A DNA stretch of 64,000 nucleotides from an uncultured Chloroflexia bacterium (GTDB lineage: Bacteria > Chloroflexota > Limnocylindria > QHBO01): NCBI GenBank assembly GCA_963783495.1, contig CAWANT010000006.1, positions 199,799 through 263,798 of the forward strand, in the 5' to 3' direction. Positions 1 to 64,000 of the stretch are shown here, piece after piece. Positions within the stretch are counted from its first letter, which is position 1. Every line of letters starts with the position of its first letter. Made by a program: the position numbers and the translations under genes. The notes beneath the pieces are model-generated. The model did not search any database. It saw nothing but the letters and a program-made list of their open reading frames with translations, and had not been told where the DNA came from.

Positions 1-548
1 CACGAAATGCAGCCGGCCGCGCGCCGTCGGGCGTGGCGGCCAACAGGCTGATGTCGTACTGGCCGAGCACCTTGCGCGCCAGGAACGCCATGAGGAAGCC
101 GAGCTGCTGGTTGCCGATCGACCGGTTGACGATGCGGGCCAGCGCTCGACCCGGCGTATCCGCCCCGGCCTGGCTGGCCATGATCTGCTCGATCCGATCG
201 AAGAGCTGCTCGAAGGTGACCAGGTTCAGGTCGATCCATTCACGCCGATCGATCACCGCCGGGGTCTCCAGCGCGGCCGGCAGCTCGGCGCCGATCTCCT
301 CGGCCACGATGGGCTCGATCCGCCGCAGGGCGTCGCGGTAGAAGTCCTCGGCCGAATCGCGGACCTCCGGCGCGAAGCGGTGCGGCATCGGCGCCCAGCC
401 GACGGCGGGCGATGCCGCGCACGGTCTCCCAATCGATGAGTCGGGTGCCGGCGCGGCGCATGATCTCGCGTTGCGCGACGGTGGCCCCCATGGCGAGCAG
501 CCCGCCGACCACGATGCCCATGCCCAGCCGGCCGGCGTTACGTGTCAT
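1..548 (-). CDS. DUF2342-type zinc-dependent metalloprotease family protein (3' end off-window; frame break near 360-400)
   Basis: ORF 240..548 begins MTRNAGRLGMGIVVGG...IDWETVRGIARRRL and then turns Arg/Gly-rich. My reverse-strand reading of ~1..360 in another frame gives ...EVRDSAEDFYRDALRRIEPIVAEEIGAELPAALETPAVIDRREWIDLNLVTFEQLFDRIEQIMA. The family call is from memory of actinobacterial homologues. Confidence 0.5.
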
Positions 549-558
549 CGGCCTGAGT

Positions 559-1395
559 CTAGTGCGCTCCTACGGCCGCCGCCTCCACCGCCGGGAGCCG
601 CTCGCCGAAGACGCGCTCCGCCACCGTGCTGAAAGCCGCCACATCACCGGTGGTGGCGATTCGGTGGCCCCGGGCAGCAGCATCGGCGTGGCTCAACGGC
701 GCGCGTGTGCCGAGCGCGTCCAACAGGTCCTCGGTAGCCAGCGCGCTGGTGAAGGCAGAGTCGACCACCGCCACCTGCGGGCCGACGCGGCGCTCGATCA
801 GCGGCCGCAGCAGCGGGTAATGGGTGCAGCCCAGCAGCAGCGTGTCGATCTGTGGGTCACCCGCCAGCAGCTCGTCGAGATAGCCATCCACCGCGGCGAT
901 CGCCTTGGGTCCATCGAGCATGCCCGCCTCCACCATGGGCACCAGGTCGGGGCAGGCCTGCTGCCGCACCACCAGCCGGTGATCGGCCTCGTTGATGGCG
1001 GCCGGGTAGGCGCCGGACGCCACCGTCCCGACCGTGGCGATCACGCCCACGTGTCCCGCCCGCGTCGCGGCGGCGGCGGTCACCGCACCGGGGCGCACGA
1101 CGCCGAGCACCGGCACCGGCGACGCGTCGCGCACGTCGTCGAGAGCGTGCGAGGTGGCGGTGTTGCAGGCAAGCACCAGCGCTTTGACGTCCTGGTTCAG
1201 GAGCCACGCCACGCACTCCAGCGTGAAGCGCCGAACCTCGTCGGCCGGTCGTGGCCCATACGGCGTCCGCGCGTTGTCGCCGAGATAGACGGTCGACTCG
1301 TCCGGCAAGCGGCGGCGGATCTCCGAGAGAACCGTCAACCCGCCAACCCCCGAATCGAAGACCCCGATCGGCCGGGGGTCGGTGGAACGGGTCAC
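559..1395 (-). CDS. murI: glutamate racemase
   Basis: Intact 278-aa ORF with IGVFDSGVGGLTVL, LACNTATS and LGCTHYPLL racemase motifs. Confidence 0.95.
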   Translation of the reverse strand: MTRSTDPRPIGVFDSGVGGLTVLSEIRRRLPDESTVYLGDNARTPYGPRPADEVRRFTLECVAWLLNQDVKALVLACNTATSHALDDVRDASPVPVLGVVRPGAVTAAAATRAGHVGVIATVGTVASGAYPAAINEADHRLVVRQQACPDLVPMVEAGMLDGPKAIAAVDGYLDELLAGDPQIDTLLLGCTHYPLLRPLIERRVGPQVAVVDSAFTSALATEDLLDALGTRAPLSHADAAARGHRIATTGDVAAFSTVAERVFGERLPAVEAAAVGAH

Positions 1396-1404
1396 CGGAG
1401 TGCG

Positions 1405-2553
1405 TCAGCGGGACGCGAGAACCGGGGCGCGCTCGCGCAGATGAGAGCCGAGCGAGGCGGCGATGTGCTTGATGCCCTTCGAGATGGGGGCCTCAGGGCT
1501 CCCCGAGATGAACGGGACACCCTCGTTGTTGGCTGCCACCACCAGGCGACCATCGGACACGAGCTCGAAGTCGATAGGGCCACCCAGGGCAGTCTCGACA
1601 TCGGCCTTGCTGATGCCCCCGGTCGAGTCGGATCGGTTCAGGATGGTGGCCAGCTTGCTGGCTGGATAGCCGATGGCGTCGAATGCCTCGCCCGCCATGG
1701 CCAGGTTGCGGATCGCCATGGAGTCGTACGTCAGCACCTGCAGGATCAGGTCGGACGCGTCGAGGAAGACGAGCACGTCGTCTCCGAGACCGGCGCGCGT
1801 ATCGATCACCACGAACTGGTACAGCTGGCGCAGGATGCTGAGCGACTTTTCCAGGTCGCGGACCGTGACCATCTCGGCCATCTCCACCCGCGGCGGGGCC
1901 AGCAGGATGTCGACACCCGACGGGTCCTTCCAGGCCACGTCGGCAACGTCAGCCTCGCGGATGCGGTCGGTGGGCAGGTTCACGATCGATGGCGCGGTGG
2001 CCGGAACCCGCAGCAGGCCGCGCAGGTCGCTGAACTGCAGTGAGCCGTCGACCAGGCAGACCCGATGATCGGCGGCCAGCGCCACGGCCAGGTTGTAGGC
2101 AATGGTGGTCCGCCCGACGCCGCCCTTCGGAGAGAAGAGCGAGATCATCATGCTGCCTTCGCGCGTGGACTGGGCACTGCGCGCCTCGTAGGTCTTGCGC
2201 ACGATGGTCGTGAGGTCGAAGCCGGAGAAAGGCATCCTCAGGACGCTGTCGACCCCGCGCTCGGCACTCTCGCTCACCGGGTTCTGGGGCACGGTCAGCA
2301 TCACCACGCCGACCTGCGGCTCTGACTGCCTGACGCCGAGTGCCACGTCGCCGCCGGAGACGCGGCCCTGGAGCAGCGCATCGACGATGACAACATCGGG
2401 CTTGAACTCGGAGACGGCGGCAACCGCGCGATCGCCGGCAGTCACCACATCGAGCATCTTGATCTGAGACTGGGCCTGCAGGAGCTGGCGCATGTGCGCC
2501 GCCACCTGCGGGACGTCCTCGATCACCAGGAGTCGGATCTGTTCTGCTGCCAA
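1405..2553 (-). CDS. response-regulator receiver domain fused to a CpaE/MinD-type P-loop ATPase
   Basis: Intact 382-aa ORF. N-terminal receiver-like LLVIEDVP...PDVVIVD is followed by the deviant Walker A SPKGGVGRTTIAYNLA and VVIDT. Apparent TTG start. Confidence 0.85.
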   Translation of the reverse strand: MAAEQIRLLVIEDVPQVAAHMRQLLQAQSQIKMLDVVTAGDRAVAAVSEFKPDVVIVDALLQGRVSGGDVALGVRQSEPQVGVVMLTVPQNPVSESAERGVDSVLRMPFSGFDLTTIVRKTYEARSAQSTREGSMMISLFSPKGGVGRTTIAYNLAVALAADHRVCLVDGSLQFSDLRGLLRVPATAPSIVNLPTDRIREADVADVAWKDPSGVDILLAPPRVEMAEMVTVRDLEKSLSILRQLYQFVVIDTRAGLGDDVLVFLDASDLILQVLTYDSMAIRNLAMAGEAFDAIGYPASKLATILNRSDSTGGISKADVETALGGPIDFELVSDGRLVVAANNEGVPFISGSPEAPISKGIKHIAASLGSHLRERAPVLASR

Positions 2554-2602
2554 GTCTGCCCTCTACCCTGCGTCCACAGCGGCCCAGCTGATGCCGCCTT
2601 CA

Positions 2603-3433
2603 TCACTCACCGGCGCGACGGACCACCAGGATCCGACGCTCACTGGCCGCATTGGGCGGGTCCAGGTCGTGCGAGCCGTACGCAAACTCGACTGCCAATC
2701 CGGCCTGCCGGATGAGCGCGGCGAGTGCGTCATCCAATGGATACCAGAGCCGATAGCTGGCCGGAAACCGCGCTATCGTACCATCGGGTCGTCCTACGTC
2801 GACGATCGTCGAGAAGGCCACCCGCAGCCCTTCGGGCGCCTCCCGGCGCATCAGCTGGCTGCGGCGGACGACCTCCTGGCCCTTCATCCTGCGGCGCCAA
2901 TCGACGGACAATGGCAGGTCCCGATCCGGCAGCAGGGCAGGCCCCAGGTCGTCCAGGATGAGCCGGCCATGCTGCGCCAGCAGCGAGGCCACGCCGCTGA
3001 GCATGCGCAGCGCGTCCTCCGGACCGTCGAGGTGCGGCATGACGCCCGCGGCCACCACCAGGTTGGCGCCCGCCGCGCCCAGCATGCCGCGCACCGGCAG
3101 CAGCTCCAGGCGCCGGACGTCCCCCTCGACCAGATGCAGCCGGCCCTGGCTGAGTGCGGCGGCCAGCAATGGCTCGGCCGCGACCCGCGCAGCGGCCCGT
3201 CGCAGCAGGGCAGCCGAGCCGTCAACGCCCACGATCCGTCGTCCCTTGCCGGCGGCAAAGCTGCGCAGCAGCCTGCCGGAGCCGCAGCCGAGATCCAGCA
3301 CTGCCGGTCCGCTGCGCCGCGTCTGCTCGCGATAGAAGACGAGGTCCTCCACCACCTCGTCGTGCTCCAGGTCATACAGCTCCGCCAGCAAGTCGGCGTC
3401 GGCGGGCTGGCCCGCGAAGATGTCGCCGCTCAC
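2603..3433 (-). CDS. class I SAM-dependent methyltransferase
   Basis: Last ~276 codons of ORF 2603..3748 carry motif I, VLDLGCGSGRL. The GTG at 3433 overlaps the stop of the upstream membrane ORF (GTGA). The upstream part of the listed ORF is Arg/Pro-rich shadow. Confidence 0.8.
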   Translation of the reverse strand: MSGDIFAGQPADADLLAELYDLEHDEVVEDLVFYREQTRRSGPAVLDLGCGSGRLLRSFAAGKGRRIVGVDGSAALLRRAAARVAAEPLLAAALSQGRLHLVEGDVRRLELLPVRGMLGAAGANLVVAAGVMPHLDGPEDALRMLSGVASLLAQHGRLILDDLGPALLPDRDLPLSVDWRRRMKGQEVVRRSQLMRREAPEGLRVAFSTIVDVGRPDGTIARFPASYRLWYPLDDALAALIRQAGLAVEFAYGSHDLDPPNAASERRILVVRRAGE

Positions 3434-3837
3434 GGGGAGTCGATGCGCCGGACGGCCAGCCACTCGATGGCAGCGGCCAGCAGCAGCACGAAGATCACCA
3501 CCGGCACCGTCAGTGCGCCACCCAGTCGCAAGCCGCCGAAGACTGCCACGGTGCCGCCGGCCAAGACCCCGCGGCGGATGGCGCGGCCCCAGGCGCCGCG
3601 GTACAGGATGCGGCCGCGCAACACGAACTCTGAGAGCAACGCGAATGGCACGACCAGCAGTCCGACCGCCAGGGCGGCAAGGCCGATGACCAGGACGCGG
3701 TTGCTGACCGCACCCGGGCAGGGCTGCTCGAGAGTGTCGGTAGGACACGCCACGCTGGCGAACGCGAATAACAGGGCGGCCACCAGCACGGCGAGCAGCG
3801 CCAGGGCGGCGACGGCCAGCCTGGTGCGGCGGCTCAC
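3430..3837 (-). CDS. hypothetical integral membrane protein
   Basis: 135-aa ORF with 3-4 hydrophobic spans (LAVAALALLAVLVAALLF, VLVIGLAALAVGLLVVPFALL, VVIFVLLLAAAIEWL), translationally coupled to the methyltransferase. Confidence 0.6.
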   Translation of the reverse strand: MSRRTRLAVAALALLAVLVAALLFAFASVACPTDTLEQPCPGAVSNRVLVIGLAALAVGLLVVPFALLSEFVLRGRILYRGAWGRAIRRGVLAGGTVAVFGGLRLGGALTVPVVIFVLLLAAAIEWLAVRRIDSP

Positions 3838-3865
3838 CGATGGACGGCGCGCAAGGCTGGGCAGC

Positions 3866-6800
3866 TCATCGGGCGGCGTCCGGACAGATATCGCGGAACG
3901 GGCAGAAGCCGCAGCGCATGGGCGTCGGGTTGGCGCCGAAGTCGCCGGCTCGGATCCCCTCGCTCACGGTCGCGACCTGGCTGGCCGCCTTCTCCAGGCG
4001 CTTCGGCGTCGGCGCGCTGCGCCCGACCATGCCGGACTCCAGGAAGTGGAGGGCCAGCTCATCGGGCAGGCGCCCGTGCTGCGACTCATAGGCGAGGGCG
4101 TAGAGCGAGAGCTGCAGCGAGTCGCGTGAGCGACGCGCCGCCGTGGCCGGGTCGCGCACGTCGGCCGACTTGTAGTCGGTGATGACCACCCGCCCGTCGC
4201 CGTCGAGGTCGACACGGTCATAGCGGCCGCGTACCCGGTCGCGACCCAGGACCACCGAGAAGTCCTCCTCGACCGCCACCGGGCGAGCGGGCTCGATCTG
4301 CTGCTCGTCCCAGAAGCGATCGAGTGCCTCGCGGGCCGCCGCGCGGCGCGCCTCCTCATGCTGCTGGGTGAGGAACCCCACCGACTCCCAGGCGGCGTCA
4401 AGCTCGGCCTGGAGCTCTTCGCGGCGACGTGGACAGGCCGGCCAGCTGACGGCGGTGGTAGGCCTGCACGGCGGCGTGCAGGGCACGGCCGTAGGCCATC
4501 TGGTGCGACGCGGCGGTCGGGAGCCGGATGACGTGGGCGTAGCGATAGCGCGCCGGGCAGTCCAGGTAGTCACTGATCTGGCCGTAGCTGAGCCGCAGCT
4601 GGCGGTCACCCAGGCTGACGGGCTTGGCCGGCGCAGCCGGCGGCGTCTGCGCGCGCTGGTTGCGGGCCAGGCGCTCGGCGACACTGGGCCGCAGCATGTC
4701 GGCTGGGGTCGCCGGCGGCAGGTCCAGCGCCTCCAGCAGGTACGGACTCGGCCGTCGCGCGCTGCGGGTGCCGTAATCGCGTGCCCAGCTCAGGTGGAGC
4801 GCTTCGCGGGACCGCGTCATGCCGACGTAGAACAGCCGGCGTTCCTCGGCCAGATGGTGGTCGCCTTCGGGCGTCGGCTCCCGGACCAGCGACGTCGGCA
4901 GCGGCAGCAGATCGCCGCGTGAGCGGGTCGGGAAGCGATCGTCGACCAGGCCGACCATGTGGACGATCGGGAACTCGAGGCCTTTGGCCTTGTGGTAGGT
5001 CAGGACGTGTACCGCCTCGCCATGGTCGAGATCAACGTCGGCGGTGGAAGGGTCGTCTCCCGCCTCCATCAGCGTATCGAGCTGCGCGACCAGGAACGGC
5101 AGCCGGTCGTCCCGCAGCAGGCCGGCCTGGCGACGGACGATCTCGAAGAAGCGCGCCACGTTGGCGAGCGCGCTCCTCCCCGCCCTCGCGCGCCTCGCGC
5201 GCCAGCCGCCCAAGCCAGCCGGTGCTGGTGACGAAGTGGTAGAGCAGCTCTCCGGCGTTACGCTCCGTGCTCAGCTGCCGGTGCTGATCGAGGCTGGCCA
5301 GCAGGCGCTCGATCACCTGCATGGCCCGCGGACCGAAGCGGGCAGGCTCCCCGTCGCGCGCGTGGCGGAGCGACTGCTCCAACGGCGGTCCGACGCCGGC
5401 TGGCCGCATTCAGCGCGACGGTCACGTCGCCTGCGGATCCAGCCCGAAGATCTCGGAGGTGGCCAGGTCGTAGCAGCTGACGGAGTCCTCCGGGTCGTTG
5501 ACGGCGCGCAGGAAGCTGACCAGCAGCCGGACCTCCGGCTGGTGGTAGAGCCCGGCCGTGCCGGAGAAGCGCCACGGGATGCGCGCCATGTTCAGTGCCC
5601 GCAGGATGGGATCCGCATCGCGGTTGGTGCGCACCAGGATCGCGTGGTCGCCCGGGACTGCGGCCGGTGCGGAGGGAGTCGCCGATGCGCTCGGCCAGCG
5701 CATCGGCCTCGTCCGAGCCGGTATCGAAGGCCAGCAGCTGGATCGGCCCGCCATCGCCGATCGGCTGCTCGAAACGAGCCCGGGCGATCAGCCGCTTGTC
5801 GAGGCCCTCGCGCGACTCCAGCCGGTCCGGGTCGTTGTGCTGGATGAGCCGATAGGCGGCGTCCAGGATTGGCTGACGGCTGCGGAAGTTGTCGTTCAGC
5901 ACCACGCTGCCGGCGCGCGGAAACGCGGCGCGGAAGCCGAGGATGTTCGACAGGGCGGCGCCCGCGGAAGCGATAGATGCTCTGGTCGTCGTCGCCCACG
6001 ACCGTCACGTTGGCCGTGGCCGAGCCGGCCAGCAGCTTGACCAGCTCGAACTGCGCGTGGTTCGTGTCCTGGAACTCGTCGACCAGGATGTAGCGGTAGC
6101 GCTGCCGCTCCTCGCTCAGGACGGCGGGATGCTCGCGCAGCAGGCGCAGCGCCAGGCTCACCTGGTCGCCGAAGTCGAGCCGATCGTTGGCCCGCATCAG
6201 CTCGCTCGTAGGCGACGTAGAGCGCGGCCAGCTCCTTCTGCTGGGCCGCCCGTTCGGCCAGCGCCGTCGTCGAACGGCGCTTCGGCGGCCGCGGCCGCCA
6301 GCCGCTTGCGCGGCTGACAGGTACTCCGCGGGCGCGACGTCCTCGTCGCGGGCGCGGCTGATCAGAGTGACCAGGGCGTGGAGGAAGCGGGTCGGGTCGC
6401 CCAGCGGGCGGTATCGGTCGAGTGGCAGCTCGAACAGGTGCTCGCGCAGGAAGATCACCTGCTCGGCGCGCGACATGACGGTGGAGCGGTCCGAGAGGCC
6501 GGCCTCGAGCGCGTGGTCGCGCAGCAGCCGGTCGCCGAAGGCGTGGAAGGTGCTGATCACCGTGTCGGTGTAGCCGTACGGGCACCAGCCGGTCGACGCG
6601 CTCGGTCATCTCCAGCGCCGCCCGATCCGTGAACGTCAGCGCCAGGATCTCCGACGGCTTGGCGCGTTTCTCGGCGATCAGCCAGGCGATGCGGCGGGTG
6701 ATGACCGTGGTCTTGCCGGTTCCTGCACCGGCCACGATCAGCAGCGGGCCGTTGCCATGCGTGACCGCCTTGCGCTGGCGGGCGGTCAGGTCGGCCAGCA

Positions 6801-6933
6801 GCGGCGGCTGGATGCGCAGGTGCGGACGGGGGCGGCGTGCCGGTGGAGCGACCAACTCCTCGAAGATCGGGAGCTGGTCGGGTGAAGGCACGACCGCTGG
6901 CATTTCGTCGATGGTAGCCCAGGAGGTATTCAC
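3866..6933 (-). CDS. UvrD/PcrA-type ATP-dependent DNA helicase with C-terminal Cys-containing PD-(D/E)XK nuclease domain (frame-disrupted as assembled)
   Basis: Collinear fragments lie in three frames:
- 5896..6933: LLIVAGAGTGKTTVITRRIAWL
- 5592..6560: YILVDEFQDTNHAQF
- 5422..5754
- 4398..5213: LTYHKAKGLEFPIVHMVGL, LFYVGMTRSREAL
- 3866..4684: VITDYKSADV...RCGFCPFRDICP. Confidence 0.85.
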
Positions 6934-7086
6934 CGAACCCTTATCGCGCGCTTACCGGACACCTCGTCTGTCACGGCCCGTGCGCTCGACGCAAGGGGGG
7001 TGCCGTCTTTGAATCTGAGTCCTTGATTGATCTTGGCCAATACCGCTACTGTCGGGGACGCTGCCCGACGGAGGGTGAGGGGAGCA

Positions 7087-9108
7087 ATGGCCGATCAGCT
7101 CGAAATCGGCGCACATGGCATCACCGCCATCCTGGCTACCTGGCTGGGCCTGATCGTCCTGACCCGGGCCGGCCGGCAGCGCGGTGCACAGGTCTTCGCG
7201 TTCGTCACCGGCCTGCTGGTGGTCTGGTCAGTGGCCATTCTCATCGAGCGGCTCAGCACCGACCCCGGCGTTGACGTGGCGTTCAACGCGATCGAGGACG
7301 TCGCCGCCTTCCTGCTCCCCGCCGCCACCCTGCACGTCGCCCTCGCGCTCGCTGTCGAGGGCCGCCTGTCCGTGACGCAACGACGAACGCTGATCGCGTC
7401 GTACGTCCTCTGCGGCGCGGTCGCACTCGAAGCCGTCTTCCTCCCGGAGCAGCAGCTCGCGGTGTCCCCGCCGCACCTCGAGCCATTCGGCATCCCCGGC
7501 GAGGTCGTGGGCTGGGCGTGGATCCTGGCGCGCCTCCTCATCCTGGGCGCAGCGCTGTACTGGATCGTCGCGGCCCTCCGCGTGGCCGGGGATGATGTGG
7601 CCCGCCAGCGTCAATTGCAGGCCGCGCTGGCCACCGTCGGAGTCGGCGCCCTGGGCGGCATCGTGCGCATCCTGCCGGGAGTATCGGAGAGCGATCCCTG
7701 GATCGGCGTGTCGCTCGTCACGGCCTCCATGGTCCTCGCCGCCTACGCCGTCTTCGTGACAGGGCCTCTTCATGTCGACCGACGCGGCCGGTCGAGCGTT
7801 CTCGTACACGATGGTGGTGGGCATCGGGGTCACCTTCTTCGTCACCCTGCTGGTGGCCCTCGAACGCGTGACGCAGGAGGTCCTCCACATCGAGCTGCCG
7901 ATCATCACCGGCCTGGCGCTGGTGGTGACCATTGCCCTGCTCGGCCCGCTCACCGATCTCGTACGTCGCGTGCTGCGCGGACGTTCACCCCGCGACCGCG
8001 CCTACTACCGCTTGCTCCAGGCGCTGGGCGAGGAGGTGCTCACCGCCCAGAGGCCGGACACCGCGGTCCTGCCCGCCCTTGCTCGCATGGTCCGCATCTT
8101 CCGCCTCCGCGGCGCTGCCGTCCTCGCGCCGACTGGCGAGCTGCTGGCCGAGCACGGGACGCTCGAGCCGGACGACCCATTGGCGCTGCGGCTTCCGCTG
8201 CAGTACCGCGACCTCACCGAGGGAACGGTGATCTTCGGCGCGAAGCAGACCGGCCTGCCGTTCACCGAGCCGGAGACCGACCTGCTGACGTCGGCTGCCG
8301 GCTACCTCGCCGCGTCGCTGAGCCTGGCGGTGCGAAGCGATCAGGAGGCTGCCGCGCTGGAGACACTGTCGGCGGAGCGCGACGCGGTGATCAGCCGGGG
8401 TTCGGAACTGAGCGAGGCGCTGGTCGAGGCGGTCTCCGCGACCACCGGCCTGCACGTCTTCGCCCTCGGCCCGCTGCGGGTCGAGCGCGACGGTGAGCTG
8501 GTCCAGCGCTGGGGCGGCGAGAAGGCGGGCACGCGCCAGGCGGAGGCCGTCTTCGCCTTCCTCTACGACCGCGGCGAGCATGGCGTGGCCAAGGACGAGT
8601 TCGTTGAGCTCATCTGGCCCGATGTCGACCTGGAGCGGGCCGACCTGGCCTTCCATCGCACGCTGGGCGGCCTGCGCGGCGACGCTGGAGCCCGGACGGC
8701 GAGGGGGCGATCGCGGCGGCGCCATCAGCTTCCACAACGACCGGTACCGGCTCGATCCGGAGCTGATCGGCTGGTCCGATGCGCAGGCCATTCGAGGAGG
8801 CGATGAGCGCCGCCAGCGCCGGCGCCGACCCGGACGTCGCGTTGCAGCATCTGGAGCGGGCGCGGTCGTTGTACCGCGGCGACTACCTGGATGATTGCCC
8901 GTTCTATGGCGACTCGGCGCAGGTCGAGGATCGCCGCGAGCTGCTTCGCGGGCGGTGCGTCGACCTGCTCCTTGCCCTTGGCGAGCGGTACGAGGCCCGC
9001 GGCGACCGCCCCGCGGCGGCCGCCTGCTTCCGCCAGGCGCGCCAGGTTGCCGGCGACGAGCTGCCGCTGGCGGACGAGGCCCTCAGCCGGCTCGGCGCCT
9101 CGGCCTGA
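7087..9108 (+). CDS. membrane-anchored SARP-type transcriptional regulator (multi-TM N-domain, GAF-like middle, OmpR-type wHTH + BTAD; frame-disrupted)
   Basis: ATG at 7087 follows GAGGGGAGCA. ORF 7027..8496 supplies about 6 TM helices up to ~7760. ORF 7772..8806 continues with another TM stretch, a GAF-like region and LHVFALGPLRVERDGELVQRWGGEKAGTRQAEAVFAFLY...LIWPDVDLERADLAFHRTLGGLR. ORFs 8493..8894 and 8779..9108 supply ISFHNDRYRLDP...LERARSLYRGDYLDDCPFYGDSAQVEDRRELLRGRCVDLLLALGERY (BTAD). Confidence 0.7.
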
Positions 9109-9740
9109 GGCGTCGCCGCTCGGCGCGACGAAAGGCGAGGATCGCCTCGGCGTGGCGCCGCGAGGTCCGCAGCTCGTCGCGCAGCCGGCCGACGGTCAGC
9201 GGTCCACGCTTCGTCAGGCGATCCACGCGCTCCGCGATCGACGACCAGACATCGCGCGGGTAGTCCACGCCGGAGCCGATCTCAACCAGCTCCCCGACTG
9301 CGCCGCAGCTGGGCCAGGACCGCCGGCGTGATGCCCAGCCGGGCCGCCGGCCCGTCCACCCGCGGCGGCTCGGCGCGTGCCTCGCGCAGGCCATCCAGCA
9401 GCCGGTCGGCGCGCTCGCGCATGACAGGGTCCAGACGAGGCCGATGTTGCGGTAACCGCACGCGGTGCCCCCGACGCACCAGGGCACCTGCCGCGACCAT
9501 GCCGTCGATCACCCGGCGCACGCCGGCATCGTCCAGCGCCAAGGGTGCGGACCCGCGGTGGCCGGGGGCCGCCCGCGGCGTGGCGCGAACCGCACCAACG
9601 ACCGTATCGACGCGCACGTCGGCGGCCATCGGCTCACGGCGGTGGATGCGCTGCAGGGCGTGGATCACGCGTCGTTCGGCGATCCGCCGCTGGCGGGCGT
9701 CGATCGGCCCAGCATCCGTTCCGTCAGGTCCCGCGGACAC
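9083..9740 (-). CDS. hypothetical protein with SelB-type winged-helix repeats (one frame break near 9290-9320)
   Basis: ORF 9282..9740 (VIDGMVAAGALVRRGHRVRLP...LGITPAVLAQL) continues in ORF 9083..9487 (ELVEIGSGVDYPRDVWSSIAERVDRL...LTVGRLRDELRTSRRHAEAILAF). The pattern recalls SelB C-terminal wing domains. GTG start. Confidence 0.45.
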
Positions 9741-10258
9741 GTCAGGCGGGGTTGGCGTTGGTCCCGCCCATCGCCGACCCGGATCGCCTGGGCCTCTTCC
9801 TCCGACAGCGTGTGGCTGGAGCTGCCGGACTCCACCGGCTTGGCGAAGAGCCGCGTGTTGGTGCGCCCATGCAGGCTGGAGATCACGACTCCGTCACGCC
9901 GATCGTCGAGCAGCGCCAGCGCAAAGCTCTGGTCGGAGCCGGTGTCCTCGAACGGGTTGAAGCGGACCAGGCCGATGTGCTGGATGCTGGTCTGGGTCCG
10001 ATGCTCCAGCGTCGCCTGCAGTGCATCGATCTCGCCCAGCCGGCTCCGGACCTCTTCGACCCTCGCGACGTGCGTCTGGAGCACCTCGTCCAGGGATCCG
10101 CCGCTGCCATCGCGCACGAGCCGCCGATAGCCATCCACGGCGCGCCCGACGCGGATCGACTGCAGGATCGCCAGCACCAGCAGGACCACGATCGCCACCG
10201 CCATCACGATCAGCACGGCGGCCAGGTTCTCGGTCAGGACGCGGTTGAGCTCGTCCAT
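9665..10258 (-). CDS. DUF4446 family membrane-anchored protein
   Basis: ORF 9665..10297; the internal start MDELNRVLTENLAAVLIVMAVAIVVLLVLAI gives an N-terminal TM. LVRFNPFEDTGSDQSFALALLDDRRDGVVISSLHGR is the recalled DUF4446 signature. The 3' end is uncertain because a 75-nt overlap with the next gene suggests an indel. Confidence 0.6.
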   Translation of the reverse strand: MDELNRVLTENLAAVLIVMAVAIVVLLVLAILQSIRVGRAVDGYRRLVRDGSGGSLDEVLQTHVARVEEVRSRLGEIDALQATLEHRTQTSIQHIGLVRFNPFEDTGSDQSFALALLDDRRDGVVISSLHGRTNTRLFAKPVESGSSSHTLSEEEAQAIRVGDGRDQRQPRLTCPRDLTERMLGRSTPASGGSPNDA

Positions 10259-10422
10259 CGGGTGGGCGCTCCGAGGCTGCGATCGGCCTTCCGGCACCGG
10301 GCGGGCCGAACGGGGCGGGGCCCGGGATGGCTGGTATCATACCGGCCCCGCAGGGCTGAACCCTGCATCGACGCGTGCCCGCGGCGAACACCGCGGCACC
10401 TGAGCATCGATCACGAGGCAGC

Positions 10423-10818
10423 ATGGCTCGAAGAGGCAAGGCAGCGAACCGGAACGCTCGGCGCAGGGCGCAACGCAGCACCGCGCAGCGCCAGCCGACG
10501 ACCGGTCCCGCGGGCGACGCGTCGGCGGTCGAGGCGGACTCGTCCACGACCGCCATGCCGGATGCCTTCGAGATCGCCGATGCCGAAGTGCGGGCCGCCG
10601 CACAGCCGCCGCTGGCCACGACCGCCGGCGCGATGCGCGCCAAGCCACGTCCCGCCGACCCGCGCGTCACGGTTGGCTCGTCGCGGCTGAACGAGCGCGC
10701 TGTGGCCGAGTACCACTACGTCCAGCGCGACCTGCGCAACATCGGCATCCTGGCCGTCATCCTGGCCGCACTGCTGGCCGCCGCCACGGTCCTGGTCAAC
10801 GTCACCGGCCTGATCTGA
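10423..10818 (+). CDS. hypothetical protein, basic N-terminus and C-terminal TM anchor
   Basis: In ORF 10375..10818 the internal start is MARRGKAANRNARRRAQR. The conserved-looking tail is AEYHYVQRDLRNIGILAVILAALLAAATVLV. Confidence 0.5.
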   Translation: MARRGKAANRNARRRAQRSTAQRQPTTGPAGDASAVEADSSTTAMPDAFEIADAEVRAAAQPPLATTAGAMRAKPRPADPRVTVGSSRLNERAVAEYHYVQRDLRNIGILAVILAALLAAATVLVNVTGLI

Positions 10819-10831
10819 GCCGCAGCGGGCA

Positions 10832-10848
10832 AGCGCCGATCGGGCGCT
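10832..10848. terminator. possible bidirectional hairpin between convergent genes
   Basis: AGCGCC-GATCG-GGCGCT forms a 6-bp stem in the 28-nt gap between the convergent stops at 10818 and 10847. There is no U-tract. Confidence 0.25.
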
Positions 10849-11254
10849 AATTCGGCCGCGGCTCCTCCGCGGCAACCTCTTGCGCCGCCATCTCCTTCTC
10901 GAGCCGCTGAGCGTGGCGTTCCTCAACTCGATCGGTGGTCCGGCTGATCGTCTGCCGGGCGACTTCGGAGGCAAAGACCACCAGGACCCCGACTCCGGCG
11001 AGCACGAAGAAGATCGTGAAGATCTTGCCGATCGCCGTTGCCGGCGCGAAGTCCCCGTAGCCCACCGTGGCCAGGGTCGTCACCGAGAAGTAGAGCGCGT
11101 CCAGCGGGTCCCAGCGCTCGATCAGGGTGTAGAAGACCGTCCCGGTCGCCAGGAGGCCGATGAGCACGAGGCCAATCGTCCTCGTCCGCTCCTGGCGGAT
11201 GACGAGCGCGACCGACCCGATGAAGGTCGTCCACAGGAAGGCAATCGCACGCAT
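10847..11254 (-). CDS. two-TM potassium channel (KcsA-like pore only)
   Basis: Internal ATG of ORF 10847..11434 (MRAIAFLWTTF...). Selectivity filter TTLATVGYGDF lies between two hydrophobic helices. The ATG overlaps the reconstructed rarA stop (TGATG). Confidence 0.85.
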   Translation of the reverse strand: MRAIAFLWTTFIGSVALVIRQERTRTIGLVLIGLLATGTVFYTLIERWDPLDALYFSVTTLATVGYGDFAPATAIGKIFTIFFVLAGVGVLVVFASEVARQTISRTTDRVEERHAQRLEKEMAAQEVAAEEPRPN

Positions 11255-12596
11255 CAGCCCTTCCCGTTGCTGCGCCGCTGCCGGCGCAGCCGCTGCAGTC
11301 GCTCGCCGATCTGCGATCTCCAGGCCCTGATCGGATGGCTCGTAGTAGACCTTGCCAGCGAGCTCATCGGGCAGGTACTGCTGGTCGACATCGGCGTCGT
11401 CGTAGTCGTGCGGGATAGAGGTACCCCTTGCCATAGCCGTGCTCGCGTGCCAGTCGGCGGTGGGCCGACGGCCGCAGGTGCAGCGGCACCGGCAGCCGCC
11501 CCTGCTCCTCGACGTCCGCCAGCGCGCTGAAGTAGGCGGCCCCTGCCCGGTTCGACTTCGGCGCCGAGGCGACGTAGGCGGCCGCCTGCGCCAGCGCGTA
11601 CTGCGCCTCCGGCAGTCCGATCATCTCGACCGCCTGCATGGCCGACACCGCGACCTGCAGCGCGCGTGGATCGGCGTTGCCGACGTCCTCGCTGGCCGCG
11701 ATCACGATCCGGCGGGCGATGAAGGTCGGGTCCTCCCCGGCCGCCACCATGCTGGCGCACCAGTACAGCGCGGCATCCGGGTCGTTGCCCCGCATGCTCT
11801 TGATGAAGGCCGAGGCGGCCTCGTAGTGCTGGTCGCCGACCCGGTCGTAGGCCAGCAGCCGCTGCTGGGCAGCCTCCGCCACCGCCTCCGGCCCGATGTC
11901 GACGCCGTCCGGCGCCACCGAGGCCGTCGCCTCCAGGATGTTGAGCGCCTGCCGGGCGTCCCCGCCGGACAGGTCGAGCAGCGAGGCCAGCGCCTCATCC
12001 GTGAGCTGAGACGCGCCGACCCAGGCCGCGCTCCTCGCTCAGCGCCCGTTCGACGATGACTCGCAGCTCGTCCTCGGCCAACGGCTCCAGCCGATAGACC
12101 CGCAGGCGCGACAGGAGCGGCGAGTTCAGCTCGTAGTACGGGATTCTCGGTGGTGGCACCGATCAGGGTGATCGTGCCGTCCTCGACGTGCGGCAGCAGG
12201 GCGTCCTGCTGTGCCTTGTTGAACCGATGCAGCTCGTCGATGAAGGCGACCGTCCGACCACCCTGCTGGCGCAGCGCCTTCGCATCGGCCACCAGCGCGC
12301 GCACGTCGGCGACCCCGCTGGTCACCGCCGACAGCTGCCGCCAGGTGCCCTCCGAGCGCTCCGCCAGCAGCCGCGCCAGCGTGGTCTTGCCGGAGCCCGG
12401 CGGTCCCCACAGCACCATGGACGGCAGGTAGCCGGGCTTCACCACCCGGCTCAGCGCGCCGTCGTCGCCGATCAAGCGCCACCTGGCCCACGAACTCGTC
12501 CAGGCTGCGCGGCCGCATCCGCGCCGCCAGGGGCGCATCGGCCGGCGGCTCGGCGTCGAACAGCGGTGCGGTCAGGTCCGGCGACTTGCGCGGCAT
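11254..12596 (-). CDS. rarA: replication-associated recombination protein A (AAA+; frame-disrupted)
   Basis: Fragments:
- 12126..12596: MRPRSLDEFVGQ
- 11702..12538: MVLWGPPGSGKTTLARLLA, AFIDELHRFNKAQQDALLPHVEDGTITLIGATTENP
- 11364..11918: HYEAASAFIKSMRGNDPDAALYW...ASEDVGNADP
- head of 10847..11434: HDYDDADVDQQYLPDELAGKVYYEP
- tail of 11254..11760: IGERLQRLRRQ. Confidence 0.9.
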
Positions 12597-12619
12597 CGAT
12601 CGGCCTCCATCGGCCGATT

Positions 12620-13795
12620 ATGATGCGGCGCATGGAACAGAACCTGCGCATCCCCGGCCCGACGCCGATCCCCGACGAAGTGCGCCAGGCCCAGGCCGCT
12701 CCGATGATCGATCACCGCGGCACCGAGTTCGCCTCGATGCAGGCGGAGATCACCAACGGGCTCGCGACGCTGATCGGCACGCAGCGGCGACGTGGTCCTG
12801 CTGACTGGCTCCGGCTCCGGCGCAATGGAAGCGGCCGTCGTCAACAGCCTCTCGCCCGGCGACCGGGTGCTGGCCGTCATCATCGGCGGCTTCGGCGATC
12901 GCTTCGCCGACATCGCGGAGGCGTTCGGCGCGCAGGTCGACCGCATGGAGGTCGAGTGGGGCGAGGCTGCCGACCCGGCCACGCTCGCCGCTCGCCTGGC
13001 CGACGCAGTCACCGTACCGCGCCGTGCTGCTGACCCATAACGAGACCTCGACCGGCGTCGCCAACCCACTCCGCGAGCTGGTCGCCGCCGTCCATGCCGC
13101 GCCGGGCGACCCGTTGGTGATCGTCGACGGCATCAGCGGCCTGGGCGCCATGCCGTTCGAGATGGACGCCTGGGGCGTCGACCTGGTGGTCAGCGCCAGC
13201 CAGAAGGCGTGGATGGCCTCGCCCGGCATTGCCATCGCCGCCATCGGCAACGCGCCCGGGCGGCCGAGGCGCTTGGCCAGCATGCCGCGCGTCTACTGGA
13301 GACTTCGCCGAGGCCCGCAAGTGGGCGGAGAAGGGCCAGACGCCCTGGACCCCGGCCGTGGCCGTGCTGTACGGCCTGCGCGTCGGGGTACGGCGGCTGA
13401 TGGAAGAGGGTCGCGAGCGCACCTGGGCCCGCCATGAGGCGATTGCCGCCGGATCGCAGGCCGGCCTGGAGGGCCTGGGGCTGCGGCTCGTCGCGAAGCC
13501 GCAGGATCGGTCCGCCACCGTCACCGCCGCCTGGCTGCCGGACGGCCTGGAGTGGGCTCCGTTCAACCGGGACATGCGCGACCGCGGGCTGGTGGTGGCC
13601 GGCGGCCAGGGCAAGTGGACGGGCAGGATCATGCGCTTCGGGCACATGGGCATGGTCGAGATCGCCGAGATGGTCGACGCGGTGCGGGTCATGGGCGAGA
13701 CCATGGGCGACCACGGCTTCGCCACCGATGTCGCCGCTGCCTGCCAGGGCACCCAGGACGCCTACGAGGCATCGCGCTCCGCCGCCGCACGGTGA
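12620..13795 (+). CDS. class V pyridoxal-phosphate aminotransferase (serine/alanine-glyoxylate type; frame-disrupted)
   Basis: Fragments:
- 12188..13033: MEQNLRIPGPTPIPDEV
- 12792..13040: VLLTGSGSGAMEAAV
- 13024..13437: LLTHNETSTGV, VVSASQKAWMASPG
- 13229..13795: WTPAVAVLYGL...RIMRFGHMG. Confidence 0.8.
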
Positions 13796-13813
13796 CGCCA
13801 CCGCCTGCTGCTG

Positions 13814-14477
13814 GTGCGGCACGGCGTCACGACCTGGAATCGGGAGGGTCGCTTCCAGGGGCACCTCGATCCACCGCTCGACCCGAGCGGGGTCGAGCAG
13901 GCGCGGCTGCTCGGGGCGCGCCTGGCCGCGGACGAGCATGGCCCGCTGCGGATCGTCACCTCGCCGCTGACGCGGGCATCGGCCACCGCGGAGCTGCTCG
14001 CCGAAGCCCTGCGCGGCGTCGGGCGCCAGATAGCTGTCGAGACGCAGGACGGCCTGATGGAGATCGGCCAGGGCGACTGGTCGGGACGGACACACTCCGA
14101 GATCGCGCGCGACGACCCGGAGCGCTACGCCGCCTGGCGCGCCGGCGGCGACCGGGTCACGCCGCCCGGCGGCGAGACACTGGAGGCAGCGACCAGCCGC
14201 ATCGTGGCGGCGCTCGGCGCGCTCACGACAGAGCGGAAGGACAGCCCTCTGCCTGGTATCGCACGGGGGCATCCTGCGATTGGCGGCCGGCCACCTGCTG
14301 GAGCTGCCGCTTCTCGCGGCATGGGCGCTCGACGTGGACAACGCATCGGTCTCACGGCTGTCCCGGCAGGCCATGGACGATCCATGGCGGGTCGAGTCGT
14401 GGAACGACACGGCCCATCTGCTGGGGCAGGTCGGACTGCACGAGGACGAGGCAGAGGGCGCGCCACTGGCGTTGTGA
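13814..14477 (+). CDS. histidine phosphatase (phosphoglycerate-mutase family; one frame break ~14250-14280)
   Basis: ORF 13814..14728 opens (L)LLVRHGVTTWNREGRFQGHLDPPLD with the RHG motif. ORF 14280..14477 supplies the tail AAGHLLELPLLAAWALDVDNASVSRL. GTG start directly follows the aminotransferase stop. Confidence 0.8.
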
Positions 14478-14503
14478 ACGTGCCGAACTCCGCGGCTCGC
14501 GGC

Positions 14504-16823
14504 TCAGTGGCTGGGCAACACTCCGCGAAGTCGCCGGCGCACGGCCAGCCACACCAACGGCCACTGCAGGCGCTTCCAGGCGGCCTCCATGCGCGCGATG
14601 GCGTTTCCGCTGATTCCGTGGCCGGAGTAGCTCTGCCACACCTTGCCATCGGCGATGGTGCGGATCTGCGGCTGCTGCTTGGGAATCTGCTCCTCCAGCC
14701 AGCCGGCGTACTCGTAGATCGTTTCTGACGGCCGCTGTGCCACGCCGGCGCGGTCCGCCGCCATGGCCAGCCTGCGCCACTGCCGGTCGCCGGGTGCCAG
14801 GAAGCGCAACGACCGGCGGGCGCGGCGCCAGCGCCACGCGGCGATGCCCAGCACCAGCACGATCAGACCCGCGATGACCATCAGGTTGCCGCCCAGCGCT
14901 CCGCCGTCCTGCGTGTCCTCGCCGGGCGGGGCGCCGCCGACGATCGGGTTCAGCGACGGCAACGCATTGACGTTGCCATCATCGGTGGGATCGAGCCCGA
15001 CCGGCAGGCTGGGCAGGGGGCCACCGGAGCCCGCAGGCTGCTCTACCCGGCCAGGGACCCGGACGACGGGGCGGATCGACTTGGTCGCCTCGAATACCTG
15101 CCAGCCATAGCCGGGGAAGTACAGCTCGGCCCATGCATGGGCGTTCTTCTGCCTGACCTGCCACACCGGCGAGGGCGCCGCATCCGGCGGAAGGTCAGGC
15201 ACCTGGACGCGCTGGCCGGGCGCATATCCCACCGCCATCCTGGCCGGGATCCCGAGCGTGCGGGCCATGACGACCATGGCGGACGCGTACTGCTCGCAGA
15301 ATCCCACCTGGCCGTTGGTCGGATCGAAGAGGAAGTAGTCGACCAGGTCCTGCCCAGGATCGTCCGGGAGGCCTGCGGTCGTGCTGTAGGCGAACGCTTC
15401 GTTGCCCTGGAGATATCGCGCCAGGGCCTCGGCCTGATCGAACGGGGTGGAGGCCTCGGCGGCCATCGGCGATCTCGTCTGCCAGCTGCCGCGTCCGCTC
15501 CGTCACGCCATCGGTGCCGAGATAGAACCGCGCGACTTCCGCCGGGTAGCTCGTGCCCGCGGCCTGCAGCTGGGCCTTGGTTGCCTTGCTGATGGCCACC
15601 GTCATCGCGTAGCCGGTACCGGCGTCGACAGGCCCCGTCGCCTTCAACGCACCGAGGAACGGCTGGTCACCGGTCTCGACCACCAGGACCGGCGCGAACG
15701 TCTTGATCGGGTAGCCGGCCGAGTACAGGTAGCGCGAGGTTGGGCTCTGGATCTGGACCTCGATGGTCTCGTTCTCGAACGCCTCGCCCACGGTCGGCAC
15801 CTCGGGGCTGTCTGCGCCGAAGGTTGGCTGCTCTCTCTCCACCTGCCGCTCGCGGCCGGGCGTCTGAGTCCAGCCGTGCCCGTCGTAGTTGTCATAGGTC
15901 ACGGCGCGCAGGTACAGGCCCTGTGTCGCCGCGACCGTCAGCATCGGCTTGTCGCTGCTGGACCATTCGCCGGCGATCCGGAAGCTGGGACCGAAATTCG
16001 TGCCGTGGAATCGCGACTCGGAGTTGCTCAGCCCACCGAAGACGGTGTCCAGGTTGTCGCGGACGCCGCCCCAGACCGTGTCCAGGTTGTTCCACACGGC
16101 GGTCAGCGGCGCGGCCACCGCCACCGTGGTGAGGACGGAGGCCATCACCAGGCTGCCGGCTATGAACACCAGGCCGCTCCGCATGATGGCGGCCGGCACC
16201 TCGCTGTTCTCGTTGACGCGGCGCCGCTGCCAGCCCTCCTCGCGGCCGATGAGGGCCGCGCGCAGCCACAGCAGCAGCGCGGCGAGCATGAACAGGACGA
16301 GGTAGGGAAGGAGATCGGTCAGGGTCGCCGAAATGTTCGCGATGACCAGCGCACCGACCAGCAGGATGGCGTCCAGCACCCGATGGTGCCGGTACAGCGT
16401 GTAGGCGGCGATGAAGGCCGTCACCCACATCAGCACGCCGAGCCCGACGGCGTAGGGGGTGAGCTGCGGCGCGTAGCCGCGGTCGGCCAGGATGCGCACC
16501 CAGTTCACCGCGTCGTCCCGCAGAGTCAGGAACCGGGCGTCCTGCGACAGCACCGGGAAGTACTCGCCGCCGACGGTCCACAGCACGATGCCGGCCCCGA
16601 CCACCGCACTGATCGGCAGCGTCAGGGTCACGCTCAGCGGGGTGAGCGCCAGGAAGGCTCCCAGCAGGAGCGCGAAGAATGCGATCGGCACCAGGAACTC
16701 GGTCTGCTCGAGCCACTCGGCGCGCTGCACGCTCCAGCACAGGCTGAGCAGCATGACCATCAGCAGGGCGGCCGACAGCCAGCCCTCCCGCGGCTGCAGG
16801 TAGCGCCGCAGTCCCTCAGGCAC
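14504..16823 (-). CDS. transglutaminase-domain membrane protein (TgpA-like; one frame break ~15450)
   Basis: ORF 15195..16904 gives the multi-TM N-terminal half. ORF 14504..15466 gives the core GFCEQYASAMVVMARTLGIPARMAVGY...NAHAWAELYFPGYGWQVFEAT and a C-terminal TM. The GTG at 16823 overlaps the DUF58 stop. Confidence 0.85.
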
Positions 16824-18082
16824 GGAGCTCCTCCCGGGACAACACGGCGGGTCGCGAGGCCCGGCGGCCGGTGGCGCCACCCAGCACCTCGGGGATGTCG
16901 TCACCCGAGCGCAGCAGGTAGTAGGTGATGTCGTACTCGGCCAGCGCGTGGCGAACGGCCGACAGCTCCGGCGATGCCTCGTCGCTGCGTCCCACGTAGC
17001 TGTCGCGATCGAGCAGCACCACCACCGCGCCCACTCCGCGGCGCCGCAGCGAGGCCAGCGCGCGGACCCACTCGCGGTCGGTGGAGCCGGTCACGATGCA
17101 GAGCGTCATGCCGCGCCGCAGCTGCGGGAGCGAGGCCACCAGGACTTCAGCCAGCGGGCGAGAGCCGTCGGCCTGCACGTTGGCCAGCAGGTGCAGGATC
17201 TTCTGCTCCACGCGCGTGCCGCGGTCCGGTGTCAGGACGTGCTGCCGTCGCGACGACACCGTCATCCCCACCGCCCGGTTCTCACCCAGCGTCTGCACCG
17301 CGATCGACGCGGCGGCGCTGACGCCGGCCTCCACCGAGGCGGACTCCCCCACCCCGGCATGCGCGGAGCGCTCGAGATCGAGCAGCAGCAGCAGGTCGGC
17401 GGTCTGCTCCAGGTCGAACTCCTTCACGTGCAGCTCGGAGTGCCGCACGCTGGAGAGCCAGTGGATGCGGTTGATGGCGTCGCCATGGACGTAGGGCCGG
17501 ATGCTGCTGACCAGCGGGCTGGCCGCCTCGAAGCGCCGACGCGATGGCGCGGTGCCGTCAACCGGCGACGGCGGCAGGCGCCAGTGCGGCAGCTCATGGA
17601 CCTTCGGGAAAACGACCACCCAGGTCGGCTGGCCAACCACCATCTCGCTGGCGAACAGGCCGAATGGGTCTCCGGTTCGTACCCGCAGGGCGCCGAGCCG
17701 GTACGAGCCACGGCGCAGCAGCGTGACCTTGGCCAGCCACTGCCGGTTGCCGCGAGCGGCGACCCCGATCACCCGGCCCGGCAGCGGCGCCGGAAGGGTC
17801 GAGTCGTTCCACAGCTCCACCCATGGCTTGCCCCAGCCGGTCTCGTTGTCGACGCGGTAGACCGCCTGCAGCACCTCGCCCACCTGGGCGCGCGGGTTCA
17901 GGACGTGGTAGCCGGCCCGCAGCCCCTGCAGGCCGCGCCGCGCGTACAGCCACGAGGCCAAGCAGCAGTCCGCCCAACAGGTACACCAGGAAGAAGAGGA
18001 CGGGGATGCCCGTGCTGAAGGCAGCCACCACCAGCACGGTGCCAAGGAAGACGAAGCGGAGCTGTTTGGCCAGGCTGCCCAT
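16816..18082 (-). CDS. DUF58 domain protein (MoxR partner; one frame break ~17945)
   Basis: N-terminal TM segment comes from ORF 17594..18082 (MGSLAKQLRFVFLGTVLVVAAF...). The body comes from ORF 16816..18045 with RPYVHGDAINRIHWLSS. Confidence 0.85.
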
Positions 18083-18119
18083 TGCGCGGACCTCTATGGA
18101 CCTCTGTTCCGAAAGCGCG

Positions 18120-19086
18120 CTAGACGGGACCCGCCGTGGCGCTGGTTGCCTCGCCGATCGGCACCTGGGCCAGGATCTCGCGCACGATCGAATCGGGATC
18201 GATCTCTCGCAGCGATGCCTGGCTCTTGATGATCAGCCGATGGGCGAGGACGGCGACGGCCAGCTGCTTCACGTCGTCGGGGATGACGTAGTCGCGGCCC
18301 TCGAGCGCGGCCAGCGCCTGGCTCGAGCGATAGAGGTTCAAGCGAGCCTCGCGGCGAGGCGCCCAGGTAGACGTCCGGATGCTCGCGCGTGGCGGTGACC
18401 AGCCGGACGATGTACTCGGCCACGGTCTGGTCGACGTAGATCTCCTTGATCCCCGACTGCATCTGGCGCAGCTCCTCCAGGTCCAGGGTCTGGCGCAGGT
18501 CGTCGATCGGGTGCAGGCGCTTCTGCTCGTCCAGGATGACGATCTCCTCCATCGCCTTGGGATAGCCCAGGCGAAGGCGGAGCATGAACCGATCGAGCTG
18601 CGCCTCGGGCAGGGCGAAGGTCCCCTCGTACTCGATCGGGTTCTGGGTGGCGATCACCAGGAACGGCGACGGCATCGGGTAGGTGGTGCCGTCGATGGTG
18701 GCCTGCCGCTCCTCCATGCACTCCAGCAGCGCGGACTGGGTCTTGGGGGTGGCCCGGTTGATCTCATCGGCCAGCACCACCTGCGCCATGATCGGCCCCG
18801 GCCGGAACTCGAACTCCTGGGTCTTCTGGTTGAAGATGGACAGGCCGGTCACGTCGGACGGCAGCAGGTCCGGGGTGAACTGGATGCGGCGGAACGAGCA
18901 GCCGATGGACTTGGACAGCGCCTTGGCCAGCATCGTCTTGCCGACGCCGGGCACGTCCTCGATCAGGATGTGGCCTTCGCAGAGGAGGGCGACGAGGGCC
19001 ATCCGGACCTCGACGTGCTTGCCGACGATGACGCGCTCGACGTTGGCGACGACGCGCTCTGCCGGCTCCTGGACGTTCTTCACCAT
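18120..19086 (-). CDS. moxR: MoxR-family AAA+ ATPase (one frame break ~18345)
   Basis: ORF 18094..19158 from the internal MVKNVQEP carries [18 protein letters not shown] and [23 protein letters not shown]. The tail comes from ORF 18120..18341 ([19 protein letters not shown]). Confidence 0.9.
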
Positions 19087-19229
19087 GTGATGTTCGAGAT
19101 CCTTCGTCTGGATTGGGGCTCGGTGCGGTGGGCACCCTTGCACTTCACAATACCCCACCCTGTTACAGAGTGGTTCAGGAGCCGATGCTGTTCAATCTTC
19201 CCGACGCAATCGCGGCCGATGGAGTGCCG

Positions 19230-20783
19230 TCAGCCACCCGAGCCCAGGATCTTCAGCCACTCGGCCATCACCGCCCCGCCGACAGGGGCCGCGCGACCCG
19301 AGCCTGAGCCGCCGCCCTCGACGATCACCGCCACCGCGATGGCCGGCGTTGCCGAGCCCTGCGCCGGCGCGAAGCCGATGAACCAGGAGTGCGGCTCCCG
19401 CCCAGGCCCCAGCTCGGCCGTGCCGGTCTTGCCGGCGGTCCGCACGCCGGGGACCCCGAAGTTGCTCACCGCGCCGGCGCCCGCGTAGAGGCGGCCCAGC
19501 GGACCCTCGACCGCGTCGACCATGGCGGAGCGAACCTGGGACGCCGTGCCCGCGCTGACGACTCGCGTGCCGCCCGGCGGCGACAGCGTCTCGAGCACCT
19601 GGTCGCTCGGACCGCGCGCCGGCCGGTTGGCATGCGCCCGGATGTCGCGCACCACGTACGGCGTGGGCATGACGCCGTCATTGGCGATGGTCGCCGCCAC
19701 CAGCGCCATCTGCACCGGGGTGACGCTGACGCGCCCCTGCCCGAAGGACGCCTGCGCCAGCTCCGCGCGATCGCTGAACGGCGAACAGTCGCCATCCACC
19801 TGCGGGGTGGTCACGTAGGACGCCGCCACCGGCAGCGCGCGATCGCGGATCGCCGATCGCCAGGCCGGAGCAGAAGCCGAAGGCGCGCGCCTGGTCCAGG
19901 TAGTCCTCCGGGCCAACCTCCAGGCCGACGTGGGCGAAGAAGATGTTGCTCGATACCTGCAGCGCCTCGGACAGCGCCCACAGGGCGGGCTGGACGGGGC
20001 TGAGGTCGTGCTCCAGCACGCGGAACCCATCCACCACGAAGCCCTCGGTCTCCTGGCGCGGCTGGTCGGGGAAGGTGGTCTGTGGCGTGATGGCGCCGGT
20101 CTCGAGACCGGCCGCGGCGGTGACGACCTTCATGATCGAGCCGGGCGTGTAGTGGCCCTGCCGGTCGCGCGCCACCAGCGGGTTGCCGGGCTGGTTGCGG
20201 ATCTGGTTCATGGCCGGCCCGGCCAGTGCCGGGTCGCCGGAGATCGGCGTGGCGTTGAACGTCGGCGTGGAGGTCATGGCCAGCACGGCGCCCGTGCGCG
20301 GGTCGATGGCCACCACCGCCCCGATGTCGGAGCCCAGCTGCGCGGCGGCGAAGTCCTGCAGCCGCTGGTCGACGGTCAGCGTCAGGTCCCGCGGTCGCGG
20401 CTGACGTCCGAGCACGTCGTCCACGATGTCGTTCAGCGGGTTTGGATCGGTCTGGCCGATCAGGATGTCGTCCCAGACGCGCTCCAGCCCGGTGGTCCCG
20501 AATCGCAGGCTCGCGAAGCCGATGAGGTGGGTGAAGGCCGTCGTCGGGGTAGGTGCGCCGGCTGATCCCGTCGACCACCTGGCTGGAGGCCAGGACGTTG
20601 CCGCGCACGTCGAAGATCGAGCCACGCGGCATGCTGCGCCGCGCGGCGATCACCTCCGGGTTGTCCGGCCGGGCGGCCAGCGTCGGGGCATCCACCACCT
20701 GCCACCAGCTGAGCGCCGACGGTCACGATGGCAAAGGCCAGGACGAGGTACACCGCCAGCCGCCGGGCATGGACGGCGATCAC
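19230..20783 (-). CDS. pbpA: penicillin-binding protein 2 / transpeptidase (frame-disrupted)
   Basis: Fragments:
- 20460..20783: N-terminal TM
- 19811..20698
- 19678..20625: TPGSIMKVVTAAAGLE as SxxK, QVSSNIFF as SxN
- 19230..20030: RTAGKTGTAE as KTG
The start overlaps the rodA stop. Confidence 0.85.
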
Positions 20784-22152
20784 GGTCCGCGGCCCTCCTG
20801 CTCGGCCGCCACCGCCGACCGGTGGCTGATGGCCAGCAGCAGCCCGATGATGATGAAGCTGGCCAGCAGGCTCGACCCGCCATAGCTGACGAACGGGAAG
20901 GTGATGCCGGTGAGCGGGATGAGCTTCACGATCCCGGCGGTGATGATCAGCGTCTGCAGGCCCAGGCTGACGGTCAGCCCCACGGCCAGCATGGCGCTGA
21001 AGTCATCGCGGGCCAGGATCGCGACCCGCAGGCCGCGGAAGACGAGCGCCAGCGTCAGGGCCAGCAGCCCGCATGCCCCGATCACGCCCAGCTCCTCGGC
21101 GATCACGGCGAAGATGAAGTCGGTCTCCACCCCGAAGAACCGGCCGCCGGTGGTCGGCAGCAGCGACTGGCCAAGCCCTTCGCCGAACAGGCCGCCGCGT
21201 CCGAAGGCGTACAGCGACTGCACGGTCTGGTAGCCCGCTCCGCTGGGATCGGCGAAGGGATCGAGCCAGGCGTCCACCCGCCGCGCGACGTGCTCGAACA
21301 GCCGCGACGCCACGAAGGAGCCGGCCAGGAACAGCAGCAGGCCGATCAGCACGTAGCTGCGCCGCCCGGTGGCGACGAACAGCATGGTCAGGAAGATGCC
21401 GAAGAAGAGGAGCGCGGTGCCCAGGTCCTTGCCGAAGATCACCACCAGCATGACGATCACGAAGATGGCGAGCATCGGCAGCAGGTAGGGCAGCGGCGGC
21501 ACCCGGATCGGGTCCGAGCGCGCAGGCTGGCGTCGCGCAGCAGCGCGCGATGCTCCGCCAGGTAGCCGGCAATGAAGAGCGACCAGCACGATCTTGATGA
21601 ACTCGGTGGGCTGGAAGCCGATCGGCCCCAGGTAGATCCACAGCCGCGCGCCGTTGACCTCGGTGCCGAACAGGAAGGTGAAGATCAGCAGGGCGATGCC
21701 GGCCAGCGCCCAGGTGTACTTGTAGTGGCGCAGGAAGCGGTCGTCGCGCAGGCCGATCGGCGACGGTCAGCATGGCCACCAGCCCGACCCCGAACCACAG
21801 CAGCTGCGTCGTGGCGCGAGTCGAGATTCAGGCCGAACGCGCTGGTGCTGCCGAGGTCCGGCGCCAGGCGGTTGAGCATGACCATCCCGATCCCGCCGAT
21901 GGTCGCGACCAGCGGCAGCAGCAGCGGATCGCCGCGGTTGCCGGTGGCCACCAGCACGAAGTGGGCAGCCAGCATCATCACCATGTAGATGGCGGCCAGG
22001 ATCATCGGCCCCGGATCGGCCGACGCCGTGCGGTAGATGTTGGTGGCCGCGAAGCCGATCGGCAGCAGGATCAGCAGCGGCAGCAGCATGCGCAGCTCCA
22101 CCCAGCGCCAGGTCGACGCGCGCCCGCGGCGTGCGGCGGCGTCAGCGCTCAA
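20780..22152 (-). CDS. rodA: FtsW/RodA/SpoVE-family peptidoglycan glycosyltransferase (frame-disrupted)
   Basis: Fragments:
- 21685..22152: N-terminal TMs
- my reverse reading of 21600-21750: FLRHYKYTWALAGIALLIFTFLFGTEVNGARLWIYLGPIGFQPTEF
- 20780..21589: FGVETDFIFAVIAEELGVIGA, ITFPFVSYGGSSLLASFIIIGLLLAI. Confidence 0.85.
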
Positions 22153-22587
22153 GCCGCATCCTGACCCGACCGATCGTCAGCTCGTCGCCGAAGGACAGCG
22201 CCACCGGCCGATCGATGCGATGGCCGTTGACGTAGGTGCCGTTGGTGCTGCCCTGGTCCTCGACGAACCAGCTCCGCCCGCGGAAGGTGAGCATGGCGTG
22301 GGTGGCGCTCACGAAGTCGTCGTCGATGAAGATGGTGTTGTTCACGTTGCGGCCGATGGAGTTGATCGGCCCCAGCGCGATGGCGCCGCCCGGCGGGCGG
22401 CTCGTCGTCCGGCGACTCGAGGACGGCCAGCCGTCCGATGCCGGCCTGGCTGGCCAGCTGCGCCCGCTCGGCGCTGCGCAGGTCGCGCAGCAGGGAGCGC
22501 GCGAAGCGCCAGCAGGATCAGGTAGAGGAGCCCCAGGAAGCCGAGCTGGAGGACGAGGAGCAGGATCCGGAGGACCTCCCCGGTCAT
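22142..22587 (-). CDS. fhaB: FHA-domain protein with N-terminal TM (FhaB-like; frame-disrupted)
   Basis: Start MTGEVLRILLLVLQLGFLGLLYLILLAL lies inside ORF 22342..23079. The FHA domain is at the end of ORF 22142..23344 (SIGRNVNNTIFIDDDFVSATHAMLTF...GSTNGTYVNG). Confidence 0.75.
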
Positions 22588-23344
22588 CCGCGCACCTGGA
22601 ACTCGATCTCCGTCGACGCCGATGCGGATCATGTCGCCCGGCCCCAGCGCGATCTCGTTGACCGGCTGCCCGTTCACGAACGAGCCGTTGCGGCTGCCCA
22701 GGTCGGCGAAGCCGTAGGCGCCGTGCTGCAGCTTCAGCTGGCAGTGGTGCCGGCTGACCAGCGCGTCGTCGACGATCACGTCGTTGTCGCTGGCGCGGCC
22801 GATGCTGATCAAGCGCGCCTCCCAGGTCGAACTGGACCGGCGGCGCGCCATCGGTCTTGACCAGCAGGTAGGCGCGCTGCGCGGAGTCGGGTGGCGGCGC
22901 CTCGGCGCCGGGCCTGGCGAAGACGACGGTGTCCGACGACGCCGGCATGGGCTTGTCGTCGCGCATGCGCGCGCCCTCGTCGTCCATGACGTTCGCCGCC
23001 ACGCGGACATCGCGCCGCGGGACCGATGCGTCGGACAGGATCCGGACGCGCGGGCGGGCGACCAGCGTGTAGCGCTCATGCCGCGCGCGACTGAGCACGC
23101 GATGTGCCAGATCGTCCTCCAGCGAGCCGCGATACGACGCGAAGGTCGTCGTAGTCGGCGGGGTGGAGGTGGAGGTGTACGCGTTCGGCACGATCACGCC
23201 GTCGTCGCGAAAGGAGCGGTTCGTATCCATGGCGCGCTCGATTCGCTTCTCCAGCGAGACCGGCTGCAGCGACGCTCCCAGGCGGCCCGCCGGCGCCTCG
23301 AACAGCCGCTCGAAGAAGGCTTCGAGCCGCGAGAGGATGCCCAT
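22584..23344 (-). CDS. fhaA: FhaA-like protein (DUF3662 N-domain + FHA domain; frame-disrupted)
   Basis: N-terminus MGILSRLEAFFERLFEAPAGRL...SLEKRIERAMD comes from ORF 22142..23344. The FHA part comes from ORF 22342..23079 (ISIGRASDNDVIVDDALVSRHHCQL...GSRNGSFVNG). My frame-shifted reading ends TEIEFQVRG*, overlapping the fhaB ATG (ATGA). Confidence 0.75.
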
Positions 23345-23510
23345 CGCCCGATCCTAGCACGGGGCGGCACGGTCCGGACGGCCCGGCGTGCCGGGGTACC
23401 AACGCCGCTGCCATCGGCCACCAATCCGGCCATAGGGCGTGCTGGAGGAGCGTCGGTATACTTTCGCTCCCTGAACGCAGACACCCGCATGGGACGCCGC
23501 CTTGACATCG

Positions 23511-24832
23511 ATGCCCGAAGCGCTAACTGAATCCTTCTGCGAGCGGTGCGGCACTCGGTACGAGTTCGCCGCCCCGACGCGAGCTGAACACCATGCGCAA
23601 GACGCGCGGGCTGATCTCCGGGCTCAAGAACTACATCATGAGCCAGGACGCCCTCGGCGACGCCGTCGGCGACGCGATGCGCAGCCAGGAAGAGGCGCTC
23701 GCCTCCCAGCAGCTCGAAGCGTTCCACGAGTCGTTCAACTTCTGCATCAACTGCCGCCAGTACACCTGCCCAACTGCTGGAACGACGACGCCGGCCGCTG
23801 CCGCACCTGCGTCCCGATCGCCGGCACCGACGACCTGCTGGAGCGCTTCGAGGCCTCGTTCCACGCGCAGCATCCGGAGATCGCCGCGGCCGCCGCCAGG
23901 CGGAGATGGAGCAGGCCGACCTCAACCGCCGGCTTGGCCTGGAGACCTGGCCCAGCGAGGACCTGGGGAACGCCCCGACCAATGGCGCCGAGCCCGCCTG
24001 GCCGGAGTCCGAGATGGCGCCCGCCGACATGACGCCCGCCGAGCCGGAGCCGATGGTGGCGGAGGTCGAGCCGGAGCCGGAGCCGATGGTTGCCGAGTTC
24101 GAGTCCGAGCCGGAGCCGGCGGTTGCAGACGCGGTCATGGCCGCCGCCGCCATTGATGCGGTCAATGCCGACGACTACCCGCCGCTCCGCATCCTCATGT
24201 GGGAAGAGGACGCGGCGATCGCCCTCGAGCCCGAGCCGGAGCCCGTCGTGGCCGAGGTCGAGCCGGAGGCCGAGCCCGTCGTGGCCGAGGTCGAGCCGGA
24301 GGCCGAGCCCGTCGTGGCCGAGGTCGAGCCGGAGCCGAGCCGTCGCCGCCGAGGTCGAGCCGGAGCCGGTGGTGGCCGCGGAGGTCCTCGAGCCGGAGCC
24401 GGTCATGCCGGCACCGGAGCCGATCCGTCCCGTCAGCGAAACCATCATCCACATGCCACAGCAGCTGCCGCCGCAGGCCGCCGGATGCGGACCGCGTGGC
24501 CGCCGAGGCGGAATCCCGCGTGGATCGCCGCCCGCAAGGCGCAGCTCGACCTGCTGGGGATCGGCGATCCGGGCGAGGGAGCCGTGGGTCCGGACCGCTC
24601 GAACGTCCTGCCATACCGCTCGAGCGGCGCATCGGTCTCCGCCAGGGAGATGGCCATCCGCACCGCCTCCGGGCTGCCGGCCCCTGGCGCCTTCTGGGAG
24701 GCTTCGGCGCGCGAGGTCGCCGGCGCCATGAGCCATGTCGGCGTCCAGTCGTGCGGCGAGTGCGGCCTGTCGCTCAGCGCCTCGGCGCGGTTCTGCCGGC
24801 GGTGCGGCACGCCGCAGGCCCGGTCGGCCTAG
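23511..24832 (+). CDS. zinc-ribbon protein with Glu/Pro-rich tandem-repeat linker (frame-disrupted)
   Basis: The N-terminus MPEALTESFCERCGTRYEF plus CINCRQYTCPNCWNDDAGRCRTC spans ORFs 23502.., 23593.. and 23502..24032. The EPEPxVAEVEPE repeats and the C-terminal CGECGLSLSASARFCRRCG are in ORF 23906..24832. Confidence 0.6.
24226..24410 (+). repeat. 33-bp in-frame tandem repeat (3 perfect + about 2 degenerate units) encoding EPEAEPVVAEV
   Basis: GAGCCCGTCGTGGCCGAGGTCGAGCCGGAGGCC occurs at 24239, 24272 and 24305. Degenerate units follow to ~24410 and older copies lie at ~24040-24130. One unit carries the indel that breaks the frame. Confidence 0.9.
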
Positions 24833-24847
24833 CCAACCAGTCGGAGC

Positions 24848-25197
24848 CTAGGCGGTCTCCTTCTTCCCGCCGTCCTTGGCGCGGCGCCGGCACCGGTGCT
24901 CGATCCGCCATCGCTCGATCCGCCGTCGCTCGAGTCCGCCGGACGCTCGGCTTCGTCTCGCTGCCCGACGGCGACTTGGCTGGGGCTGGGGAAGCGCTCG
25001 CGGTGGAAGACGACCCGGCGGAGCGTGAATCGGTCTTGTAGAAGCCGCTGCCCTTGAAGATGATGCCGGCCGGGAAGAACACCCGGCGGAGCTCGCCGCC
25101 GCAACGCTCACAGCGCTCGGGACCCGACTCCTGCATGGAGTGGATCACCTCGACGGTGTGTCCGCAGCTGGCGGCACTGGTAGTCATACGTCGGCAC
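24848..25197 (-). CDS. FmdB-family putative regulatory zinc-ribbon protein (frame break at codon ~9; 3' end uncertain)
   Basis: GTG CCG ACG TAT GAC TAC CAG TGC reads VPTYDYQC. One extra base follows, then ASCGHTVEVIHSMQESGPERCERCGGELRRVFFPAGIIFKGSGFYKTDSR in ORF 24774..25208. The low-complexity tail could end anywhere in 24774-24848. Confidence 0.7.
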
Positions 25198-25221
25198 GGC
25201 CGGCGCATGATCGCACAGGCG

Positions 25222-26466
25222 TCACCGCCCGGCGCGAAGGTCGATCAGGCGTTGCGAGGTGCGGGAGACGAGCTGGGCCAGCCACGAGCGCCGCTGTGGC
25301 GCACTGACCTTCGGGGCGTCGCCCTGGACCACGATGCGCGCAACGTCGTGGAGGTCGGTGGAGATCTTCTCGCGCGGGAACTTGGTGATCACCGGCTGCC
25401 CCTCGTTCGAGGCGATGACCGCCTTCGGCCCGTTCGACACCACGGTGGCGCTGACGGGCAGCCTGAGCACCTCCTCGATGTCGGGCAGCCGGATGCCGTG
25501 GTTGGCACGGTTCACGACGACGCGGACGATGTCGCCCAGGCCGACTTCGCGGGCCAGGCCCAGGAACTGCGCGCTGTTGCGACAGCGCACCGACCTCCGG
25601 CGTCACCACCAGCAGGATCTCGGTGGCCAGCGTCAGCATGGCCATGGTGCGGTCGTCGTAGCCCGGATGGGTGTCGACCACCACGTACGAGTGATGAGCC
25701 TTGGCCCAGCGCAGGGCGGCGAGCAGCAGGTCGACGCCCACGTTCTCGGAAGTCGGCCGGGTCGCTGCCCCAGGTCAGGACGCGAACGCCGGAGGGCTCG
25801 TGCGTGGCGACGCACTGCCTCGAAGGCGGCATCGGTCCATTCCTCGGGCGCGGAGTCGGCCAGGTCGGCCAGGCCCATGCGGTACTTGACCGCGAGCACG
25901 GAGGTGACGTTGCCGACGCCCACGTCGGCGTCGAAGAGGAGGACGTTGGCGCGCGTCTGCTCGCGCAGCGCCACGGCCGTGTTCACCGAAATGGTCGTCT
26001 TCCCGACCCCGCCCTTCGGGGCGAAGATGCTGATCACGCGGCCCTCGCCGATGATCGTGCCGTCCTCGGCCGTGGTCGTGGTGAGCGCGGCCTCGTCGCC
26101 GGGCAGGGCCTTGCCCGATCGGATGAGCAGCGCCTGCAGTCGGTAGACCAGCGCGTCGCTGGGGATCGGCTTGACCGCGTACTCGTCGCGGGTCGAGGAG
26201 GAGGTGGTCGCAAACTCGGGGATCTCGTCGCCGAAGAGGAGCAGCGTGGGAACCGGGGTGTCGCCATGGATCGCCGCATACAGCGGCTGCGTCATCTCCG
26301 CCGGGAGGTCGCAGTCGATCACGGCCAGATCGACGCGGCCACCATCGGTCAGGGTGGCCAGCGCCGCGGCGCTGTCGGTCAGTGTGTCGAAGCCGGCACG
26401 CCCCAGGTCAGCGGCGAGGCCGTTGCCGTTGTCGGCCATGGCCAGGAGGACGGTAGGACGCTCCAT
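25222..26466 (-). CDS. receiver-like domain fused to CpaE/MinD-type ATPase, second copy (frame-disrupted)
   Basis: ORF 25633..26466 gives MERPTVLLAMADNG...DLAVIDCDLP and then ISIFAPKGGVGKTTISVNTAVAL. It continues in ORFs 25184..25741 (YVVVDTHPGYDDRTMAMLTLATEILLVVTPE) and 25222..25590 (VVNRANHGIRLPDIEEVLRLPVSATVVSNG). Same architecture as 1405..2553. Confidence 0.8.
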
Positions 26467-26613
26467 CGGTTCCCTTCGGTGCGGTTAGAACGGTTGCGGA
26501 CCACACCACTATTGGGCGCACCCACCCGCACGACAATGGGACCAGGGCCCCTGAGGTTCCGCCGAAGGTACCGGCCCGTTGCGCCCCGGGCGACAGAAGC
26601 GGCCTCTGCGGAT

Positions 26614-27348
26614 TCAGGTCCGGCTCATGCGCATGCCGCACTTGGGGCAGTAGAACGCGCCGGCGCTCCCCGCCTCGAAGCCGCAATGCGCGCAGACCAG
26701 CCCGGAATGCCCGCCGATCGACGGCGCGCGGGCGGATTCGGCCGCTCCGAGGCTGTATCCCGACGCGATGACCTGCTGGTAGAGCGAGCTGAGCAGGCGC
26801 TGACCGATGCGATCGGTGTCGCCGCGCTGCCCCTTGCCGCCCCAGCCCACGACGGCGCGCACGACCAGCTCGCCAGACAGCTCATCCCAGTGGCTGGCCA
26901 GCCCGCCCACGATGGCGGCGTAGTCGGGATAGCCGCTGGTGTCCGTCTCGCCGTGCAGCAGCGCGCCGAAGAAGGTGTCGACCGTCATGTCCAGCGCATC
27001 GGTCTGATTCCAGCACGTAGAGGGCGTGGCGGCCGATCGGTCCCGTCTCGCGCCGCGCCAGCACCCACTGCTGCATCTCGTTGAATCGCTCCATGGTGGG
27101 CGCGGCGTCGCTGTACTCCATGGAGAGCGGCTCGATCGTCTCGACCGGGAGAGTTGGCCAGCGGCTCCACGATGCTCGGGCAGCATCGCCCGCACGGCCG
27201 GATCGGGCTGCATGCGCAGGCCGTCGCTCGACTTGGCCAGGTAGTTCAGCTTCAGCGAGTACTGCTGGGCTGAAACGTCTTCCTGGACGGGGCTGGGCGG
27301 CGGAGGCGCGGCCTCTTCGACCTTGCTCTTGCGGCGGAGGAAAGACAT
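26614..27348 (-). CDS. hypothetical protein with C-terminal zinc ribbon (frame-disrupted in the middle)
   Basis: ORF 26614..27348 is sensible at both ends (MSFLRRKSKVEEAAPPPPSP...; ...LVCAHCGFEAGSAGAFYCPKCGMRM). The middle is better read from ORF 26882..27121 (MEYSDAAPTMERFNEMQQWVLARRETGPIGRHALYVLE). Confidence 0.55.
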   Translation of the reverse strand: MSFLRRKSKVEEAAPPPPSPVQEDVSAQQYSLKLNYLAKSSDGLRMQPDPAVRAMLPEHRGAAGQLSRSRRSSRSPWSTATPRPPWSDSTRCSSGCWRGARRDRSAATPSTCWNQTDALDMTVDTFFGALLHGETDTSGYPDYAAIVGGLASHWDELSGELVVRAVVGWGGKGQRGDTDRIGQRLLSSLYQQVIASGYSLGAAESARAPSIGGHSGLVCAHCGFEAGSAGAFYCPKCGMRMSRT

Positions 27349-27435
27349 GCGAGGTCCCTTGGGGGTCAGCGCGGCCGATTCTAACAGCGGTACCCGCGCG
27401 CCCCGCGATAGCCCGATCGGGTCAGGCGAGCCGGA

Positions 27436-30104
27436 TCACGCGCCATCGGTCAGGCCGGCGAGCTGCGTCTTCATCTCCGCCAGCCGCTCGCGCTCGCGCT
27501 GCACGACGGCCGCCGGGGCGCGCTCGACGAAGCGGGCATCGCCCAGCAGCTCCTCAAGGCGCTGGATGCCCTGCCGCAGGTAAGCCTCGCGACCGGAGGC
27601 CGCAGGTTGAGCCTCCGCACGCTCCATCCAGGCGACGCCCAGGCCGCTGCTGGTGGCCGGCGCGCCGGGCGGTGCGGTCTCGCCAGGCCGCAGCTCGATC
27701 GGTCGCGCCCGCGCCATCGGCTCCAGGAAGCGAAGGGCCGTATCCAGGCCACGTGCCGCCGACCCGGCGGCCGGAGCGACCGCGAGCGGAATCCAGGCGC
27801 CGGCGGGCACGCCGGCCGCGGAGCGCAGGTTGCGCACGCCGCGCACCAGCTCGATCAGGTCGGCGACCTGCGCGTCGACGACGGCGTCGGCTTCGCCGGC
27901 CTGCGGCCAGCGGGCGCCGATGAGCAGCGGCTCGTGGTCGGTGAGCTGCCGGATCGAGGGCGTGCAGCCGGCTCCAGATCTCCTCCGTCACGAACGGCAC
28001 GATCGGGTGCAGCAGGCGCAGGGTGGCGGCCAGCGTGCCTGCGGCGCACAGCCAGACGCGCGAGCGCTCCCCGTCCGAGGCGTCCTCGCGGCGCAGCTCG
28101 AGCTTGGCCATCTCCAGGAACCAGTCGCAGTAGTCGCTCCAGGCGAAGTCGTACAGGCCGCCGGCGTAGCCGGCAGCATCCAGCTCATCCAGCTGGCGGG
28201 TCGCGCGCGCGGTGGCATCGGCCAGGCGCGAGCGGATCCAGCGCTCGGCCAGGCCGGCCTCGCCCGCCGGCTCGGCCGGCGGCTCCGGCCGCGAGCCGAT
28301 CACGAAGCGAGCCGCGTTCCACAGCTTGTTGGTGAAGTTGCGCGCGCCCTGGATCTTGGCCTCCGTGAGCCGCTGATCGCTGCCCGGCGATGTCCCGACC
28401 GTCAGCGAGAAGCGCAGCGCATCGGCGCCGAACTCCTCGACCAGTTCCAGCGGATCGGCCACGTTGCCCTTGGTCTTGCTCATCTTCACGCCGCCCTCGC
28501 CCCGCACGATGCCGTGCAGGAAGACGGTGTGGAACGGCTCCTCATCGGTCAGGAAGAGGCCCAGCATCATCATGCGGGCGACCCAGAAGAAGAGGATGTC
28601 GTAGCCGGTCTCCATGACCGAGGTCGGATAGAAGCGGCGGTAGTCCCGGCGTCTCGTCCGGCCAGCCCAGGGTGCTGAACGGCCACAGGCCGCTGCTGAA
28701 CCAGGTGTCGAAGATGTCGGTCTCCTGGGTCAGCTCCGCCGATGGCCGGCCGCACGTCGCGCAGGCATCGGGCCCCTCCTCGGCGTCGGACACGGTGATG
28801 TGGCCGTCCGGGCAGTACCAGGCCGGGATGCGATGTCCCCACCACAGCTGGCGACCCACGGCCCAGTCGTGGATGTTCTCCATCCAGTGGGCGTAGACCT
28901 TCTCGAAGTGGGCCGGCATGATGGTGGTGCGACCCTCCCGCACGCTGGCCAGCGCACGCTCGGCCAGCGGTCCGGTGCGCACGAACCACTGGATCGACAG
29001 GCGCGGCTCGACCACCGTGCCGCACCGTTCGCAGCGGCCGATGACCATCTGATGGGGCTGCTCTCCTTCGAGGTCGCCCGTGGCGGCCAGCCGCTCGACA
29101 ATGAGGGGGCGAGCCTCGTATCGATCCATGCCGGCGAACTCGCCCGCCTCGCCGTTCAAGCGAGCGTCCTCGTCCAGGACGTTGATGAGCGGGAGGTCGT
29201 GGCGCCGCCCCACCTCGTAGTCGTCGAAGTCGTGCGCCGGGGTGATCTTCACTGCGCCGGTGCCGAACTCGCGCTCTACATGCTCGTCGGCGATGATCGG
29301 CAGGCGCCGGCCCAGGAACGGCAGGATCGCTTCGCGGCCGACCAAGGCTCGATAGCGATCGTCCTCGGGGTGCACCGCCACCGCCGTGTCGCCGAAGATG
29401 GTTTCGGGGCGGGTGGTGGCGACCGTGATCCACGCCGCCGGATCGGGTGTGCCATCGGCCCGGGCGAGGTGGTAGCGAATGCTCCACAGCGTGCCGGCTT
29501 CCTCGTGCTTGATGTTCTCCAGGTCGCTGATGGTGGTGCGGCAGCGGGGGCACCAGTTGACGAGTGCCTCGCCGCGATAGGCGAGGTCCGCATCCCACAG
29601 CCGCTTGAAGGCGACGCGGACGGCCCGCGCGCTGCCGGCATCCATGGTGAACCGCTCCCGCGACCAGTCGGCGCTGGCACCCAGCCGACGCATCTGCTGG
29701 CCGATGACGCCGCGCGTCTCGTCCATGAACTGCCACATCCGCTCCAGGTAACGCTCGCGACCGAGCGACGCGCGGGTCTCCCCCTCCTCGCCGATGATCT
29801 TGTCCAGCACGAACTGCGCGGCAATGCTGGCGTGATCGACCCCCGGCACCCACAGCGTGTCGTCGCCGCGCATGCGGTGGTAGCGGATCAGCAGGTCCTC
29901 CAGCGTCACGAAGACCGCGTGGCCGTTGTGCAGCGCGCCGGTGATGTTGGGCGGCGGCATGGTGATCACGAAGCGCTCCGCCCCTGGCGGCTGCACTGGC
30001 GCTGGCGCGAAGGCCCCGCTCGCCAGCCATCGCGCATAGATGCCTGGTTCGATGGCGGCAGCGTCGTAGCGCGTCGGCAGATCTCGGCGCGTCGTCGTCG
30101 TCAT
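27436..30104 (-). CDS. valS: valine--tRNA ligase (two frame breaks, ~28646 and ~27950)
   Basis: ORF 28542..30191 from the internal MTTTTRRDLPTRYD carries PPPNITGALHNGH and TRPETIFGDTAVAVHP. ORF 27554..28615 carries METGYDILFFWVARMMM and VKMSKTKGN. ORF 27436..27846 gives the coiled-coil tail. The break at 28645-28647 is CCC where CC restores WPDETPDYRRFYPTSVMETGYD. Confidence 0.95.
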
Positions 30105-30107
30105 CGG

Positions 30108-30350
30108 TCTGGCTCCTTCGCGAGGGCAAGCAGAAGCCCGTCCGCCGAAGGACGAACGGGCTCGTCGTGGTACCACCTTCGTTCGGTGCACTGGCTCGAC
30201 CGATGCACCCTCGTATCCCGCGGTATCGGGCGGACCCGGCCGGCTCGCGTGCGACCTTCCCCCTCTCGTTCCCAGGCGGGCTTTCAGCCCGTGGCTCGCC
30301 CTCTCTTGGGGGCCGATGGAGGGGTACTCCTCACGGTCAGCGCCGTGCCA
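30108..30350 (-). promoter_or_regulatory. T-box leader of valS with GUC (Val) specifier
   Basis: My reverse-strand reading shows:
- AGAGAG
- GGGCUGAAAGCCC
- specifier-loop-like GGGAAG-GUC-GCA, with GUC at 30255..30253
- T-box sequence GAAGGUGGUACCACG at 30180..30166; its UGGU can pair with the ACCA end of a tRNA with A73
- hairpin GCCCGUUCGUCC-UUCG-GCGGACGGGC
- GAAGGAG Shine-Dalgarno sequence 9 nt before the ATG. Confidence 0.75.
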
Positions 30351-30418
30351 TGGAGTGTATCACCGCAGCGCCCTGGCGCCCGACTCGAGGGCATCGCGTG
30401 AACCCGGCTCGCCTAAGG

Positions 30419-31665
30419 TCAGCGCGCGCGGCTGAGGGTGACGACCAGCGTCCCGTCCGTGTCCTCGACCGTGGCGGAGGGGCCTTCCACGCTCTGCACG
30501 GCGCCGACCATGTCGAAGTCCGCCGCATGACTGGCGCGGTACACGAACTCGCCGGTGGGGCCGAGCGACAATGTCACGCCGCGCACACCCTCGACGCGCT
30601 CGAGCGCCTGCTTGAAGCTGGTGATGGCGCCGAAGCTGCCCAGCCCCTTGACGATGACCGCGGTGGACGTCTCGCTGCCGTTCGCCGGCGCGGGCGCTGC
30701 GGCGGCGACCGGCTGCGTGCCGCCGGCGATGCGCTGGTCGAGCTGCGCGAGTCGCGCGGCCAGGCGGTTGTCGGTCCCGGCATCGGGCACTTCCGGCGCG
30801 GCCTCGGCCAGCCGTCTCGGCGGTGCCTTCGGCCTCGGCAGTGGTCGCTGCATCGGCGCCGGCCTCGGCTGTCTCGCCGATCGCGGCCATGCGCGGGTCA
30901 TCGGCTGGGACCGCCACATCGGCGGCGGCGTGCCTCGGCCGGCGGTGTCGCGCTGTTCAGCTCAGGTGCGCGGGGCATGCGCTTGGCCGCGGCCACGAAC
31001 GCCGCCGGGTCGCTGATCTCGCCCAGCTGGGCGAAGAACGCCGCCAGGTCACGCTCGTGGTCGGCGAGCCGTGCGCGGGTCGCCTCGATATCGCGCTCGC
31101 TGGCAGCACGGTGCTCCGACACTTGCTGATCCACCTTGGTGCGGCGCGCGTCACGCCGCGTCTCGGCCTCAGACTTGATCCGCTCGATCTCGTCGTGCTC
31201 CCAATCCGCGACCCCCTGCAGGTCGAGGTCAGCGGCCCGCCGCAGGTCGGCTTCCTTCTCGGCGGCCGTGGCGTTGAGCTTCTCGATGTGCGCGTCGACG
31301 GCGGTGCGCAGGTCGGCAAGGCTGGCGTCGCGTGAGCTCTCGGCCACGCCGCGCATGGCGCCGACCAGGCTGACCAGGAACTCGCTCGACCCGCCTTCCG
31401 GCATCACGTCAGCGGCATGGGTGTCTGACGTCGCCCCGCGTGGCTCGTCGGCCGGCGTCTCGGTCACCGTCGTCTCAGGAGCCGACGGCTCGCGGGTCTG
31501 GGCGTCGCCGGTCTGGGCCTCGGCCGGGGCGTCGGGGGTCATGGTGTCGACCGCGCTTGTCGCGGTCTCGCTGGCGGCCTCATCGTGCTGCACGTCGTCC
31601 TCGCCCTGCTTGTCATTGGCGGTCCAGGAGAGTCGGAAGCCCGTCCGCCGTCGGTCCATGCCCAT
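30419..31665 (-). CDS. hypothetical Ala/Asp/Glu-rich coiled-coil protein (one frame break ~30900)
   Basis: ORF 30898..31665 (acidic N-terminus, then [53 protein letters not shown]) joins ORF 30419..30919 (C-terminal [45 protein letters not shown]). Confidence 0.5.
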
Positions 31666-31802
31666 GCTGGTGATGCTGCCTCCTGCACGCCGTTGGTTGG
31701 CGCGCTGCGTTGGGCCATGCTAGCCCGGCCCATGCTCGAAGGCGCAGCGACCCGAAGTACCGCCTTGGAACGCCGGTAGTACCAACCGGGTCGGTTGCTA
31801 CC

Positions 31803-32443
31803 ATGCGCCCGATGTTCGCCGAGACATGGCCCGACGTGGCCCTTCAGGTCGTCCTGATCGTCCTCGCCGCGGTGGCCGCCTACGTCGCCATCCGCATTGC
31901 CGTGGCGACGGCGGTGCGCCATCTGATCGCGCGGCGCACCGAAGATGCAGACGCCGGCAATCTCAGCCAGGTCGAGCTCGCGCGCCGCGTCACGACGTTG
32001 GGCCAGCTGCTGGTGAAGATCGCGGCCGCGGTGATCGTGATCGTCGCGACGCTGATGGTGCTGGAGGCGTTCAGCGTGGACATCGGTCCGGCCATCGCGG
32101 GCCTTGGCATCGCCGGCCTGGCGGTCGGCTTCGGCGCCCAGGCCTTGATCAAGGACTGGCTGTCGGGCATCTTCATCGTGGCCGAGAACCAGTACAACGC
32201 GGGCGAGCACGTCCGCATCGCCGGGGTGGAGGGCGTGGTCGAGGATTTCAGCCTGCGACGGACCATGCTGCGGGACGAAGACGGTTCCGTGCACCACGTG
32301 CCGAACGGCCAGATCATCGTGGCCTCGAACCTGAGCCGCGGTCGCCATGCCGCACCGGCCAAGGTGGGATTCGGCGCCGGGTCGAGCGCCGCAGGCGCCA
32401 GCAGGGACGCGAAGGACTCGGAAGGGAAGCCGCCGGAATCGGC

Positions 32444-32447
<4 letters not shown>
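31803..32447 (+). CDS. small-conductance mechanosensitive channel family protein (short C-terminus)
   Basis: In ORF 31710..32447 the internal start [12 protein letters not shown] leads into TM helices and the pore-lining [32 protein letters not shown] plus a beta domain. The usual C-terminal alpha-beta domain is absent or lost to an indel. Confidence 0.7.
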
Positions 32448-33755
<1,308 letters not shown>

Positions 33756-33827
33756 GCGGGCCCGAGAATAGCACGCGCCCGCGCGCAAACCCCCATGGCC
33801 CGATGGTCGTGGGATGCTTGACGCGCC

Positions 33828-34322
33828 ATGCCTGAGCCGATCGCGATCGGGTCCGTCGACACCGCCTGGGGACCGATGCAGCTCGCCACCACGCCACGCG
33901 GCATCCTGCTGATCGGGCGCGGTGATGATCCCGCGCCACTGCTCGCCGCGGTGCAGCGACGCCTGCCACGCGCCGATCTGGACGGCACGCGGCCCGCCCA
34001 GGCGGAGTGGCTGGCCGCATGGGTCGCCGGCGAGCGGCGCGACCTGCCGCCCGTTGACCTGCGCGGCCTGTCGGACTTCGACATGGCGGTCTACCGGGCC
34101 GTCCGCGAGATCGGCTGGGGCGATCGCGCCACGTACCGCGACATCGCGATGACCGTCGGACGCCCGGGCGGCGCGCGCGCGGTCGGCGGGGCGATGGCGC
34201 GCTGCCCCATCTTCCCCGCCGTCCCATGCCACCGCGTGGTGCGCGCGGCCGACGGCTGGAGCGGCTGGGGGGCCAGCGGCGACGCGCGCAAGCGCGTCCT
34301 GCTCGATCGGGAAGCGCGTTGA
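33828..34322 (+). CDS. ogt: methylated-DNA--protein-cysteine methyltransferase
   Basis: Intact 164-aa ORF with [38 protein letters not shown]; PCHRVV is the active site. Confidence 0.85.
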
Positions 34323-34344
34323 CGGGGTCGCCTAGCATCGGCAC

Positions 34345-34698
34345 ATGGCGACCCTGGACGATGCCCACCGGATCGCATCGGCCCTGCCCGAGGCAACGCC
34401 GGACCCCGGCGGGTTCGCCTACCGCGTTGGCGGCAGGCTATTCACCTGGACATGGATGGAGCGCGTCCAGCCCAAGCGTCCACGGGTGGCGAATCCGGAG
34501 GTGATAGCCGTCAGGGTGGCGGACGAGACCGAGAAGCAGGCGATGCTGGCGCTGGATCCTGACGTCTTCTTCACCGAGCCGCACTACGACGGCTACCCGG
34601 CCGTGCTTGTCCGGCTGCCCGCCATCGATGAGGCGCTGCTGGAGACGGTCGTCGGCGACGCCTGGCGGCTGCGAGCGCCGCGGCGGCTCAGCGGGTAG
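34345..34698 (+). CDS. MmcQ/YjbR-family protein
   Basis: Intact 117-aa ORF. The pattern FAYRVGGRLFTW...EPHYDGYPAVLVRL is recalled from the YjbR-like family. Confidence 0.55.
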   Translation: MATLDDAHRIASALPEATPDPGGFAYRVGGRLFTWTWMERVQPKRPRVANPEVIAVRVADETEKQAMLALDPDVFFTEPHYDGYPAVLVRLPAIDEALLETVVGDAWRLRAPRRLSG

Positions 34699-35527
34699 CA
34701 GCCCCGGCGCGGCCGGCGCGACGCGGGTTGTCGGCCACCGCGGCCAACACCGACTTCACCTCGAACGGTGTCAGGCCGCGATGCTTGGCCAGGATCAGGG
34801 CCACCAGACCGGTCACGTGCGGCGCGGCGAAGCTGTTGCCGGTGGCCACCGTGCTGCCGCCGTCCTTCCACGCGATCGGCACGTCGACGCCCCATGCCCC
34901 GAACTCGACCGGCGGCGACGGGTTGTAGTAGAGCCGCCACGGATCGGCCTCGCCATGGGCGGCGACGGAGATGACGGTGGAGAACAGCGACGGATAGCTG
35001 GCGGCCGGCACGTTGTTGGCGGCGCTGACCAGCGGAATGCCGCGGAAGTACGCCTTGTCGACCAGGTCGTGGAAGACGGAGAACATGGCCTCGCTCTTCG
35101 ACGAGAGGCTCAGGTTGAGCACGTCGACGCCGTGGTCGATCGCCCACTCCAGTCCGGCGGCGAAGGCCGCGCCCTTGCCGCGCAGGTCGGACCCGAGCAC
35201 CCGGATGGAGACGAGCTCGACCTCCGGGGCCATCCCCAGGATGATGCCGCCGCAGGCGGTGGCATGGCCGTACATGTCCGCCCCGTCGTCTGGCACCACG
35301 TTGGGCTCCCCGTCGACCAGCTCGATCGCCACGCTCTCGACCACCCTGCCGTTCAGGCGCGGGTGCGAGATCTCCAGGCCACTGTCGACGATGCCGACTC
35401 GGATGCCGGCGCCAGTCGAGCCGCCCCACGCCCAATCGCGGCTGATGCCACGCAGGCGCATGCGGCGGGCAAGGCCCGGGACGTCCGTAAACGGCTCGGA
35501 CCAGGCCGGCAGGTCGAGGCCGCTCAC
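34688..35527 (-). CDS. S8 subtilisin-family serine peptidase without signal peptide
   Basis: Intact 279-aa ORF with the triad contexts VGIVDSGL (Asp), YGHATACGGI (His) and TGNSFAAPHVTG (Ser). The N-terminus is not hydrophobic. Its GTG start overlaps the GAF gene stop (GTGA). Confidence 0.9.
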   Translation of the reverse strand: MSGLDLPAWSEPFTDVPGLARRMRLRGISRDWAWGGSTGAGIRVGIVDSGLEISHPRLNGRVVESVAIELVDGEPNVVPDDGADMYGHATACGGIILGMAPEVELVSIRVLGSDLRGKGAAFAAGLEWAIDHGVDVLNLSLSSKSEAMFSVFHDLVDKAYFRGIPLVSAANNVPAASYPSLFSTVISVAAHGEADPWRLYYNPSPPVEFGAWGVDVPIAWKDGGSTVATGNSFAAPHVTGLVALILAKHRGLTPFEVKSVLAAVADNPRRAGRAGAATR

Positions 35528-36309
35528 CGCCGCCTTGGCGCTCGCTCCGCGTGGCGCGCCACCACGTTCAGGATGTCGGCGACCAGCGTCAGGTCGCGCT
35601 CCCCCAGGGTACGCAGCGCCTCGACGTGGTCGACCAGGTGCCAGAAGGGCGTATCGGCATGGTCGTCCAGGCCGCGGGTCGCGTCGGACACGATGGCGTC
35701 GACCTGCTCGGTGGTCAGGCTCTCATCGCCGATGTGCTCCAGGATGTGGGTCATCAGGCGCGCCGTCCCACGCTGCACGCGCGTGGCCGTGATGGCGGCC
35801 GTGGCCTGCGCGGCGAAGACGGCCAGCAGCTCCATATCGCGCAGCGAGAAGCTCTCCAGGCCATTCTTGTCGAGGACCTGGAGCACGCCGATGGTGCCCT
35901 CCTCGTCATAGAGGGGCACGGCCGCAACCGAGCGCGGCACGTAGCCGGTCCGCTCCGCCGCCTTGCGATCGAAACGCGGGTCGGAGGCGACGTCGGTGAG
36001 CGACACCGCCTGGCCGGTGGAAAAGACGAAGCCGGCGATGCCCTCGTTCGGCTTGACGGTCAGGCCGACCGCGCCGGCGCCGTGCTCGCCGGCCGCAACC
36101 CGGTATTCCAGGCGGTCCGGGTCGCGCTCGAACAGAGCGATCGACGACGCCTCGGCGTCGAACAGGCTGACGGTGGCGTCGACGATCGACTGGAGCAGCT
36201 TCTGCTCCACCGGGCCCTGCAGACCGCGGGCAACGACAGACCGCCGGGCCACCGCCTTCAGGGCGGCGACCGCGGCGGTCAGATTCGCGTCAGGAGGCCG
36301 TTCAGGCAC
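35524..36309 (-). CDS. GAF-domain protein
   Basis: Intact 261-aa ORF with a GAF-like core (LLQSIVDATVSLFDAEASSIALFERD...GIAGFVFSTGQAVSLTDVASDPRF...VAAVPLYDEEGTIGVLQVLDK) and a helical tail of about 90 aa. GTG start. Confidence 0.85.
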   Translation of the reverse strand: MPERPPDANLTAAVAALKAVARRSVVARGLQGPVEQKLLQSIVDATVSLFDAEASSIALFERDPDRLEYRVAAGEHGAGAVGLTVKPNEGIAGFVFSTGQAVSLTDVASDPRFDRKAAERTGYVPRSVAAVPLYDEEGTIGVLQVLDKNGLESFSLRDMELLAVFAAQATAAITATRVQRGTARLMTHILEHIGDESLTTEQVDAIVSDATRGLDDHADTPFWHLVDHVEALRTLGERDLTLVADILNVVARHAERAPRRR

Positions 36310-36481
36310 CCCGCTGGTGGTAGTGCCCTTCGGTGTCGCTGTCGTCCTCGGTCACTGAAATGTCGTCCGACAACGAAGAACCAGGCAGATGCTTGTGGCC
36401 CTCGGTGTCGTCTTCCGGCGTCGCCGGATACGGCAGCTTCTTATGTCCCTCGGTGTCCTTCGGGTCCTGATCTTCTCCCAT
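36302..36481 (-). CDS. small acidic His-containing repeat protein (59 aa; below the ORF-track cut-off)
   Basis: My reverse-strand translation from the ATG at 36481 is MGEDQDPKDTEGHKKLPYPATPEDDTEGHKHLPGSSLSDDISVTEDDSDTEGHYHQRGA*. GAGGTGAT lies 6 nt upstream. Third-codon positions are mostly G/C. The TGA overlaps the GTG of the GAF gene (GTGCCTGA). Confidence 0.55.
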   Translation of the reverse strand: MGEDQDPKDTEGHKKLPYPATPEDDTEGHKHLPGSSLSDDISVTEDDSDTEGHYHQRGA

Positions 36482-36602
36482 TGCCCCATCACCTCTTCTG
36501 TCATGTCGGTCGCCATCGGGGCGTCCGTTGGCGTGAACCTTATATCCCCCGCCGCCTTGCGAATAGCCCTATTGTGACGCTCAATCTATCGGTTGCGCGA
36601 CA

Positions 36603-37286
36603 CTATTTTTTCTTCGGCTCCGGCTCGCCGGCCGCGTCGGCCTCGTGCGCCTCTTCGGCGGTGGGCATGGTGCCGGCCGCGGCCTGGGCCATGCTGATCA
36701 GCGATTCGGTGTTGCCCGCAAAGACCTCGTCGATGACGCCGTATGCCTTTGCCTCGTCCGCGCTCATGAAGTAATCGCGCTCGGAGTCGCGCCGGACCTT
36801 CTCGTACTCCTGCCCGGAGTGATCGGCCAGGATATGTATCAGCCGATCCGTCAGGTGCAGCATCTCCTTGACCTGGATCTCGACATCCGGCGTGTTACCG
36901 CGGAAGCCGCCCGAGCCCTGGTGGATCATGATTCGGCTGTTCGGCAATGCGTAGCGCTTGCCTTTCGCGCCCGCCGCCAGCAGCACCGCACCCATCGAGG
37001 CGGCCTGGCCGATGCAGATGGTGCTGACCGGTGCCTTCAGGTACTGGATCGTGTCGTAGATGGCCAGGCCGCTGGTGACGACGCCGCCCGGCGAGTTCAC
37101 GTAGAGGCTGATGTCCTTCTCCGGGTCCTCCGACTCAAGGAACAGCAGCTGGGCAATGACCAGGTTGGCGATGTGGTCCTCGATGGTGTCGCCCAGGAAG
37201 ATGATTCGCTCCTTGAGCAGGCGCGAATAGATGTCGAAGGCCCGCTCGCCGCGGGCGCTCGACTCGATGACCATGGGGACCAGCAT
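36603..37286 (-). CDS. clpP: ATP-dependent Clp protease proteolytic subunit
   Basis: Intact 227-aa ORF with [24 protein letters not shown] (Ser) and [10 protein letters not shown] (His), plus an acidic/Lys C-terminal extension. Confidence 0.95.
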
Positions 37287-37292
37287 GTTCGT

Positions 37293-38651
37293 CTACTCCT
37301 GGGTGGGCTCGGGGTCCGCCTCTTCGGCCGATGGTGCCGCCTCCGCGGCTGGCGCATCGGTGCCGAGGGCGCGATCGATCAACGTGTCAACCAGTTTACG
37401 GTTGCGCAGCGTCATCCGCAGGTAGCTGCGACCGCGCCGCGAGGTCAGGTACTCGGTGAGCTTCGGGTCGTTCCCGTACCGCTCCAGCTGCTCGTCGATC
37501 TCCGCCTGGACATCCTCGGGCGTGGCGTCGACCCCCTCCTTCTCGGCGATGGCCGACAGCACCAGCAGCACCTTCACTCGCCGTGAGGCTGGCTCGCGCA
37601 GCTCGGTCGCCAGCTCCTCCGGCGTCTGCTTCGCCAGGGCCAGGTACTGGTCAAGGCCGATGCGCTGGGCGGCGAGCCGGCTTCGCAGCTCGTCGCGCAT
37701 GATCTCGATCTCGTTGGCGATCATCACTTCCGGCAGCTCGACCGTGGCGTTCGAGGCCGCGAAGTCGATGATCCGGTCCGCGAAGGCGTGACGCGCATCG
37801 TCCTGCGCGCGGCGCCCCAGCGCGTCGCGGATCTCCGCCCGCAGCTCATCGACGGTGGCCGCCTCGCTCACGCTCGTGGCGAACTCGTCGTCCACTTCGG
37901 GCAGCAGGCGTTCGCGCAGATCGAGCATGGTCACCTCGAAGTGAGCCGCCTTGCCCTGGAGGTCCTCGACCCGATAGTCGTCGGGGAAGGTGATGTCGAA
38001 GCCCTTCGTCTCCTCGATCGTCATGCCGACCAGGTTGGCCTCCCAGCCGGGGATCATGCGGTCCTCGCCGATCACCAGCGGCAGACGATCGGCGGAGCCG
38101 CCCTCGAACGGTTCGTTGTCGATGGTGCCGACGAACTTGACCGCCGCCACGTCTCCCTCCGCCGCCGAACGGTCGTCGATCGGCCGCAGGGTGGCCTGCT
38201 CCTGGCGGAGCTCGGTGATGACGCCCTCGACCTGCTCATCGGTCACGTCCGGCACTTCCAGCGAGAAGGGGTAGCCCGTGTAGGCGCCCAGCGTCACCTC
38301 CGGCCGGACGGCCACGGTGGCGGTGAAGCGCACCGGCTGGCCTTCCGCCACCACGGCCGGGTCGATATCGACCTCGGGCTGGTCGATGGGCATGATGGTG
38401 ATCTGGTCCAGGGCGGCGTCGTACGAGTCGCTGACCAGGTGGTCGATCGCCTCGGCAACGATCGCGCCGCGTCCGACGAACCGGTCGATCACGTGGCGCG
38501 GCGCCTTGCCCGGGCGGAAGCCGGGCACCTTCGTGCGCTCGGCGACATGGCGGTAGGCGGTGGCGAAGTGGCGGTCGACCTCGGGGGCCGGGACCTCGAT
38601 GTCGAGCTGGACGCGCGATCCGGGCTGCGGGTTGGACGAGACAGTGACCAT
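37293..38651 (-). CDS. tig: trigger factor
   Basis: In ORF 37293..38708 the internal ATG gives MVTVSSNPQPGSRVQLDIEVP and VPGFRPGKAPRHVIDRFVG. It sits in the tig-clpP-clpX neighbourhood. Confidence 0.93.
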   Translation of the reverse strand: MVTVSSNPQPGSRVQLDIEVPAPEVDRHFATAYRHVAERTKVPGFRPGKAPRHVIDRFVGRGAIVAEAIDHLVSDSYDAALDQITIMPIDQPEVDIDPAVVAEGQPVRFTATVAVRPEVTLGAYTGYPFSLEVPDVTDEQVEGVITELRQEQATLRPIDDRSAAEGDVAAVKFVGTIDNEPFEGGSADRLPLVIGEDRMIPGWEANLVGMTIEETKGFDITFPDDYRVEDLQGKAAHFEVTMLDLRERLLPEVDDEFATSVSEAATVDELRAEIRDALGRRAQDDARHAFADRIIDFAASNATVELPEVMIANEIEIMRDELRSRLAAQRIGLDQYLALAKQTPEELATELREPASRRVKVLLVLSAIAEKEGVDATPEDVQAEIDEQLERYGNDPKLTEYLTSRRGRSYLRMTLRNRKLVDTLIDRALGTDAPAAEAAPSAEEADPEPTQE

Positions 38652-38666
38652 GAAGCTCCTGATGCG

Positions 38667-38750
38667 TGGTGGGCGAGGCGAGATTCGAACTCGCACGTCT
38701 TGCGACACCGGCTCCTAAGGCCGGCGCGTCTGCCGTTCCGCCACTCGCCC
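38667..38750 (-). tRNA. tRNA-Leu (anticodon UAG)
   Basis: The reverse strand reads GGGCGAGTGGCGGAACGGCAGACGCGCCGGCCTTAGGAGCCGGTGTCGCAAGACGTGCGAGTTCGAATCTCGCCTCGCCCACCA. It folds by hand as a cloverleaf with a long variable arm, anticodon loop CUUAGGA and an encoded CCA. Confidence 0.9.
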
Positions 38751-38796
38751 TCAGCGCCGGCGGATGCCGTCGCTGGAGTCTAGCGGCTGCCGACCG

Positions 38797-39492
38797 CTAG
38801 GGGTTCCGCGACGATAGGCTCGAGTAGCCTGCGCCCGGATCGGCGGCCGTGGTCTTGGCCGGCTTGCCCGCCGTGTCCGCCGTGGTTGTGGCCTTCTTGT
38901 CGGCCGGGGCGGATGGCGCCGCAGCGCCGGCGGACATCGGCGCGGCGACCGTGGCCGGTCGGAATGGTCCCTCGCCGGTGATCAGGGCCTCGATCGCCTT
39001 GCGGGCAAGAGCGGCCGCAATGAGCCCCGCCGCCGTCTCGGCGGCCTTCCAGGCCGTCCGCGATGGCCCCGGCGGCCCATCGACCATGGCGCGGGCCAGC
39101 TCCTTGCGCGCCTTCTTGTCCTTGATCGGCTCGCGCCGCCAGCGCCCCAATTCCTCGACCAGCGCATCGCGTGCCTTCTGGGCCTTGGGCCCGGACCCAC
39201 TCACCAGCATGTCGACCCAGGCCTGCATCGGCGACGGCAGGGCGTCGTAGGCCTGCTCGGCGGCGGATGGATTCACGCGGCGCTTGGCGAAGCGGAACAC
39301 CAGGGCCGGCCCGCCGGCCAGCAGGAAGACGGCGCCGACGCCAATGCCGACAAAGAGAAGCGGGTTTTCGCGGAAGCGGGCCTTCACGTCGAGCGCGTGG
39401 CGAACGCGCGCGTCCAACTCCGACGCCGTGCGCTCGTTGTCGGCACGCCGAGCGGCGATCTCTACCCGCGTTTCAGCAAGCGTTTCGCCCAC
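38797..39492 (-). CDS. DUF3618-like membrane protein
   Basis: Intact 231-aa ORF: N-terminal helical region (ETRVEIAARRADNERTASELDARV), one TM (LLFVGIGVGAVFLLAGG) and an Ala/Lys/Thr-rich tail. It overlaps the upstream holin-like gene by 31 nt. Confidence 0.5.
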   Translation of the reverse strand: MGETLAETRVEIAARRADNERTASELDARVRHALDVKARFRENPLLFVGIGVGAVFLLAGGPALVFRFAKRRVNPSAAEQAYDALPSPMQAWVDMLVSGSGPKAQKARDALVEELGRWRREPIKDKKARKELARAMVDGPPGPSRTAWKAAETAAGLIAAALARKAIEALITGEGPFRPATVAAPMSAGAAAPSAPADKKATTTADTAGKPAKTTAADPGAGYSSLSSRNP

Positions 39493-39866
39493 TCGATGTC
39501 CTCCTTCACCGCTTCGATTGTCTCCTCGGGCGCCCCGACGCGAATCCTCTTGGATCCGATGTAGGCGAGCGTGGCTCCGACGCCCACCAGCACGATCAGC
39601 GATATCAGCGCGGTTACCCAGCGGGGCAGGCCGGTGAGCAGGGTGATGGCCTCGACCAGCAGGATGAGCAGCACCATCAGCGCCATGAACAACAGGCCGC
39701 CGGCGATACCCAGCAGGAGCGCACCCTGCTTGGTGTCGTCGACCATCTGGCCGAGCTCCTGCCGGCCGCGGGTCGCCTCCAGGCGCCCCAGCTCAAGGAC
39801 CCCGTTGATGAGCCGGCGGGCAAGGCCGATCATGCTCTGCCGCGGCTCGGGGGACTGCGTCATCAA
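39462..39866 (-). CDS. phage-holin-family (Holin-X-like) membrane protein
   Basis: Intact 134-aa ORF with two long TM helices (LLLGIAGGLLFMALMVLLILLV; ALISLIVLVGVGATLAYI). The family call is by recall of the holin-X plus DUF3618 pairing. Confidence 0.55.
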   Translation of the reverse strand: MMTQSPEPRQSMIGLARRLINGVLELGRLEATRGRQELGQMVDDTKQGALLLGIAGGLLFMALMVLLILLVEAITLLTGLPRWVTALISLIVLVGVGATLAYIGSKRIRVGAPEETIEAVKEDIEWAKRLLKRG

Positions 39867-39984
39867 CCGCTCCCTGGGTGTTCCGGGCCTGCGCTCAGCG
39901 GCAGGCGGGAGTTGATTCTAGCAAGCGGTCAGACCCATCCCGCCGAACGCGCCTCGCGTGGCCCTCGGCTATCCTGTCGCGCCA

Positions 39985-40617
39985 ATGGCCACCAAGCGAC
40001 GGACCGCGGGCGTGCAGCGCCGGGGTCGAGCGAGCGATACGGCGATGCAGCGCCGCCTGAATCAGCGCGGCGGCGCGGTGCCCATCGACTGGCGGCTGCT
40101 GGTGGTGGGGGGCGTGTTGGTGCTGGGCGTGATCGTGCTCATCATCGTGCTCGTCTTCGGTGGGGGGTCGGCGGCGCGGGTCGGCGTCCAGCAGGTCGAT
40201 GATGGCGGCGGCCACATTCAGGACGGCACCGTCGGTGGGCCGTACAGCAGCGTGCCAGCGACGTCCGGCCAGCACTGGACGACGCCCGCCAACTGGGGCG
40301 TGTACACGACCGACAATCCGGCAGTCGAGTCGCAGGTCATCCACAACCTGGAGCATGGCGGCATCGTGATCTGGTACCAGTCCACGGCCACCCAGGAGGA
40401 CATCGATCAACTGACCCAGTTCACGGAGCAGGCGCTCAACTCGGCCAACCACAAGGTGATCCTGTCGCCGTGGACTGGAGAGGACTTCGGCCATCCCATA
40501 GCCGTGACCGCGTGGGACTGGATGCTCTACCTGGACAGCGCCGACATCGACCAGGTCCGGGCCTTCCAGGACGACCACCCGGCGAGCGATGCGCCGGAGC
40601 CATTCGGCGGTCCGTAG
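39985..40617 (+). CDS. DUF3105 domain protein
   Basis: In ORF 39958..40617 the internal start is MATKRRTAGV. One TM is followed by SGQHWTTPANWGVYT...VIHNLEHGGIVIWY...ILSPW...PIAVTAWDW. Confidence 0.65.
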   Translation: MATKRRTAGVQRRGRASDTAMQRRLNQRGGAVPIDWRLLVVGGVLVLGVIVLIIVLVFGGGSAARVGVQQVDDGGGHIQDGTVGGPYSSVPATSGQHWTTPANWGVYTTDNPAVESQVIHNLEHGGIVIWYQSTATQEDIDQLTQFTEQALNSANHKVILSPWTGEDFGHPIAVTAWDWMLYLDSADIDQVRAFQDDHPASDAPEPFGGP

Positions 40618-40654
40618 GCATCGGTCCTGAACGGATGTGAGAGGGCGTGAGGGT

Positions 40655-40684
40655 TTGACCCTGCCCGGGCGCTTCCGGCATCAT
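40655..40684 (+). promoter_or_regulatory. possible sigma70-type promoter in front of the truncated tRNA-Lys copy
   Basis: TTGACC (40655-40660), an 18-nt spacer, then CATCAT (40679-40684). The tRNA-like 5' end follows 7 nt later at 40692. Confidence 0.3.
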
Positions 40685-40691
40685 TTCCCGC

Positions 40692-40728
40692 GGGCGGCTA
40701 GCTCAACGGCAGAGCAAGTGACTCTTAA
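40692..40728 (+). repeat. exact copy of the 5' 37 nt of tRNA-Lys (att-like direct repeat / pseudo-tRNA)
   Basis: GGGCGGCTAGCTCAACGGCAGAGCAAGTGACTCTTAA is identical to 45516-45552. Identity ends in the anticodon loop. Downstream only weakly resembles a T-arm (GATCGAACCGCTG vs GTTCGAATCCCTG). Confidence 0.9.
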
Positions 40729-40814
40729 GCATCCCCGATCGAACCGCTGTGGTCGCTGAGCGTGGCGACTGGAGCGAAAGCCGTCTCAGTTATAGGCTCG
40801 ATTCGTGATCCGCC

Positions 40815-41761
40815 TTGGGTGAGACAGGACTCCACGTCGTCGCCGGAATCGGCGCGGTCGGCCGTGCCGTCGTCGGTGAGCTCGTAGCGCGAGGACTTAC
40901 TGCGCGAGCCGTCGCGCGCCATCAGGCGTCCGCCTTGCCCGCCGAGGTCGAGCTGGTCGAGGCTGACCTGGCGGACCCGTCATCTGCCGCGCTGCCCTTG
41001 CCGGCGCGACCGTCGTCTACCACGCCGCATCTGCGCCGTACGATCGCTGGCCAGCCCTCCTGCCGGCGCTCATGACGGGCATCCTCGATGGCGCTGCCGC
41101 GACCGGTGCCCGAGTCGTCTACGCCGACAACCTCTACGCCTACGGCCCGGTCGCCGGACGACTGACCGAAGACCTTCCGTATCGGGCGACGGGACCAAAC
41201 GGCCGCGTCCGGGCAGCCCTTGCCGACGAGCTGATGGCGGCGCACGCGGCCGGCCGCGTCCGGGCGACGATCGGTCGGGCGTCGGACTACTACGGTCCGT
41301 GGGGCCGCCAGTCGACCGCAGGCGACCGCCTCTTCCTGCCAGCCCTCGCCGGGAAGCCGGCGCAGGTCCTCGGCGATCCGGACCAGCCCCACACGTTCAC
41401 GTACCTCGCTGACTTCGCTCGGGCGCTGGTGACCCTTGGCACGGACGAACGCGCGCTCGGCGAGGTGTGGCACGTGCCGAGCGCGGAGACAGTAACGACC
41501 CGGGAGTTCGTGAGCCTGGTCTACGAGGTGGCTGGTCATCCGGCGCAACTACGCGTGCTGCCCTCGGTGCTCCTGGCCGGCCTCGCGCTCGTCAGCCCGA
41601 TGCTCCGTGCGGTCCGCGAGCAGCAGTACCAGCGGGTCGCGCCGTGGGTCGTCGACCACGCCAAGTTCGAGAGCGCGTTCGGGACAACCGTGACGCCCCA
41701 CCGCGAGGCGATCCGCACGACGCTCGACTGGTTCGCCAGCAGCGCCGGGTCATCCTCCTAA
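40815..41761 (+). CDS. NAD(P)-dependent epimerase/dehydratase-type SDR oxidoreductase (one frame break ~40985)
   Basis: ORF 40815..41075 (HVVAGIGAVGRAVVGELVARG, Rossmann fold) joins ORF 41072..41761 (VVYADNLYAYGP...GRASDYYGP...TFTYLADFARALV). Confidence 0.75.
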
Positions 41762-41820
41762 GGCCGGCGACGCCAGCCGCTCGTCGTCCTCGCGGATATG
41801 GTCACGCTGCCACGGAGCGG
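41762..41820 (+). repeat. island repeat R1
   Basis: GGCCGGCGACGCCAGCCGCTCGTCGTCCTCGCGGATATGGTCACGCTGCCACGGAGCGG. It starts 1 nt after the TAA stop of the SDR gene. Confidence 0.85.
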
Positions 41821-41905
41821 CAGCCGAGGTCACCGGCGACGCCAGGGCTTGCTGGCCGTCTATCCGCGCTGCGGTATCGCCGTGGCCGTAGGCAGCTCTC
41901 TGGCC

Positions 41906-42387
41906 TCAGAGACTGACCCTGATCTTGGTCTCGCAATCATCGTATACGATGTCGTTGGGACCGTAATAGGTGACGTCGGCACCATCGCCGCACATAACAA
42001 AGTCGACGTCGCCATCGCCGCCAGATAGATCGTGTCGTCACCGGGGCCGCCGTTGTTTCCGTCACGCCCATCACCCGGCCGGAGAATGTCATTCCCGCGA
42101 CCGCCGATGAGACTATCTTCGCCGGCGTTGCCGTAGAGCGTGTCATGGCCGACGAATCCCCGAACGCGGTCGTTTCCCGGGCCTCCGTACAGAGTGTCGG
42201 CCCCACCGAAGCCTTCGACGATGTCTCGCCCGCCGAGGCCGCGGATGATGTCACGCTGTCCCGTTCCATACAGCGAATCTCCGGAATCAGTTCCGATGAT
42301 CACGGCTGCCGCGACAGGCCCGGTAGCGACTAACACCAGGCAGGCGCCAAGGCTCACGGAGTACAGAAGTCGCCGCAGTAGGTTCAC
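41906..42387 (-). CDS. secreted calcium-binding (RTX/hemolysin-type) repeat protein (one frame break ~42022)
   Basis: ORF 41860..42387 has a signal-like N-terminus (MNLLRRLLYSVSLGACLVLVATGPVAAA) followed by GxGxD-type nonapeptides (LYGTGQRDIIRGLGGRDIVEGFGGADTLYGGPGNDRV...). After the break my reading gives GGDGDVDFVMCGDGADVTYYGPNDIVYDDCETKIRVSL*. Confidence 0.7.
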
Positions 42388-42462
42388 GGGTGTACCTCAG
42401 ATTGTTTCGAGGGATCGAGTATCAACTGAGTCCCCTGCGGAAGGACTGCGGCGCGCGTGACG

Positions 42463-42507
42463 GGCCGGCGACGCCAGCCGCTCACCATCCTGGGGTGGCT
42501 CCTCAGG
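42463..42507 (+). repeat. island repeat R2
   Basis: GGCCGGCGACGCCAGCCGCTCACCATCCTGGGGTGGCTCCTCAGG. Confidence 0.85.
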
Positions 42508-42547
42508 TCCTGTTCCCGATGACTGCTCGCCGTGCTAGCGTCCGGCG

Positions 42548-42824
42548 ATGCCATTGCTGCCCCGCGATCGGTGGTCGGCCGCTAGGGCCATCTGGTTGAG
42601 CGCGGGTGTCCTCGCCGTCGCCCTGGCCGTCGGGCTCCTGTTCTTCCGGCCGAACCTGACCCGCTTCAGCCAGTGCGATGGCTATCTCCCGGGGTGGATG
42701 CTCGGCAGCAGGACTACCAGGGTGGAGGGTGCGCGGAGGCGCTGCCGTCGGACGAGGCCGCCGCTGACGCCGACTGGACGCTGTATTGCCTCGGGTATTG
42801 CACCGGACCGTTCTACCAACCGTA
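42548..42824 (+). CDS. small membrane-anchored Cys-containing protein (one frame break ~42690)
   Basis: ORF 42548..42910 opens MPLLPRDRWSAARAIWLSAGVLAVALAVGLLFF...FSQCDGYLPG. After a shift my reading gives VDARQQDYQGGGCAEALPSDEAAADADWTLYCLGYCTGPFYQP*, stopping at 42822-42824. Confidence 0.45.
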
Positions 42825-42850
42825 GAAGGCAGGGCGCCGAGTTAGGGCGG

Positions 42851-42900
42851 GGCCGGCGACGCCAGCCGCTCACCATCCACGGATGGCCACGGCACGGAGC
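42851..42900 (+). repeat. island repeat R3
   Basis: GGCCGGCGACGCCAGCCGCTCACCATCCACGGATGGCCACGGCACGGAGC. Confidence 0.85.
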
Positions 42901-42914
42901 CTCAGACTAGCGGT

Positions 42915-43253
42915 ATGCAGATCGGCGATTGGCGGGGCACGACGCGCAAGCTATGGCGCCTGTTCCTGCGCGAGCTGCCGATCATGCTGGGAATATGGCT
43001 CGTGGTAGGTATCGGCCTAGCCGTTTATGGCTATCTCCAGGGCGAGTCGATTGGCGATGCGCTGCGCACGGCCCTCGTGTTCCTACCGCTGGCGGTCCCA
43101 CTGTCCCCGGTCCTCTGGCTACACCATGAACACCAAGCGCGGCGACCGAGCGCCCTGCCGGCGATCGGGCTGGGCTGCCTTTGGGCCCTCGTGACCCTGC
43201 CCCTGGCCGTCGCGACAGCTGTAGGCATCGCCAACCTGCTGGGCGTCGAGTGA
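42915..43253 (+). CDS. hypothetical multi-TM membrane protein
   Basis: Intact 112-aa ORF with three hydrophobic spans (IMLGIWLVVGIGLAVYGYL; ALVFLPLAVPLSPVLWL; LGCLWALVTLPLAVATAVGIANLL). Confidence 0.55.
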   Translation: MQIGDWRGTTRKLWRLFLRELPIMLGIWLVVGIGLAVYGYLQGESIGDALRTALVFLPLAVPLSPVLWLHHEHQARRPSALPAIGLGCLWALVTLPLAVATAVGIANLLGVE

Positions 43254-43276
43254 ATCGCCGATTACGTGGGGGCCGG

Positions 43277-43337
43277 GGCCGGCGACGCCAGCCGCTCGCC
43301 GTCTTGGCGGCATGGTCACGCTGCCACGGAGCGCCGG
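43277..43337 (+). repeat. island repeat R4
   Basis: GGCCGGCGACGCCAGCCGCTCGCCGTCTTGGCGGCATGGTCACGCTGCCACGGAGCGCCGG. The outer GGCCGGCG / CGCCGG ends are inverted. Confidence 0.85.
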
Positions 43338-43411
43338 GCCTGGTCGATGCTGGTGGCCGCTTACTGGCGGCATTCCGCCAAGCTGTAGCCTGTTCGTGTT
43401 TCGTCTATTGG

Positions 43412-43937
43412 CTACGGCGTGACCACGCAATCGCTCGGCGGCGTCACCGGCGTCGAGAGCGGGCCGGTGGCCGAAAGGCCGTAGAAAGTCGCCACCAGCA
43501 CGGTCGGCACCGTCCCGGGATTAAAGGCAGTGTGGACGTGGCCGTGGCCGGGGTCGAAAAAGGCCTCGTTGGTGCCGTAGTGACGCTCGACGCAGTCCAT
43601 GGCAGCTCACGGACGCCGCGGCCCGCCGCTGGCCACGTTTACCACCACCGAGCTCTCTGTGCGAGTGCCAAGGGAACATAGCACCCGGGTGGACGGTGAA
43701 CATCACGACCTGGGTGAAGGACGGGTCCTCGAAGTTGATTACGTTGGTGGCGTGGCCGTCCAGCTTGTGCTTGAACTTCAGATCGACGTTGTTGGTGAAT
43801 GCAGCGCGCCCGGTGAGGGGCTGGACCTCGATTGGAAGCTGGGCCAACGTAGGCATCACCGCCACAGCCGCAATGAGGCCCACGGCGACAAGTACTGCGA
43901 ATCCTAGGGATAGTGATTCGACGGTGCATGGGTTCAC
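43412..43937 (-). CDS. exported cupin-domain protein (frame-disrupted)
   Basis: ORF 43521..43937 has a signal/TM (LSLGFAVLVAVGLIAAVAVMPTLA) followed by VMFTVHPGAMFPWHSH. ORF 43412..43600 supplies FFDPGHGHVHTAFNPGTVPTVLVATF. Confidence 0.6.
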
Positions 43938-44111
43938 CTCGGCTACCAGGCGGGCCAGTTTGCCAAGTGGCTCAGCGCAGTCAGGGCAGCACGGCGGCCA
44001 AGGATGAGGGACTGCGCGTCATTGCCTCCCGTTCACAGCAGCGTAGTGCCGGCGTAGCTGGTTGGACATGACGAATGATTCTTCGCGGTGCGCGGAGGCA
44101 ACATACGACGC

Positions 44112-44153
44112 GAGCCGCCATCCTGGGATGGTCACGCTTCCACGGAGCGCCGG
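44112..44153 (+). repeat. island repeat R5 (5'-degenerate)
   Basis: GAGCCGCCATCCTGGGATGGTCACGCTTCCACGGAGCGCCGG. Confidence 0.75.
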
Positions 44154-44179
44154 TCCGACGCCATTCTCAACCTGTCGAC

Positions 44180-44308
44180 TTACTGCTCGCTTATCGGTTC
44201 GAATTCGTACCCCTGCGCCTCCAGGTTGAGTTCGACACCATCGGCCCACGCGCGCGGCGCCCCGCACCGCGGGCAGCGCAGCTCCGCCAGCTGCGCGCCG
44301 GGCGACAT
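44180..44308 (-). CDS. possible 42-aa ORF downstream of the recombinase
   Basis: My reverse reading gives MSPGAQLAELRCPRCGAPRAWADGVELNLEAQGYEFEPISEQ*. Third-codon G/C is high. I recognise no homologue. Confidence 0.3.
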   Translation of the reverse strand: MSPGAQLAELRCPRCGAPRAWADGVELNLEAQGYEFEPISEQ

Positions 44309-44457
44309 TGTGCCCGGTCAGATCCGCCTCGGGCCGCGGTCCAGGGCACCCGGGCTGGTGCGGCTACGTCGGTGCCCTCGGGCGGCTTGAGACTGGAAGC
44401 CGATGAGCCCGCGTGGGGTATACCACTCCCAGCCCGACGGCAGCTCGCGCGCGGTTG

Positions 44458-45385
44458 TCACAGCCGGTCCCGCGGGCTGTGGCGCTCGAAGGCGGCCCGC
44501 GCCCGCTCGTCGGCCGGCGCTGGCGCCGTAGCGGCCGACCATCTGGCGGCTCTTCCAGCCGGCCAGGCGCATCAGGTCGCCTTCCTGCATGCCATCGGCG
44601 AGCAGCGCGTGCGCGAAGCCGTGGCGGAAGGTGTGCGGGTGGGCCGTGACGCCGGCCTCGCGCGGCGCGGCGCTTCACCACCTGGGCGATGCCGGAGGCG
44701 GTGAGCCGGCCCTGCTTGCCGATCCACAGCACTCGGCGCCGGCGTCCGTGGCGCGCGCGGATGCGCAGGTAGCGGTCGAGCACCTGCGCGGTCTTGCGGC
44801 CGAACGGCGTGGCCCGCGGGCGCCGGCCCTTGCCCAGCACCACCACCATCTTGTGGTCGAAGTCGACGTCGGCTGACGCGCAGGCCGGCGATCTCGGCGC
44901 GGCGGATGCCGCGAGTCGACGAGCAGCGACAGGATGGCGGCGTCGCGCCGGGACTCGAAGTCGGTGCCGTCGACCGTGGCCAGCAGCGCCTTCAGCTGCT
45001 CGTCGCGCAGCATCTCGGGCGGCTCCTCGGGGATGGCCGGCGGCTTCATGTTCCGCATCGGCGACTCGCGGATCTCGCCCTCGGCGAGCAGCCATTGAAG
45101 AACTGCTGCAGCGAGCGGAAGCGGTTGGCCCGGCTCGACGGCTTCCAGCCGTTGGCTCCAGGTCGAGCAGGAAGGATTCGACGTGCTCGCGGTCATAGCG
45201 TCGACCGCGGTCGGCATGCCGGAGCGCGGCAGGAAGGCGTCGAGCTGCTCGACGGCCTTGCCATAGGTGAGCACGGTGATGGCGGCTCTTGTTCTCGGCG
45301 GCCAGGTGCCGCAGGAACGAGGCGCGCAATGGACCGAGCGCGGAGAGGGCGGTAGAATCGGCACCTGGGGAAGGGTCTTGGCCAT
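44458..45385 (-). CDS. tyrosine-type site-specific recombinase/integrase (XerC/D-like; frame-disrupted)
   Basis: Fragments:
- 44675..45400: MAKTLPQV..., LTYGKAVEQLDAFL, LRDEQLKALLATVDGTDFESRRDAAILSLLVDS
- 44364..45329: DVDFDHKMVVVLGKGRRPRATPFGRKTAQVLDRYL
- 44318..44590: MQEGDLMRLAGWKSRQMVGRYGAS, containing the catalytic Tyr
My reading ends ...ADERARAAFERHSPRDRL* at 44458. Confidence 0.8.
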
Positions 45386-45515
45386 CGTGCTGAGCCTCAA
45401 ACTGAAGGATTTCCTACCCGACAGTTATAGACTCGACAAGCGCTGTGGTCAACCTCTCTCCCCGGCGATTCACAGTCACAGACTCGATCTGAGCGTGAAT
45501 CGGCCGAAATCGAGT

Positions 45516-45590
45516 GGGCGGCTAGCTCAACGGCAGAGCAAGTGACTCTTAATCACTAGGTTCAGGGTTCGAATCCCTGGCCGCTCACCA
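45516..45590 (+). tRNA. tRNA-Lys (anticodon CUU)
   Basis: GGGCGGC-TA-GCTC-AACGGCA-GAGC-A-AGTGA-CTCTTAA-TCACT-AGGTT-CAGGG-TTCGAAT-CCCTG-GCCGCTC-A-CCA. It is 75 nt and forms a full cloverleaf by hand. Confidence 0.92.
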
Positions 45591-45719
45591 CGACACCAAT
45601 CCACGCCTGGCCAGCCCTGGCCGACCTCGACGGCGGTGCGCGCGAACATGAGCACTGCGGGCCATCCGCGTGTTGACGTGGACGCCTTCATCCGGCTGGT
45701 TGCCACCTGAGCTCTCGGC

Positions 45720-47951
45720 CTACTTGAGATCGATCACCTCGACGTCACCTCGCCGGCGAACGACCCGGACGTCCACGCCCAGCGGCTGGCGCCCGATGGC
45801 CAGGTCGACCGTCGCGTCGCCGACCCGCAGGCCGGTGATCGACAGCGTGTCCAGGAAGTCGGGTAGCCGCGCGTGCCGGAAACGAACCTGGCGGGCCGGC
45901 GCGTCAACCTCCAGGCCCAGGACGGCCTGCAGCAGCATGAAGACCGAGCCCGCCGCCCAGGCCTGCGGCGAGCAGGCAACCGGGTAGCGGGTGGCGTCCT
46001 CGCCGTGGCGACGGGTGAAGCCGCAGAACAGCTCCGGCAAGCGCGCGAGGTCGAACGTGTGGCTGGCATCGAACAGGCCGGCCAGCAGGCGCGCGGCCTG
46101 ATCGTGGCGGCCATAGCGCGCCAGGCCTACGGCCGCGATGGCGTTGTCGTGCGGCCAGATCGAGCCGTTGTGGTAAGAGATCGGGTTGTAGCGCGCCTCG
46201 CCGGCCGCCACGGTGCGAATCCCCCAGCCTGAGAACGAGGCGTCCGAGAGGAGTGTCTCGGCGACCCGAGCCGCCCGCTCGGGCAGGGCGATCCCCGACC
46301 ACAGCACGTGGCCCGCATTGGAGGCGCGCACCCGGCAGCGTTGCTTCTCGCCGTCGAGCGCCAGCGCGTAGGTGCCCAGCTCCTCGTCCCAGAAGGCGGC
46401 GTCGAACGCACGCTGCAGGTCGGCTGCACGCCGCTCCTGCTCGCGCGCCATCTGCCCATGACCGAGCTGCGCCGCCAGCTCGGACGCCCCCACGCGCGCG
46501 GCGTAGGCGTACGCCTGCAGCTCGCATGTGGCGATCGGTCCCTCCGCCATCCGACCATCGGCATGGAAGATGGAGTCGTGCGAGTCCTTCCAGCCCTGCT
46601 GGATGAGCCCACGCTCGTTGCTGCGCGCGTACTCGAGGAAGCCGTCGCCGTCGGGGTCGCCATGGCGGTCCATCCATCCAGCGCGCGCTCGACGTGCGGC
46701 CAGAGCCGCTGGGCCATGGCGTGGTCGTTGGTCTGGCGCCAGTGTCGCGCCGCCAGCATGACGAACAGCGGGGTGGCGTCGTGACTACCGTAGTAGCGGG
46801 CGAACGGCACCTCGCCGGTGGCGGACATCTCGCCCTGCCGCACCTCGTGCAGGATCTTGCCGGGCTCGGCATCGTGAACGGGATCGCTCCGTTCCGCCTG
46901 GTGGGCGGCCAGGTAGCCCAACACCCCACGCGCGATCTGCGGCGCCACCCACAATGTCTGCATCGCAGTCACGAGCCCGTCGCGACCGAAGACCGTGCTG
47001 AACCACGGGACCCCGGCATACGGATACAGGCCGTGGGGCGTGCGGGAGCTGAGCATGGCCACATCCGCCGCGCTGCGCTCGAGCCAATCGTTGAAGAGAG
47101 CGTTCGAGCTCGACACCCTTGCCGCCGATCGCACGAGGCGCGTCAGGCTGCCGCGCGCCCGCTCCGAGGCCGTGTCGAAGTCGGGAGCCGACGCTCGGCG
47201 CGCCCGGCCGGTCTCACAGGCTATGGCCACGTCGATGGTCATCGGCCGTTCATCGGGAAGCGCCAGGTCGAAGTCGGCCTCGCCCGGCTCGATCCGGATG
47301 GGCGGTGACGAAAATGTGATGCGCGTGCGGCGAATGACCCCGTCGAGGCCGACGTAGCGCAGCACGACCGCCCGTTCGCTGAGCAGGGCCGGCAGGTGGT
47401 GGCCGCGCCCGCGCTCGATGCACGCCGCGCACCTCGAAGAGGTCGGCGAAGTCTGCCCGGAAGCGTAGCGTCAGGACGAGGTGCACCGGCTCGCGGGCGA
47501 AGCTGCGCGCCACCAGCCGCTCGTGGCAGACGCCGTCCCACAGCACCTTGGTGCGCGACAGGTGGACGCTGCTGTGCGGCAGCCGCTGCGGACCGCGACC
47601 GACATCGGTATTGGTCAGGTCGAAGGCGAGGCGCGAGTTGTCCCGCTTGGCGGTGGATCCCAGCAGCAGCGGGCGGTGGCCGGCGAGGCGCAGCACGAGA
47701 CCCGAGACATGCCGGGTGCCGCGGTGATAGATGCCCTCCTCCCCCATGCCCTCCGGCAGGATGTCGCCATGGCGATCGAAGACGGCGAACGACTCGCCGT
47801 GCTTGAGGACCTGGTCGTAGGTATCGGCCAGCTCGGCGCCGGCTTGGACGTCGTAGCGCTGCGCGTCGAGCTCGGAGATCGCCGGCAGGCCACCCAGCGC
47901 ACCGGTGTCGGCGTCGCGCCGGCCGGCCTCGCCCGGCGCGGCCATCGGCAC
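45720..47951 (-). CDS. amylo-alpha-1,6-glucosidase / glycogen-debranching-enzyme-like protein (two frame breaks)
   Basis: ORFs 47250..47951 (N-terminal domain, ESFAVFDRHGDI), 46127..47365 (GVPWFSTVFGRDGLVTA) and 45720..46673 (GFLEY...GWKDSHDSIF...YHNGSIWPHDNAI) are collinear. Confidence 0.85.
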
Positions 47952-47970
47952 CCGGTCGGGACGTGGTATG

Positions 47971-49149
47971 TCAGCCGTTCGCCGGCGCCTCGTCGGAAAT
48001 CGTGCCGCCGTTCATGGTGGGCAAGTCTGCCACGGGCACGCCTTCGGCCGGGACGATCGCCTGCTCGCCGCTGATCGCCATGGCCGGAGTGTCCTCCCGC
48101 GCCATCGGGGCCATCAGGCGCTCGTAGACGTCCACGTACTCGGACGCCATGCGGGCTACCGAGAAGCGCTCCTCGACGGCCTGCCGGACCGTCGCGCGCG
48201 GCAGTGCCAGCAGTGACGGCAGCGACGCCACCGCCTGATCGAGGTCATGGACGACCATCCCCGTCACGCCTTCCTCGATCACTTCGCGCACCGAACCGCG
48301 TGGATAGGCGAGCACCGGCGTCCCGCGGGCGGCCGCCTCGATCATCACCAGGCCGAAAGGCTCCGGCCAGTCGATGGGGAAGAGCAGGGCCGACGCGCCG
48401 CCCAGGAACTCGTCCTTCTCGTCCTCCGCGATCTCGCCCACGAACTCGATCTCGCCGGTGAGCAGCGGCCGGATCTCGTTCTCGAAGTACTCCTCGTCAA
48501 CCGGATCGACCTTGGCGGCGACCTTCAGTGGCAGGCCGCCGCGCTGCGCGATCGCGATCGCTTGGTCCAGCCCTTTCTCCGGGGAGGTACGGCCCAGGAA
48601 GGCGAGATACGTCCCGGGCTCCACCGAGGCCTTGATCTCGGCCATTGGCAGCCCGTGGTAGATGGTGGCCCGCCAGTCGAGGTCCGGCAGCGGGGTGCGC
48701 TGGGCGTCCGAGATGGATACCAGCGACACGTCCGCGAACTCGCGGTAGAGGTCCGCCATGTCGGCAAGGTCCATGCGGCCGTGCATCGTCGCCACGGACG
48801 GCGTCTCCAGCCGCCGCATGGCGCCCAGCTGGAGATGATCCATGTGGAAATGGATGACGTCGTACCGATCCGCATCGGCCATCACCCGTTCGATCATTCG
48901 GACGGTATGCGCGAGGGGATCGATGACGTCGGGGTCCAGACGCATGGCGCGAGGAGTCATGGCCACCAGCTCGGCCGCGGTCACCGAGTCCCCGCTGGCA
49001 TACAGGGTGACGTCGTGGCCCTGGCGGACGAGCTCGTCGGTCAGGTACGAGACGATCCGCTCGGTGCCCCCGTACATCTGCGGCGGCACGCTCTCGGCCA
49101 GGGGCGCCACCTGGGCGATGCGCAGCACCTCACGACGGGTTTGATTCAT
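47971..49149 (-). CDS. family-4 glycosyltransferase
   Basis: In ORF 47971..49755 from the internal MNQTRREVLRIAQVAPLAESVPPQMYGGTERIV, with EPFGLVMIEAAARGTPV. The upstream part of the listed ORF is antisense to the M16 gene. Confidence 0.88.
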   Translation of the reverse strand: MNQTRREVLRIAQVAPLAESVPPQMYGGTERIVSYLTDELVRQGHDVTLYASGDSVTAAELVAMTPRAMRLDPDVIDPLAHTVRMIERVMADADRYDVIHFHMDHLQLGAMRRLETPSVATMHGRMDLADMADLYREFADVSLVSISDAQRTPLPDLDWRATIYHGLPMAEIKASVEPGTYLAFLGRTSPEKGLDQAIAIAQRGGLPLKVAAKVDPVDEEYFENEIRPLLTGEIEFVGEIAEDEKDEFLGGASALLFPIDWPEPFGLVMIEAAARGTPVLAYPRGSVREVIEEGVTGMVVHDLDQAVASLPSLLALPRATVRQAVEERFSVARMASEYVDVYERLMAPMAREDTPAMAISGEQAIVPAEGVPVADLPTMNGGTISDEAPANG

Positions 49150-49221
49150 GGCATGAGCACCATTCGCACGCGGCGTGCCAGCGCGGCGTGGACGGGTATT
49201 GACGAGGCTCGCCGGGGCTCC

Positions 49222-50559
49222 GTGGTAGCCTTCCGGGCGGCCCAACCAACAGCATCCGGAGACGCCTTCTTGCCCGACATCCCGATCGAGCGACACCGGC
49301 TCGACAACGGCCTGCGCGTTGCCCTCTCCCACGACGACAGCGCACCGATCGTCGCCGTCAACCTGTGGTACGACGTCGGCAGCAAGCACGAGAAGCCCGG
49401 TCGCACCGGCTTCGCGCACCTCTTCGAGCACATGATGTTCCAGGGCTCGGAGCACGTTGCCAAGGGTGAGCACTTCGCCCATGTCCAGCAGGCCGGGGGC
49501 ACCCTCAACGCCTCCACCTGGCTCGACCGCACCAACTACTTCGAGACGCTGCCCAGCCACGAGCTGGAGCTGGGACTGTGGCTGGAGTCGGACCGGCTGG
49601 CCAGCCTGCTGCCGGCCATGACCCAGGAGAAGCTCGACAACCAGCGCGAGGTGGTCAAGAACGAGCGCCGCTACTCGGTCGACAACCAGCCGTACGGCAC
49701 CTGGGACGAGCGCATCCAGGCCCAGCTCTTCCCGGAGGGCCACACCTATCACCATTCGACCATCGGCTCCATGGAGGACCTGAACGCCGCCAGCCTCGAG
49801 GACGTCGGCGAGTTCTTCGCCACCTACTACGCGCCGAACAACGCGGTGCTGACCATGGCCGGCGACTTCGACCGGGACGCGCGCTGGCCATGGTCGAGCG
49901 GCACTTCGGGCCGATCCCCGCCAACGACGACCTGCCGCCGCCGCCGGACATGTCGATCCCGCCGCTGATCGGCAGGGGCCTGCGCGAGGAGGTGGCCGAT
50001 CGCGTGCCGCTGCCGCGCGTCTATGTCGCCTATCGGATGCCGATCTTCGGCAGCGACGCCTTCGATGACCTGTCGGTGGCCGGCGACGTCCTGGGCGTCG
50101 GCCGCGCGTCGCGGCTGTACAGCCGGCTGGTCCGCGAGCGGAAGCTGGCCCAGGACGTCAGCGTCTTCGCGTTCCCGATCGTGGGCGGGGCGTCGATGTT
50201 CACGATGTGGGCCACCGCCAAGCCGGGGGTCGGCGCCGATCAACTGGAGGCCGCGCTGCTGGACGAGGTCGACCAGCTCGCCGCCGAGGGGCCGACCGCC
50301 GCCGAGCTGGAGCGCGTCGGCAACCTGCACGCCGCCGCGGTGGAGTCCAGCCTGGAGCGGATCGCCGAGCGCGCCGACCGGCTGTCGATGTACGCCTGCC
50401 TGTTCGACGAGCCGGAGCGCATCAACACCGAGGTGAGCCGCTACCTGGCTGTCGATGCCGATCGCGTGCGGCGCGCCATGGCGCGAGACCCTGCGCCCGG
50501 ATAACCGGCTGGTGCTGACCTACCTGCCGGCCGAGGCGCCGGCCGAGGAGGCTGCCTGA
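49222..50559 (+). CDS. M16-family zinc peptidase, catalytic-type subunit (two frame breaks; start uncertain, 49222 or 49270)
   Basis: ORF 48247..49968 carries RLDNGLRVALSHD and GFAHLFEHMMFQGS (HxxEH). ORF 49578..50504 continues. After a late shift my reading ends LRPDNRLVLTYLPAEAPAEEAA*, overlapping the next ATG (TGATG). Confidence 0.85.
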
Positions 50560-51924
50560 TGCCGGCCACCGTCAACCCGCTGCGCCCGGTCGCCGGCGCC
50601 CCGCGCCCGTATCACTTTCCCGAGTTCCATCGGCAGCAGCTTGGCAACGGGATGACTGTCTGGACGGTCCCCGTGCCGAGCGCCGCCGTGGTCAACGTGC
50701 ACCTGCTGGTCGACGCCGGGGCGGCGGCGGAGGACGAGGCGCAAGGCTGGCGTGGCGGCCCTCACCGCCCAGCTGCTGGTCACCGGCACGCGGCGCCTGG
50801 ACGCCGGCGCCTTTGCCGAGGCCACCGAGCGGCTGGGCATCGAGGTCAGCAGCGAATCCAGCTGGGACTCGGCGCGGGCCGCCTTCCAATCGCTGCCCGA
50901 GCATGCCGACGACGGCATCGCGCTGCTGGCCGAGATGGTCCGCGAGCCGCGCCTGGACCCCGGCGAGTTCGATCGGCTCAAGGCGGAGCGCCTCGCCGAC
51001 ATCCTGCAGGCCCGCGCCGATCCCGGCCGCCTGGCCGACGAGATGTTCCTGCGCCACCTGTTCGACGCGTCGACGCCGTACCGCCGGCTCTCGGCGGGCA
51101 CCCCGGAGACGGTGGAGTGCCCTGACCCTGGACGACGTGCGCGCCTTCCAGGCCACGCACTGGGGGCCGAGCACCGCCCACCTGATCGTGGCCGGGCCGG
51201 TGGACCACGACACGGTGGTGCAGGCCGCCGAGCGCCATCTCGGCGACTGGACGCGGCGGCGGGCCCGGGCATCGAACCTTCACGCCGAAGGCAGCCGGCG
51301 CCCGGCGGTTGGTCATCGTCGACCGGCCCGGCTCGGTGCAGAGCGAGCTGCGCGTCGGCCACCTTGGCATCGACCGTCGCTCACCGCGCTACTTCCCGGC
51401 GCTGGTGCTGGGCGCGCATCCTGGGCGGCGTCTTCGGCTCGCGCCTGAACCTGCGCCTGCGCGAGGAGCTGGGCTACACGTACGGCGCCCGGGCCGGCTT
51501 CGACCCGCGCCGCGCGCCGGGTCCGTTCAGCGCCGCGCGCGGCCGTGCAGACCGAGGTCACCGCCGACGCGCTGCAAGGAGATGGTCGATCTGCTGACTC
51601 GCGTCCGCGACGCCGCACCCGACGAGACCGAGCTGCACGAGGTGCGCGACTACCTGGTCGGCGTCTTCCCGCTTCGGTTCGAGACCACCGGCGGCGTGGC
51701 CAGCGCGATGGAGCCGCTGGCCGTCTACGGCCTGGCCGATGACTACTGGCAGACCTATCGGCAGCACCTGGAGGCGGTGCAGGACAGACGACGTCCTGGC
51801 AGCGGCGCGCGACCTCGTGATGCCCGATCAGTTCCTGATGCTGGCGGTGGGTGACGCGTCGCAGATCCGCGCCGCCCTGGAAGCCGCCGACCTGGGGCCG
51901 ATGGAGGTCACCCAGGTCGACTGA
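50559..51924 (+). CDS. M16-family peptidase-like protein without HxxEH (at least 6 frame breaks)
   Basis: Collinear fragments 50559.., 50752.., 50813.., 51309.. and 51739..51924 (QLGNGMTVWTV; LTAQLLVTGTRRLD; LVIVDRPGSVQSELRVGH; GGVFGSRLNLRLREELGYTYGA; DYLVGVFPLRFETTGGVA). Confidence 0.8.
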
Positions 51925-51940
51925 CGCGACCGCACTGACT

Positions 51941-53071
51941 TCAGCCGATGGAGCCCAGCGCCTCGAGCAGCCGATCGTTCTCGGCCGGCGCCCGGACCGT
52001 GATCCGCAGCCAGTCGCGCAGCGGCCCGGCCGGGTAGCTGCGCACCGCCAGCCCCTGGCGCAACAGCGTTTCGGCGGTCGCCTGCGGCATCCGGCGGCCG
52101 CACCAGCAGGAAGTTGGCGAGCGACGGCAGCACCCGCCAGCCCACGGTCGTCGAAGGCAGCTGCCAGGCGGTCGCGCTGCGCCACGATCTCGGCCAGCCG
52201 CACGCGCGCCGCAGCCAGATCGGACAGGGCGGCGATGGCGGCCGCCTCGCTGGCTCCGCCGATGGCCAGGGGCAGGCGCGACGCCTCGAAGCGGGCGGCC
52301 AGCCCATCGGGCACGACCAGGTAGCCCACCCGCGCGCCGGCCAGCCCATAGGCCTTCGCCAGGGAGCGCAGGATGAGCAGGTTCGGGAATCGGTCCTGCA
52401 GGTGGAGGAGGCTGGCGCCCTCCGGCGGCAGGCCCAGCGAGACCTCGGCCATCTCCTGGTAGACCGCGTCGACCACCACCACGGCGGACAGGCCATCGGC
52501 CAGGGCGGCGATCTCGTCGGCGGCATAGCCGTCGCCGGTCGGGTTGTTCGGGCGAGCACAGCCAGACCAGCCTGGCGCCGGCTCGTTCGGCCGCGGCGCG
52601 GATGCGCTCGACCGGCTGCCGCTCGCCCGGGTCGCCGCGCGCCACCTCCACCACGCTGGCCCCCGCCAGGCGCGCCTCGACCGCGAACATCGCGAAGGTC
52701 GGGGTCGGGATGACGACCGAGTCGCCCGGGCCGACGGTCATGGTGGTGACCAGGCGGATCAGCTCGTCCGCGCCGGCGCCGGGGATGACCCGGACGGCCG
52801 GCGAGCCAGTGGCGGCCTCGACGGCGGCGCGCAGCCGGCGGTACGCCTGGTCGCCGTACTCGACCAGGCGGGCGGGGTCGAACGAGCGCAGCGCCTCGAC
52901 CACCGCCGGCAGGGGGCCCCCGCCCAGCGTGTTCATGTCGAAGCGGACCACCTGCTCCGGCGGCAGGCCGAGCTCCTCGGCCAGCTGCTCATCCGACGGT
53001 TCGGCCGGATACGGCTCAACAGCGTCGCGCAGCCGCAGCAGGTCAGTCGGCCGCGGCTCGGAGCCCGTCAC
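51941..53071 (-). CDS. histidinol-phosphate-aminotransferase-family (class II) PLP enzyme (frame-disrupted)
   Basis: ORF 51941..53911 gives VRFDMNTLGGGPLP...AVRVIPGAGADELIRL and the tail WLRITVRAPAEND. ORF 51313..52482 gives VVVDAVYQEMA...LILRSLAKAYGLAGARVGY (PLP Lys). ORF 51828..52559 gives ANFLLVRPPDA. GTG start at 53071. Confidence 0.75.
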   Translation of the reverse strand: MTGSEPRPTDLLRLRDAVEPYPAEPSDEQLAEELGLPPEQVVRFDMNTLGGGPLPAVVEALRSFDPARLVEYGDQAYRRLRAAVEAATGSPAVRVIPGAGADELIRLVTTMTVGPGDSVVIPTPTFAMFAVEARLAGASVVEVARGDPGERQPVERIRAAAERAGARLVWLCSPEQPDRRRLCRRRDRRPGRWPVRRGGGRRGLPGDGRGLAGPAAGGRQPPPPAGPIPEPAHPALPGEGLWAGRRAGGLPGRARWAGRPLRGVAPAPGHRRSQRGGRHRRPVRSGCGARAAGRDRGAARPPGSCLRRPWAGGCCRRSPTSCWCGRRMPQATAETLLRQGLAVRSYPAGPLRDWLRITVRAPAENDRLLEALGSIG

Positions 53072-54566
53072 GCGCCGACGGTCGCTGGCTCGGCCTCGCT
53101 CCCGTCGCCGGTCGCCGCGCCTGCGTGGCCACTCCAACACGAACGATGCACGCGGCCGCCGCTCCTCCAGGCGCACGGTTCCGCCCTGCGCCTGCATCGC
53201 CGCGTTGACCAGGAAGAGGCCCAGCCCCAGCCCGCGACCGGAGCCGACTCGCTCGCGGAAGATCACCTCGGCCACGTCGTCGGGGATGCCCGGGCCGGCG
53301 TCGCGAACGCGGAGCAGCGGCGCCTCGCGGCCATCGATCTCGACCTCCACCGGCGCGTTCGGCTGCGAGTAGCGGTCGGCGTTGGTCAGCAGGTTGGTGA
53401 TCGCCTGCTCGGTCAGGCCGCCGATCGCCATGCACCACCGAGTCGCCATGAGCGACGACGCGCACCTCGCGCTCGCTGCCCTGCGCCCGCAGGCGCTCAA
53501 TGCCGGCGTCCGACCGCCTCGCGCAGGTCGAACGGGCTCCTGGCCGGCGTCCAGCCGGCCCGCCTCTGCCCGCGAGAAGAGCTCCAGCCGCTCGAGGATG
53601 CCGATGGCCGCATCGACCGATTCCAGCGCCCGCGCCCCATGGTCGACGCCACGACCGGCTTCACGGCCGCGGTTGGCGAGCTCGATCCGTGCCTTGGCCA
53701 CCGCCAGCGGGTTGCGCAGCTCGTGCGCCACGAAGCTGGCGAAGCGAGACAGGCGCCGCCGCTCGTCGACTTCCTTGCCCACGTCGCGCAGCAGCAGGAC
53801 GCTGCCGCCGTCCGGCAGGGGCGTGCCCTCCACGTCGACCAGCAGGTCGCGTCCCGACATCGGCAGGCGCACCAGCACCCGTTGCCGCGAAGGCCCCGTT
53901 CGTGCCCGCACCTGCGGCCACTCCTCGCGCGGCAGCGGACTCCCGCCTTCGTCGCGCGGCTCGACGACGCGCGCCCAATCCTCCAGCGGCCGATCGTAGA
54001 AGCTCCGCCCGAACGTGCGCAGGGCGGCGTTGTTGGCGAAGGTGCCCAGCCCATCGGCGTCCGTAGACGATCAGGGGCTCGGGGATGGCCTGTGCCACCT
54101 CCGCCAGCCGGGCCCGCTCGCGATCGACCTGCTCCAAGGCATCGCGCACCTCGAAGCCGGGCCGCGTCGGCCGCCAGCCTGCGCCTGGTTGGCCTGCTCC
54201 TCCGCGGCGCGGCTGGCCCGCCAGGCAGCTCGATCCGCGCGCTGTTGCCACTCCGAGCGCAGCCCCAGCACGATGACCACCGGCGAGCCGAAGGCGAAGA
54301 CCATGAGGCGCAGGACGTCCGGCTCGGCCATGGCCGCTCCGGTCGGCGGCAGCGAGGCCAGCGAGCAGGATCACGCCCGCGACGACGTAGGCGATGAGCG
54401 CGGGAATGGCTCCCAGGCTCAGGCCGATGAGCGTGATGACCAGCACCACCAGCACGACGTACGGCGCCGATTGCGCCGTGGTCGAGGCCAGCCACAGCGA
54501 CAGTCCCGCCGCCGCGCCTCCCAGCACGGCGCCCAGGACCGCGTCGCGAATGTCTCGCCGCGTCAC
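53068..54566 (-). CDS. membrane sensor histidine kinase with PAS-like domain (frame-disrupted)
   Basis: TM region comes from ORFs 53661..54566 and 54071..54331. The H-box FVAHELRNPLAV, LTNADRYS, VRDAGPGIP and GLGLGLFLV come from ORF 51941..53911. Confidence 0.8.
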
Positions 54567-55813
54567 CTCAGCGCCGAAGCCTGGCGCACGCCCGCAGCGA
54601 CAACGTCAACCGGCAATGGATCGTCGGCCGGGTCCGGGATCCGGCGGCTGCGGGTGGTTGCTGCGGCCCGTTCGCGTCCCGCACTGCGGCACGCTCGCGC
54701 GCACGAACCAGCCGGCGACGCGCGGCCGCGATGCGCCGCACGGGATCGCCGCCGATCCGGCGGCGATCCAGCGCCTCGGGATGATCGCCGCGCGCCAGCG
54801 CCGCCAGCAACGAGGAGGCGCGATCGAGCTGGCCCGCCTCGGTCAGCAGCTGCACGATGCTGAACCAGCGCGCGGGCTCGGTTACCCGCTGGGACGCGAC
54901 CCGCTCGACGATCTCCGCGGCACGCCCGACGTGGCCGGCCCGGCGCAGCGCCACGATCGTGGCGCGCACGTCCGGGATGCCCGGCTCCATGTCGAGCGCC
55001 TCCAGGTAGTTGAGCAGCAGCTCGGCCGCCTCGGCCCGATCCTCGACCGTGCCGCGTCGCACGCGCTGGTCGCGAAACTCGCCGAGCAGCGCCCGCAGCT
55101 CGCGGTCCACCCATCGGCGCTGGCTGCTGCTGGGCGGGATACCGCTCGGCCACCTGGCGCAGGAAGCCGATGCCGCGCAGCAGCATGCCGGTGCTGACGT
55201 AGGCGGCTCGCAGGTCCGCCTGCACCAGCGTGTCGAAGGCATCGTCCAGGTCGATCAGGCGCTCCATCGTGCCGATCCAGTCCTCGATGCTGGCCCCGAT
55301 CCCGGTAGTAGCCGGCCGCGTAACGCAGCCAGTAGCGCTCGCCGTGCGTGCGCCAATCCTCGCCGGTGATGTGGTTGGCCACGATCCAGGCGTTCTGCAC
55401 GCTGGGCCCCGCCATGAACACGTCAACGGGGACGCGGAACCCCGCCACGTTGCGCCACTGCGGCTGGTGCCAGCGGCTCGGCGGCTGGGCCGCGCGGGGG
55501 ACGCGGCGCCGTCGGGCGGGAGCCGGCGATCTCGTCCGACCTCCAGCGGCCAGTCCAGGGTCGCCGCCGTGCCGCGCTCGAGGTCGTGGTCGTAATGCAG
55601 GCGGCGCAGCGGATCGCGCAGCTCGCGCCATGCCCGGTTGAGGACGGCGGTGCGGCGGGTGGCCAGCTGGCTGGCCGTGGCGCGATCGGGATGGTGGCGC
55701 AGCACGGCATCGCGGAACGCGGCGCGCAGCTCCGCGGACGTGGCGGAGGGTTCGGCGCCAAGCACCTCGTAGTAGTCGCGCTCCTCGGTGCGTGCCTCGC
55801 GATCGACGGCCAT
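54563..55813 (-). CDS. J-domain (DnaJ-like) protein with TPR-like helical C-terminal region (frame-disrupted)
   Basis: ORF 54563..55813 opens DYYEVLGAEPSATSAELRAAFRDAVLRHHPDR (HPD). The middle comes from ORF 54882..55910 (NAWIVANHITGEDWRTHGERYWLRYAAGYY). The tail comes from ORF 54568..55242 (ELLLNYLEALDMEPGIPDVRATIVALRRAGHVGRAAEI). Confidence 0.65.
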   Translation of the reverse strand: MAVDREARTEERDYYEVLGAEPSATSAELRAAFRDAVLRHHPDRATASQLATRRTAVLNRAWRELRDPLRRLHYDHDLERGTAATLDWPLEVGRDRRLPPDGAASPARPSRRAAGTSRSGATWRGSASPLTCSWRGPACRTPGSWPTTSPARIGARTASATGCVTRPATTGIGASIEDWIGTMERLIDLDDAFDTLVQADLRAAYVSTGMLLRGIGFLRQVAERYPAQQQPAPMGGPRAAGAARRVSRPARATRHGRGSGRGGRAAAQLPGGARHGAGHPGRARHDRGAAPGRPRRACRGDRRAGRVPAGNRARALVQHRAAADRGGPARSRLLVAGGAGARRSSRGAGSPPDRRRSRAAHRGRASPAGSCARACRSAGRERAAATTRSRRIPDPADDPLPVDVVAAGVRQASALR

Positions 55814-55879
55814 CCGGCGAGGATACGACGCCCGTCACCTCGCCGTCCGAGCGGGCGCGACGGTAGACTGCGGCGCGAC

Positions 55880-56877
55880 ATGCCTCCCACCGAGCGGTCC
55901 GGCGGGCCACGCGCCGGGCACCTGCTGATCATCGGCGGCGCCGAGGACAAGCTGCGACAGCGCCAGATCCTGTCGCGCTTCGCCTCCCTGGCCGGCGGGG
56001 CCGATGCGCGCGTGGCGGTCATCTCGACGGCGTCCTCGCTGGGCGACGAGGCCACCGAGCTGTACCAGTCACTCTTCCGCTCGCTGGGCATCCCCGAGGT
56101 GCGCGGCCTGCGGCCCGCTGACCCGCGAGGACGCCAACCAGCCGGCGGCGATCGAGGCGGTCCGCGACGCGACCGGCATCTTCATGACCGGCGGCAACCA
56201 GCTGCGCCTGTCGAGCGTGATCGGCGGGACCGGGCTCGGACGGGCGATCATCGATCGGCACAAGCACGGCGTGATCGTGGCCGGCACCAGCGCCGGCGCC
56301 TCGGCCATCAGCACCCACATGGTCGCCTTCGGCACCAGCGGCACGACGCCCGAAGCAGCGCATGACCCAGATGAGCGCCGGCCTCGGCCTGCTGCCGGGC
56401 GTGATCATCGACCAGCACTTCGAGCAGCGGAACCGGATCGGCCGGCTGCTGGCGCTGGTGGCGCAGTCCCCCGCCCTGCTGGGCATGGGCATCGACGAGG
56501 ACACCGCCGCGCTGGTCACCCCGGCCGGGATGATGGAGGTGCTGGGCAAGGGATCGGTCACCATCCTGGATCCGGCCAAGCTTCAGACCGACGCCTACGA
56601 GGTGAAGCGTCACAAGCCGATCATGGTCAGCGGCGTGATCCTGCACTCGCTCCCCTCGGGCTATCGGTTCGACCTCCGCAAGCGGCGCCTGCGCGCGCCG
56701 CTGCGGCCGGTGTCGGCCACCGATCGCGAGCTGGCCCGCATCGCCAGCGCCTCGAACGTCACCCGCCGCCTGATCCGCCGCATCGCGGCGGAGGGCGCCG
56801 ATGACACCGCCCCGGAGCGGGCACGGCGCCGTCGGGCCCTCAGCGCCCGCCGCCTGGACGAGGAGGCCAGCGAATGA
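55880..56877 (+). CDS. cphB: cyanophycinase (S51 peptidase; two frame breaks)
   Basis: ORF 55586..56365 from MPPTERSGGPRAGHLLIIGGAEDK, ORF 56004..56804 (IFMTGGNQLRL...VIVAGTSAGASA) and ORF 56362..56877 (GVIIDQHFEQRNRIGRLL...GIDEDTA). Confidence 0.88.
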
Positions 56878-59713
56878 GCACCGGCGCGCGCCAAGCGGCC
56901 GATCGCCTCGCGGTCGAAGGCGAAGGTGGAGCGCACGCGCGGCCAGCCGCAAGAAGCTCAAGCCGGCGGGCGAGCTGAAGATCGTCGAGACGCGCGTCTT
57001 CCGCGGGCCGAACTACTGGAGCTACGACCCGGCCATCAAGCTGGTCGTCGACCTGGGCGTGCTGGAGCAGTTCCCGTCGAACACCATCCCCGGCTTCGTG
57101 GAAGGGTTGCTGGACATGCGTGCCCGGCGGTCGGCAGCCACTCGTGCGGCACCGGCCGCGCCGGGCGGCTTCGAGGGGCGACTGCAGCGAGGGCACCTGG
57201 CTGGGCCACGTGGCCGAGCACGTGGCGCTGCAGCTCCAGCGCGAGGCCGGCACCGAGGTCGGCCGCGGCAAGACGCGCAGCACCGGCGAGCCCGGGCGCT
57301 ACCACGTCGTCTACTCGTTCGGCGAGGAGAGCGTGGGACTGGCGGCCGGGCGCCTGGCCGTCCGGCTGGTCAACCACCTGGTCACGCCAGAGCCCGACTT
57401 CGACTTCCGGGTCGAATTCGAGAAGCTGGTCCTGCTGGCCGAGCGGGCCGCCTTCGGCCCGTCGACCCAGGCCATCCTGGACGAGGCCGCCCTGCGCGAC
57501 ATCCCGTCCATCCGCCTGAACGAGCAGTCGCTGGTCCAGCTGGGCCACGGCGTCCACCAGCAGCGCATCCGGGCAACCATGACCAGCCAGACCAGCTCGC
57601 TGGGCGTCGACATCGCGTCCGACAAGAAGCTGACCAACAAGCTGCTGGCGGCGACCGGCGTGCCGGTGCCGCGCTCCGAGGTGGTGCGCAACGAACAGGA
57701 GGCGTCCGCCGCGGCCGCCACCATCGGCTACCCGGTCGCGATCAAGCCGCTGGACGGCAACCACGGCCGGGGCGTGATGCTCAACCTGGCCGATGACGCC
57801 GCCGTGCGGGCCGGCTACGCCGCCGCCCGCGCCGAGTCGCGGCAGTGGCGGGGTGGTGGTCGAGTCGTACCTCACCGGCAACGACTACCGCTGCCTGGTG
57901 ATCGGCGGGGTGCTGCGGGCGGTGGCCCAGCGCGTGCCGGCGCACGTCGTGGGCGACGGCGAGCACAGCCTGGCCGAGCTGGTCGAGATCACCAACGCCG
58001 ATCCGCGGCGCGGGATCGGTCACGAGAAGGTGCTGACCCGCATCAAGGTCGACGACGAGTCAATCACCTATGCCCGCGAGCAGGGCTTCGAGATGGGCGA
58101 CGTCCCGCCACGCGGCGTGCGGGTCTTCCTGAAGCGCACCGGCAACATGAGCACCGGCGGCATCAGCATCGACCGGACCGATGAGGCGCACCCCGACAAC
58201 GTCGAGATCGCCGAGCTGGCGGCGCGGGTGGTGGGCCTGGACATCGCCGGCATCGACTTCATCTGCCCCGACATCAGCGTGCCGGTGCGCGAGACCGGCG
58301 GCGGCATCGTGGAGGTCAACGCCGCGCCGGGCTTCCGGATGCACACCCATCCGACCGAGGGCGAGGCGCAGTACGTGGCCAAGCCGGTGATCGATGCGCT
58401 CTTCCCGCCCGGCAGCCCGTCGCGCATCCCGATCGTGGCGGTGACCGGCAGCAACGGCAAGACGACCACCGCCCGGATGATCTCGCACGTCATGAAGGGG
58501 ATGGGTCGCAAGGTCGGCATGACCTCGACCGATGGCATCTTCGTCGACGGCCGGCCGGTGCGGAAGGGCGACTCATCGGGCCCGCGATCGGCCTCCACCG
58601 TGCTCCAGAACCCGACCGTCGACTTCGCGGTGTTCGAGGTGGCGCGCGGCGGCATCCTGCGCGAGGGCCTGGGCTACCAGCGCAACGACGTGGCGGTGGT
58701 CCTGAACGTGACCGGCGACCACCTGGGGCTGGCCGGCATCAACTCGATCCGCCAGCTGGCCAACGTCAAGCAGGTCGTGGTCGAGGCCGTGCCGCGCGAC
58801 GGGACGGCGGTCCTCAACGCCGACGACCCGCTGGTCGCCGCCATGGGCCGCCACTGCTCCGGATCGGTCATCTACTTCAGCATGGATCCGGACAACGAGC
58901 TGATCAAGCGCCAGGCCTCGCGCGGGCGGCGGGCAGTGACGCTCGAGCCGGGCCGCAACGGCGAGATGATCGTGCTGCGGCAGGGGCGCAAGTCGATGCC
59001 ACTGGTCTGGACCCACCTGCTGCCGGCGACCTTCGAGGGGCGGGCGCGGATGAACGTCCAGAACGCGCTGGCCGCCACCGGCGCAGCCTGGGCGGCCGGC
59101 GCCCACCTGCACGACATCCGGCAGGGCCTGCGCACCTTCACCACCAGCTACTTCATGGCGCCGGGCCGATTGAACATGTTCGAGCTGGACGGCTACCGGG
59201 TGATCGTCGACTACGCCCACAACCCGCCGGCCGTGCGCTCCCTGGGCGAGTTCGTCGACCAGCTGAGCCGAGCCGTCGACCACGGGTCGCCGGCCGCTGG
59301 TCACCGGCCGCCGCATCGGCGTCATGGCCACCGCCGGCGACCGGCGCGATGAGGACATCGTGGAGCTGGGCCGGACCGCCGCGCGCTACTTCGACACGCT
59401 GATCCTGCGCGAGGACGCGAACAATCGCGGCCGGCCGCCGCGGCGAGACGGCCGCCCTGATCGAGAAGGGCGTGCGCGCCGAGATGGCCGCCGGCGCGCC
59501 GCGCCGAGACGGTGGAGACCGTGCTGGACGAGCTGGAGGCGACCCGGCGCGCGCTGGACCTGGGGAGCGACGGCGACCTGATCGTGGTCTGCGTCGACCA
59601 CGCCAACGACGTGTGGAAAGAGCTGCAGCGCCGCCAGCACGGCGCCTCCAGCGGCGCCATGTCGGCAGTCACCCGCCTGGGCGACCGAGGACGGGATCGA
59701 GGTCGAGGCCTAG
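56874..59713 (+). CDS. cphA: cyanophycin synthetase (N + ATP-grasp + Mur-ligase domains; frame-disrupted; true start may be the CTG at 56975)
   Basis: Fragments:
- 56801..57796: LKIVETRVFRGPNYWSY
- 57120..58184: WLGHVAEHVALQLQ; KKLTNKLLAATGVPVP...GYPVAIKPLDGNHGRGV
- 57793..59352: IVEVNAAPGFRMH; IVAVTGSNGKTTTARM; DYAHNP
- 59324.., 59472.. and 59512..: tail
My reading ends GIEVEA* at 59711-59713. Confidence 0.9.
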
Positions 59714-61344
59714 CCCGCCGACAGCAGCTCGCGCAGGCGGTTCGATGGGCACCGGCTGATAGCCCGCGGATTCCAGCCAATCGGCGATCTCGCTGCGCTC
59801 GACGTGGGTCATGACCGCCACCACGTCGCCTTTCCTGGCCCGTCGCTCCAGTGCCTGCAGCGCGGTCAGCTCGCTCGGGATGCGCCTCGACCTTGCCGGC
59901 GAAGCCGCCCTCCTTGCACACCGGCGCGCAGGATCCGGTTCATCGCCCCCAGGTCGCGGCCGCGCAGGTAGTGGCGCTTCTCGCAGATGACGACGTCGTC
60001 GGCGCCCGCGCCGGCCAGGCGGCCCAGGTTGCGCAGGATCTCATCGGTCCGGTCGCCGGCCGTGCCCAGCGCCAGCCGGACCTTGCCCCGGCGGCGGCCA
60101 CCGCCGGGTCGCGTGACAAGCTGGCGTGACACGTCCAGCAGCCCCTGCAGGCCGGCCTCGTTGTGGGCGAAGTCGATCAGCACCAGCGTGCCGCGTCCGC
60201 TCGTAGAGGTTGAGGCGTCCGGGGTTGGCGCCGGTGTCGAGCGTGAAGGAGCGCAGGCCCGCCGCGATCCGCCTGGCCGAAATGCCGAGCGCGTCAGCGG
60301 CGGCGGCGGCGGCCAGCGCATTGGCCACGTTGTAGGTGGAGAGCCCGCCGAAGGTGACCGGCAGCTCGGCGACCGGTGGCGATCTGCCGTGGCGACCGAC
60401 CGGCGCGCAGCAGGGTGACGACGCCGTCCCGCACGACGGCGGCCCGTCCGCCGCGCTCCAGCGCCTCGCGCACGCCGGGGCTGTCCGGCTCCAGGCTGAA
60501 CGCGTACCAGCCGGCGCGCGTCTCGCGCCGCATCGCCCACACCCGCGGGTCGTCGGCGTTCAGCACCGCCCATCCGCCTCGCCGCGTGATGCGCACGATG
60601 GTGGCCTTCACCTCGGCCAGCTCGTCGACGGTGTCGATCCCCTGCAGGCCAAGGTGGTCGGCCGAGACGTTGGTCACGACGGCCACGTCGTTGGCCGCAT
60701 AGCCGATGCCGCGCAGCAGGATCCCGCCGCGGGCCGTCTCGAGCACGGCGAGCTGCAGACCGGGCTCCGCCAGGACGCGACCCGCGCCGCCGAAGCCGGT
60801 CCAGTCGCCCGGCTCCACCAGCTCGTCGCGGACGTAGATGCCGTCCGAGTTGGTCATGCCGACCCGCCGGCCGGCCTCGCGCGCGATGTGCGCGATCAGG
60901 CGCGTGGTCGTGCTCTTGCCGTTGGTGCCGGTGACGGCCACCATCGGGCACGTCGCGGCGTCGGCAGGTGCGGGCGCGGACCCAGGCGCGATCGGCCCGC
61001 AGCGCGCGAAGCTCCCGGCGCTCGGTGGTGATGCCCAGGGCGACGCGCGAGGCGGCAGTGCCCACCGCCTGGGCGATGGCGCGACGATGCCAGGGGAAGG
61101 CGATCGCCGCCCGCCGGCGGTCGGCCGAGTCCGCGCATGGTGAGGCGCGGCGGGCTCAGGTCCAGGCCGGCGTACAGGTGCCGAACGACTTGCGCCGGCG
61201 ACGCGTGGCGACCGCGGCGGCGACGCCCGGCTCATCGGCGCCGAACTCGAGCTTGACGGCCGGCCGGGTGAAGAAGCGGTTCGGGCCGTCCAGCACGCGG
61301 AGCTCGAGCAGCTCGACCCCGTCGGCGCTGGCGGCCTGCGGCAT
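59710..61344 (-). CDS. CphA-like protein with cyanophycin-synthetase N-domain + Mur-ligase domain only, no ATP-grasp (frame-disrupted)
   Basis: Start MPQAASADGVELLELRVLDGPNRFFTRPAVKLEF lies inside ORF 61156..61839. The P-loop MVAVTGTNGKSTTTRL is only about 135 codons later (ORF 60294..61235). Then NVSADHLGL, STYNVANALAAAA (60041..60328), LIDFAHNEAGL and LGTAGDRTDE (59866..61065). My tail reading ends LRELLSAG*, sharing a CTAG with the cphA stop. Confidence 0.75.
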
Positions 61345-61367
61345 GGCCGGCAGTATACTCACGCGCC

Positions 61368-62542
61368 ATGCCGCCCCCGCCCAGCCTGCACGAGGCCGTC
61401 GCAGGCACGCCTGCCGCGGTACCTGGCGGAGCTGGAGGCGCTCGTCAACATCGATTGCGGCTCCTACACCGCGGCCGGCGTCAACCGCGTCGCCGACCGG
61501 GTGGCCGCCTCGCTGGCCGAGCTTGGCGCCGAGGTCGAGCGCATCCCCCACGCCGCCAGCGCCCGGCGAGCTGCAGCTCGGCGACCTCGTGATCGGCCAT
61601 CTCGCCGGCGACGGTCCGCGGCGCCTGCTGATCGGGCACATGGACACGGTCTTCGACGAGGGCACCTGCGCGGCGCGGCCGTACCACGTCAGCGGCGAGC
61701 CGCGCCCTGGGGCCCGGGCACCAGCGACATGAAGGGCGGGCTGCTGGCCGGCCTGCACGCCCTGGCCGCCCTGCAGGAAACCGGCGGGCGCCCGGCCGGT
61801 GACCTTCGTGGCCAACCCGGACGAGGAGATCGGCTCCATCTTCAGCGGCGCAGCACATCCGTCGCCTGGCGCCGGAGCACGACGTCAGCCTGGTGCTCGA
61901 GAGCGCCCGCGCCAGCGGCGCCATCGTCAGCGCGCGCAAGGGCATCGCCGACATCGAGCTCACGCTTCACCGGCCGCGCCGCGCACGCGGGCGTGGAGCC
62001 GGAGAAGGGCCGCTCCGCGATCCTGGCGGCCGCCCGGCAGGTGGTGGCCCTGCACGCGCTCAACGGTCGCTGGCCCGACGTGACCCTGAACGCGGGCGTG
62101 ATCGCCGGCGGCACGCGCCCGAACGTGGTGCCGGCCGAGTGCCGGCTGCAGGTGGACCTGCGCGCAGCCACGGCCGAGACCTTCGACGCCGCCCGCGCCG
62201 AGGTGGAGCGCCTCGTGATGGACGGCCCGGTCGAGGGCGTGACCTGCCAGGTCCGCGAGCTGGCAAGCCATCGGCCGATGGAGAAGACGCCCGCCACGGC
62301 CCGGCTGGCCGCGCTGGCCATCGACATCGCCGGCGAGCTGGGCTTCGACGCTGACCGACGCCGCAACCGGCGGCGCCAGCGACGCCAACACCACCGCGGG
62401 ACTCGGGGTGCCCACCCTGGACGGGCTCGGCCCCATCGGCGGTGACGACCATTCGGCCGATGAGTGGCTGGACCTGGCCAGCGTGGTGCCTCGCACCGCC
62501 TTGCTGGCCACGCTCATCGCCCGTGTCGGGGAGGCACTGTAG
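61368..62542 (+). CDS. M20-family metallopeptidase (carboxypeptidase-G2-like; at least 5 frame breaks)
   Basis: Fragments carry LLIGHMDTVF (60968..61732), GPGTSDMKGGLL and RFTGRAAHAGVEPEKGRSAI...NAGVIAGGTRPNVVP (61501..62445), and VANPDEEIGS (61799..). My reading of the tail gives GASDANTTAGLGVPTLDGLGPIGGDDHSADEWL...ARVGEAL*. Confidence 0.78.
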
Positions 62543-62554
62543 AATCGGCCCTCC

Positions 62555-62995
62555 GTGACTGACGACTTCCGCCACCGCACGCGCGTCGACGTGCGGTTCC
62601 GTGACATCGACGCCTTCGGGCACGTGAACAACGCCGTCGTCTCCAGCTACATCGAGCTCGCCCGGATTCGATACCTGGTCGACGTCTTGCAGGTGGAGCC
62701 GATCGGTGTGATGCCGCTGATCCTGGCGAACATCTCGATCGACTACCGCTCGCCGATCTTCTTCCAGGACACGGTGGAGATAGGCTCGCGGGTCGACTGG
62801 TTGGGCACCAGCAGCATCGGCATGTCGCACGAGCTGAATGCCGCGGCGGACGGCCGCGAGCTGGCCCGATCCTCATCGGTCCTGGTCACCTATGACTACG
62901 AGCGGGGCCGGCCCATGCGCGTGCCCGACGACTGGCGCGCCGCCCTGGCGGCGTACGAGGGGCACGCCCTGGAGCGACCGGTGGCCACCGCATGA
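62555..62995 (+). CDS. 4HBT/YbgC-type acyl-CoA thioesterase
   Basis: Intact 146-aa ORF with VDVRFRDIDAFGHVNNAVVSSYIE. GTG start. The stop overlaps the lpdA ATG (ATGA). Confidence 0.8.
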   Translation: MTDDFRHRTRVDVRFRDIDAFGHVNNAVVSSYIELARIRYLVDVLQVEPIGVMPLILANISIDYRSPIFFQDTVEIGSRVDWLGTSSIGMSHELNAAADGRELARSSSVLVTYDYERGRPMRVPDDWRAALAAYEGHALERPVATA

Positions 62996-64000
62996 GCGAG
63001 ACGATGCAGTTCGACCTGCTGATCCTGGGCGGTGGCATGAGCTACGTGGGCGCCATCCGCGCTGCGCAGCTGGGCCTCAAGGTGGGCCTCATCGAGCGCG
63101 ACAAGCTGGGCGGCACGTGCCTGAACCGCGGCTGCATTCCATCGAAGGCGCTGCTCGAGACGGCCGACCTCTTGCATCGGGTTCACGAGCAGGGCGGCGA
63201 GTTCGGCCTGGCCGGGCACGAGGGCATCAGCCTTGACTACCCTGCCCTCGGCGCGCGCCGCGACGCGGTCGTGGACAAGCACGTCAAGGGCGTCGAGTTC
63301 CTGCTCAAGAAGAATGCTGTGACCGTCATCCGCGGCCACGGCACCCTGACCGGCCCGACCAGCGTCCGCGTCTCCGGCGGCGAGTCGGGTGACGTGGACG
63401 CCAGCGGCACGGATCTCATCCTGGCCACCGGGTCGGCGCCCAAGTCGCTGCCCGGCCTGGACGTCGACGGCCATCGCATCATCACCTCCGACGAGGCGCT
63501 GCAGCGCGCCGAGGTCCCACGGCGCGTGACGATCGTGGGCGCCGGGGCGGTGGGCGTCGAGTGGGCCAGCATGTACCGCGACTTCGGGGCGGAGGTGCAC
63601 CTGGTCGAGTTCCTGGACCGGCTGGTGCCCTTGGAGGACGCCGACGTCAGCAAGGAGCTGGGCCGGGTCTTCCGCAAGCGCGACATCACCGCCCACCTGT
63701 CCTCGACCATCGACACCGAGAGCATCCAGCCGACCGACGACGGGCTGCGCTTCACCGTTGCCGCCCGCGAGGGCGACAAGCGGACCGAGGTGGAGTCCGA
63801 CCTGATCCTGGTGGCGGTCGGGCGACGGCCGCTGACCGAGGACATCGGCCTGGAGGCCATCCCGGGCGTTGAGCTGGACCGCGGCTACGTCAAGGTCGAC
63901 GGCTGGATGCGGACCGGCGCCGAGCACATGTACGCCATTGGCGATATCGTGCCGGGCTTTGCGCTCGCCCACGTGGCGGCGCACGAGTCGGTGGTGGCGG
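62992..64000 (+). CDS. lpdA: dihydrolipoyl dehydrogenase (3' end off-window)
   Basis: Not in the ORF track because no stop lies in the window. My translation from the ATG at 62992 is [55 protein letters not shown]...[17 protein letters not shown]...[27 protein letters not shown] is the redox disulfide. Confidence 0.9.
   Translation, partial: [336 protein letters not shown]

Follow-up and report, generated by a model that had tools for sequence, protein, structure and literature searches.

The window, a 64-kb stretch of DNA from an uncultured bacterium of Candidatus Limnocylindria (Chloroflexota), contains three consecutive genes on the minus strand. The first gene (positions 36302–36481) encodes a 59-amino-acid protein with three DTEGH units and was identified from its translation, its homologues, and frame and codon evidence. 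It is followed by a gene for a 261-amino-acid GAF protein (35524–36309, minus strand; Pfam GAF, GAF_2 and GAF_3) and by a gene for a 279-amino-acid S8 subtilase, predicted to be cytoplasmic (34688–35527, minus strand), which was assigned by Pfam Peptidase_S8 and by alignment with subtilisin BPN'. The housekeeping genes tig, clpP and clpX flank this core in the window, and in the lineage of the window the core sits between clpP and clpX.

The small ORF had been proposed from the DNA letters and a list of open reading frames (hereafter the sequence-only reading), and its translation is exactly the 59-amino-acid peptide given there. A Shine-Dalgarno-like GAGGTGAT (36488–36495, minus strand), also described there, was found by direct reading 6 nt 5' of the ATG at 36481. 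The stop codon of the repeat gene overlaps the GTG start codon of the GAF gene in GTGCCTGA (36302–36309, minus strand; read directly, with the GAF N-terminus aligning with its homologues). The GAF stop codon in turn overlaps the GTG start codon of the S8 gene in GTGA (35524–35527, minus strand; read directly), and a 4-nt overlap identical to this one is present in a related locus (L024). Both overlaps from which coupled translation had been suggested are thus real in the window, but the repeat and GAF genes are separated by a gap of 10–70 nt in most relatives, so coupling by overlap is a trait of the lineage of the window. The lower GC content noticed around the small ORF was also recovered (0.60 at 36300–36599 versus 0.67–0.75 over the downstream GAF and S8 genes). 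No Rfam family reached its gathering score in this low-GC leader (best match L31 leader, 23.8 versus 35 bits), and a scan of positions 34300–36800 for sigma-70 promoters and intrinsic terminators gave zero matches and was not informative.

The DNA pattern of the DTEGH units, GACACCGARGGNCAY, occurs three times in the window, each time within the small ORF: as GACACCGAGGGACAT in unit 1 (36443–36457), GACACCGAGGGCCAC in unit 2 (36395–36409) and GACACCGAAGGGCAC in unit 3 (36323–36337), all on the minus strand. The three DNA repeats seen earlier are therefore present as described, and the pattern was matched zero times in 100 dinucleotide-preserving shuffles of the window. The GC contents at the three codon positions are 0.67, 0.42 and 0.73. 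The claim that third positions are mostly G or C, as in neighbouring genes, holds in part: the value of 0.73 is coding-like but weaker than the 0.90–0.92 of the neighbours. Stop codons interrupt both alternative frames across the small ORF in the window. Among 71 complete homologous genes, the motif frame is open in all 71 and both other frames are closed in 50, which rules out the overlapping Arg-rich frame as the true gene; the seemingly conserved peptides TPRA and HRGP of the alternative frames are mere shadows of the motif codons. The DNA behind D[TV]EGH varies across 41 different 15-mers, so the motif is kept at the protein level in the frame originally proposed. Based on these sequence comparisons, we conclude that the small ORF is a real gene with purifying selection confined to the motif.

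Judged by its sequence, the 59-amino-acid peptide is among the shortest members of a DD[T/V]EGH repeat family, in which proteins range from 32 to 191 amino acids with a variable number of tandem repeats. Homologues of the peptide share an invariant QDPKDTEGHK, and the repeat ORFs carry D-D-D-[T/V]-E-G-H in 2 to more than 10 copies per protein, separated by hypervariable, mostly basic spacers. A logo of 380 motifs gave frequencies of.57,.70 and.75 for the three successive Asp positions, followed by D.95, T/V.97 and E.89, with G and H preset by the search pattern; many units carry just one or two Asp. The repeat proteins are rich in Asp (16%), with 7% Glu and 6.4% His, and lack Cys. A tail of 4–8 amino acids follows the last motif in approximately 70% of them, which suggests a repeating unit composed of an acid run, [T/V]EGH and a short tail. 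An example of one repeat unit is ATDDDDTEGHGGFGKK. Among close loci, the repeat proteins are only about 55% identical where the GAF proteins are 97% and the S8 proteins 96% identical; spacers and copy number evolve fast while the partner genes are almost constant.

A profile search with the repeat protein retrieved 1,364 clusters, and the repeat gene has been predicted independently in many assemblies. The 59-amino-acid peptide and six longer repeat proteins matched no Pfam or NCBIfam family, the only hits being compositional noise far below cutoff (Ser-Asp repeats of SdrC and ClfA). Tandem Repeats Finder reported a trivial 10-nt array and no DTEGH array, since the units are spaced too irregularly. 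A consensus for a P1 residue or cleavage site in the repeats was not found, the putative unit boundaries being heterogeneous (R, K, Q, S, P, L). A variant motif, DDV[S/T]GH, is present in three loci (L046, L083 and L084), and no discriminating column of the S8 or GAF alignments co-varied with it.

The GAF protein matched Pfam GAF with an E-value of 2.7e-17 and passed the gathering scores of PF01590 and PF13185 with 64 and 63 bits. More than 2,000 homologues were retrieved, the best 120 at 69% identity or higher. The GAF domain (amino acids 36–173; 35791–36204, minus strand) was delimited by a PDB sequence search, an AF2 model, Foldseek and motif conservation; its core was modelled confidently (pLDDT 84–92) and matched GAF structures in Foldseek with E-values of 1e-13 to 1e-10. 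The best of these matches were 4mcw, 1ykd, 2zmf and 5w10 with cAMP, and the domain is nearest to cyclic-nucleotide (cNMP)-binding GAF domains in both sequence and fold. The family-wide L-D-K-x5-F-x3-D-M-E matches the NKFDE signature (N-K-x(n)-F-x3-D-E) just partly. Going by these searches and the model, the ligand would most likely be a cyclic nucleotide. The C-terminal extension (amino acids 180–261; 35527–35772, minus strand), recognized from alignments and the AF2 model, contains an invariant PFW..LV and is helical with low pLDDT. Given this low confidence over the C-terminal 80 residues, the fold search with the model of the GAF protein returned GAF domains only. No Pfam family covers residues 180–261, in agreement with the earlier statement that the protein has no enzymatic output domain.

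The S8 protein scored 89.9 bits against Peptidase_S8 (PF00082; cutoff 21.8 bits, E-value 2.4e-25) and aligned with subtilisin BPN' with an E-value of 2e-26. As had been noted from the letters, the active site is intact and in the D-H-S order, with Asp48, His88 and Ser232 in addition to the oxyanion Asn171, and these catalytic residues are kept wherever the aligned segment covers them (87 loci). Mature BPN' aligned from about S8 residue 36, which means that an I9-type propeptide is lacking. No hydrophobic N-terminus or transmembrane-like segment was found in any of the three proteins (highest Kyte-Doolittle 19-residue window at most 1.38). The absence of a signal peptide and a propeptide claimed for the subtilase is thus borne out. 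An AF2 model of the S8 protein from the single sequence was unusable (pLDDT 37).

Of roughly 60 S8 orthologues, nearly all carry (D/E)LPAW(S/A)EPF some 35 residues N-terminal to the catalytic Asp, with the Pro absent in three; in the window the motif is LPAWSEPF (amino acids 6–13; 35489–35512, minus strand). The intracellular subtilisin proteases (ISPs) of Bacillus and Planococcus are inhibited by a short N-terminal extension whose motif, [LVI]-[IFLV]-P-[YFH], spans the active site (PMC6220982). The S8 protein shares with them the lack of a signal peptide and an I9 prodomain and the position of the N-terminal motif about 35–40 residues before the catalytic Asp. However, the motifs differ, as no 4-mer of the N-terminal LDLPAWSEPF fits the ISP pattern, and the ISPs are not linked to GAF proteins or repeat peptides. 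Assignment to three other S8 families was rejected by score: cyanobactin PatA/PatG (NCBIfam TIGR03895, 26.2 bits versus a cutoff of 421), mycosins of type VII secretion (TIGR03921, 118 versus 278.75 bits; no hydrophobic N- or C-terminal segment) and QhpE (NF049966, the second-best NCBIfam match, 106.6 bits versus a cutoff of 165; qhp neighbours not found).

Comparison across relatives showed that the S8 gene lies directly 3' of the GAF gene in all 80 GAF-anchored loci from Candidatus Limnocylindria, and that a repeat ORF immediately precedes the GAF gene wherever a related locus includes upstream sequence. The partner proteins are 58–96% identical to those of the window across the class, and GAF and S8 genes also accompany the repeat gene in distant lineages, where the gene order differs. 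When metagenome contigs were searched for the motif first, 8 of the 10 contigs with 3 kb or more on each side carried GAF and S8 genes, and 8 of the 10 an MFS-cNMP gene; of the 45 contigs that reached 4 kb, 40 had at least one partner gene. Five repeat genes (L089, L090, L093, L158 and L178) lack both GAF and S8 neighbours within 3–7 kb. On the three points set in advance as decisive against the sequence-only reading, we found the ORF conserved in the DTEGH frame and not in the Arg-rich one, the GAF and S8 genes together in relatives, and a translation signal in front of the ORF.

The neighbourhoods contain further cyclic-nucleotide genes. Among 50 Limnocylindria loci that extend 3.5 kb or more on each side, 43 carry a Crp regulator, 37 an MFS_3 transporter with a fused C-terminal cNMP-binding domain, and nine a class III nucleotidyl cyclase. 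The cNMP domains of Crp and of the transporter bear FGE..L...R[ST]A phosphate-binding cassettes. The transporter matches Pfam MFS_3, its nearest named relative being the enterobactin exporter EntS (NCBIfam, 86 bits, below cutoff), and its gene is sometimes translationally coupled (L024). Together, the regulator, the transporter and the cyclases point to cyclic-nucleotide control. All five genes (repeat, Crp, GAF, S8 and MFS_3-cNMP) are found in one locus (L091), and four others (L085, L086, L087 and P0220) each have them in a different order and strand layout; this linkage, kept through gene-order rearrangement, counts for a functional module. Outside Limnocylindria, Crp is the most persistent neighbour of the repeat gene. 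The lineage of the window has the repeat-GAF-S8 core only, Crp and MFS-cNMP genes being adjacent neither there nor in L010, and no homologues of Crp, MFS-cNMP or HgmA were found elsewhere in the 64-kb window. No conserved modifying enzyme was found in the module neighbourhoods, and no Fur, Zur, CsoR, ArsR or uptake receptor; the regulators there are of the cNMP type. The repeat, GAF and S8 genes are the core of a conserved, so far undescribed module. This result agrees with the earlier statement that no system of such composition is known, since nothing comparable was found in Pfam, NCBIfam, PADLOC or the full-text literature.

We infer that the repeat protein is the substrate of the S8 enzyme, that the GAF protein binds a cyclic nucleotide and controls the enzyme, and that the products are exported. 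The prodomain-less cytoplasmic protease would be partnered with, and probably gated by, the stand-alone GAF sensor, and would act on the co-encoded, presumably intrinsically disordered tandem-repeat protein. D-D-D-[T/V]-E-G-H may serve as its recognition element, and one cut per repeat would yield peptides of about 14–16 residues (about 28 in clades with long spacers). The Crp-type regulator is likely to provide cNMP-responsive transcriptional control, the class III cyclase, where present, is a likely source of the signal, and the EntS-like MFS_3 transporter with its C-terminal cNMP-binding domain is likely to export the fragments. We give somewhat less than an even chance to the central proposal that a cytoplasmic subtilase under cNMP gating cleaves a tandem-repeat precursor to give peptides of about 15 residues, possibly exported by the MFS protein. 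The full scheme is rather unlikely to be right in all its parts: a cNMP-gated ribosomal peptide factory, widespread in Limnocylindria and some other high-GC lineages, in which the cyclase switches Crp on, the GAF-controlled subtilase cuts at DD[T/V]EGH, and the EntS-like transporter exports acidic, histidine-containing peptides as signals or metallophores.

The precursor model is supported by the conserved motif with variable inserts, as a multi-cassette precursor would show, and by the conserved catalytic residues and the lack of a signal peptide or propeptide, as expected of a competent intracellular protease. The likeness of the GAF domain to cNMP-binding GAF domains and the cNMP domains of Crp and the transporter are also consistent with it. 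However, a cleavage site could not be derived from the heterogeneous boundaries, export of a 15-mer by an MFS pump would be unusual, Crp and MFS-cNMP genes are not adjacent to the core in the lineage of the window or in L010, and the five orphan repeat genes have neither partner nearby. The partly matched NKFDE signature, the low AF2 confidence of the GAF C-terminal domain and the lack of a column co-varying with DDV[S/T]GH also count against it. Without a modification enzyme, the product is perhaps not a RiPP in the strict sense.

Known systems resemble the module in part. Tandem-repeat propeptides with labile copy number are processed by kexin-type S8 enzymes in yeast alpha-factor, fungal KEX2-processed repeat proteins and insect apidaecin. 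They share with the module many copies of a short peptide in one polypeptide with conserved acidic or basic separators, but they use the secretory pathway and dibasic sites, whereas the module is bacterial and cytoplasmic, follows no dibasic rule and includes cNMP sensors. Cyanobactin loci (PatE with the S8 proteases PatA and PatG) also combine a cytoplasmic S8 enzyme with an adjacent precursor in which recognition sequences flank several variable cassettes, and cassette number and sequence differ between close relatives. Unlike them, the module has no heterocyclase, macrocyclase insert, DUF domain or Cys/Ser/Thr-rich cores; its partner genes encode a GAF sensor, Crp and a presumably cNMP-gated MFS protein, and DD[T/V]EGH is unrelated to the cyanobactin recognition motif. 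The small subtilisin-like protease QhpE, which lacks a signal peptide, cleaves the small peptide QhpC of the same operon in the cytoplasm before export (PMC7876137). This precedent of a small cytoplasmic S8 enzyme co-encoded with a small peptide counts for the precursor model, although the module lacks the radical-SAM protein QhpD, the flavoprotein QhpG, an ABC exporter and dehydrogenase subunits, and its peptide is a Cys-free tandem repeat.

The absence of a consistent P1 residue would also fit a repeat protein that is not consumed at all. As a multivalent regulator or pseudo-substrate, this disordered polyampholyte could bind the GAF domain or block the S8 active site through DD[T/V]EGH, restraining the S8 enzyme or the adjacent Crp until a cyclic nucleotide releases it, with the true S8 targets elsewhere. 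GAF domains are capable of cGMP-dependent binding to small disordered partners, and complexes of the PDE6 GAF domains with the inhibitory P-gamma are among the Foldseek matches. PDE6 likewise pairs a cNMP-type GAF domain with a small, charged, disordered protein, but there is no sequence relationship and PDE6 is a phosphodiesterase with no protease partner, so the likeness is an analogy only. The persistence of Crp beside the repeat gene outside Limnocylindria and the freely varying copy number, as expected of an avidity element, point the same way, and intracellular subtilases are known to be inhibited by a short stretch of peptide that covers the active site (PMC6220982). An inhibitor should, however, co-evolve tightly with its target, whereas everything except a motif of 6–8 residues drifts; the frequent, sometimes coupled MFS_3 exporter would have no role, and orphan repeat genes exist without nearby GAF or S8 genes. 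We consider a regulatory role unlikely. It is distinctly unlikely that the repeat protein or its fragments bind or buffer a metal (Zn, Ni, Cu or Ca), with the EntS-like transporter exporting a ribosomal metallophore and the GAF-S8 pair controlling production or turnover. The site could be a D-x-D-x-E-G loop for Ca, or an amino-terminal X-X-His site for Cu or Ni after a cut before E-G-H. Such a role would suit the Asp-, Glu- and His-containing, Cys-free composition, the acid run plus [T/V]EGH as sole conserved part, and an MFS_3 transporter nearest to EntS. Each unit has, however, one His only, the DxDxDG Ca loop fits loosely, many units have just one or two Asp, and the neighbourhoods lack metal-responsive regulators and uptake receptors. 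Metal binding concerns the function of the product and is hence compatible with the precursor model.

Two further explanations carry far less weight. Anti-phage defence or a toxin-like protease system is very improbable: the S8 protein matches the generic PADLOC 'subtilase' model (68 bits) and the cNMP domains are similar to those of Pycsar effectors, but PADLOC matched neither the GAF nor the repeat protein and indicated no specific system. Moreover, class-wide presence with partners at 58–96% identity looks vertical and unlike a patchy defence island, and the flanking genes are housekeeping genes. The view that GAF and S8 alone are functional, preceded by a GC-rich intergenic leader with a chance or shadow ORF, starts from the length of the small ORF, just 59 codons for amino acids and below the cut-off of the ORF list, and from its GC3 of 0.73 against 0.90 in the neighbours. 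We regard this view as having almost no chance of being correct, in view of the frame kept open with synonymous variation in 71 of 71 homologues, the independent predictions and 1,364 profile clusters, the ribosome-binding site and the lack of an Rfam family at gathering score in the region.

Soils and fresh waters harbour Limnocylindria in abundance; these Chloroflexota are uncultured, and to our knowledge almost none of their biology has been characterized experimentally. The presence of the module in all 80 sampled Limnocylindria loci suggests that it is likely to be important to their physiology. Literature searches for the DTEGH motif, for GAF with subtilisin, cNMP and MFS, and for Limnocylindria found nothing relevant. 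The repeat proteins form a family that lacks annotation, comprises at least 1,364 sequence clusters and centres on one short invariant motif; its shortest members are missed or ignored by gene callers, as in the window. Three types of putative cNMP sensor (Crp, the CAP-type transporter domain and GAF) are tied to a protease, a pairing for which we found no description. If the precursor model is true, the module would be a bacterial, cytoplasmic counterpart of kexin-processed repeat peptides and a testable output of cAMP/cGMP signalling in a poorly known phylum. If it also operates as a peptide factory, its products would represent a new class of peptides secreted by bacteria, with a processing logic of its own.

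The repeat peptide gene (36302-36481), the GAF gene (35524-36309) and the S8 subtilase gene (34688-35527), which the sequence-only reading had described as an overlapping minus-strand unit, were all recovered from translations and Pfam. They encode a 59-aa peptide (MGEDQDPKDTEGHKKLPYPATPEDDTEGHKHLPGSSLSDDISVTEDDSDTEGHYHQRGA), a 261-aa protein with a single GAF domain (residues 36-173, Pfam E 2.7e-17) and a 279-aa Peptidase_S8 protein (E 2.4e-25). The noted stop/start overlaps, GTGCCTGA and GTGA, were both found in the window sequence, as was the Shine-Dalgarno-like GAGGTGAT, 6 nt before the ATG of the peptide gene. The degenerate 15-mer GACACCGARGGNCAY occurs three times, only within the small ORF, whereas 100 shuffled versions of the window contain none, and the expected dip in GC was seen (0.60 over 36300-36599). 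Codon usage of the small ORF was coding-like (GC1/2/3 of 0.67/0.42/0.73), but its bias is weaker than that of the neighbours (GC3 0.90-0.92), which it had been said to resemble. Both alternative frames across the ORF contain stops.

In the window's lineage only (the window and the related loci L001, L005, L007, L008, L009, L011 and L054), these genes split the usual tig-clpP-clpX order between clpP and clpX (34688-37286 in the window). Here tig (37293-38708) and clpP (36603-37286) precede the core and clpX follows inside an ORF at 31539-34232, all on the minus strand. This ORF is 897 aa long, yet the ClpX zinc finger begins only at residue 169, and the part upstream of it coincides with unusually GC-rich DNA (0.75-0.80 at 33900-34300); translation probably begins much later in the ORF, unless the protein has an unusual N-terminal extension. 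A plus-strand YjbR-like gene (34345-34698, 117 aa, Pfam YjbR E 1.7e-07) runs towards the S8 gene and shares 11 nt with its 3' end; the closest relatives (L005, L007, L008, L011 and L054) keep it in this position.

A word-indexed search of 5.8 billion proteins retrieved eight homologues of the peptide, which share QDPKDTEGHK without change and contain two to four D[T/V]EGH[K/Y]H units. Genomic context came from two of these homologues. Locus L001 has the gene order of the window, tig-clpP-peptide-(broken GAF)-S8-clpX. Loci L002-L004 have a neighbourhood unlike that of the window, in which the peptide gene is followed by GAF and the start of a third gene, which matches S8 in L002. The window GAF protein has more than 2,000 homologues. 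Identity is 69% or higher for the best 120, whose length is about 258 aa; the few with organism names are labelled Chloroflexota or Candidatus Limnocylindrales. The best 80 of 116 relatives were used as species-representative GAF-anchored loci and are labelled mostly Candidatus Limnocylindria or Chloroflexota/Chloroflexia, with a few bins otherwise labelled. Because of this choice they represent a single class, bar a few probably mis-binned contigs. Typical Limnocylindria-type loci in bins titled Steroidobacteraceae, Methylomirabilota, Binatia, Angelobacter or Pleomorphomonadaceae (L020, L021, L023, L025, L037, L040, L049 and L058) are probably mis-binned or mislabelled contigs. All compared loci derive from metagenome-assembled genomes, several of them nanopore assemblies with frameshifts.

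An S8 orthologue (64-96% identical) lies immediately downstream of GAF in 80/80 of these loci, the best 80 of 116, in agreement with the co-occurrence expected in relatives. Wherever such a locus extends upstream, the ORF that stops shortly before GAF contains D-D-[T/V]-[E/S/T]-G-H units in repeat; the apparent exceptions are DDVSGH or DDVTGH variants or frame-shifted nanopore assemblies. The motif frame is open in 71/71 repeat genes, and in 50/71 neither of the other two is. As many as 41 different 15-mers code for D[TV]EGH, with variation at third positions. The DTEGH frame is the conserved one, and these results rule out both the overlapping Arg-rich frame as the gene and a chance ORF. On these comparisons, the small ORF is a real, conserved gene of a tandem-repeat family, and gene order strictly links a disordered repeat protein, a GAF protein and a catalytically intact, cytoplasmic subtilase.

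The 71 complete repeat proteins are 32-191 aa long (median 116) with 2-9 units (median 5), which by sequence places the window's 59-aa protein at the short end of the family. A logo of 380 units gave D.57, D.70, D.75, D.95, T.68/V.29 and E.89; G and H were preset by the pattern used for the search. Counted between the His of one unit and the T/V of the following one, most gaps measure 10-12 residues, and a second mode falls at 24-25. The spacers carry a net basic charge, Cys is absent, and the tail after the last unit measures 4-8 residues in about 70% of the proteins. N-terminal leaders differ by clade (MGQDQDPKDTEGH or MSDQNDPKDTEGH; MDNYRRRPPMEGFSRPGxLGGEAxDDDxVEGH; MDKNIRVRGKVSGDDDVEGH). 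Even the window's nearest relatives, with 92-94% identity in GAF, have other spacer sequences and another number of copies, and identity in the peptide is 48-61%; overall, the repeat protein retains about 55% identity against 96-97% for GAF and S8. This pattern points to strong selection on a 6-8-residue motif and fast turnover of the remainder. In one 381-aa family protein (P0276), about 10 DDAEGH repeats follow a cNMP-binding-like region at the N-terminus, which is either a run-on gene call or a genuine fusion tying the repeat protein to cNMP sensing. A variant at L170:6000-6589, in which three motifs precede a hydrophobic segment resembling a transmembrane one (LLMTGVLVGTVALGAAGGVGLSAL) and a tail rich in Ala and Gln, may be a membrane-anchored version.

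Pfam and NCBIfam searches with the 59-aa protein and six longer members gave compositional noise only, with no model matched. With a profile built on 37 members, 149 proteins were retrieved, and those that bear a name are all called 'hypothetical protein'. When 1.84 billion cluster representatives were scanned in full with HMMER, 1,364 passed E <= 1e-3 and 129 passed E <= 1e-10. The repeat family is unannotated and large. Full-text literature searches on the motif and on this combination of genes brought up no relevant paper, consistent with the initial statement that no system of such composition had been described.

The intact catalytic contexts reported for the subtilase were confirmed as Asp48, His88 and Ser232, together with Asn171, and the catalytic residues are conserved in every locus whose alignment covers them. 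Alignment with mature subtilisin BPN' begins at about residue 36, so the protein lacks a signal peptide and an I9 propeptide, as proposed. Nearly all orthologues carry (D/E)LPAW(S/A)EPF at the N-terminus, about 35 residues before the catalytic Asp. Its position recalls the inhibitory N-terminal propeptide of intracellular subtilisins, but the pattern [LVI]-[IFLV]-P-[YFH] of that propeptide is not found there (PMC6220982). The best NCBIfam scores (mycosin 118 bits, QhpE 106.6 bits, PatA/G 26 bits) all fall under cutoff, which places the protein in a distinct S8 subfamily. For the GAF protein, sequence and the fold of an AF2 model identified as nearest solved structures the GAF of an HD-GYP phosphodiesterase (4mcw) and cyclic-nucleotide-binding GAF domains (CyaB2 (1ykd), PDE10A GAF-B, cAMP-bound Lcd1 GAF, PDE2, PDE5 and PDE6). 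LDK-x5-F-x3-DME, which nearly matches the NKFDE signature, is conserved in the family. The C-terminal 85 or so residues are conserved (invariant PFW..LV) and predicted helical at low AF2 confidence, with no family match in Pfam.

Clustering the flanking ORFs of the 80 loci and annotating recurrent clusters identified two more partners: a Crp/FNR-type regulator (cNMP_binding + HTH_Crp_2), whose gene directly precedes that of the repeat protein, and a 540-590-aa MFS_1/MFS_3 transporter with a C-terminal cNMP-binding domain. The nearest named relative of the transporter is the enterobactin exporter EntS, below cutoff; its gene is found ahead of Crp or right behind S8, and its start overlaps the S8 stop in locus L024. 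Both cNMP domains carry FGE..L...R[ST]A, the canonical phosphate-binding cassette consensus of CAP-family domains. The recurrent fusion (L058:2918-4690, L024:7571-9196, L085:6616-8343) is apparently an uncharacterised architecture, weakly similar to NCBIfam TIGR03896, 'bacteriocin-type transport-associated' cNMP proteins. Among the 50 loci that extend 3.5 kb or more to each side, tblastn thresholds applied to these short flanks detected Crp in 43, the transporter in 37 and a class III cyclase in 9. Both Crp and transporter were absent from 7/50, namely the window, its tig-clpP lineage and L010, so that the core of the window's lineage stands without the neighbours seen in most other Limnocylindria; no homologue of either was found elsewhere in the 64-kb window. 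In one Limnocylindria subclade, S8 is followed on the same strand by an HgmA-like cupin (homogentisate-dioxygenase-like, 405 aa; L058:7737-8954) and a 160-aa histidine-phosphatase-family protein (L058:8981-9463). This pair, also present in L044, L046, L051, L053, L056, L062-L070 and others, is probably lineage-specific synteny and not part of the module.

The strongest evidence for a wider module comes from distant repeat-protein loci (L085, L086, L087/L088 and that of family protein P0220), which keep the repeat protein, Crp, GAF, S8 and MFS_3-cNMP genes in four different orders and strand arrangements, some with adjacent cyclases. Their S8 is 47-61% identical to that of the window where DNA was obtained. 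A further locus, L091, has all five genes, partly as frameshifted fragments. As a forward test, metagenome contigs were searched with a DNA pattern for two motif units alone and partners were counted. Among 10 contigs reaching 3 kb or more beyond the repeat gene in each direction, GAF was found in 8, S8 in 8, Crp in 5, MFS-cNMP in 8, a cyclase in 4 and any partner in 9; among 45 contigs of at least 4 kb in total, the counts were 31, 28, 22, 17, 16 and 40, respectively. In the genuine members L089, L090, L093, L158 and L178, a GAF or S8 gene was not found within 3-7 kb. Outside the window's lineage, the module often has class III adenylate/guanylate cyclases as neighbours (CHASE2-cyclase proteins or large cyclase-AAA_16-TPR ones), for example at L085:2449-4311, at L087:1-1735 and 6396-9938, and in 16/45 of the longer contigs. 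Judged by domain content, the core's usual neighbourhood holds three kinds of cyclic-nucleotide-sensing module, often with a cyclase.

Cutting would be the simplest role for a protease encoded beside a motif-repeat protein. We propose that the DD[T/V]EGH motif is recognised by the conserved partners, that S8 cuts once per repeat and that the GAF protein makes cutting depend on a cyclic nucleotide. Each fragment would comprise the acid run, [T/V]EGH and a 4-8-residue tail (about 14-16 aa), and would be exported by the MFS_3-cNMP pump where present. The processing core is a plausible, still tentative reading, and export is less probable than processing. No cleavage site was derivable from the sequences, the residues at putative unit boundaries being heterogeneous, and no co-varying column was found in S8 or GAF for loci with a variant motif. 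As the main rival, the repeat protein could act on GAF-S8 or on Crp as a multivalent regulator or pseudo-substrate, which we consider rather unlikely. Metal binding by the repeat protein or its fragments, at slightly longer odds, concerns their action and is compatible with either processing or regulation. A defence system and a spurious ORF are unlikely readings of this gene set.

In its proposed working the module comes closest to the pairing of a precursor with a dedicated S8 protease in cyanobactins (PatE with PatA/G) and in QhpC/QhpE (PMC7876137), and to the eukaryotic tandem-repeat propeptides that kexin processes. Intracellular subtilisins resemble the S8 protein in protease architecture. 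The defining models or motifs of these systems gave no qualifying match, so the module belongs to none of them. A co-encoded small precursor with its own subtilase would, by analogy, be of an already known kind. New are the family of DD[T/V]EGH repeat proteins, their tight linkage to a GAF protein that stands alone and to a subtilase without prodomain, and the occurrence of this set amid Crp, a cNMP-domain transporter and cyclases. The module may possibly represent a new cyclic-nucleotide-gated system for peptide production and export.

Follow-up and report, generated by a model that had tools for sequence, protein, structure and literature searches.

A probable integrative element of reversed (5′) polarity in the sole tRNA-Lys(CUU) gene of an uncultured Chloroflexota bacterium

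The window (the whole analysed stretch of 64,000 nucleotides) derives from an uncultured soil/freshwater Chloroflexota bacterium whose sole tRNA-Lys(CUU) gene probably harbours a 4.8-kb mobile element (Table 1). ARAGORN detected one tRNA-Lys(ctt), for which the Rfam tRNA model scored 67.7 bits over the same positions. An earlier note on this DNA had described an exact duplication of the first 37 nt of the gene, and the displaced fragment was indeed found on the same strand 4.8 kb upstream of the intact tRNA (37/37 nt identical; 39/40 when extended to position 40731). The statement that the identity stops inside the anticodon loop was nearly right, because it extends through the final base of the loop (7 nt, CTCTTAA). 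When both copies were searched, the right one proved to be a tRNA and the left one gave no tRNA with ARAGORN and no Rfam match at E ≤ 1. The left copy is thus neither a tRNA nor a degenerate paralogue shared by the relatives. The loose resemblance to a T-arm and acceptor suspected beyond the left copy found no support, nor did an attP carrying a degenerate 3′ tRNA part: this stretch is a non-tRNA arm conserved in related elements. The tRNA-Lys(CTT) gene is present in a single copy among the 48 tRNA genes of the genome, in which AAG makes up 96% of the lysine codons. The assembly consists of 7 contigs with tRNA genes for all 20 amino acids and has a marker completeness of 58%.

Table 1 Features of the tRNA-Lys(CTT) locus
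Feature	Position	Strand	Basis or details
Native tRNA-Lys promoter TTGACC-18-CATCAT, now before the truncated copy	40655-40684	+	Consensus scan
attL core, displaced 5′ half of tRNA-Lys(CTT), nt 1-37	40692-40728	+	Exact repeat of 45516-45552
P′ arm	40729-40805	+	Blocks CGCTGTGGTC (40745), CTGAGCGTG (40756), GAGCGAAA (40772), CAGTTATAGGCTCGA (40787)
NAD-dependent epimerase/SDR-like gene, two frames (shift near 41072)	40815-41761	+	Pfam NAD_binding_10 and Epimerase on the ORF pieces
Five co-oriented copies of a 40-65-nt intergenic repeat between cargo ORFs	41761-44156	+	Starts at 41761, 42462, 42850, 43276, 44109
Small secreted protein with RTX calcium-binding repeats	41860-42387	-	Pfam HemolysinCabind, E 3e-23
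Two small ORFs, 120 aa (doubtful) and 112 aa (membrane-like)	42548-43253	+	No family match
Cupin-like ORF, two frames	43412-43937	-	Pieces 43521-43937 and 43412-43600; motif GAMFPWHSH only
c-di-GMP-II-GAG riboswitch-like element directly upstream of the cupin-like ORF	43943-44038	-	Rfam RF03169
Xer-like tyrosine integrase gene (int), full length, 11 one- or two-base indels	44458-45385	-	tblastn; Pfam Phage_integrase on one piece
Candidate element-borne tRNA promoter TGGACC-17-TAGAAT, then CGG	45330-45358	+	Consensus hit; antisense to int codons ~10-19
P arm	45386-45515	+	CAGTTATAGACTCGA (45422), GCGCTGTGGTCAA (45440-45452), CAGTCACAGACTCGA (45473), invariant CTGAGCGTGAATCGG (45489-45503)
attR core, tRNA nt 1-37	45516-45552	+	
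Intact tRNA-Lys(CTT) at attR	45516-45590	+	ARAGORN and Rfam

The cupin-like ORF has no Pfam match; the riboswitch-like match upstream of it is full-length (38.3 bits, E 5.7e-5), under the gathering threshold of 40. No excisionase, replication or transfer gene was recognisable in the window copy by the ORF list and Pfam. The cargo had been described as less GC-rich than the flanks, which is true for 41800-42400 and 43400-44200 (GC 0.63-0.64) but not for the SDR gene (0.70-0.73) and int (0.75). The five co-oriented repeats lie between single ORFs, and the repeat is also clustered at other loci of the genome. In genome G008 a repeat copy adjoins an int remnant and the cargo differs, and the tRNA-Gly and tRNA-Met genes of the window's genome bear integrase-less islands with displaced 5′ halves. 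These observations might suggest a platform on which small gene cassettes between dispersed repeats are exchanged among tRNA-linked islands in a somewhat integron-like manner, by this integrase or a different recombinase. We consider this distinctly improbable, as the repeats do not fold significantly (z-scores −0.1 to +0.6), do not resemble the att arms and lack attC-like features, the cargo ORFs occur on both strands and the repeat is also found far from any tRNA. An integron was rejected, the IntI models reaching 58 and 35 bits, far under their cut-offs of 265 and 435.

The tyrosine recombinase that had been placed about 130 nt from the intact tRNA was located inside the insert, beside attR, at a distance of 130 nt from tRNA-Lys. 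Using the intact 321-aa homologue from G020 in tblastn, residues 7-321 were covered in alternating frames; the indels were mapped against five intact homologues. The integrase family has two domains, Pfam SAM-like (core-binding) and catalytic, and shares the architecture of XerC/XerD. Among solved structures, XerA and XerD come closest, and public annotation labels the family XerC/XerD. In contrast to XerC/XerD, its genes always adjoin a tRNA gene and are patchily distributed, and the Xer equivalog models gave 173 and 158 bits, about half of the cut-offs of 335 and 330. The neighbouring P-arm DNA was found in 13/153 sampled genomes of the family and in 0/247 from other families of the class. 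An XerC/XerD dimer resolvase was rejected because of these scores and of the patchy distribution, unlike that of a universal single-copy core gene. Two other Xer-type genes are present in the window's genome.

The empty site predicted in the earlier note (DUF3105 gene, promoter, intact tRNA-Lys, glucosidase gene) was found in at least eight relatives, seven of them from the same genus, with the promoter TTGACC-18-CATCAT and no insert between the four parts (loci L007, L009, L010, L012, L013 and L033, and L014 from another genus). The empty sites are precise, in agreement with the exact unoccupied site in relatives that defines a tRNA island. The 4.8-kb segment is not common to all relatives: its distribution is patchy, and within the genus P-arm DNA is restricted to G000 and G008. 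All three of the proposed tests that could be run (empty site, left copy and patchiness) were thus favourable to an integrated element.

Lys-site elements of other genera and of metagenome contigs share integrase, arms and polarity with the window element. On a contig of 439 kb, locus L122 contains a complete 8.56-kb element that reaches from tRNA-Lys to DUF3105 and has a 5′ fragment of 37 nt, and a fuller member at the Lys site (8.6 kb) has replication and capsid genes. G020 has attL on one contig, and a second contig carries the intact int together with tRNA-Lys and the glucosidase gene. The 5′ halves in G041, G044 and G369 are followed by a window-type P′ arm, the core and P′ arm were present in 10/10 metagenome contigs, and in G171 a 5′ half of tRNA-Met is joined to a P′ arm 86% identical to that of the window. 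Wherever enough sequence upstream of an int relative was available (16/16; identity to the reference 38-100%), the divergently upstream position was taken by a tRNA gene or by the 3′ part of one. On genome contigs this was the whole tRNA gene in 12/13 evaluable loci and just the 3′ part of a tRNA-Gly in L043; L044 and L048 were cut off by contig ends, and L047 showed the opposite layout. Four further contigs all had the divergent tRNA (4/4), including tRNA-Lys(TTT) in L126. The tRNAs concerned are Lys-CTT, Lys-TTT, Met, His and three of Arg, together with one Gly that was left unrestored. Wherever the contigs permitted it, displaced 5′ halves were detected; in L041 and L049 they lie downstream of int (tRNA nt 1-38/39). 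In the related loci the repeat identity invariably stops at the final base of the anticodon loop, which gives one breakpoint position for six tRNA species. The 5′ polarity is the only one detectable in the window's genome, and it is a regular habit of the whole Xer-like integrase family. The low consensus quality of the assembly might suggest that the 37-nt repeat is a product of local duplication, homologous recombination or misassembly, with no site-specific integration. However, independent assemblies of several genera show the identical junctions, arms and integrase, as do ten metagenome contigs; together with the precise empty sites and the constant breakpoint, this makes the explanation hardly credible.

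The P′ arm of the window is 79-86% identical to the arm following the 5′ half in G020, G369, G171 and the metagenome contigs. Its blocks are putative protein-binding sites; an RNA structure in this arm had no covariation support. The P arm motifs, likewise putative in function, were derived from an alignment of nine elements. A promoter-like site for int was read from the sequence on the minus strand of the P arm (TTGACC at 45452-45447, 17 nt, TATAAC at 45429-45424) and was unlisted by the consensus promoter scan. P arm/core/P′ arm junctions occur in metagenome contigs and in G044 and are best read as tandem arrays rather than circles.

Drawing on the directly observed repeat, empty sites, homologous elements, family-wide layout and single gene copy, we assign a probability of about 0.85 to a 4.82-kb integrative element (40729-45515 plus one 37-nt core) which was inserted by its Xer-like integrase at the anticodon loop of tRNA-Lys(CUU) with reversed (5′) polarity. 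The order in attP would be P arm, tRNA nt 1-37 and P′ arm. Strand exchange would take place in or beside the 7-nt anticodon loop, where we infer the exact crossover to lie. After integration, attL would comprise the native promoter, the native 5′ half and the P′ arm and would be a dead stump, and attR would comprise the P arm, the element-borne 5′ half and the native 3′ half, which together restore an intact tRNA. The 3′ half of tRNA-Lys and the downstream flank at attR are native, and the flank matches that of relatives.

The consensus scan of 5.4 kb yielded two promoter hits only. One of them, 40655-40684, confirmed the sigma70-like promoter noted previously before the truncated copy. In 14 relatives this TTGACC-N18-CATCAT box is found 7 nt ahead of the intact tRNA-Lys, and it likewise stands before the attL copies of G020, G041 and G369 and of four metagenome contigs. 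Because the native promoter has remained beside the truncated copy, tRNA-Lys would be cut off from it and would have to be transcribed from element DNA. The suggestion that the sole tRNA-Lys(CUU) depends on the element is thus upheld, since this single gene of the genome has element DNA upstream and its native promoter lies with the stump. As int is whole beside attP and divergent from the tRNA, a separate tRNA promoter on the other strand is needed. The second hit, TGGACC-17-TAGAAT (45330-45358), is the most likely source of tRNA transcription, although it is a consensus match overlapping the int coding sequence. In its −10 box it agrees with the TAGAATCGG type of host tRNA promoter. The candidate is conserved in all Lys elements and is retained in G008 despite the int deletion there: G008 has kept 227 nt upstream of the tRNA and has lost attL, the native promoter and all but ~33 codons of int. 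A −10-like hexamer was present at −180 to −125 in 16/17 family loci, a count which overstates independence because the loci are related. Two other −10-like boxes lie nearer the tRNA (45428 TAGACT and 45499 GTGAAT). Since the candidate promoter, located within the first int codons, faces the int promoter, transcription of the tRNA and of int would converge. We regard it as rather unlikely that this is a designed arrangement in Limnocylindria, in which a strong tRNA promoter of host type within the first int codons opposes the int promoter, silences int and stabilises the island. If it were, transcription of the essential tRNA in the integrated state would silence int, the captured native tRNA promoter at attL would read into the cargo, and a host that has lost attL, as in G008, would permanently depend on element DNA for its main lysine tRNA.

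As int carries 11 indels, the window element may be unable to move; with accessory genes only and int broken in the assembly, it may be a decaying, immobile relative of the fuller members. A slightly less than even chance is given to a fossil island, which integrated as proposed and is now fixed, with a dead integrase and a host dependent on the element-derived upstream region for tRNA-Lys. The 11 indels in int compare with two frameshifts in the 2.2-kb host glucosidase gene and one each in two cargo genes (~0.5-1 per kb in neighbouring genes), and G008, with its truncated int and without attL and the native promoter, shows such an end state. However, the indels are all of 1-2 bases, insertions are about as frequent as deletions, none is larger and every segment aligns well, which resembles consensus error in an assembly that is clearly error-prone (58% marker completeness despite 7 contigs and tRNAs for 20 amino acids). 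The ratio of first/second to third codon position differences is somewhat raised in the window int (0.50-0.80 vs 0.38-0.40 for G020 with the same partners), but the intact int of L036 has similar ratios.

Integration with reversed polarity, whether or not the window copy is still mobile, has precedents. Bacterial integrative elements with a reversed orientation of the target gene were reportedly the subject of a 2002 article by Zhao and Williams in J Bacteriol 184:859. The statement in the earlier note that the 3′ portion is generally duplicated was correct, and 5′ polarity has already been published (PMC6563490, PMC8371274, PMC4383910). It is called "considerably less frequent" than 3′ polarity in PMC6563490, and the configuration filter of Islander keeps 5′ fragments lying upstream (PMC4383910). 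Similarly to these 5′-fragment elements, the window element with its tyrosine integrase leaves a displaced 5′ fragment upstream and completes the gene again with a 5′ part of its own; in the lineage of the window, a whole Xer-like clade follows this polarity as a rule. With classical anticodon-loop islands, as outlined in PMC8371274 for the Williams 2002 sublocation classes, the window element shares the crossover in the anticodon stem-loop, the direct repeat, int by the intact tRNA and tandem accretion. The identity block, however, covers the part between nt 1 and the loop, whereas in the classical islands it covers the part between the loop and the 3′ end, and the native promoter of the window tRNA is lost to the stump. 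Classical 3′-fragment islands occupy the same tRNA-Lys in G004 and G017, where the fragments begin at tRNA nt 29.

The archaeal element pTN3 of Thermococcales uses the 5′ half of a tRNA gene as attB (41 bp shared for tRNA-Leu), and the rebuilt full-length tRNA is parted from its original promoter and reportedly relies on that of the integrase for its expression (Cossu et al. 2017, PMC5495485; review PMC8371274). The window element resembles pTN3 in using the tRNA 5′ half and rebuilding the full tRNA away from its native promoter. The SSV-type "suicidal" integrase gene of pTN3 contains attP and is split on integration (PMC5495485; PMC8371274), whereas int of the window family is Xer-like, divergent from the tRNA and whole beside attP. 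An integrase of the suicidal type was rejected, as attP is outside int and the whole ORF lies beside attP in G020, L041, L049 and L122. In the tRNA-dependent lysogeny of actinobacteriophages, the shared sequence measures only ~10 bp, and integration destroys the host tRNA, whose function is supplied by a separate, complete tRNA gene of the phage (Guerrero-Bustamante & Hatfull 2024, PMC10865867). The host there likewise relies on element-borne sequence for tRNA function after integration, but in the window the tRNA gene itself is rebuilt at attR.

Integration of this kind is rare but was documented previously, and since 5′ polarity has been documented, the finding is confirmatory rather than surprising. 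The textbook rule, by which the 3′ end is replaced and the promoter kept, is systematically inverted in one bacterial lineage. The large integrase family behind this inversion is mislabelled XerC/XerD in public annotation, which is relevant to island-finding software and to annotation. The locus also offers a clean natural test case for the expression of an essential tRNA after its promoter has been exchanged for element DNA.

Nucleotides 1–37 of tRNA-Lys(CTT), which was called by ARAGORN and scored 67.7 bits with the Rfam tRNA model, recur exactly at the left end of the 4.82-kb insert, so that the earlier claim of a duplicated 5' half was confirmed. Since the 7-nt loop CTCTTAA occupies nucleotides 31–37 (anticodon from nucleotide 33), the identity stops at the final loop base. 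The left copy was recognized as a tRNA neither by ARAGORN nor by Rfam at E ≤ 1. The earlier note had suggested that attP carried a tRNA-like 3' segment. This degenerate 3' part was rejected, as the stretch gave no Rfam or ARAGORN signal and varies among relatives. The tyrosine recombinase gene (int) was found where it had been described, and the lower GC content ascribed to the cargo applies to some of its parts and not to the others.

The interpretation as a reversed integration, i.e. one that displaces the 5' fragment of the tRNA gene, is supported by the predicted empty site (DUF3105 gene, promoter, intact tRNA-Lys(CTT), glucosidase gene), which was found in seven relatives of the same genus (L007, L009, L010, L012, L013, L033 and L005/L006, the last readable only up to the tRNA) and in the same order at L014 from another genus. 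An insert shared by relatives without empty-site variants is at odds with these loci, and no independent degenerate tRNA paralogue that could account for the left copy is present in the relatives. The TTGACC-N18-CATCAT sequence, one of only two consensus promoter matches within 5.4 kb, is kept 7 nt upstream of tRNA-Lys in 14 relatives and is read as the native tRNA promoter. In the window it precedes the truncated copy, as had been proposed. In the close relatives G004 and G011 the tRNA flank is separated from the glucosidase gene by extra DNA (including a GH3-type glycosidase gene in G004), and the window may have undergone a deletion there.

Positions of the features, in the window unless a contig or locus is named (C, contigs of the window's genome; L, loci from relatives or metagenomes)
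Feature	Position	Strand	Details
Predicted native tRNA promoter	40655–40684		TTGACC-18-CATCAT
Displaced tRNA 5' half (attL)	40692–40728		
P' arm	40729–40805		element end at attL
Cargo repeat	41761–44156		40–65 nt, between ORFs; GGCGACGCCAGCCGCTC ... GGTCACGCTGCCACGGAGCG
Cargo repeat, other loci	C2:6135–8667; C3:11997–12499; C5:279578–280349; C7:215338–216424; C4:336149		
Cupin-like ORF	43412–43937		frameshifted
c-di-GMP-II-GAG riboswitch model match	43943–44038	−	38.3 bits (gathering 40), E 5.7e-5, full-length
int	44458–45385	−	
Candidate promoter of rebuilt tRNA	45330–45358	tRNA strand	TGGACC-17-TAGAAT(CGG), inside int codons about 10–19
P arm	45386–45515		element end between int and tRNA
Possible alternative −10-like boxes, nearer the tRNA	45428; 45499		TAGACT; GTGAAT
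CTGAGC[AG][CT]G[AC]A	45489–45499; C6:182576; C2:2239; C7:221818; L005 and L031, just after tRNA-Lys	tRNA strand	
tRNA-Lys(CTT)	45516–45590	+	
Possible deletion	45641–45651		flanks overlap by 11 bp
Corresponding extra DNA	L025 2817–4556 (G004); L026 807–2543 (G011)		~1.7 kb
Complete related element	L122 9796–18430		8.56 kb
Junction at tRNA-Gly(CCC)	L043 ~1500–1800		
Classical-polarity scars	L025 877–2817 (G004); L031 47–4838 (G017)		
tRNA-Gly(TCC) with displaced 5' fragments	C4:323350–352391		four, 14–29 kb upstream
tRNA-Met(CAT) with displaced 5' fragment	C6:182495–189061		one, 6.5 kb upstream

The related loci all come from metagenome-assembled genomes of Candidatus Limnocylindria/Limnocylindrales (Chloroflexota). 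In G020, a genome of another genus, the DUF3105 gene, promoter and 5' half lie on one contig with a P' arm that shares 80% identity with that of the window. A second contig has an intact 321-aa integrase together with the P arm, tRNA-Lys and the glucosidase gene. G041, G369 and four metagenome contigs likewise have host-type attL junctions. A complete element lies between tRNA-Lys and the DUF3105 gene on L122, a 439-kb contig (JGI Ga0376076_0000016), where the 5' fragment measures 37 nt. Its integrase shares 75% identity with that of G020 and is followed by genes for an AAA_25 ATPase and an HK97-type capsid protein. The element family therefore has members with real mobile-element gene sets. 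No virion gene beyond the capsid gene was found in the element of L122 and L123, which therefore looks satellite-like. The 8.6-kb Logan contig L123 was rejected as a circle, since the repetition of the core is enough to explain why both its ends lie there.

The attP-specific pattern (P arm, core, P' arm) matched no metagenome contig, and a looser pattern returned 10, three or four of them with attP-like junctions (P arm, 5' half, P' arm), which are also present in the genome G044. As these junctions are accompanied by another int copy, either diverged or truncated, they are most simply explained as tandem arrays formed by accretion and not as circles. Of 153 genomes sampled from the family, 13 contained P-arm DNA (8 genera, the window's own genome counted), as did none of 247 genomes from other families of the class; within the genus it was detected only in the window's genome and G008.

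The integrase consists of a SAM-like core-binding and a catalytic domain without an arm-binding domain, scores about half of the XerC/XerD cut-offs, and has XerA and XerD as the closest solved structures. Sixteen loci encode integrases 38–100% identical to the reference. Two were left out with contig ends too near, and L047 (integrase 44% identical), with tRNA-Gln in the classical position and no repeat, was left aside. At 12 of the 13 evaluable loci a whole, divergent tRNA gene lies 110–190 nt upstream of int (Lys-CTT seven times; His-GTG, Arg-TCT, Arg-CCG, Arg-TCG and Met-CAT once each). [quoted passage not shown] Four more contigs, located through the protein database, share the tRNA–int layout, including tRNA-Lys(TTT) and tRNA-Met. 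Where contigs were long enough (elements of 2.3 kb at L041 and 6.5 kb at L049), the displaced fragment comprised nucleotides 1–38 or 1–39, again ending at the final loop base. In the genome G171 a tRNA-Met 5' half is joined to a P' arm 86% identical to that of the window; close relatives have therefore switched tRNA. Judged from these sequences, reversed polarity is the rule of the family. The family is publicly annotated as XerC/XerD and is not known to have been characterised.

Classical-polarity islands occupy the same tRNA-Lys(CTT) in the relatives G004 and G017, with 3' fragments starting at nucleotide 29, and the anticodon loop of this gene is thus used in both polarities. The scar in G004 contains a TadG-like gene and no integrase, and that in G017 a truncated integrase of a different type and a GGDEF/HD-GYP gene. 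The reversed element shares nucleotide 1 to the loop end and the classical islands share nucleotide 29 to the 3' end, the two blocks overlapping in the loop and two stem bases, where strand exchange would take place. Integrases of the anticodon type commonly have their overlap region in this place (PMC8371274). An attP ordered P arm, 5' half, P' arm would yield attL with the native promoter, 5' half and P' arm, and attR with the P arm, the 5' half of the element and the native 3' half. Both arms contain conserved blocks, CAGTTATAG(A/G)CTCGA, CGCTGTGGTC and CTGAGCGTG / GAGCGAAA. A conserved RNA structure of the 5' half–P' arm transcript was rejected for now because RNAalifold gave no compensatory pair, and the blocks are therefore taken to be putative protein-binding sites.

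An Islander-like scan of the window's genome returned 5' fragments only, all upstream and co-oriented, of tRNA-Gly(TCC) (four), tRNA-Met (one) and tRNA-Lys (one). Neither the tRNA-Gly nor the tRNA-Met islands have their own integrase gene. Arm motifs A and C, which might serve these integrase-less islands, were found nowhere else in this genome. The motif CTGAGC[AG][CT]G[AC]A occurs there in 18 copies, four of them no more than 30 nt from the end of a tRNA gene. In reversed-polarity islands the motif precedes the tRNA 5' end. It lies 3–5 nt past the 3' end of tRNA-Thr and tRNA-Cys in this genome, as well as of tRNA-Lys in relatives with classical islands, and is probably a shared junction signal.

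The window element carries accessory genes only (epimerase/SDR, RTX-repeat protein, small membrane ORFs and the cupin-like ORF). The riboswitch-like leader is directly upstream of the last. The cargo repeat is a dispersed family clustered at about ten loci, with a copy in the G008 element. Its copies were rejected as attC-like hairpins (no significant fold) and as att-arm copies (no similarity).

The window's genome (2.47 Mb, 7 contigs) was scored 58% complete. All 20 amino acids are nevertheless represented among its 48 tRNA genes, and the glucosidase gene beside the tRNA is split into three frames, its G020 orthologue being a single 739-codon ORF. The assembly is therefore nearly complete yet full of small indel errors. 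Compared with five intact homologues, int has 11 indels of 1–2 bases (6 deletions, 5 insertions), every segment still being alignable. Neighbouring genes have about 0.5–1 frameshift per kb, and the codon-position ratios of int are only mildly relaxed, with similar values in one intact homologue. The broken frame may reflect decay or local consensus error. The genome encodes only two other tyrosine recombinases, both Xer-type.

The rebuilt tRNA-Lys(CTT) gene must be expressed since it is the sole one in the genome and 96% of the lysine codons in 349 long ORFs are AAG. The −10 boxes of host tRNA genes belong to the TAGAATCGG, TATACTCG and TAGACTC types. Of 17 family loci, 16 have a −10-like hexamer 180 to 125 nt upstream of the tRNA, where 0.036 per locus would be expected, a count that overstates independence as the loci are related. 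It persists despite differing encoded residues (DST, DDS, QSI, ILT). In G008 (L029 and L030; contigs C206 and C169) only about 33 codons of int remain next to tRNA-Lys, on its upstream side, attL and the native promoter are lost, and the DUF3105 gene directly adjoins genes for a histidine kinase, a response regulator and a multicopper oxidase. The stretch of 227 nt that precedes the tRNA is nevertheless kept there at 79–84% identity with the candidate promoter TGGACC-17-TAGAAT intact, and the island appears fixed. On the opposite strand of the P arm, TTGACC-17-TATAAC is a putative promoter directed at int, and the tRNA and int promoters would converge with about 50 nt between them.

Use of the 5'-distal part of tRNA genes for recombination has been called "considerably less frequent" than use of the 3' part, with Zhao & Williams 2002 cited as the bacterial and pTN3-type elements as the archaeal examples (PMC6563490). 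pTN3 and the 5' half of tRNA-Leu have 41 bp in common, and the gene that this element restores lies apart from its promoter (PMC5495485, PMC8371274). It encodes an SSV-type integrase, and attP lies within the integrase gene. Islander retains 5' fragments located upstream (PMC4383910). In tRNA-dependent lysogeny, unlike here, the host tRNA is not rebuilt (PMC10865867). The window element belongs to this documented minority class of tRNA islands, and the carrier of that polarity here is a large integrase family annotated as XerC/XerD. Further testable features are the predicted convergence of the tRNA and int promoters and the reliance of the host on element DNA for its main lysine tRNA.

What the first reader, a model, noticed from the sequence alone, without database searches (positions are those of the whole stretch)
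41762..44153. Cassette-array-like island interior: five co-oriented hairpin repeats, one between each pair of unrelated single ORFs, beside a tyrosine recombinase
Copies lie at 41762-41820, 42463-42507, 42851-42900 and 43277-43337, with a 5'-degenerate copy at 44112-44153. They share GGCCGGCGACGCCAGCCGCTC-[short hairpin]-GGTCACGCTGCCACGGAGCGCCGG. All are in the same orientation, although the flanking ORFs lie on both strands.

The hairpin position is conserved while its sequence changes with compensation: CCATCC/GGATGG in R3 and R5, CCATCC/GGGTGG in R2, GCCG/CGGC in R4. That argues for selection on structure rather than on coding. The reverse-strand ORFs reading through copies (43119..43430, 44019..44267) share only the repeat-derived ALRGSVT(I/M)P.

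Each inter-repeat unit holds exactly one ORF:
- an SDR oxidoreductase
- a signal-peptide RTX-type Ca-binding repeat protein
- a Cys-containing membrane-anchored peptide
- a multi-TM protein
- an exported cupin

For plus-strand ORFs the repeat starts about 1-30 nt after the stop codon. One ORF plus one structured site, iterated next to a tyrosine recombinase, is integron logic. However, the sites lack canonical attC R/L boxes. The recombinase looks XerC/D- or phage-like and points toward the array. The whole array sits inside a tRNA-bounded island. I did not see the repeat anywhere else in the 64 kb.
Basis: partly seen in the sequence, partly recalled or inferred. Interest (0 to 1): 0.75.

Follow-up and report, generated by a model that had tools for sequence, protein, structure and literature searches.

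The report
Co-oriented hairpin repeats punctuating gene arrays
The island interior carries copies of an undescribed ~65-110-base hairpin repeat that, in Limnocylindria-type soil bacteria, occurs only in same-direction arrays separating small swappable gene modules, much like an integron but without its enzyme or sites.

Summary
Five repeats, plus a sixth degenerate one, lie at the stated coordinates, all on the + strand, and nowhere else in the 64 kb.

They belong to a family found only in Limnocylindria/Chloroflexota assemblies: 64 copies in 30 loci, always clustered. Every one of the nine arrays is uniformly oriented (2^-37 by chance). Gene orientation inside arrays is mixed (36 sense, 45 antisense).

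The central 6-bp hairpin covaries. The flanking blocks are conserved as sequence. No Rfam family matches.

The neighbouring recombinase is not an integron integrase. It is a XerC/D-like tRNA-Lys island integrase, and it has diverged about as much as its host neighbours. Its homologues also occur without repeats, and large arrays occur without it. Canonical attC boxes are absent.

The cassette idea survives in weaker form. The window's R3 + multi-TM module is 96% identical to a module in an array at a different locus. The RTX module there is 81% identical, and the DNA between and around them is unrelated.

Best reading: the repeats are portable recombination joints of a mosaic flexible-gene array. 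The enzyme is unknown. An integron-like or REP-like mechanism is not excluded.

The parts
40692..40731 (+). Copy of the 5' half of tRNA-Lys. This is the distal att repeat and the island's left end.
   Evidence: 40-nt direct repeat, 98% identical to 45516-45555 (D4). The same arrangement occurs in relatives L052 and L059.
40815..41761 (+). NAD-dependent epimerase/SDR gene, split over two frames. Its TAA stop abuts R1.
   Evidence: ORFs 40815..41075 and 41072..41761. Pfam NAD_binding_10 and Epimerase.
41762..41824 (+). Repeat R1. Full length, with a degenerate 3' outer block.
   Evidence: E 6e-16.
41833..41890 (+). Repeat R1b. A heavily degenerate copy; only CCGGCGACGCCAG is intact.
   Evidence: Weak nhmmer hit at 41833-41845. 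Aligns with the L064 repeat at 5952-5999.
41860..42387 (-). Secreted RTX Ca-binding repeat protein (module 2).
   Evidence: ORF. HemolysinCabind 3.1e-23. 81% nucleotide identity to L064 6009-6612.
42463..42500 (+). Repeat R2. The 5' block and hairpin only; the 3' half is missing.
   Evidence: In L064 the orthologous copy is complete.
42548..42825 (+). Small ORF region, frame uncertain. No homologues or domains found.
   Evidence: ORFs 42548..42910 and 42673..42825. No Pfam hit.
42851..42903 (+). Repeat R3. It has a 3-nt internal deletion and a degenerate 3' end.
   Evidence: The same odd variant occurs in L064 at 7232-7282.
42915..43253 (+). 112-aa multi-TM protein (module 4).
   Evidence: ORF. 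96% identical homologue P0241. Window 42853-43287 is 96.3% identical to L064 7234-7662.
43277..43371 (+). Repeat R4. Complete copy, including the loosely conserved tail.
   Evidence: blastn between copies extends to about 43371.
43412..43937 (-). Exported cupin-like gene, split over two frames.
   Evidence: ORFs 43521..43937 and 43412..43600. Cupin HxH and PxGxxHxxxN motifs read from the translation. No Pfam hit.
43943..44038 (-). Aptamer resembling the c-di-GMP-II-GAG variant riboswitch, directly upstream of the cupin gene.
   Evidence: RF03169, 38.3 bits against a gathering score of 40, E 3e-6, full-length match. The same family lies next to repeats in L039 and L050, above gathering.
44106..44197 (+). 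Repeat R5, 5'-truncated, with a tail carrying CTTAC and CTTAT.
   Evidence: tail read.
44461..45385 (-). XerC/D-like tyrosine integrase of the tRNA-Lys island, interrupted by several frameshifts.
   Evidence: Frame map. Pfam Phage_integrase plus SAM_1. NCBIfam XerC/XerD best; IntI model far below cutoff. Intact 309-aa homologues up to 81% identical.
45516..45590 (+). tRNA-Lys(CTT). This is the proximal att and the island's right end.
   Evidence: ARAGORN. Rfam tRNA 67.7 bits.

Best explanation
What it is. The repeats belong to a lineage-restricted family of structured intergenic repeats. I infer the lineage to be Limnocylindria-type Chloroflexota. Each copy has four parts:
- an invariant 5' block, GGCCGGCGACGCCAGCCGCTC, sometimes preceded by (G)TAG;
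- a 6-7-bp hairpin with a free loop of 3-13 nt;
- a conserved 3' block, CACGCTGCCACGGAGCGCCGGCC, whose end pairs with the start of the 5' block;
- a loosely conserved tail.

Where it occurs. The repeats occur only in flexible gene arrays, always in one orientation within an array whatever the direction of the genes. They mark the joints of a mosaic of one- or two-gene modules.

In this window. The array is the cargo of an old tRNA-Lys island. The island's XerC/D-like integrase does ordinary island integration and is not tied to the repeats.

Mechanism (inferred, not shown). The repeats act as portable recombination joints. Recombination between two direct copies would release a circle carrying one repeat and the intervening gene. 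Recombination of such a circle, or of incoming DNA, with any other copy would insert it with the same polarity. This would build co-oriented arrays regardless of gene direction. The catalyst is either the host's homologous recombination, acting on 65-100 nt of near-identity, or an unidentified hairpin- or strand-specific enzyme acting in trans.
For: Shown:
- Family and confinement. There are 64 copies in 30 loci. None lies in the other 59 kb of the window. In MAG MFD00392.bin.2.52, all five exact 21-mers fall in two stretches of 24 and 16 kb.
- Polarity. All nine arrays are 100% co-oriented, which is 2^-37 by chance. ORFs are 36 sense and 45 antisense.
- Structure. The central hairpin covaries: pair 29/56 is GC 15, AU 6, GU 5; pair 32/53 is AU 20, GC 4. 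One copy shows a compensated CCATCG/CGATGG change. Mean folding z-score is -1.45 over 34 copies.
- Module exchange, window versus L064. Window 42853-43287 (R3 plus ORF) is 96.3% identical to L064 7234-7662. That array lies at a different locus, on the SSB/NAD-synthase side.
- The neighbouring RTX module is 81% identical.
- The DNA between and outside the two modules is unrelated. R4 and its L064 counterpart are only about 80% alike.
- Module exchange, other cases. A 521-nt module is 97.9% identical between two arrays of one genome, starting at a repeat's first base. L039 and L045 differ by module content upstream of a shared repeat.
- Cargo. It is completely replaced between syntenic tRNA-Lys islands whose flanks are 73-82% identical.
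- Cargo type. Small single-domain proteins such as GNAT, DinB, cupin, SnoaL, SRPBCC and DUF1801.
Against: - No circle, excision product or clean gain or loss of one module was seen.
- Because the repeat is itself shared, the comparisons cannot place the crossover inside it. They also cannot separate homologous from site-specific recombination.
- Many copies are truncated at varied positions, and identity is patchy inside modules. This looks like decay and gene conversion rather than a precise system.
- Pure homologous recombination does not explain how a repeat first becomes attached to a new gene.
- Gene calls in the arrays come from a rough GC3-based caller.
Confidence: 0.5

Rival explanations
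1. A true site-specific cassette system, integron-like in mechanism. The folded repeat would be the recombination site of a dedicated enzyme encoded elsewhere, acting in trans, so the arrays would be analogous to CALINs. Candidates are a tyrosine recombinase, possibly the Xer-like family seen here, or an HUH/Y1 enzyme.
For: - The architecture resembles attC: conserved, partly inverse-complementary ends around a variable hairpin.
- Polarity is strict.
- In four tRNA-adjacent arrays the repeats' 3' ends all point to the tRNA.
- Repeat remnants keep the same orientation relative to the integrase in four relatives.
- The published rAID-1 clusters pair a XerD-like recombinase with a downstream array and repetitive intergenic sequences (bioRxiv 10.1101/471110).
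- L064's counterpart of R4 has a 35-nt insertion exactly after GGGGCCGGCGA, where the 96% block ends.
Against: - No recombinase recurs beside the arrays.
- The integrase fails the IntI model, and its homologues occur without repeats.
- No R''/R' boxes are present.
- Truncation points and homology breakpoints vary.
- ORF orientation is unbiased.
Confidence: 0.2
2. A REP- or MITE-like selfish or regulatory repeat, for example mobilised by a RAYT/Y1 transposase or acting as an RNA hairpin at gene ends. It would accumulate in tolerant flexible regions. Co-orientation would come from strand-specific single-strand insertion. The apparent modules would simply be genes that lie between insertions.
For: - A GC-rich imperfect palindrome. 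GTAG precedes the G-run in 7 of 43 intact copies and TAA in 4, far above composition. This matches the GTAG tag of REPs (PMC3733652).
- Several copies start 0-5 nt after a stop codon.
- One loop variant (GAGGTACA) recurs next to unrelated genes within one genome.
- Decayed and truncated copies are common.
Against: - REPs are 20-40 nt, have over 100 copies, are dispersed and usually lie in alternating orientation. Here units are 65 nt or longer, number roughly 15-25 per genome, are confined to arrays and are strictly co-oriented.
- No Y1 transposase was seen in about 130 kb of array context.
- The nearest gene boundary is a stop or a start about equally often: 15/14 on the 5' side and 15/10 on the 3' side. 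This argues against a terminator or UTR role.
- No TIR or TSD was found.
Confidence: 0.2
3. Scars of serial integration. Each unit would be the remnant of a separate small integrative element, and the repeat a conserved att-flanking piece left by each event at the tRNA.
For: Arrays abut tRNA-Lys, tRNA-Leu, tRNA-Cys and tRNA-Thr. An integrase fragment lies in L034. Polarity points towards the tRNA.
Against: - The same repeat occurs at four different tRNAs and at non-tRNA loci (beside MFS, FAD-binding and SSB genes), which would need different integrases.
- No tRNA fragment accompanies each repeat. Only one distal half-tRNA bounds the whole window island.
Confidence: 0.07

Closest known systems
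Integron cassette arrays, and CALINs (clusters of attC sites lacking an integrase)
   Same: - Co-oriented structured sites of about 60-110 nt, with conserved ends and a variable central hairpin.
- One or two small unrelated genes per unit.
- Cassette-type cargo such as GNAT, DinB, cupin and SnoaL.
- Arrays at fixed chromosomal spots with rapidly changing content.
- Modules shared between arrays.
   Different: - No IntI.
- No RYYYAAC/GTTRRRY boxes.
- ORFs are not co-oriented with the sites.
- No attI or divergent integrase.
- Many truncated sites.
- The recombinase beside the window's array points into it and targets a tRNA.
rAID-1 clusters of Bacteroidales (recombinase-associated acquired interbacterial defence; bioRxiv 10.1101/471110)
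   Same: A XerD-family tyrosine recombinase is followed, after its stop codon, by an array of small genes separated by repetitive intergenic sequences 'reminiscent of integrons'. The array has skewed composition.
   Different: - rAID-1 genes run in the same direction as the recombinase. Its close homologues (over 50% identity) are confined to that context.
- Here gene direction is mixed. The integrase family also occurs without repeats, and the repeats occur without it.
- No evidence that the cargo is immunity genes.
REP/BIME elements with a GTAG tag, mobilised by RAYTs (PMC3733652, PMC2817692)
   Same: A GC-rich extragenic palindrome. A (G)TAG precedes the stem in a minority of copies. The element is often found just after genes, and it is lineage-specific.
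   Different: REPs are 20-40 nt, highly abundant, dispersed and often paired in opposite orientation. This family is longer, of low copy number, confined to arrays, strictly co-oriented, and has no RAYT in view.
tRNA-targeting genomic islands with Xer-like or phage-type integrases
   Same: The window's outer frame is exactly this: tRNA-Lys, integrase, cargo and a partial tRNA direct repeat. It is conserved at the same locus in relatives.
   Different: The duplicated segment is the 5' half of the tRNA, and the integrase abuts the tRNA's 5' end. This frame does not explain the internal repeats.

Membership tests
Integron | An integron integrase (IntI), that is a tyrosine recombinase with the IntI-specific extra domain. 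| tested here: not met
   TIGR02249 gives 59 bits against a cutoff of 265, in two stretches. PRK15417 gives 32 bits against 435. XerC and XerD give 163 and 157 bits. Intact homologues are 309 aa long.
Integron | attC sites with R'' (RYYYAAC) and R' (GTTRRRY) inverse core sites. | tested here: not met
   A regex scan found 0 pairs in the island, L003, L060 and L063. It found 2 distinct pairs in c2 and 1 in c7, which matches shuffles. The repeat consensus has no AAC or GTT at its ends.
Integron | A match to IntegronFinder's attC covariance model. | not testable with these tools
   The model is not available here. Rfam 15 has no family matching the repeat.
Integron | An array of co-oriented sites, each following one promoterless ORF in the same orientation. 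| tested here: inconclusive
   Co-orientation of the sites is met. ORF orientation is not met: 36 sense against 45 antisense. Some units carry their own riboswitch leader.
REP/BIME (RAYT-associated) | A short (20-40 nt) palindrome with a terminal GTAG tag. | tested here: inconclusive
   GTAG occurs in 7 of 43 intact copies. The unit is 65-110 nt long.
REP/BIME (RAYT-associated) | High copy number, dispersed through extragenic space, often in alternating orientation. | tested here: not met
   Copies are confined to arrays and all are co-oriented.
REP/BIME (RAYT-associated) | A RAYT (Y1 transposase) gene flanked by the repeat. | not testable with these tools
   None was seen in the fetched contexts. 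Whole genomes could not be scanned.
rAID-1 | A 5' XerD-like recombinase at least 44% identical to BF9343_RS08045, followed by two or more genes running in the same direction. | not tested
   No comparison with the Bacteroides protein was made. Gene direction downstream of the integrase is mixed.
tRNA-integrated genomic island | A tyrosine integrase next to a tRNA gene, with a direct repeat of part of that tRNA at the far end. | tested here: met
   The same frame occurs in L052 and L059.
MITE | Terminal inverted repeats and target-site duplications. | tested here: not met
   Flanks are not conserved, and no TSD is visible in the alignment of 19 copies with flanks.

The most novel reading that the evidence does not exclude
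The repeats are the recombination sites of a previously undescribed, integron-independent gene-cassette system in Chloroflexota. A strand- or hairpin-specific enzyme encoded elsewhere would excise and insert repeat-bounded modules. This would explain strict polarity without any gene-orientation bias. The enzyme could be an HUH/Y1 or a non-IntI tyrosine recombinase.
Probability: 0.2. Interest if true: 0.85.

Novelty: new variant of a known kind. Interest (0 to 1): 0.6.

Why it matters
Integrons are the only well-understood system that stockpiles single genes behind structured sites. Even the origin of their cassettes is unknown.

A second, unrelated repeat family doing the same structural job would show that array-building by hairpin repeats is a more general solution. 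This one occurs in an abundant, uncultured soil lineage, has no IntI or attC, and shows no gene-orientation constraint.

It would also give a tractable case for asking whether plain homologous recombination on portable repeats is enough to run a cassette economy.

Practically, the repeat profile is a marker for flexible-genome regions in Limnocylindria MAGs. It may also explain why their assemblies break there: one contig (L045) ends at a repeat, and most repeat-bearing metagenome contigs are short.

Tried and rejected
- Rfam at gathering and at E<=10: nothing matches the repeat.
- tRNA-like reading (7-bp acceptor-like stem, T-like arm): ARAGORN and the Rfam tRNA model give no hit. The T-like stem is not compensated in variants.
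- RNAalifold's own consensus, a 5' hairpin within the invariant block: no informative variation.
- A second hairpin in the tail (GCCGC-TTACTG-GCGGC): inconsistent across copies.
- Tandem CTTAY units in the tail: only 12 of 49 copies have two, so this is not a defining feature.
- Coding explanation: loop lengths differ by non-multiples of three.
- Folding of the single window copies: not better than shuffles. Only the family mean is.
- No strand preference in folding once composition is controlled.
- Repeat orientation against local GC skew: a trend only, and the loci are not independent.
- tblastn of the integrase against array loci: nothing.
- Look-up of the DUF3105 neighbour by exact sequence: not on record.
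- Viral contigs, plasmids and phages: no copy.
- The 74-aa protein that recurs in arrays: no Pfam hit, AF2 pLDDT 68, no PDB fold match.
- Breakpoint positions inside repeats: judged uninformative, because alignments run through the shared repeat by construction.
- A canonical-looking GCCTAAC...GTTAGGC pair in c2 at 23594-23650: at chance level.
- tRNA fragments at the far ends of the L039, L029 and L063 arrays: none found within the DNA held.
Full report
**1. The observation**

The 21-mer GGCCGGCGACGCCAGCCGCTC occurs four times exactly (41762, 42463, 42851, 43277), all on the + strand. It occurs nowhere else in 64 kb even with three mismatches; 0.04 matches are expected. The 3' block GGTCACGCTGCCACGGAGCGCCGG occurs at 41800, 43314 and 44130. 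A profile built from full-length copies finds 41760-41824, 42463-42498, 42850-42903, 43277-43340 and 44106-44156, and nothing credible elsewhere in the window.

- R2 stops after the hairpin.
- R3 has a 3-nt deletion and a degenerate end.
- R5 lacks its first ~9 nt.
- R4 is complete. By comparison with other copies it runs on to about 43371.
- A sixth, badly decayed copy (R1b, from 41833) became visible only through its orthologue in another contig.

**2. The frame around the repeats**

tRNA-Lys(CTT) lies at 45516-45590. Its first 40 nt are repeated at 40692-40731. Between them lie the cargo and, next to the tRNA, a tyrosine recombinase on the minus strand.

The recombinase is broken by several frameshifts. 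The housekeeping glycogen-debranching (GDE) gene on the other side of the tRNA has two frameshifts as well. The frameshifts here, and in the SDR and cupin genes, are therefore probably long-read assembly errors rather than decay. This cannot be decided from the window.

The reconstructed protein has Phage_integrase and SAM-like domains. It scores 163 and 157 bits on XerC and XerD, but only 59 bits on the integron-integrase model, whose cutoff is 265. Intact homologues are 309 aa long and up to 81% identical.

**3. The integrase in relatives**

Four related contigs have the same synteny: GDE, tRNA-Lys, integrase, a variable stretch, then DUF3105.

- Integrase identity to the window is 70-74%.
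- That is the same range as the flanking GDE (about 70-76% in the main alignments) and DUF3105 (66-79%).
- The integrase has therefore diverged about as much as its host neighbours, which suggests a long-standing resident at this site.
- The cargo between integrase and DUF3105 shares no nucleotide similarity at all.

Repeat remnants occur in the cargo of three of these islands (L050, L052, L053/54). They are always antisense to the integrase, as in the window. L059 has none. More distant homologues (63%) sit at tRNA-Lys(TTT) beside an element with DnaB/AAA_25-type genes and no repeats. The family is an ordinary tRNA-Lys island integrase. An unusual detail is that the duplicated segment is the 5' half of the tRNA.

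**4. The repeat family elsewhere**

One scan of 185,579 species genomes for the 21-mer gave real copies only in Limnocylindria/Chloroflexia-labelled MAGs, plus one short contig binned as Gemmatimonadales. The other hits were single chance matches within unrelated sequence. A metagenome scan with a gapped pattern added 17 loci. Contexts of an array-associated small protein, and of a window cassette protein, added four more arrays.

In total there are 64 copies (E<1e-3) in 30 loci. They are clustered:

- In MAG MFD00392.bin.2.52, all five exact 21-mers fall in two stretches. These are contig 2 at 112-136 kb, with about 13 copies, and contig 7 at 280-296 kb.
- Every array is uniform in orientation. 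Copy counts are: window 5, contig 2 10, contig 7 4, L060 7, L063 6, L064 5, L003 4, L039 3, L034 2. By chance this is 2^-37.
- Genes inside the arrays are 36 sense and 45 antisense.
- The nearest gene boundary is a stop or a start about equally often on either side of the repeat. These figures rest on a rough GC3-based gene caller.

No copy is in viral contigs, plasmids or phages. No Rfam family matches.

**5. Anatomy and structure**

The consensus is (G)TAG-GGCCGGCGACGCCAGCCGCTC-[GCCATCC loop GGATGGC]-CACGCTGCCACGGAGCGCCGGCC, followed by a loosely conserved tail. Structure was counted on 31 copies.

- The central hairpin covaries. Pair 29/56 is GC 15, AU 6, GU 5. Pair 32/53 is AU 20, GC 4, GU 2.
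- Loops range from 3 to 13 nt. One copy has a compensated CCATCG/CGATGG change.
- The outer 8-bp stem (GGCCGGCG/CGCCGGCC) and a possible middle stem hardly vary. Their few changes are not compensated, so they are conserved as sequence.
- As a family the 67-nt core folds better than dinucleotide shuffles. Mean z is -1.45 on either strand, n=34. The window's own copies do not stand out individually.
- GTAG precedes the G-run in 7 of 43 intact copies.
- Two CTTAY motifs about 11 nt apart occur in 12 of 49 tails.

The last two features are enriched but are not constant.

**6. Are the units exchangeable?**

The window's 112-aa multi-TM protein has a 96% identical homologue on an 88-kb contig. That contig, L064, has an array of eight co-oriented repeats next to SSB and NAD-synthase genes. 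This is a different locus from the tRNA-Lys island.

- Window 42853-43287 (R3, with its peculiar deletion, plus the ORF and the first 11 nt of R4) is 96.3% identical to L064 7234-7662.
- The rest of R4 and its L064 counterpart are only about 80% alike. The counterpart has a 35-nt insertion right after GGGGCCGGCGA.
- The neighbouring RTX module (R1b, gene, first half of R2) is 81% identical. A 97% patch lies at its right end.
- The DNA between R2 and R3, and outside the two modules, is unrelated.

Other cases:

- A 521-nt module 97.9% identical between the two arrays of one genome begins at the first base of a truncated repeat.
- L039 and L045 are 92% identical from a shared repeat onward but hold different content upstream.
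- A 1.2-kb gene is 94% identical between L060 and L064, ending at a repeat's tail in L064.

The arrays are therefore mosaics whose joints are the repeats. Alignments run through any shared repeat, so the position of crossover within the repeat cannot be read from these data. Neither can the type of recombination.

**7. What it is not**

It fails the defining integron tests that could be run.

- No IntI.
- No RYYYAAC/GTTRRRY boxes above chance.
- No orientation bias of ORFs.
- No recombinase next to the large arrays.

It also does not behave as a REP/BIME. Those are 20-40 nt, abundant, dispersed and often alternating in orientation (PMC3733652). No TIR or TSD is present. It is not coding, because loop lengths vary by non-multiples of three.

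The published system that most resembles the window's layout is rAID-1 of Bacteroidales. That system has a XerD-like recombinase followed by an array with repetitive intergenic sequences (bioRxiv 10.1101/471110). There, however, the genes are co-directional and the recombinase is confined to that context.

**8. Most likely mechanism**

Strict polarity independent of gene direction points to a DNA-level process, not a transcriptional signal. My preferred reading (confidence 0.5) is that the repeats are portable recombination joints.

- Recombination between two direct copies would release a circle with one repeat and the intervening genes.
- Recombination of such a circle, or of incoming DNA, with any copy would insert it with the same polarity.
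- This would build co-oriented arrays with arbitrary gene direction.
- The patchy identities and varied truncations fit host homologous recombination and gene conversion on 65-100 nt of near-identity.

Two rivals remain open at about 0.2 each. One is a dedicated trans-acting, hairpin-specific enzyme, which would make this integron-like in mechanism. The other is REP/MITE-type spread by a Y1 transposase. Serial-integration scars are unlikely, because the same repeat occurs at four different tRNAs and at non-tRNA loci.

**9. Verdict**

- The 'cassette array' reading is supported in structure and by module sharing.
- The tie to the tyrosine recombinase is not supported.
- Integron membership fails on the features that could be tested.
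- It is a new variant of a known kind of organisation, in an uncultured lineage, and its enzyme is unidentified.

Noticed in passing
window 43943-44038 (-); L039 613-697 (+); L050 14265-14350 (+): Aptamers of the c-di-GMP-II-GAG/GCG variant riboswitch families sit about 70-95 nt from a repeat's 5' end, antisense to the repeat. They lead into an exported cupin (window), a small secreted protein (L039) and a 442-aa protein (L050). The window copy scores 38.3 bits against a gathering score of 40; the other two are above gathering. The repeat and riboswitch are 71.5% identical as one block between L039 and L050.
   Followed up: partly
window 40692-40731 and 45516-45555; L052 12968-13004; L059 14018-14054 and 4789-4835: The tRNA-Lys island duplicates the 5' half of the tRNA (nt 1-37/40), and the integrase gene abuts the tRNA's 5' end. 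This mirrors the usual 3'-end arrangement. L059 also has a 47-nt duplication of the tRNA's 3' part on the other side, bounding a second small islet that holds a cupin gene.
   Followed up: partly
L029 2130-2354; L003 3519-3743; L016 945-1091 and 5980-6126; L052 11794-12018; others: A 74-aa protein family (MAPLGALSQAWVSAEASLPLGWQI..WRFDDLW..EGP.FDDY..DRLRERRG) recurs inside the arrays and in one tRNA-Lys island. It has about 500 homologues and no Pfam domain. It is mostly encoded antisense to the repeats and is absent from this window. The AF2 model (pLDDT 68, alpha-beta3-alpha) has no PDB fold match.
   Followed up: yes
window 44461-45385, 45720-47747, 40815-41761, 43412-43937: Frameshifts interrupt the integrase, SDR and cupin genes, and also the housekeeping GDE gene (twice). 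This points to indel errors of a long-read assembly rather than decay specific to the island.
   Followed up: partly
L064 7650-7700: The counterpart of R4 carries a 35-nt insertion (CGGTGACGCCGGTCGACGGCTGACCGGGCGCGGGG) exactly after GGGGCCGGCGA. That is the point where the 96% identity with the window ends.
   Followed up: no
L062 2719-12680 versus L064 13532-13534: A 10-kb element with a large serine recombinase, an AAA_25 protein and the 74-aa protein is inserted between the TP_methylase and SSB genes in L062. It is absent in L064. Arrays lie beside the neighbouring SSB, MFS_3 and FAD-binding genes in L064, contig 2/L002 and contig 7, so this neighbourhood is a hot spot.
   Followed up: partly
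L034 1793-2063: A C-terminal fragment of a different tyrosine recombinase (..[37 protein letters not shown]) lies just beyond a repeat-bounded lipoprotein module. In L039 the same module is followed by a repeat and tRNA-Leu.
   Followed up: no
L008 7594-7650 (contig 2 array coordinate 23594-23650): A 57-nt stretch is bounded by a perfect GCCTAAC...GTTAGGC pair, like attC core sites, just past the last repeat of the large array. The count of such pairs is at shuffle level, so it is probably chance.
   Followed up: partly

Follow-up and report, generated by a model that had tools for sequence, protein, structure and literature searches.

The locus raises the question of why a CphA-like protein that retains the N-terminal (N) and Mur-ligase (M) domains of cyanophycin synthetase, with no ATP-grasp (G) domain, should be encoded beside a full-length cyanophycin synthetase 1 (CphA1). 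The adjoining CphA1 has its own apparently intact M domain, which leaves no obvious need for the N+M protein to duplicate the step that this domain performs.

Gene arrangement and frame breaks

In the window (the whole 64,000-nt stretch of DNA analyzed), reading of the sequence places cphB, cphA1, the convergent N+M gene, and an M20 metallopeptidase gene (Table 1) where an earlier note had reported them. The stop codons of cphA1 and N+M overlap in a CTAG, and M20 starts divergently a short distance from N+M, both as that note had claimed. The 4-nt overlap of cphB and cphA1 is also real, but lies at 56874–56877 rather than at 56801–56804 as the raw open reading frames had suggested. The cphB–cphA/N+M/M20 arrangement is repeated exactly in independent assemblies, and is therefore not due to chance; in one intact relative (L001) the equivalent 4-nt stop overlap is TTAG, and the N+M/M20 spacing is identical in the relatives L001 and L003.

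Table 1. Features of the cyanophycin locus in the window; frame-breaking single-base insertions are counted against the intact relative L001.
Feature	Position	Strand	Insertions	Remarks
cphB, cyanophycinase (S51)	55880..56877	+	2	start MPPTERSGG...
cphA1, full-length cyanophycin synthetase 1 (N + ATP-grasp G + Mur-ligase M)	56874..59713	+	11	TAG stop 59711-59713
CTAG common to both convergent stops	59710..59713			cphA1 TAG on +, N+M TAG on -
N+M gene, whole	59710-61344	-	11	start 61344, reading MPQAASADGVELLELRVLDGPN...; TAG stop 59712-59710
N+M gene, M part: CphA-type Mur-ligase domain (core + C-terminal lid)	59710..60960	-
N+M gene, N part: reduced CphA N domain	60961..61344	-		N/M boundary at 60960 approximate
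Gap between divergent start codons of N+M and M20, 23 nt	61345..61367
M20 metallopeptidase, carboxypeptidase-G2-like	61368..62542	+	8

The cphB fragment matches Peptidase_S51 (Pfam), and the unbroken orthologue at L001:14439-15434 reaches 259 bits on TIGR02069 (cut-off 126.6). Fragments of cphA1 match Cyanophycin_syn, ATP-grasp_5, and Mur_ligase_M (Pfam); the 942-aa intact orthologue passes the TIGR02068 cut-off of 850 with 1143.6 bits. The N domain of the window's CphA1 has the Cx19HxxEH motif, read as HSCGTGRAGGFEGRLREGTWLGHVAEH.

In the window, no open frame spans any of the four genes. The insertions are assembly or sequence noise and not gene decay, because every gene across 49.7–62.5 kb is broken alike. 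It could be argued from the several frame-breaking insertions in all four genes that the entire cyanophycin locus of this genome, along with N+M, consists of pseudogenes, but this is very improbable: like errors occur in every gene over 13 kb, housekeeping-type genes included (the neighboring M16, aminotransferase, HisKA, and DnaJ genes also carry single-base insertions), and they are nearly all +1 insertions (54 one-base insertions vs. 3 deletions over 14 kb). Moreover, the sequence is otherwise 92% identical to L001 at the nucleotide level, amino acid conservation is kept in each frame segment (the stitched N+M protein is 90% identical to its intact relative), and the source genome is assembled in only 7 contigs yet is 58% complete.

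Domain architecture and distribution of the N+M family

Intact relatives of the N+M protein are 533–560 aa long and 67–90% identical to it; those that are 90% identical have 538 codons, not the ~545 given in the earlier note. The domain search proposed there identified Mur_ligase_M and Mur_ligase_C only (Pfam), with no ATP-grasp segment found in the intact 538-aa relatives. The P-loop (VAVTGTNGKSTTTRL) follows ~135 codons after the start, at residue 137 in intact relatives, which agrees with the claim that there is no room for an ATP-grasp domain.

As judged by sequence comparison, the M part is clearly of the CphA type. It scores 390 bits on TIGR02068 (model positions 478–849), far under the cut-off of 850, vs. 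108 bits on the MurE model (the nearest non-CphA family), and matches PDB 7LG5 residues 485–862 (E 4e-75). The motifs GTNGKST (P-loop), ETARGG, DHLG, K, NPGRLN, DFAHN, and GDR are present, and 45 columns reach ≥85% conservation when CphA1 and the two N+M clades are taken together. By Synechocystis numbering these include K499 (P-loop), E558, K602, R731, H748, D776/R777, and D585/H586; mutation of D585/H586 abolishes the M-domain activity of CphA1 (PMC9262961), for which the ATP and Mg ligands are given in PMC9427784. The lid-domain residues D776/R777, R805, and E835 are common to N+M and CphA1, and two columns are strictly group-specific (CphA1 to N+M: Su S542 to G and Su F793 to A). With all catalytic residues kept, the M domain is complete and predicted to be catalytically competent.

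The earlier note had also drawn a parallel between the N-terminus of N+M and the CphA N domain. The N-terminal 125 residues give no match to the Pfam N-domain model (PF18921) even at E ≤ 10; however, profile–profile comparison (hhalign) with the CphA N domain gives probabilities of 95.6–97% and E values of 1.2e-8 to 8.3e-11, vs. 0.08–0.7 for reversed and shuffled controls. The AlphaFold2 model of the N part (pLDDT 91) has a β-β-α-β-β-α-α topology, and its 12 best PDB matches are all CphA1 or CphA2 (Foldseek probability 1.0, TM 0.52–0.61). The parallel thus stands on profile and fold, for an N-domain homologue that is reduced: it has ~125 residues vs. ~160 in CphA, is without the Cx19HxxEH peptidase motif of the adjoining CphA1, and has lost the stretch with which CphA1 holds polymer at its peptidase site. 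Its best-conserved segment is an R-x-L-x-G-P-N-x4-P loop, the counterpart of which in CphA1 is a hydrophobic N-domain loop touching the M domain (PMC9262961). In CphA1 the N domain and the M core flank the M-site substrate (PMC9427784), and these are exactly the two parts that N+M retains. The net charge of the N+M N domain is ~+5 in most loci and -9 to -13 in Thermomicrobia and L093; in 20 of 23 loci it is opposite to that of the N domain of the CphA1 with which N+M is paired. Given this variation within the family, it is not assured that all members bind polymer in one common way. N+M is a genuine and conserved stand-alone "N-M" relative of cyanophycin synthetase: a reduced N domain fused to M, with no G domain.

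Linkage to cphA extends beyond the window to other genomes and phyla, and a survey of the kind that the earlier note had proposed finds consistent co-occurrence. Among 37 informative N+M loci (≥1.5 kb downstream), cphA is present in 35–36; the two genes are convergent in 32, half of these with a gap of ≤36 nt or an overlap. All 24 sampled Chloroflexota genomes with N+M have CphA1, and N+M occurs in 24 of the ~26 Chloroflexota genomes with CphA1. Across 301 sampled Actinomycetota genomes, CphA1 is found in 33, at least 31 of which have N+M. The phylogeny of M domains, likewise proposed earlier, recovers those of CphA1 as one clade (SH-aLRT 99), with the window's N+M clade outside it and the MurE sequences as a separate outgroup (100% support). 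At a 50% identity threshold, the family forms at least 57 clusters within the top 150 library hits. Members of N+M clade B (e.g., L014) are not beside cphA and lie in an operon with an uncharacterized membrane protein; genes upstream of N+M differ by lineage (M20, an MFS transporter, or an Rce1-like protease). No published description of the family was found in the literature. That N+M accompanies almost every cphA in two large soil phyla points to a second, uncharacterized cyanophycin-handling step.

Possible functions of the N+M protein and the M20 peptidase

We propose, with about as much reason to accept as to doubt it, that N+M acts as a stand-alone side-chain (arginine) ligase on cyanophycin, in trans to CphA1. 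The protein would bind a cyanophycin chain, or a short segment of one, whose terminal Asp has a free β-carboxylate, with the chain held in the groove between its N domain and M core as in CphA1. It would activate the β-carboxylate with ATP to form an acyl-phosphate, and would then ligate the activated carboxylate to L-arginine or to a basic amino acid closely related to it. The side-chain step of cyanophycin synthesis would then be performed in trans, beside the full CphA1 encoded tail-to-tail. Overall conservation and genomic context suggest arginine as the incoming amino acid and a cyanophycin end as the substrate. Such a step might serve to complete, repair, or re-charge chains, or to alter their composition; the re-arginylation or use of another amino acid raised in the earlier note would be compatible with the evidence.

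The same chemistry might instead serve another job, with N+M attaching a different amine (Lys, ornithine, citrulline, or another amino acid) or acting on an internal un-arginylated Asp, which we consider possible but unlikely. The near-constant presence of N+M alongside a CphA1 with an intact-looking M domain argues for a non-redundant activity, and the separate lineages of N+M M domains, the two consistently different columns, and the opposed N-domain charges all fit such a role. However, strictly group-specific columns number only two, the charge pattern is not universal in the family, and the lid residues kept in common with CphA1 suggest the same or a very similar amino acid. If this reading were true, the cyanophycin of Chloroflexota and Actinomycetota would be a two-enzyme product of altered composition or solubility. 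Rather less probable is a role in primer or dipeptide synthesis, or in salvage, in which N+M makes β-Asp-Arg or (β-Asp-Arg)-Asp-type primers from free Asp or CphB products plus Arg, either to feed CphA1 or to recycle degradation products. The minimal CphA1 primer is (β-Asp-Arg)-Asp (PMC9262961), a protein without the backbone-forming domain could form the isopeptide bond only, and the hydrolase encoded by the paired M20 gene could act on the same small molecules. Nevertheless, the adjoining CphA1 has the primer-generating Cx19HxxEH site, so primers should not be limiting, and the retained N domain and N-M groove are more in keeping with a polymer as substrate than with a free amino acid.

A mainly structural or regulatory partnership with CphA1, through hetero-oligomers or chain capping for length control and with catalysis secondary, would accord with the tight co-occurrence and tail-to-tail linkage across phyla, and with the participation of N and M domains in CphA oligomer interfaces (PMC10273328). 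We regard it as improbable: conservation of all M-domain ATP, Mg, and catalytic residues in a deep and diverse family would be unexpected for a purely structural protein. The NCBI name of N+M ("Mur ligase family protein") and the generic Mur domains detected by Pfam might imply an ordinary Mur-family ligase, for the cell wall or otherwise, with no more than a chance position next to cphA; there is scarcely any likelihood of this. The CphA model far outscores the best MurE model, with the MurC–F models all far under their cut-offs; the N domain has the CphA fold rather than a UDP-MurNAc-binding fold; MurE is a separate outgroup; and cphA synteny is conserved across phyla.

For the M20 protein, the simplest reading is that it would hydrolyze the same β-aspartyl-arginine bond that N+M is proposed to form, most likely in the β-Asp-Arg dipeptide released by CphB. 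This idea, put forward in the earlier note, is moderately supported. The product matches Peptidase_M20 and M20_dimer (Pfam), the gene divergently adjoins N+M in 20 of 33 informative loci, nearly all Chloroflexota, and a search of 31 genomes of the family turned up none of the known β-Asp-Arg hydrolases IaaA, IadA, and CphZ, to which the M20 protein is unrelated. On the other hand, the M20/N+M link is restricted to certain lineages: M20 is absent from the Thermomicrobia and most Actinomycetota N+M loci, and a 55%-identical orthologue occurs in two same-class genomes in which no cph gene was found. The protein shares M20 catalytic and dimerization domains with carboxypeptidase G2 (PDB 1CG2, E 1e-42) and with the poly(aspartic acid) hydrolase PahZ2 (7LJH, E 1e-14), which cuts α- and β-amide bonds in oligo-aspartate (PMC13017698). 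Its score on the glutamate carboxypeptidase model NF004788 is 292.7 bits, below the cut-off of 349.

Comparison with known systems

Compared with CphA1 (TIGR02068; structures 7LG5, 7LGJ, 7LGQ, 7WAC-7WAE, and 7LGN), N+M has a full-length homologous M domain (core and lid) with all catalytic residues, the N-domain fold and N-M contact loop, and a gene likewise coupled to cphB. Unlike CphA1, it is missing the entire G domain (~330 residues), and would therefore carry out no backbone synthesis; its N domain is shortened and has no peptidase site, and its M domain falls outside the CphA1 clade and under the TIGR02068 cut-off. MurE, MurF, and other Mur ligases (Mur_ligase_M + Mur_ligase_C) share with N+M the superfamily and its ATP-dependent acyl-phosphate chemistry; unlike them, N+M has no UDP-MurNAc-binding N-terminal domain and scores far under the family cut-offs. 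The "mis-tagged MurE/MurF" proteins of Francisella noatunensis and the Solemya velum symbiont group with CphA in trees (bioRxiv 10.1101/2022.11.30.518518), and may be G-less relatives like N+M. CphA2 (7TA5, 8FXH, and 8FXI) is likewise a CphA-family protein in reduced form with the N domain retained, and this domain ranks among the closest structural matches to the N+M model. As the earlier note correctly stated, the truncation is of the opposite kind: CphA2, in which the G domain is active and the M domain truncated and inactive, polymerizes β-Asp-Arg dipeptides (PMC10273328), whereas N+M has a complete M domain and no G domain.

Sequence quality and layout of the cyanophycin locus

The cyanophycin region of the window has a G+C content of 70–75%, and none of its genes is present as an open frame. 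The N+M gene, which encodes CphA-like N and Mur-ligase-like (M) domains and no ATP-grasp (G) domain, was followed through at least five frame changes by a three-frame reading of the minus strand. The coordinates and sequence details of the earlier note proved correct: the starts, the stops, the P-loop, and the CTAG common to the convergent stops of cphA1 (plus strand) and N+M (minus strand) were all re-read in the window.

Alignment of 14.3 kb of the window to L001, the intact locus of a close relative (90.6–92% nucleotide identity), revealed 54 one-base insertions in the window vs three one-base deletions. Every gene between 49.7 and 62.5 kb (49674–62542) is frame-broken by single-base insertions, including the M16 peptidase, aminotransferase, histidine kinase, and DnaJ-domain genes, and there are no such insertions in the last 1.4 kb (thioesterase and lpd). 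The assembly comprises seven contigs, yet its marker completeness is only 58%. On this comparison, the insertions are indicated to be insertion-biased sequence error, and the cyanophycin locus is not decayed; any ORF-based reading of assembly GCA_963783495.1 needs frameshift-aware handling. The DnaJ-domain and histidine kinase genes also keep their place beside cphB in Limnocylindria relatives (loci L001, L003, L016, L017, and L020).

Features of the cyanophycin locus in the window and of compared loci (L) and genomes (G)
Feature	Position (strand)	Reading or remark
Histidine kinase gene	53068–54566	Beyond the DnaJ-domain gene as seen from cphB
DnaJ-domain gene	54581–55813 (−)	Divergent from cphB
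cphB start	55880 (+)	Sequence reading
cphA1 stop	TAG, 59711–59713 (+)	Sequence reading
N+M stop	TAG, 59712–59710 (−)	Sequence reading
N+M P-loop	Between 61344 and 59710 (−)	VAVTGTNGKSTTTRL
N+M start	ATG at 61344 (−)	Protein begins MPQAASADGVELLELRVLDGPNRFFTRPAVKLEF
M20 gene	61368–62542 (+)	Its start is 23 nt away from that of N+M
Genes downstream of M20, same strand	62555–64000; L001:2795–8798	4HBT-type thioesterase, lpd, E1 alpha and beta, DinB-family gene, E2
Insertions per gene relative to L001		cphB 2, cphA 11, N+M 11, M20 8
Upstream of N+M, same strand (Actinomycetota)	L030:5912–7189; L033:1488–2735	MFS_3 transporter
Upstream of N+M, same strand (Thermomicrobia)	L045:6974–7942; L057:5612–6538	Rce1-like (CPBP) membrane protease
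M20 orthologues in two same-class genomes	G187:C18:2215–3360; G088:C76:1320–2459	55% identical (loci L105, L106)
Group B locus	L014:5828–8694	N+M not beside cphA (also L015, L019)

Domain architecture of the N+M protein

A search with the stitched 554-aa reading of the N+M gene returned thousands of relatives, the best of which are 533–546 aa long, 84–90% identical, and named [quoted passage not shown] (NCBI) or “cyanophycin synthetase” (JGI). In five intact relatives, Pfam searches at E ≤ 10 identified only Mur_ligase_M (PF08245; 70–81 bits) and Mur_ligase_C (PF02875; 32–44 bits), both above gathering scores, with no match to an ATP-grasp family or to PF18921; one fragment from the window itself matched the Mur ligase superfamily (Pfam, 68 bits). 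BLAST of the region ahead of the P-loop gave no match to G domains. In intact N+M proteins the P-loop begins at residue 137, with only ~135 residues ahead of it, which together with the lack of an ATP-grasp match in the five relatives shows that there is no hidden G domain, as had been proposed from the window alone.

The M domain is of the CphA type, the outcome of the domain searches suggested in the earlier note. Residues 129–509 of N+M align with positions 478–849 of the NCBIfam cyanophycin synthetase model TIGR02068 (390 bits), vs 108 bits for the best MurC–F model, MurE (cut-offs 257–476). Whole-protein TIGR02068 scores of the N+M relatives (367–390 bits) are below the curated cut-off of 850, and the orthologue of the neighboring cphA1 scores 1143.6 bits. 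In a PDB search, residues 485–862 of SuCphA1 (7LG5) align to N+M (E = 4e-75). In an alignment of 126 M domains plus the SuCphA1 sequence, both N+M clades and CphA1 share the same residue in 45 columns that are at least 85% conserved, including N497, K499, E558, R561, K602, R731, H748/N749, D776/R777, R805, and E835 (Synechocystis numbering), and likewise D585/H586; the T500 equivalent is kept, and the T522 position is Ser or Thr. K499, T500, T522, E558, R731, and H748 have ATP and Mg roles in CphA1 (PMC9427784), and mutation of D585/H586 has been used to kill the CphA1 M domain (PMC9262961); the equivalent pair in N+M is D227/H228. Strictly group-specific columns number only two (S542 to G and F793 to A). 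Judged by these residues, the M domain of N+M closely resembles its CphA1 counterpart and appears fully active. A systematic change of the polymer-contacting E607 to Arg was also considered and was rejected, as this column is not group-specific and is unconserved in CphA1 itself.

The N-terminus of N+M matched no family in Pfam or NCBIfam, and because it falls outside PF18921, its homology to the CphA N domain rests on profile–profile and fold evidence. With hhalign, a profile of 40 N+M N-regions matched one of 56 CphA1 N domains over 122 columns with 95.6% probability (E = 1.2e-8), or 97% (E = 8.3e-11) with the longer N+M forms only; reversed or column-shuffled templates gave E values of 0.08–0.68, and removal of the GPN motif left the register unchanged (E = 0.004). 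A single-sequence AlphaFold2 prediction of the whole N+M gave a pLDDT of 34, and a model of residues 1–134 of the intact 538-aa protein P0003 was used instead, built from 46 aligned sequences, none of them CphA1 (pLDDT 91, pTM 0.82). It has a beta-beta-alpha-beta-beta-alpha-alpha fold, and in a Foldseek search of the PDB the first 12 places all go to chains of CphA1 or CphA2 (including 7LG5, 8FXI, 7LGN, 7LGJ, 7LGQ, 7WAC, and 7WAE; probability 1.00, E = 3e-4 to 4e-3, TM 0.52–0.61), followed by LuxS (probability 0.63, TM 0.32).

These profile and model comparisons indicate that the N-terminus is a reduced CphA N domain, of ~123 residues in the lineage of the window vs ~170 in CphA1. The likeness to CphA first seen at this N-terminus holds for the fold and the profile, and does not extend to PF18921 or to the Cx19HxxEH motif. 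This motif, a metallopeptidase-like primer-creating site, is present in 83% of CphA1s (PMC9262961), and the adjacent CphA1 carries it as C-x19-HVAEH; in N+M, the 123-residue form has lost this segment and the longer forms do not conserve it. The invariant segment of the N+M N domain, R-x-L-x-G-P-N-x4-P, matches the loop by which the N domain of CphA1 packs on its M domain, and in CphA1 the N domain and the M core flank the M-site substrate (PMC9427784).

Across 23 two-gene loci (L020–L093), the N+M N domain has a mean net charge of +5.1 vs −5.2 for the adjacent CphA1 N domain, and in 20 of the 23 pairs its charge is the higher; the M domains of the same pairs show no such difference. The charge is reversed (−9 to −13) in Thermomicrobia and in the gammaproteobacterial locus L093, and a basic N domain as a mark of binding to polyanionic poly-Asp was rejected because it is thus no family property.

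Distribution and phylogeny

Close relatives have the identical gene order of cphB–cphA, convergent N+M, and divergent M20. Of the 80 best matches in a scan of GTDB species representatives, 41 are N+M loci, and the 37 of these with at least 1.5 kb downstream of N+M were informative for linkage. The proposed link to cphA holds in other genomes of several phyla: cphA is present at 35–36 of these 37 loci, with 32 convergent (half of them with a gap of ≤36 nt or an overlap), two in which N+M is co-directional with cphB–cphA, and one, in a gammaproteobacterial MAG, in which N+M is placed after cphB–cphA. By record title, the carriers are Chloroflexota (including Limnocylindria, “Chloroflexia,” and Anaerolineae), Thermomicrobia, Actinomycetota, and one member of the Ectothiorhodospiraceae; four further phyla are represented by single short contigs, for which mis-binning is possible. 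A search for cultured carriers returned MAGs and metagenome contigs only.

Co-occurrence was surveyed, as the earlier note had advised, in 201 Chloroflexota and 301 Actinomycetota genomes. All 24 Chloroflexota genomes with N+M also encode CphA1, CphA1 alone being found in only one or two of the 201, and the family of the window has the pair in 12 of 12 genomes. CphA1 was identified in 33 Actinomycetota genomes, at least 31 of which encode N+M, usually within a few kb of the CphA1 gene and convergent with it. In a library of 50%-identity representatives, at least 57 of the best 150 matches are genuine N+M proteins that carry the N motif and lack any G remnant. Our literature search found no published description of a G-less CphA relative; N+M is an uncharacterized, widespread form of the cyanophycin synthetase family that is both large and old.

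The phylogeny suggested in the earlier note was built from M domains (126 rows, with five MurE sequences as the root and labels assigned by content) and sets those of N+M apart from CphA1. (Among the 500–700-aa proteins with an early P-loop, 19 are N-terminally cut CphA1s with G-domain remnants and were not labeled N+M.) All CphA1 M domains form one clade (SH-aLRT 99), and those of N+M lie outside it in two groups: group A (47 rows), with the lineage of the window and all cphA-linked loci, and group B (29 rows), which includes L014 (not cphA-linked) and L093.

N+M bears on the origin of CphA1, which could be a fusion of an N+M ligase with an ATP-grasp domain, N+M being ancestral, or could precede N+M, which would then have lost G. 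A study of the Mur family proposes that CphA originated when an ATP-grasp gene fused with a MurE/F-like gene and reports that two “mis-tagged” MurE/MurF sequences fall with CphA (bioRxiv 10.1101/2022.11.30.518518). Because the backbone of the M-domain tree has no resolution, an ancestral N+M and an early loss of G are indistinguishable in it. Recent losses of the G domain have probably also occurred, given that five G-less proteins (P0230, P0204, P0270, P0240, and P0221) nest within the CphA1 clade and that P0259, not among the rows of the tree, combines a full Cx19HxxEH N domain with a G-domain stub. All six come from metagenomic gene calling, and artefacts are possible.

At the group B loci L014, L015, and L019, whose genomes have CphA1 elsewhere, the N+M gene overlaps by 4 nt a downstream gene whose 417-aa product carries hydrophobic segments toward its C-terminus, matches no Pfam family, and shows only weak archaemetzincin-like similarity (27.9 bits, E = 2e-6); together, the two genes resemble an operon of a ligase and a putative metalloprotease.

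The M20 partner, proposed function, and comparison with known systems

The M20 protein has Peptidase_M20 and M20_dimer domains (Pfam); its closest family model is glutamate carboxypeptidase NF004788 (292.7 bits, below the cut-off of 349), and its nearest structure is carboxypeptidase G2 (1CG2, E = 1e-42). M20 enzymes of this kind hydrolyze N-acyl amino acids, of which beta-Asp-Arg is one. There is also a weaker match (E = 1e-14) to the poly(aspartic acid) hydrolase PahZ2 (7LJH), which cuts alpha- and beta-amide bonds of oligo-Asp (PMC13017698).

That the M20 enzyme hydrolyzes beta-Asp-Arg, as suggested earlier from its position, is plausible but not secure. It lies next to N+M in divergent orientation at 20 of 33 informative loci, nearly all Chloroflexota, where it is the gene upstream of N+M, and the pairing is kept in deeper Chloroflexota that do not have the downstream 2-oxoacid dehydrogenase genes. 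The known beta-Asp-Arg hydrolases are IaaA, IadA, and CphZ (PMC9974463), and models of these (PF01112, TIGR01975, and PF04952, respectively) score above cut-off in none of 31 genomes of the family of the window, 14 of them at least 90% complete. Against this, the partnership is lineage-limited, with M20 absent from Thermomicrobia loci and most Actinomycetota loci. M20 as specific to cyanophycin loci was rejected, since orthologues occur without cph genes: genomes G187 and G088 (each 95% complete) have no N+M or CphA1 match, nor is there one within 9 kb of M20. In the lineages without IaaA, IadA, and CphZ, M20 may represent a fourth type of beta-Asp-Arg hydrolase. The E1, E2, and lpd genes downstream of M20 belong to a 2-oxoacid dehydrogenase complex, and M20 may head an operon in the family of the window.

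The standard account assigns cyanophycin synthesis to a single three-domain enzyme, and we know of no reduced CphA form that has been described other than CphA2. N+M keeps exactly those parts of CphA1 that hold the Asp-terminated chain and ligate Arg to the beta-carboxylate, so that the best reading, to which we give about an even chance, is that N+M would act on cyanophycin in trans as a stand-alone side-chain ligase. The observation in the earlier note of an N+M-only enzyme is confirmed, and its interpretation as a modifier of existing chains is supported in part. The M domain of CphA1 in an N+M-bearing genome is apparently intact too, and the near-obligate co-occurrence of the two proteins argues for a non-redundant role of N+M (another acceptor position, another amine, or repair and re-charging). 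As N+M accompanies nearly every sampled CphA1 in two major soil phyla, a cyanophycin step missing from current models is implied. An improbable elaboration is a two-ligase system of Chloroflexota and Actinomycetota in which CphA1 builds the chains, N+M re-attaches Arg or adds a second kind of side chain at Asp residues with an unmodified side chain, and the Chloroflexota M20 hydrolyzes the same beta-aspartyl-arginine bond, with N+M as the pre-fusion ancestor as a corollary. If so, a poly-Asp scaffold could be discharged and recharged with Arg, its backbone unbroken, and the ATP-grasp domain would have been inserted later into an N+M form outside the CphA1 clade.

The stand-alone ligase reading is directly testable, N+M proteins being small and soluble-looking, with inactivating mutations known by homology and substrates of the (beta-Asp-Arg)n-Asp type already synthesized; such a ligase may help to make tailored cyanophycin-like polymers. 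Compared with CphA1 (TIGR02068), N+M has an M domain with an intact ATP, Mg, and catalytic set but no G domain. CphA2 has an active G domain and a truncated, inactive M domain (PMC10273328), whereas N+M has no G domain and a full-length M domain with its lid. Unlike the MurC–F cell-wall ligases, N+M falls below all of the family cut-offs, and its N-terminal fold is CphA-like, not Mur-ligase-like.
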